Under the pieces are notes generated by a model. That model saw nothing but the letters and a program-made list of their open reading frames with translations, had not been told where the DNA came from and ran no database searches. Shown here in pieces: positions 1 through 20,000 of a DNA stretch of 20,000 nt. Position 1 is the first letter of the stretch. Each line of letters starts with the position of its first letter. This stretch comes from an uncultured virus (IMG/VR IMGVR_UViG_3300031774_000002) (lineage: Duplodnaviria > Heunggongvirae > Uroviricota > Caudoviricetes), in IMG/VR virus record IMGVR_UViG_3300031774_000002. The stretch is one strand, 5' to 3'. The position numbers were made by a program, and so were the translations under genes.

Positions 1-63
1 GAGTGATGCTCTTGCACCACCCCCAGTTAAAGCTCCAGCAAAATCATTTACATTAAACGCCAT
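1..63 (-). CDS. gp19: Tail tube protein, N-terminus only (runs off the window)
   Basis: Hand translation from the ATG at 63 gives MAFNVNDFAGALTGGGARASL, a typical T4-like gp19 N-terminus (GGAR motif). A GGAG SD lies at 73-76, directly downstream of gp18. Confidence 0.88.
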   Translation of the reverse strand, partial: MAFNVNDFAGALTGGGARASL

Positions 64-90
64 TTTTTTTATCTCCCGATTCTTATTTTA

Positions 91-98
91 TATTTATG
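91..98 (-). promoter_or_regulatory. Probable T4-type late promoter for gp19 (CATAAATA, 7/8 match), overlapping the gp18 stop
   Basis: The + strand reads TATTTATG at 91-98, about 30 nt upstream of the gp19 ATG. Confidence 0.55.
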
Positions 99-2040
99 CA
101 CGACCAACAATTTCAGAAAACTCAACGCCAGTTCGTACAGCAACAAAGTTCAACTGAATAAAGTTGATTGATCGGGCTGGTTTGATATAGATGTCGCCTA
201 TGAATTCATTACGATCTATAACTTCGCCAGTGTTATTTGTTCCGTCACATACTACAACGAAATCATTAATACCACGACGACCTTGAACATCTCTTAAGAA
301 AGGTTCAACTAAGTTCTTAAATTGACTTCTAGTGAATTCATCATTGAATTCGAATAAAGTAAATTGTGAAGCTGTAGAAATAGCCTTTTCTAGTACGATG
401 AACAGTCTACGAACATTAATACGATCAAATGCAGACGGTTTAGCTAACAGCGTCTTGTCTCCAAACAGTACAGTACCTTGTCCTGGAAATGTGACAACTG
501 GATTAATGCCTTTCTTATAAAGGGCATCACGATCGCCTTTAGTTGGATTATATGCTAATTTGACAACGCTCTTAACATTACCGCGATTGAATCCAGCAGG
601 TGAGTACCAAGGATCACGAGTAGTGTCAGTTTGTACCATCAAACCAGCTGTATCGGCATTTAAAGGAATGTAACGGTAAACATCATTGTACTTATCATAC
701 ATGTACTTCCAGCCACCATCCATAACTGCGTATGAAGATGAAGGTAATGAGTCGCGGAATGCAATTACATCAGCAACCTCTTTACCAGCATATGAGTTGT
801 TGTTAACAACATCAGCATACTCTGGTGAGATTACAGCGATACAATCTTTACGACTTTCAGCAATGTTTGTAATTAGGTATGTTGCTAATGTTTGGTCAGC
901 ATTACCACCCAACAAGAATGATACATCAACATCTTCAGAGGATTTGAATAAATCATATCCAACTATTTTTTGTGCTCCAGTCAGATCATTACCATCAGTA
1001 CCACCAGAAAGCGAGATGTTTTTAACACCTGATTTTATAGTCGCTTGATCAACAGTAAATGATTCGTCGGCTTCTGATGTTGTAGTTCCATCTAAAAATG
1101 TTTTATCAGAAACTTTAATAAATTGAGATTGTTGGTTTATAACTTCTCGGAAATTATTTCCTGCACCTTCTGCTGTTTTTGCATCAATTGCTTTGGAAAC
1201 AGAGCTATATGTTTCTAAGATAGCATTTTTGGTTCCTGTAATAAGACCATCTTCATCTATGACTGCTATATGAAGCTCATCAGTCGTACCACCACGATTA
1301 GTAGCAGTTGCTGAAGTTCCAGGTGCAGTATCAAAACTGTTGAAGTATTCCCAATTTCGTATTACACCATATTGCGCATTTGATGTTGTTCCATTATAGG
1401 TATCATCAATGAGCAATGTTACAAAAGCAGTGCTATTTGCGGATGGACCAGTACCAGTGGTTGTCACACTCAAAACTTTACTATCATGAGCGTTGTTTTC
1501 ACCTACAGATACTATATCACCCACGCTAAACTGTTCAGCTAAAGCGGTTGCTTGTGAATCGCCAGCAGCATCTATTACAACAGATTTTGTTCCATTAGCA
1601 ATTGTGTGTTTATCAGCTAATGTTTTTTGATATCCATTTGCACTAGCACAAACTGAAATTTTTATAGAGTTTCCTAATTTTCCAGGATACTTAGCATAAA
1701 AATTATCAGTTGTTGGTACAGTTGAATCATCATTTTTAATCATAACCTCAAAATTAGATTCTGATGCATTATTTGCTCCAGGACCAGCAACACGCACAAC
1801 ATTAAGTGCATTGCCGTATGCTAAAAAGTTTGCAGCCGTGAAAAAATCAACTGCATTATTTGAGTTCGGTTTTTGGAAAGTGCTCACAAGTCGATCTTCA
1901 GAGTCAACTAAAACTCTGTCCTCTACTGGACCCCACCTAAACTGACCAGCAATTGCACCTTCTGTGGTGGAAACTGCAGGAACAACTGTGGTAAGGTCGA
2001 TCTCGCTTACATTAACTCCAGGACTTACTTGGAATGGCAT
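94..2040 (-). CDS. gp18: Contractile tail sheath protein
   Basis: 648 aa with N-terminal SPGVNVSEIDLT and WGP, C-terminal PWYSPAGFNRG, GDKT, RINVRRLF, FEFND and IYIKPARSINFI. GGAG SD; position between gp17 and gp19. Confidence 0.97.
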   Translation of the reverse strand: MPFQVSPGVNVSEIDLTTVVPAVSTTEGAIAGQFRWGPVEDRVLVDSEDRLVSTFQKPNSNNAVDFFTAANFLAYGNALNVVRVAGPGANNASESNFEVMIKNDDSTVPTTDNFYAKYPGKLGNSIKISVCASANGYQKTLADKHTIANGTKSVVIDAAGDSQATALAEQFSVGDIVSVGENNAHDSKVLSVTTTGTGPSANSTAFVTLLIDDTYNGTTSNAQYGVIRNWEYFNSFDTAPGTSATATNRGGTTDELHIAVIDEDGLITGTKNAILETYSSVSKAIDAKTAEGAGNNFREVINQQSQFIKVSDKTFLDGTTTSEADESFTVDQATIKSGVKNISLSGGTDGNDLTGAQKIVGYDLFKSSEDVDVSFLLGGNADQTLATYLITNIAESRKDCIAVISPEYADVVNNNSYAGKEVADVIAFRDSLPSSSYAVMDGGWKYMYDKYNDVYRYIPLNADTAGLMVQTDTTRDPWYSPAGFNRGNVKSVVKLAYNPTKGDRDALYKKGINPVVTFPGQGTVLFGDKTLLAKPSAFDRINVRRLFIVLEKAISTASQFTLFEFNDEFTRSQFKNLVEPFLRDVQGRRGINDFVVVCDGTNNTGEVIDRNEFIGDIYIKPARSINFIQLNFVAVRTGVEFSEIVGRA

Positions 2041-2084
2041 TGTTATTCTCCTTTGGAAGAGTTTTTATTTCAATTCAGACTTGA

Positions 2085-2092
2085 TATTTATA
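2085..2092 (-). promoter_or_regulatory. T4-type late promoter TATAAATA for gp18
   Basis: Exact match (+ strand TATTTATA) in the gp17-gp18 intergenic region. Confidence 0.85.
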
Positions 2093-2104
2093 AAAACTCA
2101 ATGT

Positions 2105-3745
2105 TTAGTAATTTTCAAAGTTCCCATGAGTGATGTAATCTTGCGTGTCAAATGGGTCAGATGGTGTGTAATCTACAACATTATCATCAGGTATGCCATC
2201 ATCATGGAACCCAAATGGTAACATACTCTCCATCATTTCTTGATCTGTTTTTTCTCTTAATTGGATTAGTGTATTTATGTCTGTCATATCTTTAAAATAT
2301 GACTGGTCTGTCAGCCATGCAAATAAAACAAGACACATCACTAGATCATCATGAGCACCAGACTCTGCTTCATACGAGTTTCTTTTTCTCGAGAAAGTTG
2401 ATAGCTCTTTTATAGTATTAAAATCGTTAATTATAAGTTGATCTTGTTCAATCAACAGCTTTAGTATAGAACATCCTACAGCCTTCACGCTTTTAGTTGT
2501 TCTAATTCCTTTATCACACCTTTTGCTGAACCCAGTTGATATTCTTTTACCTGATCTTCCAGCACTTTCGGTGAATAATATGTTTTCATATTCAAATTCA
2601 TAATGAAGAAGCTCTGCGACTTGTTCACCAATATCATTTATTTCAACTAATACAGTCGCTTCATTAAAGCTCTTGCATGTTCTATATATTACTTCTGAGT
2701 ATTCAGCAGGAGTGATAAAGTTATCTCTGTAAACACAGACTTGTTTATATGGCATTTCTGTTATGTCTATTATCTGAAATGCTGAATAGTCTAAACCCTT
2801 TCCTCTTGATACATCAACGACACAAGCATAGGTATGATCTGGCTGTCCTTGATCATACATTGATATGCCACTACCCTCAACTAATGGTCTTTTATCCACT
2901 AATGTTTTTAGTTTACTACCATCAATCAATGTTCCAGAACTGCCAAGAAACTCACACTCATATTCTTGAGCAAACTTCTCAAGATCATAATCCATAGACT
3001 GCAATGTTTCTTCTTTCCAAGCATCATCTCTTCCAGGAACATCAGTCCAATTTACCCTGACATACTCATATCCATTTTTACCATCTCTAGCACCTTCGCA
3101 AGTTTTATAAAAATGATTCAAACCATTTGGTGTGGATGTCAATAATATTTTAGTTGTGTTACCAGAAGATATTGTGGGGAATACAGAAGCAAAAAATTCA
3201 TCCCAATTATCTACGAATGCAGTTTCATCAATGTATAGGAATGATACAGACTTACCACGAATAGCAGATGAGGATGTTGCAGCAGCAATAATTTTACAAC
3301 CATTCTCAAACTGAACTGAACCTTTGTTCCACTCAACGACACCTTGTTGCATCCATTGCGGTAGTGCTTCATATGCAATCTTAATTCTGTCAAGAATCTC
3401 ACGAGCTGAGTCGCCCTTGTTCGCAAGCAACGCAACAGTCTTATGCTCATTGAATAGAATGAAGTGTAATATAACAGCAACTGCGGTTGTAGTTTTACCT
3501 GCCTGCCGAGATGTGACCACAGTTACTCTACGATTATCAGTTATCTTCTCAATAATATCTCGTTGATAATCATACAGACGCATTGGTATTAGACCGTGAT
3601 CTACATGAACAATTTGTATGTAGTTCTCAGCAAAATAGAGTGGATCTTTAGCACACTTCACATATTCTGTGACTTGCTCTTGAGTCCAGCTGATCTGAAC
3701 ACCCTTCTTTTTGAGAAGAGCATTTCCATTATATGTATCAGCCAA
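2105..3745 (-). CDS. gp17: Terminase large subunit (TTG start)
   Basis: Q motif YDYQ, Walker A SRQAGKTT, Walker B FLYIDE, coupling motif TSTPNG, nuclease motifs VDVSRG and HDDLVM. No intein or intron visible. Confidence 0.97.
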   Translation of the reverse strand: MADTYNGNALLKKKGVQISWTQEQVTEYVKCAKDPLYFAENYIQIVHVDHGLIPMRLYDYQRDIIEKITDNRRVTVVTSRQAGKTTTAVAVILHFILFNEHKTVALLANKGDSAREILDRIKIAYEALPQWMQQGVVEWNKGSVQFENGCKIIAAATSSSAIRGKSVSFLYIDETAFVDNWDEFFASVFPTISSGNTTKILLTSTPNGLNHFYKTCEGARDGKNGYEYVRVNWTDVPGRDDAWKEETLQSMDYDLEKFAQEYECEFLGSSGTLIDGSKLKTLVDKRPLVEGSGISMYDQGQPDHTYACVVDVSRGKGLDYSAFQIIDITEMPYKQVCVYRDNFITPAEYSEVIYRTCKSFNEATVLVEINDIGEQVAELLHYEFEYENILFTESAGRSGKRISTGFSKRCDKGIRTTKSVKAVGCSILKLLIEQDQLIINDFNTIKELSTFSRKRNSYEAESGAHDDLVMCLVLFAWLTDQSYFKDMTDINTLIQLREKTDQEMMESMLPFGFHDDGIPDDNVVDYTPSDPFDTQDYITHGNFENY

Positions 3746-4184
3746 TTACGACAATGCCTTCTTTTATTAATCGCTCACGATTTTTTAAATGAGCTTCAGC
3801 AATATCATCTTTGTTTTGTCCGTGATAAGCGACAGCAAAACCTTCATCGATCATGATCTGAGTGGCTGGACGCCATGAATCAGTAGTTGCATCGTAGACA
3901 TCAAAGTCACCAAGTATACGACCGAACTTACCTTTCATATCTTCGCCTTTTTTACTCACTTGAGTTTTAAGGACAGACTGTTTACCGAGTAATGATTTTA
4001 GCTTTTCTTTGGCAGCAAGACCAAACTTTTTTTCAACCTTATCGCGAGTACGAGATTCAGGAGTATCAATACCCATAACACGAACACGCTCGCCTTTAAG
4101 CCATATACCAAACCCCAGATCAATATCTACATCTACAGTATCGCCATCTACGACACGAACAATCTTACATCTATAATCATACAT
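3738..4184 (-). CDS. Thermonuclease (SNase-like) family nuclease, 148 aa; start revised to ATG 4184
   Basis: Motifs VVDGDT, RVRVMGIDTPE and GKFGRILG match the staphylococcal nuclease catalytic segments. No signal peptide. The MYDYRC start overlaps the gp16 stop. Confidence 0.88.
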   Translation of the reverse strand: MYDYRCKIVRVVDGDTVDVDIDLGFGIWLKGERVRVMGIDTPESRTRDKVEKKFGLAAKEKLKSLLGKQSVLKTQVSKKGEDMKGKFGRILGDFDVYDATTDSWRPATQIMIDEGFAVAYHGQNKDDIAEAHLKNRERLIKEGIVVIG

Positions 4185-4611
4185 CTTTTTCTTCACCTTT
4201 AATTAATTTTTGTAAATCTGCTGTGCTACCAACAAACAGAGCATTATTAGTCACATTTGCTGGTTGATTATTTTCTTCTTCGCGCAGAAGTTTAACTTTC
4301 TTTTGAATGTCTAACAAATCTTTATTTGCATCAACAAGAGTTTTTGTTAGTTGTGAAACAACTTCGAATGCTCTTGGATGTTCACTTGCTTTGGCTAACT
4401 CAAGCAAATTATCAAGAGCATATGAACCTTTCTCTATAACATCATAGAGATTATCTCTGGCATAGGTGTAGTCTTTAGAGACATCATCTGGCAGATTTTT
4501 TGTTTTCTCTTCAAAGTTTGAACGAACTAATGATTGTTTTGGTTCATCATCTACAAGCTCTGCTTCAACTTCAAAAATTTCATTCAAATTATCTGTGACA
4601 TTGTTTTTCAT
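4177..4611 (-). CDS. gp16: Terminase small subunit
   Basis: DYTYARDNLY, SEHPRAFEV and NNALFVGSTADLQKL are characteristic of T4-like gp16; synteny agrees. Confidence 0.93.
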   Translation of the reverse strand: MKNNVTDNLNEIFEVEAELVDDEPKQSLVRSNFEEKTKNLPDDVSKDYTYARDNLYDVIEKGSYALDNLLELAKASEHPRAFEVVSQLTKTLVDANKDLLDIQKKVKLLREEENNQPANVTNNALFVGSTADLQKLIKGEEKDV

Positions 4612-4623
4612 AATTTTTCATAC

Positions 4624-5457
4624 CTAATCATCAATACCATCAAAGAAATCAAACTTATCAAAGGCTAATCCATATGTGCTGTTTGCACTCACCGATGAAT
4701 ATGCTACACTTGCTGACGAGTTTGTTGTTGGTGAACCATTTGCCAATAATCCTGGACTCAGTTTAATTCTACTGCTCGGTGCTTCATTTGTAGCTAGTGG
4801 CGACAATGTAGACGGCATGTTAAAATCGACCGTTGATCTTTTGATCACACCTCTATTGCTAGTTGGTCCAAAAATATAACCCTTGACTGTGAAGTTAAAA
4901 GTGTATATAATAGCTCTGCGAGTTTGAAAGTCTGCTTCATATGCATCTTCAATCGACATACCTTGCATGACTGTTGGTATGTCATAATAATGACCAGTCT
5001 CTTTAACCAACTTCAAACTGTGAGTAAACTCAGGTCTAAAGTAAGGCAGAATCTGTTCTGTAACCTGAACAGCATCTTCATTGTTAGCAAACATACCATA
5101 TAAAGAAATATTTATATCATATGGCACAGGTGTAAACTGAGAAACAGAAGCATTGTTGTTAGAAGAAATAGCTGTATTTTTCTGTAACTTATTTAATCCT
5201 CTGTTTGGAGAATATGACATATCAGTAATTTCAAACGAAAGTCTCGGGAGCTGAGTAGCAACTTGTCTATTCAAGTTTGGATCTTGATTTAATCTCGCCA
5301 AGAACTTTTCTTTTGGTCCATATGCTATCGGTACACGAATTGATTGAACAGCTACACCGCTTGTGTTAAAGCGAACAACATCAATATCGTTGAACATTGA
5401 GCCAAACATAATGATATATTTTCGAATCGCACCGTGATTATAATAGTTACCAAACAT
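4624..5457 (-). CDS. gp15: Tail sheath stabilizer / tail terminator
   Basis: FGSMFNDI, VPIAYGPKEKFLARL, LPRLSFE and EQILPYFRPEF motifs; synteny. Confidence 0.93.
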   Translation of the reverse strand: MFGNYYNHGAIRKYIIMFGSMFNDIDVVRFNTSGVAVQSIRVPIAYGPKEKFLARLNQDPNLNRQVATQLPRLSFEITDMSYSPNRGLNKLQKNTAISSNNNASVSQFTPVPYDINISLYGMFANNEDAVQVTEQILPYFRPEFTHSLKLVKETGHYYDIPTVMQGMSIEDAYEADFQTRRAIIYTFNFTVKGYIFGPTSNRGVIKRSTVDFNMPSTLSPLATNEAPSSRIKLSPGLLANGSPTTNSSASVAYSSVSANSTYGLAFDKFDFFDGIDD

Positions 5458-6222
5458 TTAGAAACCCTCACTAAATGGATTCATCTCACTGAAGTCAACA
5501 AAGTCTGCTGCTTTTAAGTCAAATGTGCTATTTCTTGCTGCTGAATCAGTTGATTCAATGCTATATTCTTCATTCAATACATTCTCTCCACTCTCCATGA
5601 CAAGATTATCGCCAGACTCATCAAGTATCTGGTTGTCCATTCTATCGCCAGAGTATAATGTCTCGATCTCATCAATGGTATTGATACCAGTGTTAAGCCT
5701 TTCATGGCTGTATTCAAACAACTCACAACGGAGATCATATGTTTGTAGTGAGCCAAGCTGGTAGAAAACAGATTCATGCTCAACAAACTTAACTTCAAAC
5801 AACTTATTATTGAGCGGAAAATAAATTAGATCACCCTCAACTGGACGACCTGCAGCTTTTGTTGTGTTTTCGTCTTGAATTTCTTCGCTGAATCTTCTGC
5901 GTGAAACAGTTAATGTCATTTCGTCTCTTATCTCAACATTAAACTTAGATAAGAAATCACCATCACCATCAAACCCATCTACTGACTTAATATACATCTC
6001 AATAGAATAAGCTGATAATGATTCACCATCACCATCACCATTTGTAACTGCGTCAAACTTAGACAGGGTATCTTCGCCAAAGACACCGTCTTCAGCAACT
6101 AATGTTCTGGGCATGTAATAACAATCTACACCATAAACCTTAATTGCCTCAGTTACGAGATCTTCTATAAGGTTTTGTTCTTCTGTAAATTGATAATTAT
6201 TAAAATATAAATTTGTAGCCAT
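5458..6222 (-). CDS. gp14: Neck / head completion protein
   Basis: EQNLIEDLV, YGVDCYYMPR, RPVEGDLIYFPL, FEVKFVEHE, FYQLG, CELFEYS and C-terminal DFSEMNPF. Confidence 0.93.
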   Translation of the reverse strand: MATNLYFNNYQFTEEQNLIEDLVTEAIKVYGVDCYYMPRTLVAEDGVFGEDTLSKFDAVTNGDGDGESLSAYSIEMYIKSVDGFDGDGDFLSKFNVEIRDEMTLTVSRRRFSEEIQDENTTKAAGRPVEGDLIYFPLNNKLFEVKFVEHESVFYQLGSLQTYDLRCELFEYSHERLNTGINTIDEIETLYSGDRMDNQILDESGDNLVMESGENVLNEEYSIESTDSAARNSTFDLKAADFVDFSEMNPFSEGF

Positions 6223-6226
6223 TTAA

Positions 6227-6967
6227 TTAGCCTATCATATCCATAGCTGGCATAGAGAATCGTTTCTGTACTTCTTCTTCTAACTTTTGGATTTCTTCAT
6301 TGGCTTCATTCCAAATATTTTGACCATTAAATGTTACTCCACCTGGAAGTTGTAAACCCTCAAACTTTTTAAGGTTTTCACCCCATTGTTTTTTGATTAA
6401 AGCAGTCGCATATTGACGCAACCACCAATCGCCCCAGACTTGCGTATTTGAGTCTGGATCAATAACTTGATAACACTCAACGATAATATACTCACCGACA
6501 TTTACTCTAGACCAGTCCATATCAATATGTAACTTGTCAGTGTGACGACTAAATCTTAATGGTTGCTTCCCTACAAATAACTCTTGTAGGAGAGCGATTC
6601 TTTCCATAGAAGAAGCATAATTCTGAAATTGTGCGTGTGACCAATCATAAACATCATTAAGTGTTATTTGATATCTAAGATTGAACATATTATTTGTATT
6701 AAGTCCAGCACCAATTGGAAAAATGTTTATCACACCATTAATAGTTTCGGGTATAGTTAAATACCCATTATTAATATCTGCTTGTGTTACTTGTGCTTTT
6801 AGAAAAGTTCTTTCGGTGCCATCATAATGATAATCTCTATAAAAATCTAATGCGTCATCTATACGATCATCTACTTGATCGTCATCAACATTAATTTCAA
6901 CAACTGGTGCACCGAGCCTGCGTAGGCAATATGTTTTGAATGTGCTTTTACTTGTAGGTACTGACAT
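6227..6967 (-). CDS. gp13: Neck / head completion protein
   Basis: YCLRRLGAPVVEINV, YHYDG and YATALIKKQWGENLKKFEGLQLPGGVTFNG. Confidence 0.94.
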   Translation of the reverse strand: MSVPTSKSTFKTYCLRRLGAPVVEINVDDDQVDDRIDDALDFYRDYHYDGTERTFLKAQVTQADINNGYLTIPETINGVINIFPIGAGLNTNNMFNLRYQITLNDVYDWSHAQFQNYASSMERIALLQELFVGKQPLRFSRHTDKLHIDMDWSRVNVGEYIIVECYQVIDPDSNTQVWGDWWLRQYATALIKKQWGENLKKFEGLQLPGGVTFNGQNIWNEANEEIQKLEEEVQKRFSMPAMDMIG

Positions 6968-7000
6968 ATGTATAGTCTCGAAGTCTGGATTAATCTAGAC

Positions 7001-7008
7001 TATTTATA
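7001..7008 (-). promoter_or_regulatory. T4-type late promoter TATAAATA for the gp13-gp17 unit
   Basis: Exact match 33 nt upstream of the gp13 ATG. Confidence 0.85.
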
Positions 7009-7049
7009 AGAACAATAAACAGTTATAATCTATCAACTACACCATAAAT

Positions 7050-7586
7050 TCATGAAGGTATGCCTTTAAACTTCCCATCTTCAAAATCATCCTCACCGAA
7101 CACAAAATCTTCATATGCATTTTTCAAATCATCATCCCAATATTTTTTTTCATGTTTTTCAATAGCAGCAAATGTGACCTCACAACCATCAAGTTCTGGA
7201 GTATCAGGTTCCCAATCAATTAACACAGTAGTTGAAACCAACATCATATTCCTCACTGCTTCTGCTAAATTATCGCCATGAGATTCTTCGGTTTTAGATG
7301 TAGTTGCTAGAGGATAAAAAATTAATCCATTTTGTATTCTTTCTTTCTTTAATAAGCCGTGTGTTGTTGTCATCTTTTTTGACAAGAATAATGGTTTAAA
7401 CTTCAAATATTTCTGAGGAACACCATCTTTTTTTCTGGCGATACGGCTCTCAGTTATTTCAACAACAGGAACTTGAGATTGAATTTTCGGAGATGGATCA
7501 AAATCTTCATATCTTTCACCCAGTTCTTTCCTTATATGTTCCAATTCTTCTTCTGTCATGTGGTAATTTTTATTTGATCTACTCAT
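7050..7586 (-). CDS. Hypothetical protein, 178 aa; start revised to ATG 7586
   Basis: ATGA overlap with the upstream stop (7583-7586) and a GAGGT SD at 7597-7601. No recognisable motif. Confidence 0.7.
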   Translation of the reverse strand: MSRSNKNYHMTEEELEHIRKELGERYEDFDPSPKIQSQVPVVEITESRIARKKDGVPQKYLKFKPLFLSKKMTTTHGLLKKERIQNGLIFYPLATTSKTEESHGDNLAEAVRNMMLVSTTVLIDWEPDTPELDGCEVTFAAIEKHEKKYWDDDLKNAYEDFVFGEDDFEDGKFKGIPS

Positions 7587-10432
7587 GTGTCTACGCACCT
7601 CATAACAAATGATTGTGCTATAACGGAATGCATTTTTTTCTGTACCGCATTTCCAGGTGGATAGCTATCATAATGAACTGTTCCAGGACGCTGTAGCACT
7701 TCAAGTGCCAAGTTTCCAGCAGAGCTTGTTTTAGTGGGGTCATCAGGATCCATAATCATCGAAAGTGTGGTTCTAGCACCGCCAGCATAGGATTGATATG
7801 TCCTGTATTCCTGTTCATGAATATGATTGTAGTCGACATTTGTGTGCGATATATCAAGAGTAGGTCTCTGAGGACCAAACGCAAAATCATCAAATACTGT
7901 ATGAATCATAAGATCACCATAATTAACAGCTTGTTGAGTCTCTGGACCTAGAACATCACTCGAACCAAAAGTGAAAGATTGAAGACCAGTTCTCTCTGGT
8001 GATTTGAAAGAGTTTGTCACACATTCCCATTTTCCTGGAAACATAAAAACATCTTGTACAGCAAAACGCTTGCTTGCATGCTGACCGACAAATCTGACTT
8101 TTAATCTCCCTATCTCGCTAAGTGGAAGAGGGATATGATAGACATACCATAATGAGTGTGGGTGGTCTGCTTCATTGGATATGCCAGCTGTTTGACCTAG
8201 AGCTTCTAAATGTCCTTGCGGATAATCACCTTCTCCGTCGTTATCTTCTCCACCAAAAGAATATGCACCCCTCAATGGGAAACAGTCTACAGTAGATAAA
8301 TCAGCATCACCAGTTCCTTCAGTAACATTTAAACAAGTGGGTTGAAATTTTGAAGAAGCATCATTAACAAAGTCATCCGAGTTGCCTCCCAAGTTCCCAC
8401 CTTCATAAGAAAAATAACCTTTGGTGTCAGTTCCATCCATAACCTCTGCACCTAGCTGTGCGTGATTTATAAGGACGGTTGTGAAGGTATAGTCCCTATA
8501 ATCTAATCTCTGGGAATAATTTTTTCTAGTTCCTTCTGAACCACCCCAAAATAAACCAAATAGATTAGTATCTTCTGTCACAGCAGATGTTGTGTCATGT
8601 TGAGGCATAGAACCAAAAAAACCGTCACCAGTGCCACCTGATATATATTGTTCAAACATAGCATCAGTGTCATATTTGAAAGAATAATAAGTCATTACTC
8701 TATCTTCTTCATGCTGAGGGCTTAAATATGTGTACTGTCTGCTAACTTCGGTTGGACCCCTGCTCCATGCTCTAGTATTGTAAAAGTGTAACCTTGCTTC
8801 CCAAAGCTCTGGTTTTTTCTGAGCAGATTGAAAATCAGAAAATTTTAATAGGTTTCCTTCAACTGAGTGATCTCCGATTGTTAATAACTCGCTATCATTG
8901 TAACGCGGTATTCCTCTTGTACCCCACCTTCCTGGTGTCGATGTTTGAAGCATTCTTCGCAATGCTTGTAACTCTAACGCATCTGCATTAGAAGTATCAC
9001 CTGCAGCACGAGTTTTTTTTGCTGCCGATATAAATGTGTTTACTATACCATCTGTTCTCGGAACATCAGCTAAAGGCAAGATTTTGTCTGAATGCCATAA
9101 AAAATCAGCAAAAGAAGTGTCATTATTCAAATCGCCATAGTAACCAACACTCGGAAGATTTAAAATACCATTATTGTCGCCTCTATCAGCATAATTGAGA
9201 TAATATAATAACCTCACCACTCCAGCACTATCTGGACCCTCGACTGAGATGAGAGAACCACTTATAAAATATGGACCAATATCACTGCCAGTGTTATTTC
9301 TTAAGAACATGTTTTTTAGGTTGCCATTATATTCAATTTGACTAGCCCCAGTCGCAGTAAATTCACTACCAAAACGGTTTGATTCTATTATTGTTGTGAA
9401 TTTAGTATCTCGCCCATCATTCAGGTTGTCAGTATCATAGGTTCCACCACTATCGCTTGGATTAAAACTGACTTGGAAAAAAGCACCGTCATTTCCTGAC
9501 ACAGTTCCTGAAGCGTCGGTAAAACCAGATGTGTCATATGCAGCATAAGTACCTGTGACATCTCGTGTTAAACCACGATAATATCCGCTCAAGTATGACT
9601 CACTAAAAAATCTAACTCCTCCTTCCCATGAATGTGTTGACTCTGGTTTATAAACATCTGGCAGGTGACCAAATTCATCCATGATACCACCTTCAAGTAA
9701 ACTTAGATAAGTAATATCATTATTAACTTTTATACTGGGTGTTGATTCAGCACCAGTTTGGGAAATTTGAACAACCTTTCCTGCACCAATTTCTATCGAA
9801 GTATCATCGATTGTTGTACTCCATACACCATTTTCTTGGAGGCTTTGATCAAAATTCAAAATACCAAATATAGTATAAGTGGCAAAGGTTGGGTCGTTTG
9901 ATGCTAATATTCTCGTATAATCTGCATGATGAAAACTGCTAGTATCAGTGCCTCTAATTTTAATTGTAAATTTGGAAATGTTTCTTGGTTGAAGCATATC
10001 AATTTGCAGATAATTTAAACTTGCATCAGTGATGCCTAATGTCCACCACCAGTGAGATCCACCAAAAGCAGAATCTGGGCTATAGGTAGACGAATGAGAA
10101 TAGCCAGCACTTACTGATATATCGCCTTGAGAGTATGGACCAAGTAGTTCGTCTGCACCACCATCAAGGTCGCTGCCATCTACTGCGAATGTGGCGGTTG
10201 GATAGACTGTATTAGTCACAGCTTCCGTTATCTGACATGATGATATCGCCTGACGATCTGTGCTGTTATTAAAAGTTCTGAGAGCAGTTTCGTTTGCAGT
10301 TAATACAGCATCTGTGCCATCTGTAGCAATGATCCTATAATACCTATATGGACCGCCATGTGGACCACCGTTTCCAGCCACAGTAGAAGATCGAAATGAG
10401 ATATCTCCTGTAGTTGATGATTTTACAGCCAT
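7583..10432 (-). CDS. Large putative virion / receptor-binding protein with an N-terminal discoidin (F5/8 type C)-like domain
   Basis: 949 aa, rich in G/S/T/D. Segments AFGGSHWWW, YLQIDMLQPRNISKFTI, ILASND and YRYYRI resemble discoidin domains. Lies downstream of a late promoter. Confidence 0.6.
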   Translation of the reverse strand: MAVKSSTTGDISFRSSTVAGNGGPHGGPYRYYRIIATDGTDAVLTANETALRTFNNSTDRQAISSCQITEAVTNTVYPTATFAVDGSDLDGGADELLGPYSQGDISVSAGYSHSSTYSPDSAFGGSHWWWTLGITDASLNYLQIDMLQPRNISKFTIKIRGTDTSSFHHADYTRILASNDPTFATYTIFGILNFDQSLQENGVWSTTIDDTSIEIGAGKVVQISQTGAESTPSIKVNNDITYLSLLEGGIMDEFGHLPDVYKPESTHSWEGGVRFFSESYLSGYYRGLTRDVTGTYAAYDTSGFTDASGTVSGNDGAFFQVSFNPSDSGGTYDTDNLNDGRDTKFTTIIESNRFGSEFTATGASQIEYNGNLKNMFLRNNTGSDIGPYFISGSLISVEGPDSAGVVRLLYYLNYADRGDNNGILNLPSVGYYGDLNNDTSFADFLWHSDKILPLADVPRTDGIVNTFISAAKKTRAAGDTSNADALELQALRRMLQTSTPGRWGTRGIPRYNDSELLTIGDHSVEGNLLKFSDFQSAQKKPELWEARLHFYNTRAWSRGPTEVSRQYTYLSPQHEEDRVMTYYSFKYDTDAMFEQYISGGTGDGFFGSMPQHDTTSAVTEDTNLFGLFWGGSEGTRKNYSQRLDYRDYTFTTVLINHAQLGAEVMDGTDTKGYFSYEGGNLGGNSDDFVNDASSKFQPTCLNVTEGTGDADLSTVDCFPLRGAYSFGGEDNDGEGDYPQGHLEALGQTAGISNEADHPHSLWYVYHIPLPLSEIGRLKVRFVGQHASKRFAVQDVFMFPGKWECVTNSFKSPERTGLQSFTFGSSDVLGPETQQAVNYGDLMIHTVFDDFAFGPQRPTLDISHTNVDYNHIHEQEYRTYQSYAGGARTTLSMIMDPDDPTKTSSAGNLALEVLQRPGTVHYDSYPPGNAVQKKMHSVIAQSFVMRCVDT

Positions 10433-10457
10433 TCTATTCTACCTTATTATGTTATTC

Positions 10458-10787
10458 TCAGACCCACGGAAGATCGCGTGGTTGAGTAGAGTTTCTTTTT
10501 TCTTCTATGGCTTGATCACAAGCGTTTTTACATTTGTTAAGATATTCATCAGAAATATTTGACTCGATCCAAGAAACGACTGTATTTGCTTGTAAGTTGC
10601 CAAACTCTACAAATTCGGATCCTGATTCTGGTTCTGGTATAACAGTGTTTCCTTCAAATCTAACAACAGTGCCATCATCGTGGGTTCCAACTAAATGAAA
10701 TGCCACATTCACTACAGCTTTTTCATGACCATGTGATGTTGTTTTAGTATCTAGATAAACAATGTCGTAGTAATATTGGTTTGCCAT
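10458..10787 (-). CDS. Small tail-fibre-associated protein (possible assembly/chaperone type)
   Basis: 109 aa. The pattern VVNV..H, FVEFGNL...V.SWI and C-terminal LPW resembles small proteins encoded beside phage tail-fibre genes. First gene after a late promoter. Confidence 0.55.
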   Translation of the reverse strand: MANQYYYDIVYLDTKTTSHGHEKAVVNVAFHLVGTHDDGTVVRFEGNTVIPEPESGSEFVEFGNLQANTVVSWIESNISDEYLNKCKNACDQAIEEKRNSTQPRDLPWV

Positions 10788-10826
10788 TTATTGACCTGCT
10801 TGTTGTTGATGTTTACATTAATGTTC

Positions 10827-10834
10827 TATTTATA
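10827..10834 (-). promoter_or_regulatory. T4-type late promoter TATAAATA
   Basis: Exact match 39 nt upstream of the ATG at 10787. Confidence 0.85.
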
Positions 10835-10850
10835 ATAGTTTTTTGTTCCA

Positions 10851-11999
10851 TTATTTATTTTTGATCATATTATATTTTTCTTCTAAGCTCTTAGCTGAAC
10901 AATTGGCTGGATGTTCTATTTGACAAACAACCTCACCATCAACCTCAATATCCCACAAATAATTTAATGTTGTCTCAAACACTTCAGGAACATAATCTGG
11001 AGGATAATCAACCTCAAGCTCAGGTAATGAATAATCTTCATGCAACAACATTTGCTTTTCCATATTGCATATCTCTTGGTTAAAAGGAAATAACCATTTG
11101 TTATTATTCTCACCAAATTCACCAACTTGACAAACAACTCCAGGATTGCTAGTATCATAGATATATGTTGGCGGTTTTTCCACATTGCAAAACATTTCTA
11201 ATCTTCCATGATAAGATTCATTTTTAAGAATAAAATATTGTGCTGTATCTTCTCCTACAAGAAGAAATTCTTTAAATTTATGTACTGCTGCTTTTCTAGA
11301 ATACCATGTTACTCTGCAGTGAGCTTCAAATGTTTCGCAATATTTTTGTTGTTTAGCATAATATATTAACATCTCTAATCTATCGCCTTTAGATATTTTC
11401 CTATCACTTGATAGTCCAGCGATGACTTTATTCCATAATTCTTTCTTTCTTACTTTACCATCAGCAGAATCTAATAGGTTAAGTGTTTCAGGTTCACCAT
11501 TTACAGTAAAAATTAAATTTGGTTTAACCTTGATATATTCTTCTGGTATATCACCAAGTTTCAATTCATTTTGATCAACATTATTTTCTTTTATCCATGT
11601 GTCAACAAGATTTCTATCCCAGACAAGAGCCATTTGATTTTTCATGCAAATAACATCTGGTGGAGAGTCTTGCTCAGCTATTCTTTTATACATCCAAACG
11701 CCATGTTGTGTCAAATAATCATCACCGTCAATCATAACAAAATAATCTTGATCACTCTCTAAAAATAAATCAAGCACACTGTTCTTTCCACGCGATGCAG
11801 TTCCGTTAGAATCTGTGACATAATGTTCTATATCTCTAGAGGAACACCACTCTTTCGCTTCAGCTTCATACTCTTTATCTAAAGTATTGATTACAACAAT
11901 AAGATCTTCCTTTGGTATTGCACTATAATCTGGGTGAATGTGTCTTTCAAGGCAATTAATTGATCTAGTAGTTAATACATAAAATTTCATTTTATTCAT
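10851..11999 (-). CDS. Putative GT-A fold (GT2-like) glycosyltransferase
   Basis: N-terminal FYVLTT...LIVVIN, SNGTASRGKN (NxG...RN-like), YFVMIDGDD (DxD motif) and a later GED. ATGA-coupled to the methyltransferase. Confidence 0.7.
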   Translation of the reverse strand: MNKMKFYVLTTRSINCLERHIHPDYSAIPKEDLIVVINTLDKEYEAEAKEWCSSRDIEHYVTDSNGTASRGKNSVLDLFLESDQDYFVMIDGDDYLTQHGVWMYKRIAEQDSPPDVICMKNQMALVWDRNLVDTWIKENNVDQNELKLGDIPEEYIKVKPNLIFTVNGEPETLNLLDSADGKVRKKELWNKVIAGLSSDRKISKGDRLEMLIYYAKQQKYCETFEAHCRVTWYSRKAAVHKFKEFLLVGEDTAQYFILKNESYHGRLEMFCNVEKPPTYIYDTSNPGVVCQVGEFGENNNKWLFPFNQEICNMEKQMLLHEDYSLPELEVDYPPDYVPEVFETTLNYLWDIEVDGEVVCQIEHPANCSAKSLEEKYNMIKNK

Positions 12000-12619
12000 C
12001 TATCAATCCTTTTTATCCAACTGCTGTCTTGAAATACTTTTGTTGGTCTTTTGATAATTTCATCTATAGCCTGCACGCATCCAGGAAATGCTGGCTCATC
12101 TGTTTTGGGGAATTGAGGAAATCTGTAATCATGCCCACCTATAAAACCCCCAGTTTTAACTTTTGGTATGTAATTAATCAAATCAGATTTAACTGCTTCA
12201 TAGCTATGGTTAGCATCAATGTAAATGAAATCAAAATATTCGTCTTGAAATACTTCGTGGATATTTTGGCTGAAATCTCTATGATGCACAATATTATGAT
12301 AATGTCTGGTATTTAAAAGAAACTGATTTTCAACAAACTCCCAGTCATAAAAATTCTCATCATTAAATTGTTCTTCTCCAGTGAATGGCTCTATACAATG
12401 TATTTCTTTAAATAAATTTGCCATACCAAACATAGCTGTTGATTCGCCCATGTAACTACCAATCTCGAGCATTTTTGCTTCCTTCACACCTCTTTTTTGC
12501 AGATCTTGTATTAATCTAAAAAGACCAGTCACAAAAACATTACCTTTGAACTCACTAAAAAATTGTGGTGGTGTGAATCTAAGTGAGTATAAAACTTTGT
12601 CATCTCTTGTGTATGTCAT
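11996..12619 (-). CDS. Class I SAM-dependent methyltransferase (Methyltransf_24-like), 207 aa; start revised to ATG 12619
   Basis: LEIGSYMGEST, FDFIYIDANHSYEAVKSD and KTGGFIGGHDY. ATGA overlap with the upstream stop at 12616-12619 and an AGGAG SD at 12627-12631. Confidence 0.88.
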   Translation of the reverse strand: MTYTRDDKVLYSLRFTPPQFFSEFKGNVFVTGLFRLIQDLQKRGVKEAKMLEIGSYMGESTAMFGMANLFKEIHCIEPFTGEEQFNDENFYDWEFVENQFLLNTRHYHNIVHHRDFSQNIHEVFQDEYFDFIYIDANHSYEAVKSDLINYIPKVKTGGFIGGHDYRFPQFPKTDEPAFPGCVQAIDEIIKRPTKVFQDSSWIKRIDR

Positions 12620-14487
12620 AAAGTATCTCCTGTGTACCTCGAAGTCCACATTGTCAGACTATATTTAACGCCACTCGTCAACTCTTCACACAAGTGACCG
12701 TGTGTTACCATTCCTGGAAATAGTATACACTTACCAACTTCTATATTTTTATTGGTGATATTTTGTCTTGGAAAAACTAAATCAGCACCCTCATACTCAT
12801 CATTTAATTTTACTGATCCAGTAATCATGCTTGCGTCACAGTGATGGTTTAGGCTCTTTTGTGTTTCTAGACAATACCTCATAACAAACGCATCGCGTAA
12901 TCCATACATTAATGTTGGTTTCCAGAATGCTTCTGTTATAGGATAAATGTTTTTCTGCCAATGGTTTTCTAATGCTTCAAAAGCACCAAACTCTGACATT
13001 CGTATTTCATAAGCTGGGAACTTATCTCCTTCCAATGGCTCCCACCCACCATGATTGTCTGCCATCGCAATCAAGTCTTCGCATTGTGATTGTGTCATGA
13101 AGTCTATGACTAACATATCATCGGATATAACATCAACCCCTTTGTAGTTTGGTATATACAACATTGGTGTTGACATCTTAACAGAGTTTCTTGCAGCATT
13201 AAATTTTTTCTTTGCTTCGTCACCACCGTTTCCATGATAGATACACCCAAATGTATTAGTGACAGGATTTAAAAATTTATTTTGGTCAACATCATATTTC
13301 ACTTGTGGCTCGTGACATTGGAATATGTAACCCTCATAGTCCAGCTTCATGTCATAATCACCAGACAAGAATGCTTTCTGATAAAATAGTTGATCATCTG
13401 AAGAGTTTTCAATAGTGGCAGAGCTGAGTATCTTTTTCAGCTCACTTACAACCCCAATAAATGTACCGCTGTTTAGGTATCTATACTTTGTGCCACCATC
13501 TGGGAACTTTTCAGCAAGGGATTTATCTGGCCAAATCTCTGTCTCGGATGAGAATAAAACTTTTGTTCGGAAGCTGAGATATCTTCTAGTTATCTCCTCA
13601 AGGTCAGAGAAATACATCACATCATATGCATCAGTAAAAAGAACAACATCGTTGTCTGGGAGTTCATTCACATAGTCTCTGAGGATATTAATCTTATGAC
13701 CACCCCCAGTTGATTGCATAGTGCCACCTTGCCACTCAACACCTTTACCGAGATTTTTAGGATAAACACCATACAACGCAGCAGTGTCATTTAGAGGAGC
13801 ACATTTTTTTATGTCAGTGCCAATTGTTACAGCGTGTGTATTGAAGTCAATGAAGAAGTCAGCTTCATTATTATTTTCTATATCTGATGACAACAAAGAT
13901 CTGGGTGTTTGCTTTATAACATCATCTTTAAATGCAACAACATTCATATTGTCTATCATTATAGGAAGATATTCGTCTACTGGTATTATTGCTTGATCAA
14001 CATTCCCATCAATAAGCTGTTGTGCTGTTTTTGGCGTTATAGCATAAGCATGGGCGTTATATGGATATGATGGAACTTCAAGCTCATCATCTATTGAAAC
14101 AACCTCGTCAGGTCTATTTTCGTTCCTGCCAAAATAGACCATATCATATTTTTTTATTAGTTTATTTGCTTTCTTGTCGGTGTAATTATCTCCAACAATC
14201 GCATCATCTTCTAATATGAGAACTGGTTCATTTAATTCGATGCATTTCAACCACGCTTCTCGATGAGATAAAGTGCATCCAACCTCTGATTTTTTAAGTT
14301 TTCTATTTAAGAAAGGATCACGCCAAGACAAATGCGATGAAAACCCAATGCCCTTCAATGCTTTGAAATCTAATCCAGAAGCATCTATGGCATTGAGCCA
14401 TTCATAATTTGTTATTTTTGAATTTACTTTTAAAAAGTGTTCCTTGCGATCTGTTCTTCTCGCAAGATTTATAACCAACTTTTTCAT
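12616..14487 (-). CDS. Three-domain protein: GT25 (COLGALT-like) + PLOD-type glycosyltransferase + Fe(II)/2OG lysyl-hydroxylase-like dioxygenase, 623 aa
   Basis: GT25: VINLARRTDR, RDPFLNRKL..SEVGCTLSH, LILEDD, PVDEYLP, SDIE. PLOD-GT: LGKGVEWQGG...GGGHKI, LFTDAYDV, YLNSGTFIG, DDQLFY, HGNG. Fe-2OG: FVMRY, HCD, FPG..THGH, GVKYSL. The GGAG SD at 14494-14497 favours ATG 14487. Confidence 0.88.
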   Translation of the reverse strand: MKKLVINLARRTDRKEHFLKVNSKITNYEWLNAIDASGLDFKALKGIGFSSHLSWRDPFLNRKLKKSEVGCTLSHREAWLKCIELNEPVLILEDDAIVGDNYTDKKANKLIKKYDMVYFGRNENRPDEVVSIDDELEVPSYPYNAHAYAITPKTAQQLIDGNVDQAIIPVDEYLPIMIDNMNVVAFKDDVIKQTPRSLLSSDIENNNEADFFIDFNTHAVTIGTDIKKCAPLNDTAALYGVYPKNLGKGVEWQGGTMQSTGGGHKINILRDYVNELPDNDVVLFTDAYDVMYFSDLEEITRRYLSFRTKVLFSSETEIWPDKSLAEKFPDGGTKYRYLNSGTFIGVVSELKKILSSATIENSSDDQLFYQKAFLSGDYDMKLDYEGYIFQCHEPQVKYDVDQNKFLNPVTNTFGCIYHGNGGDEAKKKFNAARNSVKMSTPMLYIPNYKGVDVISDDMLVIDFMTQSQCEDLIAMADNHGGWEPLEGDKFPAYEIRMSEFGAFEALENHWQKNIYPITEAFWKPTLMYGLRDAFVMRYCLETQKSLNHHCDASMITGSVKLNDEYEGADLVFPRQNITNKNIEVGKCILFPGMVTHGHLCEELTSGVKYSLTMWTSRYTGDTL

Positions 14488-14489
14488 CA

Positions 14490-14535
14490 ACCACTCCGCA
14501 ACATAATCAAATTTATGCTACTATATAGGAGTTGT
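14490..14535 (-). promoter_or_regulatory. Predicted SD-sequestering mRNA hairpin with an embedded late-promoter-like TATATAGT
   Basis: Minus-strand RNA: ACAACUCC-UAUAUA-GUAGCAUAA-AUUUGA-UUAUGUUGC-GGAGUGGU. The 9-bp inner stem includes 2 G-U pairs, and ACUCC pairs with the GGAGU SD. Confidence 0.5.
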
Positions 14536-14548
14536 AAAAAAGATGATT

Positions 14549-14713
14549 TTATCCTTTCTTCTGTTCCATCCTACCAATAGCATCTAAAGAAGCAAATGTA
14601 CCAATAGCAACAACAACAATACCCATTGTCAATGACATTTGCTCATTGTCCATACCTCCAACAGCACCGAAAATTAAAAAGAAACCTAACAATAATTGAA
14701 TTGCATTTAACAT
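14549..14713 (-). CDS. Small membrane protein, 54 aa, two hydrophobic segments (not in the ORF track)
   Basis: Hand translation: MLNAIQLLLGFFLIFGAVGGMDNEQMSLTMGIVVVAIGTFASLDAIGRMEQKKG. It fills the gap and starts 8 nt after the peptidase stop. Confidence 0.75.
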   Translation of the reverse strand: MLNAIQLLLGFFLIFGAVGGMDNEQMSLTMGIVVVAIGTFASLDAIGRMEQKKG

Positions 14714-14721
14714 AATATTTC

Positions 14722-15141
14722 TCACTTTAATGGTAGTTCAAAAGGGAAGCATTCAGCAAACAAAACTTTTTCGAGTTTATATGCCTCCTTTTCCCATGGT
14801 TGGTTTTCATACTGATATCCGTCAGCACTCCTTTTCTTCCATGCCCATCCACCGTTCTTTGTATAACCAAGTTCATTGCGCAGATATTGTCTTGCATGAA
14901 CCATCTCATGAGCAAGTGTTATCATTTGCTGAAGGAATGTTGTAGGTTGAGTGGCAATAGTCAGCGTCAAATCATCATCATCATACCAACATTCACCAAT
15001 ACATCCGTATGGAAGAACCCTCTGAAACTTAACAGTCAAAACTCTCTGAAATCTGTTTATCTTCAGTTCTTTGATTAAAGATTCAACATACAACATGACG
15101 GAGTCGCGATTTTTCACGCGACCTTTTATATTAACCAACAC
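14722..15141 (-). CDS. Putative zinc metallopeptidase (HExxH zincin-like)
   Basis: TLAHEMVHARQY plus YENQPWEKEA, with an upstream G.C strand. The GTG start overlaps the upstream TAG. Confidence 0.75.
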   Translation of the reverse strand: MLVNIKGRVKNRDSVMLYVESLIKELKINRFQRVLTVKFQRVLPYGCIGECWYDDDDLTLTIATQPTTFLQQMITLAHEMVHARQYLRNELGYTKNGGWAWKKRSADGYQYENQPWEKEAYKLEKVLFAECFPFELPLK

Positions 15142-15398
15142 TATGATGCAAACCTTGCGTCAAGCTCATCTTTTCTTTTGGATTCAATTTGAAGTTTGAT
15201 CATATCAGCATGACCGACTATACGCTCCATGACTTCAGGATTTTCGTCAGCAAGAACATTCAAGAAACCTGTTAGATAACCAACAACATAATTATCATTG
15301 TTAGCATTATTAAGCAAGTAGTCAGGATAGTTAGCTCTAATAGACGAAACGAAATCCTTAACAGCAAGCTCAGAAGTTTTAACATTATCATTACTCAT
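15141..15398 (-). CDS. Hypothetical protein, 85 aa
   Basis: ATG with a GAGGT SD; coupled to the peptidase gene. Confidence 0.75.
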   Translation of the reverse strand: MSNDNVKTSELAVKDFVSSIRANYPDYLLNNANNDNYVVGYLTGFLNVLADENPEVMERIVGHADMIKLQIESKRKDELDARFAS

Positions 15399-15420
15399 AA
15401 AATTACCTCATAAAAAAAGA

Positions 15421-15481
15421 AGTGTTGCGTCATTTGGTTCCGACACCAAATTGTTACGCTAGACTCGGGACACGCAACACT
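15421..15481 (-). ncRNA. Candidate structured cis-regulatory RNA / attenuator (unassigned family)
   Basis: A perfect 10-bp outer inverted repeat (15421-15430/15472-15481) encloses a perfect 7-bp hairpin (15432-15438/15445-15451). On the minus strand it is followed by UCUUUUUUU and then an SD. Confidence 0.5.
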
Positions 15482-15494
15482 ATTAAAACAATGT

Positions 15495-15770
15495 CTACGC
15501 TACAGAGAGCATAGACAAGGGAACATTCCAACGAGAACCAGCATCGGTCTCTACAATCGCTTTGGTTCTTTTGATTTTAAGAACAACAGCATTCATGTTC
15601 TCACTAGGGATAAAAACTTTTGAACCCTCGCGGAGATTAGACTTAACAGCAGTGGCTAGTCCTTTGCGAAGAGCTTTTTGTTTTAACTTAACAGCATCAA
15701 TAACAGCATTTAAGTCAGTAGTGTTATCAATTTTCATGATAGAAGCGATAGCAGAATTAACATTACTCAT
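15495..15770 (-). CDS. Hypothetical protein, 91 aa; helical N-terminus and SH3/KOW-like C-terminus
   Basis: The pattern GSKVFI...AVVLKIKRTKAIVE...RWNVPLSML suggests a small beta barrel. It has its own promoter and a GAGAGAG leader. Confidence 0.7.
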   Translation of the reverse strand: MSNVNSAIASIMKIDNTTDLNAVIDAVKLKQKALRKGLATAVKSNLREGSKVFIPSENMNAVVLKIKRTKAIVETDAGSRWNVPLSMLSVA

Positions 15771-15798
15771 AAAATATCTCTCTCAAAGTTAAAAATTT

Positions 15799-15827
15799 AT
15801 TATATAAAAATGGAAAGGGGAAGGCAA
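15799..15827 (-). promoter_or_regulatory. Sigma70-type (early) promoter TTGCCT-N17-TATAAT
   Basis: -35 at 15822-15827, perfect -10 at 15799-15804, 17-bp spacer, upstream of the 91-aa gene. Confidence 0.75.
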
Positions 15828-15843
15828 CAACTATTTTAGCCAA

Positions 15844-16056
15844 CTATTTACTAAACAGCGAAGCCATAATTTCTTTCTGCTTTTTCCAAGCAGAGAATGA
15901 TGTGGTTTTAATACCGTTCGCTCTACGCTCAAACATCTCTTCATCATACTGTTCTTCAAGCATGATCTGTTCAGCATCTTCTTCACTCACAGGAGTATTA
16001 AGAGCTTCAAGGTATTCTTCATGGGTTAGTTCTTTATCATCATATAGTGGGTGCAT
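15844..16056 (-). CDS. Hypothetical acidic protein, 70 aa
   Basis: ATG with a GAGAGAG leader directly downstream of a sigma70 promoter. Acidic N-terminal two-thirds and a basic tail. Confidence 0.7.
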   Translation of the reverse strand: MHPLYDDKELTHEEYLEALNTPVSEEDAEQIMLEEQYDEEMFERRANGIKTTSFSAWKKQKEIMASLFSK

Positions 16057-16087
16057 ATTTCTCTCTCTTTTTTTAGTTTACAAGAGA

Positions 16088-16136
16088 ATTCTAGCACAAT
16101 TTTAAGGAATTCGCAAGGTTTTTTTGAAGTTTTTTT
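16088..16136 (-). promoter_or_regulatory. Sigma70-type (early) promoter TTGCGA-N17-TAGAAT with extended -10 TG and A-tract UP element
   Basis: -35 at 16111-16116, -10 at 16088-16093 preceded by TGC, and A7 tracts at 16119-16125 and 16130-16136. Confidence 0.72.
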
Positions 16137-16192
16137 ATACCGAGTTTGAATATGGGGAAGGTTTTTTATAACTTTTTTGTATATGCTTGTAA

Positions 16193-16205
16193 AATCAACA
16201 ACTTA
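16193..16205 (+). promoter_or_regulatory. IHF consensus site (WATCAANNNNTTR)
   Basis: AATCAACAACTTA is an exact consensus match with an AT-rich 5' flank, about 77 bp upstream of the -35 at 16116. Confidence 0.5.
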
Positions 16206-17282
16206 GCCCAAAGGCTTACTGAGTTCATCCCAGCTTATTTCATAGTCGTTGTTGGAGTCTGCATATTTCATTATGCCGAGTTTCTCATATTCAGGGATAA
16301 ATTCTGTCCTGAGCAGTCCTATCCTTTTCAGATTAGGCATTATCCGAGTGAATAATGTACTCTGGAACTTTCGTTGAATCCAATGGGGTGGATCCATTTG
16401 ATAATCTTCGGTGTATTCAACATCCATACCATAATGCTCCCACAGAGCAAATGGCTTTAGATTTTTGCGACTAATCGTGCATGCTTCGAGAGCAAACTTC
16501 GCTCTATCATATTTTTCTTCTTCACTCAATGTTTCAATATACTCTTTAAGGTATGTCACACCAAAAGCAACATGCCTTGCTTCGTCTCTTAATATCAGCT
16601 CTATCATTCTTTTATATACTGGATCGTCTGCTGCTTCTTTTGCTACACTGAATGCAGCCAATGCAAATCCTTCTAGGATTACTTGCATGCCAAGAAATTT
16701 AAGATCCCATCTTGGATCTGTGAGTATTTTATCTAACAACCCTTTGAAGTGTCTATTGACTGGCCAAAGTTTATTGAGTCTTGTTTGGATATATTTGTTA
16801 AATGCTTCTACATGTCTTGCTTCATCAAATGCTTGACTTGCAGCATATAGTTTTGCGTTGTATGTGGGTGCACAACTACATAACTGACTAGCCACTAATA
16901 ATGAACATTGCTCTCCATGTAAGAACTGGCTGTTGTACCAAGAGAACATATCAGATAAGAATTGTACTCTTTTCTCTTTACTCCAACGCTTGTATACTTT
17001 ATGATTTTCCCATTGAGCATTCTCAAACTCAAACATGAAACTTGTGATTCCTGGATATTCAATAGACCAATCTATATCAAGCTCAACATTCCAGTTTAGC
17101 TTTTTACCAAGCTCATAAAGTCTTTTAATACGATCATCGTGCAGAGAGTAATCCCAGTTGTAACTTCCAACTAGAGGTGTTTCAAAAGTTTCTATTATAT
17201 CAGATGGCTCGAGGTCGGGGATAATGTCTTCACCGCAAAGTTTTATTTCTTTCGGTGGTGTCTTTCTTTTGTCAATCTGCAT
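16203..17282 (-). CDS. Ferritin-like diiron-carboxylate protein (AurF-like N-oxygenase family)
   Basis: FLHGEQ, DEARH, ILEG and a second DEARH give the E / ExxH / E / ExxH ligand pattern; 359 aa. Confidence 0.85.
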   Translation of the reverse strand: MQIDKRKTPPKEIKLCGEDIIPDLEPSDIIETFETPLVGSYNWDYSLHDDRIKRLYELGKKLNWNVELDIDWSIEYPGITSFMFEFENAQWENHKVYKRWSKEKRVQFLSDMFSWYNSQFLHGEQCSLLVASQLCSCAPTYNAKLYAASQAFDEARHVEAFNKYIQTRLNKLWPVNRHFKGLLDKILTDPRWDLKFLGMQVILEGFALAAFSVAKEAADDPVYKRMIELILRDEARHVAFGVTYLKEYIETLSEEEKYDRAKFALEACTISRKNLKPFALWEHYGMDVEYTEDYQMDPPHWIQRKFQSTLFTRIMPNLKRIGLLRTEFIPEYEKLGIMKYADSNNDYEISWDELSKPLG

Positions 17283-17283
17283 A

Positions 17284-17697
17284 CTATTCTCTGAAGTCTA
17301 GTATGATTGTTTCTTTCCAATTATCTTCTATTTGTTTTTTGGCAGCATTATCTTCAGCAAGGCTGATTTGTGCGTGAAATGGTCGGACTAGATCCATCTT
17401 CAAATCACCAGTATCTTCATAATGCTCTGGTGCACATTTTTGAGCAATGCCACGAAGTCTAGCAGGAGAGTCCTCTCTTGTGATTAGATCAACCAATCCA
17501 TTTAATGTTGAGTCAACTGGAAAGTTATCTATCATTTCAGCAATAGTAATCTTTTCGTCTAGATCTCTTCCTTCATAAAACACAAGACCAGCAGTGCATG
17601 GATTAATTTCTAAAAACTGTCTATATGTTGTACCAATCTCATCCTTTCCATCAGAAGGGAGATCTCTAGCTGGTTTTTTATTTGGAAATTCGCTCAT
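17284..17697 (-). CDS. Hypothetical protein, 137 aa
   Basis: TGATG overlap with the upstream gene; ends 1 nt before the diiron gene start. Confidence 0.7.
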   Translation of the reverse strand: MSEFPNKKPARDLPSDGKDEIGTTYRQFLEINPCTAGLVFYEGRDLDEKITIAEMIDNFPVDSTLNGLVDLITREDSPARLRGIAQKCAPEHYEDTGDLKMDLVRPFHAQISLAEDNAAKKQIEDNWKETIILDFRE

Positions 17698-18005
17698 CAA
17701 TTATACCCCAATTTTTGACCAAAAAATGTGTTGTCCTCATCAGTATAATCATACTCATATGGTAAACTTTTTGCTCTAAATGTCACACTTGTGTTATTAA
17801 TTATATTATCCATTTCACTAGAATATTGGCTAAATCTATTTCTTGGATCTTCAAAAACCCAAAAGTTGTAATCAACTTTATCAGGCTGCCTGATATCAGT
17901 GAAGATTAAATCAGACACACCTGTCAACTCCACCAATTTATTATTTATAGTGGCGTGCAAACTTACAGCATCAGCTTTTGTATCAAACTCAAATATATTA
18001 GACAT
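17697..18005 (-). CDS. Hypothetical protein, 102 aa; start revised to ATG 18005
   Basis: TAATG overlap with the LamG-like gene stop. Confidence 0.7.
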   Translation of the reverse strand: MSNIFEFDTKADAVSLHATINNKLVELTGVSDLIFTDIRQPDKVDYNFWVFEDPRNRFSQYSSEMDNIINNTSVTFRAKSLPYEYDYTDEDNTFFGQKLGYN

Positions 18006-18913
18006 TATTGTGGTATTCTCCACTTGCCCATTAAATGACCCATAACTTGGTTTCTTTCACCATCAGAGAGCAATCTATTATAATTTATAATTTCCATTAT
18101 ATGACCACTAAACATTGCAAAGGTTGAATTATTCTGGGCGGTGCTGTTGCCTAAGGTATTAAATCCTGATCCTCCAACCATCCACCTTGTTCCTATGTTA
18201 CCAATTTTTGTTTTTGTTTGACTATCTGCAGCATCTGTCCCAGTGTTTGTTAATGTCATGCGACTACTACCAATTCCTGGATCACTATAAACAACTCTTG
18301 TACCTGCATTCAATTGTCCATTATGTCCATTTGTTGAGTGGCTGTCAGTATAGTTTGTTTGATGCTGTATCAAAGCATCAACACCATCAGCTAAATTAGT
18401 GGCAATTTCTATTTGAGCATCTGATGTACCAGTAGCTGTAGCAGAAGAACCGCCCATAGCAAATACATGGTCTTCATCATCACCAAATTGGGCATCTGTC
18501 CCATCACCGCCCAACAATATACCATTTCCAGACTCTAACGCTTTAAGTCTAAAATAATTTGTCGCATAAGGTGAAGTTCTTAAAGATGTTGCTGTTTTAT
18601 TTAAAACTATAAAGACAGTGTATTGAAACTCATTCCACTGCGGAGCAGTAGTATGCATTATTTCGTTAAATTGGAATCCATCTGGTCCAAAAACTACTGA
18701 TGGCAACCCATTTGAAGGAGAAGTTGAGGTTGATGGTTTTTTGTTATCTGCACTTTGTGTTGCATGATATCCATTACCAGACTTATCATTCCATTGACTA
18801 ATCAGTCCACTGCTTGAAGTGATACTACTACTGTCCGATGCATCTAACCATTGGTATAGATTTGGAATATCACTTGGAACAAATGATTGAGCAACAACTG
18901 CAGCACTAAACAT
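18005..18913 (-). CDS. LamG / concanavalin A-like lectin domain virion protein
   Basis: WLDASD, QWNDKSGNGYHATQ, YTVFIV and FSGHIMEIINYNRLLS...LMGKW are typical of phage LamG-like domains. TAATG-coupled to the fibre gene. Confidence 0.75.
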   Translation of the reverse strand: MFSAAVVAQSFVPSDIPNLYQWLDASDSSSITSSSGLISQWNDKSGNGYHATQSADNKKPSTSTSPSNGLPSVVFGPDGFQFNEIMHTTAPQWNEFQYTVFIVLNKTATSLRTSPYATNYFRLKALESGNGILLGGDGTDAQFGDDEDHVFAMGGSSATATGTSDAQIEIATNLADGVDALIQHQTNYTDSHSTNGHNGQLNAGTRVVYSDPGIGSSRMTLTNTGTDAADSQTKTKIGNIGTRWMVGGSGFNTLGNSTAQNNSTFAMFSGHIMEIINYNRLLSDGERNQVMGHLMGKWRIPQ

Positions 18914-20000
18914 TAACTGATACCACCACCGAATATGGTGAGAGTATCTGAGCCAGTAACAACAAGCTCAGCAACACCACCTGAAGCAATAGTGCTGTTT
19001 GCACTTAATGCAGTAAATGAACCGCCTGAAGCAAAGTTTAATGTTATACTGTTAGTTGTTTTATCTAGTGTTAATGCTTGTGTTGTAGAGTTTACAACTG
19101 TAAATATCTGACCAACAGTGCTAACAGAAGGAATCTTAAATATATTCACACCGCCAGTATGTGTGTTTATAACTTTCTTGTTTGCTTCCATTGTGTATGT
19201 TGTATTTGCAGCACTGATAACAACAGTTGTTGGATTTGCGGTTATACCACCAGATACATTTAATGACCCACTTAGTTCTAAATCAGAATAAAATGTTGAA
19301 CCAGCACCTTCTAAGCTCAACACTTCAGCATTAGTTCCTGCTGTTATAGCATCGAACCGTATACGACCATCTTCTGTTCCATCAGATACATCAGCAATCT
19401 CAGCATAAATTGATCCATACTGAATCTTTTCTGCGGGTGATGATGGTGGATTTGCTGTATCATTAATACCAAAAAATCTTATAGCTCCTAATTCATCATT
19501 ATCTGACGCACTGTGCAAACCAGTTCCTGAATTGCGATATAACTCTAAAACAGGATTTTCAGTCTGTCCTTCTGTAGTATCAAAACTTATTAGCGATAAT
19601 GATCCAGAATTTAAAAACCCAGTTGAAGGATTATAAGTTAGACCGTACTCTCCAGTATGATCTCTAAGACCATTTGATTCATCATGAAATACAACTGGTA
19701 AATTTGAATCCGTTAGCGTTGAGTCAGCAGTTACAGTAACCGTTGTCGCAAGAGTGGCTGTTGCCGCAGTCCCAGTAGTATCTTGGTTAAGAGTTGCTAC
19801 CCTTGCTGCAGCAATTGTACCAGAGTTTATCTGTTCACCACTAATAGATTTATTTGTTAGCGTGTCACTACTTGAGGCAGTAATAAATGAACTTAACTCT
19901 GAGTCTCTAGCTATGCCACTTGGAATCCTTGCATCAGCTATTGTCCCAGTTAATTGACCAGCATCAATAGATTTATTTGTTAGTGTATCACTACTAGATG
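18913..20000 (-). CDS. Tail fibre-like protein, C-terminal ~360 aa (5' end outside the window)
   Basis: Hand translation shows the frame open from 19998 down to 18913, so the 201-aa track ORF is a fragment. Contains DTLTNKSI repeats, GTAATAT, LTYNPST and LYRNS...DNDELGAIRF...DGTEDG fibre-type motifs. Confidence 0.75.
   Translation of the reverse strand, partial: SSSDTLTNKSIDAGQLTGTIADARIPSGIARDSELSSFITASSSDTLTNKSISGEQINSGTIAAARVATLNQDTTGTAATATLATTVTVTADSTLTDSNLPVVFHDESNGLRDHTGEYGLTYNPSTGFLNSGSLSLISFDTTEGQTENPVLELYRNSGTGLHSASDNDELGAIRFFGINDTANPPSSPAEKIQYGSIYAEIADVSDGTEDGRIRFDAITAGTNAEVLSLEGAGSTFYSDLELSGSLNVSGGITANPTTVVISAANTTYTMEANKKVINTHTGGVNIFKIPSVSTVGQIFTVVNSTTQALTLDKTTNSITLNFASGGSFTALSANSTIASGGVAELVVTGSDTLTIFGGGIS
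19843..19983. repeat. Intragenic direct repeat, 18 nt exact, 123-nt (41-aa) period
   Basis: AATAGATTTATTTGTTAG occurs at 19843-19860 and 19966-19983. The protein repeats SSSDTLTNKSI..Q..GTIA.AR. Confidence 0.8.

Follow-up and report, generated by a model that had tools for sequence, protein, structure and literature searches.

A marine T4-like phage encodes, in one open reading frame, a protein that carries counterparts of the three catalytic modules of human collagen-lysine modification. The gene (P0001; 12616..14487) lies in a stretch of 20,000 nucleotides from an uncultured virus (IMG/VR IMGVR_UViG_3300031774_000002), referred to here as the window; all features described are on the minus strand. 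The single open frame of 623 codons and a stop is a fusion of a GT25 glycosyltransferase domain, a PLOD-type glycosyltransferase (GT) domain and a lysyl hydroxylase (LH) domain, in that order. Because the enzyme is encoded near a giant Gly-X-Lys collagen fibre gene, the phage probably decorates its fibres with sugars. The protein is likely to be a cytoplasmic, late-expressed tail-fibre maturation enzyme, which hydroxylates and then diglycosylates lysines of collagen-like fibre chains made by the phage itself, ahead of triple-helix folding. The broader proposition is that phages produce authentic glycosylated hydroxylysine, which may be Glc-Gal-Hyl, on collagen-like fibres by means of a minimal, single-chain machine of the LH3-COLGALT1 type, and that this chemistry is common across several morphotypes of marine phage; this proposition is given an even chance of being correct.

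Translation starts at the ATG at 14487, which is preceded by a GGAG ribosome-binding site six bases 5', and the homologues likewise begin MKKLVINL. A TTG one codon upstream is probably not the start. The first-pass annotation, made from the DNA letters, had claimed three motif-complete domains in this frame. Pfam, phmmer and profile matches agree with that claim, and the domain coordinates proposed were correct to within about 40 bases. The AlphaFold model of the enzyme has a mean pLDDT of 88.2 and a pTM of 0.82. When the folds were compared domain by domain with Foldseek, as had been suggested, the corresponding collagen-lysine enzyme was the best match for each, with LH3, 6wfv, R699, COLGALT1 and L230 ahead of bacterial GT25 enzymes and prolyl hydroxylases. 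The catalytic and metal-binding residues E93/D94/D95, D286/D289/H418, D364/D365 and H549/D551/H598 are invariant among 30 homologues of 50-89% identity. The conservation of these metal ligands throughout the family argues for selection on each of the three domains as an enzyme.

The first domain (residues 1-215; 13843..14487) is a COLGALT-type GT25 glycosyltransferase domain according to Pfam, phmmer and Foldseek. Pfam Glyco_transf_25 (PF01755) matches residues 2-173 (E 7.9e-24; 85.1 bits, cut-off 24) over profile positions 3-198 of 199, while phmmer against the PDB aligns residues 4-187 with residues 317-511 of the COLGALT1 chain (E 4e-17). Since only this part of COLGALT1 is aligned, the phage domain is an orthologue of the COLGALT catalytic domain alone and not of whole COLGALT; the N-terminal non-catalytic GT1 domain is absent, and the phage protein begins with the GT25 domain. 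In Foldseek, the domain matches 9evj with E 2.5e-14 and an rmsd of 2.5 over 232 columns. Mimivirus R655 matches it as well (E 9.5e-6). The residues Glu93-Asp94-Asp95 (14203..14211), invariant in 30/30 homologues, match 'feddl' of COLGALT1 position by position and are the counterpart of its Glu435-Asp436-Asp437 Mn2+ motif. In COLGALT1 this EDD motif is the Mn2+ site of the GT2 domain, for which Glu435Ala and Asp437Ala mutants are described (PMC12003778). The motifs that the first-pass annotation had quoted as COLGALT-like or PLOD-like each align with their counterparts in COLGALT1 or LH3, in this domain RDPF..SEVGCTLSH with RDPY..GELGCFLSH and PVDEYLP with PVDEFLP.

Grouping with bacterial LPS enzymes, which had been raised as the competing outcome for this domain, was not observed. 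The solved bacterial GT25 beta-1,4-galactosyltransferase (8xlz/8xc8) is matched at E 2e-3, against 4e-17 for COLGALT1, although few bacterial GT25 entries are present in the PDB. Likewise, the Foldseek rmsd is 2.2-2.5 on the COLGALT1 side and about 9 for bacterial GT25. A bacterial LPS/LOS GT25 identity was rejected because COLGALT1 is far closer than the few bacterial structures compared, and because the domain is fused and lies inside a phage structural module. By analogy with COLGALT1, the domain may transfer galactose from UDP-Gal to peptidyl hydroxylysine.

The central domain (residues 216-440; 13168..13842) is a PLOD/LH3-type glycosyltransferase domain. It is matched by Pfam GT_PLOD (PF25342) over residues 231-436 (E 3.5e-52; 177.5 bits, cut-off 27), by the GT domains of LH3 (i-E 1.3e-27) and mimivirus R699 (1.3e-32) in phmmer searches of the PDB, and by 6wfv in Foldseek (target-normalised TM 0.83, rmsd 2.4). 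Asp286-x-x-Asp289 (13621..13632) and His418 (13234-13236) are the counterparts of LH3 Asp112/Asp115 and His253, and Asp364/Asp365 of LH3 Asp190/Asp191; all are invariant. In LH3, Asp112, Asp115 and His253 are the Mn2+ ligands. For this comparison, an offset of +23 between LH3 chain and UniProt numbering was used, which was checked against the sequence of the Val80Lys mutant in 6teu. Among the quoted motifs, GGGHKI aligns with GGGQKV, YLNSGTFIG with FLNSGGFIG and DDQLFY with DDQLFY. By analogy with LH3, this domain may transfer glucose to galactosyl-hydroxylysine.

The third domain (residues 449-623; 12619..13143) is a PLOD-type Fe(II)/2-oxoglutarate lysyl-hydroxylase domain by profile search and Foldseek. 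While none of the Pfam 2OG models reached E 0.1 against the 623-residue protein, a phmmer search of the PDB matched residues 457-612 to the human LH3 structure, in its LH domain (i-E 2.3e-6). A profile built from 16 LH-domain sequences (A2) recovered from the PDB the LH domains of mimivirus L230 (2.4e-13) and human LH3 (1.7e-12), the only matches below E 1e-11; the next match was PiuC at 0.015, and no prolyl 4-hydroxylase appeared at E up to 1. In Foldseek the domain matches 6ax6 with a target-normalised TM of 0.75 and an rmsd of 2.0, and L230 LH scores 2.4e-11 compared with about 1e-6 for prolyl 4-hydroxylases. Both the sequence profile and the fold ranking thus favour lysyl hydroxylases over the generic prolyl-hydroxylase-like grouping that had been considered. 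Neither the PDB profile search, with matches considered up to E 1, nor the Foldseek matches listed contained a TET/JBP or AlkB entry, though a distant relation could escape such lists.

The Fe(II) ligands His549-x-Asp551 (12835..12843) and the distal His598 (12694-12696) align with LH3 His667/Asp669 and His719, respectively, and are invariant. FVMRY of the phage enzyme aligns with FVVRY, and HCD with HHD. At the column of the 2OG-binding Arg729 of LH3, the phage enzyme has Lys608 (12664..12666, an AAA codon read directly), which is invariant in 30/30 and 16/16 sequences of two homologue sets. This bears out the earlier observation that the Lys of GVKY replaces the 2OG-binding Arg. By alignment, the change appears to be a conservative basic replacement, yet it is a departure from the PLOD signature. 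Other 2OG oxygenases use Lys at the 2OG-binding position. The apparent absence of the PLOD accessory (AC) domain was also confirmed: residues 238-425 correspond to LH3 chain residues 38-237 and residues 457-612 to 542-710, so that only about 20 residues link GT and LH. In architecture, therefore, the phage protein is not a PLOD orthologue. Peptidyl lysine 5-hydroxylation is the predicted activity of the LH domain. Among cellular sequences, the nearest to it, at 35-42% identity, are oxygenases that stand alone in MAGs of Actinomycetota. The flanks of all 76 LH-domain-only loci were free of collagen runs, and housekeeping genes surround the one such locus examined (L217, in a contig of 412 kb), indicating that this fold family is not confined to collagen.

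The enzyme's own genome offers a candidate collagenous substrate in which Lys occupies most Y positions. The scan for (Gly-X-Y)n genes that had been proposed with the first-pass annotation located an ORF of 1703 residues outside the window (G000:C1:76436-81547; L195:5437-10548), on the same strand and 8.3 kb upstream of the enzyme gene. It lies directly upstream of a 1299-residue fibre-like ORF, the C-terminal part of which is at 18913..20000 and which runs off the window. The proposed substrate contains four stretches matched by Pfam Collagen (E 1.5e-29) and, at its C-terminus, a chaperone domain of the Peptidase_S74 type (E 6.7e-15). Its collagen runs comprise 27, 15 and 15 triplets, with Lys at Y in 48/57 and Thr in 2/57. 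Pro is absent from all three runs, so prolyl hydroxylation is no option there.

The pairing of enzyme and collagen recurs across the family. Of the 33 IMG/VR enzyme loci in which the upstream flank extends for 8 kb or more, 31 carry a collagen ORF (14 triplets or more) that lies 19-6175 bp upstream and in the same orientation; in the two remaining loci it is about 15 kb upstream. In Roseobacter phage CRP-6, gp60 is a collagen with 99 triplets, gp58 is the enzyme and gp59 lies between them. The pairing is also found in complete phage genomes of 54 kb and 61 kb, and spans three kinds of phage genome. Four full-length matches came from GTDB, and both of the two with enough flank show it as well. 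Among T4-like records selected by TerL, collagen is present in 3/4 with the enzyme and 0/11 without it (Fisher p = 0.0088); the sequence of the fourth enzyme-positive record is cut at the enzyme gene. The co-occurrence counts as a whole take in related contigs and lack phylogenetic independence.

The linked collagens are also distinctive in composition. In 43 distinct ORFs, Lys occupies Y in 1541 of 5228 triplets (29%) and X in none, and each ORF has at least 12% Lys at Y. In control collagens from 42 viral records without the three-domain enzyme, Lys is at Y in 94/2081 triplets (4.5%) and at X in 35. Because the controls also favour Y over X, position alone is no proof of a hydroxylase constraint. 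Lys at Y is expected from the Lys-Gly-Glu/Asp salt bridges of triple helices.

The enzyme gene is located within the structural module, on the same strand, between the fibre genes and gp13/14/15-like neck genes. Its TGA stop overlaps the ATG of a SAM-dependent methyltransferase gene (ATGA; Methyltransf_24, PF13578, E 1.3e-17; 11996..12619), which adjoins the enzyme in 0/85 related loci (tblastn, E 1e-5). Right after the methyltransferase stop begins a gene for a 382-residue protein (10851..11999), the N-terminal part of which resembles GT-A nucleotide-sugar transferases. In nine related loci its gene is immediately downstream of the enzyme gene. This protein has an invariant D91-G-D-D motif and a weak Atlas lead to Glycos_transf_2, and no match to it was found in Pfam, PHROG or NCBIfam. 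Its model is poor overall (pLDDT 57), with residues 1-110 at 63-95, and VIA-align gives Z values of 9-12 to GT-A glycosyltransferases and to nucleotidyltransferases too. The products of these two genes may extend or cap the glycan.

The three-domain family is represented in at least 524 IMG/VR stretches and at least 978 database proteins. It corresponds over its full length to phrog_61, '2OG-Fe(II) oxygenase' (E 3.1e-130, residues 1-618), whose members include proteins of Synechococcus phages S-CAM9, S-8S53/55/56 and S-PRM1 and gp58 of CRP-6. By tblastn, identity to the enzyme is 49-50% in the cyanophages and 40% in CRP-6. The phrog_61 members in these named phages are likewise next to collagen, but the homologues carry only the names '2OG-Fe(II) oxygenase', 'hypothetical protein' and 'GT family 25 / LPS biosynthesis'. 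The words collagen, glycosyl and oxygenase do not appear in the main text of the CRP-6 genome paper (PMC6918029), and a literature search found no paper describing the three-domain family. The generic names and the silence of the CRP-6 paper indicate that the family is known as a cluster but that its function has not been interpreted.

The proposed mechanism consists of three steps. The C-terminal Fe(II)/2-oxoglutarate domain would hydroxylate Y-position lysines of Gly-X-Lys triplets to hydroxylysine, the N-terminal COLGALT-like GT25 domain would then move a first hexose from a UDP-sugar onto the new hydroxyl, and the central LH3/R699-like GT domain would attach a second. The 623-residue chain would thereby carry out the chemistry of the human LH3-COLGALT1 complex minus its two non-catalytic domains. 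By analogy, the sugars may be galactose and then glucose. We infer the activity of each domain, the order of the steps and the presence of the modified fibre in the virion. The suggestion of the first-pass annotation, a single enzyme for the hydroxylation and subsequent glycosylation of virion-fibre lysines, gains strong support from the genomic context, namely the Lys-rich collagen ORF and the recurrent pairing.

Collagen-like fibres could also be modified by a different, rather unlikely route, in which the hydroxylase acts alone or on another residue, one or both GTs act directly on Thr at Y or place glucose straight on hydroxylysine, or one GT is only structural. Direct glycosylation of Thr occurs in a collagen-like protein, BclA of Bacillus, and in many linked collagens Thr equals Lys at Y (1856 vs 1912). 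Direct glucosylation of hydroxylysine is carried out by L230 (PMC9546862), and one of the two GT-like domains of COLGALT1 is non-catalytic (PMC12003778). However, the fibre of the phage itself has Lys at 48 of its 57 Y positions and Thr at only 2, all 43 linked collagens retain at least 12% Lys at Y, and the invariant metal ligands argue for selection on all three domains as enzymes.

Much less probable is that the targets are non-collagen lysines of other virion or host proteins and that the collagen neighbourhood reflects shared residence in the variable tail-fibre region. The stand-alone bacterial LH relatives without collagen fit this explanation, but it is difficult to reconcile with a link maintained in three unrelated genome types and over very short distances (19-6175 bp), the lack of collagen in enzyme-negative relatives, and a Lys enrichment at Y specific to linked collagens. 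Least probable, and disfavoured, are the remodelling of the host envelope (LPS or LOS) and the hydroxylation and glycosylation of phage DNA bases. For the latter, the pairing of a dioxygenase with a GT follows the same principle as base J and T-even DNA glucosylation, but the oxygenase profile matched no TET/JBP or AlkB entry at E up to 1, and the gene is in the structural rather than the DNA-metabolism module. The envelope reading is encouraged by the database name 'GR25 family glycosyltransferase involved in LPS biosynthesis', by the Pfam family name 'LPS biosynthesis protein', and by the interpretation of GTs in pelagimyophage tail-fibre regions as O-chain modifiers (PMC7029224); against it stands the far closer match of the GT25 domain to COLGALT1. 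Both readings leave the collagen coupling and the PLOD-type GT domain unexplained.

Hydroxylation of collagen lysine and its decoration with Glc-Gal are regarded as chemistry of animals, mimivirus being the sole viral example. According to a review of 2022, prokaryotic collagens are for the most part devoid of these modifications, and the collagens of phages amount to no more than short capsid motifs (PMC8968730). The phage protein described here unites the full catalytic set in a single chain and is linked to giant Lys-rich collagen fibres. If self-modification of fibres is correct, this 'metazoan' pathway would extend into the bacterial virosphere, and phage or bacterial fusions would become candidates for the origin, or for kin, of the enzymes in animals and giant viruses. 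The prevalent naming of the family as LPS glycosyltransferase or generic oxygenase would be put right as well. It would also recast glycosyltransferases of marine phage tail-fibre regions as agents of self-modification rather than of host O-antigen remodelling. Glycosylated recombinant collagen cannot yet be made in bacteria, according to PMC9546862, and a compact single-chain enzyme that is presumably active in the bacterial cytoplasm could serve this purpose. Because the family is present in cultured phages (S-CAM9, S-PRM1 and CRP-6), the prediction can be tested by mass spectrometry of virions.

The closest known systems are those of humans and of mimivirus. Human LH3/PLOD3 and GLT25D1/COLGALT1, for which a structure of the complex is available (8zgc; PMC11897130), possess the same three catalytic modules. 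They share with the phage enzyme the unusual Glu-Asp-Asp Mn2+ site, the Asp-x-x-Asp and His residues with the Asp190/191 pair, the His-x-Asp...His Fe site, and folds that superpose with an rmsd of 2.0-2.5 per domain. The predicted substrate, Lys at Y of Gly-X-Y repeats, is also the same. In contrast, the human system consists of two proteins in complex rather than one chain, and the accessory domain of LH3 and the GT1 domain of COLGALT1, both non-catalytic, are missing from the phage enzyme, which also has Lys in place of the 2OG-binding Arg729. Sequence identity is only 15-34% in the Foldseek rows. Furthermore, the human enzymes reside in the ER while the phage enzyme would be active in a bacterial cytoplasm, and its proposed substrate, a fibre with a Peptidase_S74 chaperone, is unlike human collagen. 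Acanthamoeba polyphaga mimivirus likewise has a viral collagen-lysine modification set, namely L230, R699 and R655 (PDB 6ax6, 9dyt and 9crz). The central GT domain of the phage enzyme finds its best non-human match in R699 (33-34% identity), and the C-terminal domain its best profile match in L230 LH. In L230, the LH domain is joined to a glucosyltransferase whose acceptor is hydroxylysine itself, so that glucose and not galactose is placed there, while the activity of R655 was untested according to the same source (PMC9546862). Overall, the mimivirus activities are distributed over three separate proteins of a giant virus that infects eukaryotes, whereas in the phage all three domains are fused.

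The enzyme is encoded in one open frame on the minus strand (window 12616-14487). Its start is placed at the ATG at 14487, which is preceded by GGAG and matches the N-termini of homologues, and the product is therefore 623 aa in length. Pfam assigns a Glyco_transf_25 domain to residues 2-173 (E 7.9e-24) and a PLOD GT domain to residues 231-436 (E 3.5e-52), and the last 175 residues align to the lysyl-hydroxylase (LH) domain of human LH3. None of the Pfam 2OG models match the enzyme at E 0.1, and among the best 120 homologues listed only two carry PF13640. A 16-sequence profile of the C-terminal region, searched against the PDB, recovered the LH domain of mimivirus L230 (2.4e-13) and LH3 (1.7e-12), followed by PiuC at 0.015, while prolyl 4-hydroxylase was absent from this search at E up to 1. 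There are no NCBIfam models for the enzyme or for the two genes behind it, which encode a Methyltransf_24 protein and a 382-aa protein.

The predicted structure provides further evidence for these assignments. The AlphaFold model, for which 30 homologues served as the alignment input, is confident, with a pLDDT of 88.2 and a pTM of 0.82. In Foldseek searches the central domain matched the human GGT domain 6wfv (target-normalised TM 0.83, rmsd 2.4) and mimivirus R699 (33-34% identity), the GT25 domain matched human COLGALT1 (rmsd 2.2-2.5), and the C-terminal domain matched the L230 LH domain (target-normalised TM 0.75, rmsd 2.0). For every domain the top match was the corresponding collagen-lysine enzyme, ranking above bacterial GT25 beta-1,4-galactosyltransferase and the prolyl hydroxylases. 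The grouping of the phage domains with COLGALT and PLOD is thus one of PDB E-values and fold ranks. The first-pass annotation had read three domains in this single ORF, and that reading holds, by Pfam for both glycosyltransferases and by the LH3/L230 profile and fold for the oxygenase.

Active-site residues were mapped with HMMER alignments and an offset of +23 between the LH3 chain and UniProt numbering, which was verified against 6teu, a Val80Lys mutant that departs in sequence at exactly that column. E93-D94-D95 occupies the columns of the COLGALT1 Glu-Asp-Asp motif, described as the Mn2+ site of its catalytic GT2 domain (PMC12003778). D286/D289/H418 correspond to LH3 D112/D115/H253, D364/D365 to D190/D191, H549/D551/H598 to H667/D669/H719, and K608 to R729. 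All of these residues are invariant among 30 full-length homologues of 50-89% identity, and for this reason the lysine in place of arginine at the 2OG-binding position is, judging from the alignments, a fixed family trait and not a lesion. The enzyme also lacks both the accessory domain of LH3 and the GT1 domain of COLGALT1, which are described as related to each other and non-catalytic (PMC12003778). Both this substitution and the missing PLOD accessory domain had been suspected in the first-pass annotation and are borne out here. As predicted from its sequence, the enzyme consists of three catalytic modules and little besides.

The same genome encodes a collagen-like fibre, which came to light in the scan for (Gly-X-Y)n genes that had been proposed as a check. 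The window covers positions 53624-73623 of the 110-kb viral contig, and the 1703-aa fibre ORF lies at contig 76436-81547, first in the transcriptional gene order. It is followed by a 1299-aa fibre-like ORF, a 302-aa structural protein, eight small or unassigned ORFs and the enzyme. After the enzyme, on the minus strand, come the methyltransferase, the 382-aa protein, DUF7936, a 949-aa protein, neck proteins of the gp13, gp14 and gp15 types, the small terminase, a nuclease, the large terminase and the tail sheath. The 1703-aa protein matches Pfam Collagen (E 1.5e-29) and, at its C-terminus, has an intramolecular chaperone domain of the Peptidase_S74 type, a combination that is a hallmark of trimeric fibres. 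It contains three Gly-X-Y runs of 27, 15 and 15 triplets, with sequence of the form GEKGEKGQKGLK and onward. Lysine occupies 48 of the 57 Y positions in these runs and threonine two, and the runs are free of proline, so that Y-position lysine would be almost the sole residue open to a collagen-type hydroxylase in this phage.

The block from fibre to enzyme sits just upstream of the neck genes (window 6227-14487, compared with the T4 order), and gp13/gp14 homologues flank the enzyme in 27 related loci. In T4 this region is occupied by gp12 and fibritin (wac). Based on this position, the collagen fibre may be an analogue of a whisker, collar or short fibre rather than a long tail fibre.

The pairing of enzyme and collagen extends well beyond this contig. 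The family comprises 978 proteins at E 1e-5 or better, with one common architecture in the best 120. In IMG/VR, 524 of 599 matching stretches were confirmed; a scan with a single protein returned one locus only, and an alignment-based scan was needed to recover these stretches. Searched by megablast, the whole window had no match among cultured phages. Among the best 80 viral loci, in counts that take in related contigs, a same-strand collagen ORF with 14 or more triplets was found upstream in 31 of the 33 loci with an upstream flank of at least 8 kb (19-6175 bp distant), in 6 of 11 with 3-8 kb and in 10 of 36 with less than 3 kb, the pattern that contig truncation would give. In each of the two long-flank exceptions the contig does hold a collagen ORF, but farther upstream, at about 15 kb. 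One complete genome of 53.8 kb, which has terminal repeats, carries the pair as neighbours when its contig ends are joined. The pairing is also present in a complete 60.8-kb phage and in the cultured T4-like cyanophages S-CAM9 and S-PRM1; the cyanophage fibre ORFs with collagen runs are 1825-1831 aa long. In the 45-kb Roseobacter phage CRP-6, the enzyme homologue gp58 is parted by one small gene from gp60 ('putative tail fiber protein'), which has 99 triplets and a recurring GAKGQKGEV motif.

Several controls bear on this association. Among 15 viral records selected by TerL, collagen was present in 3 of 4 with the enzyme and 0 of 11 without it (Fisher p = 0.0088; the three positives are closely related to one another); the fourth enzyme-positive record is cut at the enzyme gene. 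The collagen control consisted of 42 viral records, out of 50 selected loci and 17 further contigs, sampled through a DNA pattern of 15 Gly codons at 9-base spacing. None of the 42 contained the three-domain enzyme; there was one GT25-only match and one weak oxygenase match. The 43 distinct enzyme-linked collagen ORFs hold 5228 triplets, with lysine at Y in 1541 (29%) and never at X. The 42 records without the enzyme hold 2081, with lysine at Y in 94 (4.5%) and at X in 35 (17 of the 42 records having some). Lys-Gly-Glu/Asp salt bridges stabilise triple helices, and the control collagens likewise prefer lysine at Y. Because this preference is general in collagens, the strong signals are the six-fold enrichment at Y and the complete lack of lysine at X, not position alone. 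The GT25-only match lies at 21796-22386 of control contig G031 (loci L287 and L288; E 1.4e-15, profile residues 9-180), whose collagen ORF has lysine at 15 of 69 Y positions and at five X positions. This contig may encode an incomplete or otherwise distinct form of fibre glycosylation.

Other readings of the enzyme arise from its names and its relatives. Source records use names such as 'GR25 family glycosyltransferase involved in LPS biosynthesis' for the family, PHROGs lists it as phrog_61 '2OG-Fe(II) oxygenase', and a pelagimyophage survey takes phage glycosyltransferases as O-antigen modifiers (PMC7029224). The fold ranks favour collagen-lysine enzymes for every domain. Modification of LPS or of DNA is regarded as unlikely and is set aside. 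Glycosylation of threonine by one of the GT domains is conceivable elsewhere in the family, where many enzyme-linked collagens hold as much threonine as lysine at Y, but threonine is rare in the runs of this genome. A general restriction of the LH-like domain to collagen was rejected. In GTDB, only 4 of 80 hits are full-length, all on MAG contigs of 2.5-61 kb. The 61-kb contig is probably viral, since its length and its collagen ORF resemble those of the complete 60.8-kb IMG/VR phage genome. The other 76 hits are to the oxygenase domain alone (35-42% identity; Actinomycetota MAGs, mostly Ilumatobacteraceae), in proteins of about 240 aa such as L217:7782-8510 (+), with 75 others among loci L200-L275. 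Collagen runs occur in two of the 80 GTDB loci, both full-length, and in the flanks of none of the 76. L217, the one locus inspected, is chromosomal and actinobacterial with housekeeping neighbours. These stand-alone bacterial relatives show that the use of this oxygenase fold extends beyond collagen.

The TGA stop of the enzyme gene overlaps the ATG of the methyltransferase gene (ATGA), and the gene for the 382-aa protein (window 10851-11999, minus strand) begins directly past the methyltransferase stop; in nine related loci this protein lies directly behind the enzyme. Its first 110 residues, the confident part of a model that is poor overall (pLDDT 57), resemble GT-A nucleotide-sugar transferases and have an invariant DGDD motif, with nucleotidyltransferases scoring about equally. 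By its model the protein is GT-A-like, short of a proven glycosyltransferase, and together with the methyltransferase it might tentatively be assigned to glycan extension or capping. Just upstream of the enzyme, a 139-aa protein (window 14722-15141, minus strand) has a HEMVH motif that could be the signature of a zinc metallopeptidase; its only matches are two PHROGs without assigned function (phrog_10499, phrog_16532). A 359-aa ferritin-like di-iron oxygenase (window 16203-17282, minus strand) is encoded between the enzyme and the fibre genes. It matches aldehyde decarbonylase, R2-like ligand-binding oxidase and Pfam AurF (1.8e-11) weakly and no PHROG at all, and a search of 85 related loci gave no homologues. 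The 949-aa ORF that separates DUF7936 from the neck genes (window 7583-10432, minus strand) has no Pfam, PHROG or NCBIfam matches and weak relatives in only two related loci (L004, L007), and its product is probably a structural or fibre protein of the variable kind. The contig has a G+C content of 36.9%. The large terminase (window 2105-3745, minus strand) is nearer to those of the cultured Sinorhizobium phages phiM12, phiN3 and phiM7 (~60% identity) than to those of cyanophages (~48%), which points to a marine alphaproteobacterium, and not a cyanobacterium, as the possible host.

In conclusion, the collagen-lysine-modification reading of the enzyme is supported by strong comparative genomics, and the sugar identities and the order of steps would, by analogy, be those of LH3 and COLGALT1. 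The literature searched, with subscription-only papers and bioRxiv supplements outside its scope, describes no phage lysyl hydroxylase or collagen glycosyltransferase, in agreement with the first-pass annotation, and the CRP-6 genome paper does not mention the domains of the enzyme homologue. Bacterial dioxygenases of other families have been predicted to modify collagen-like proteins (Iyer et al., 2010; PMC2938197). In animals, LH3 and COLGALT1 are reported to form a complex (PMC11897130). L230 is described as placing glucose directly on hydroxylysine, so a viral enzyme can do so, and in mimivirus the activities are divided over L230, R699 and R655 (PMC9546862), whereas in the phage they would reside in one chain. 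Collagen lysine hydroxylation and glycosylation is already known as a kind of system, and what is new is the phage setting, the union of all three predicted catalytic modules in a single chain and the lack of accessory domains.
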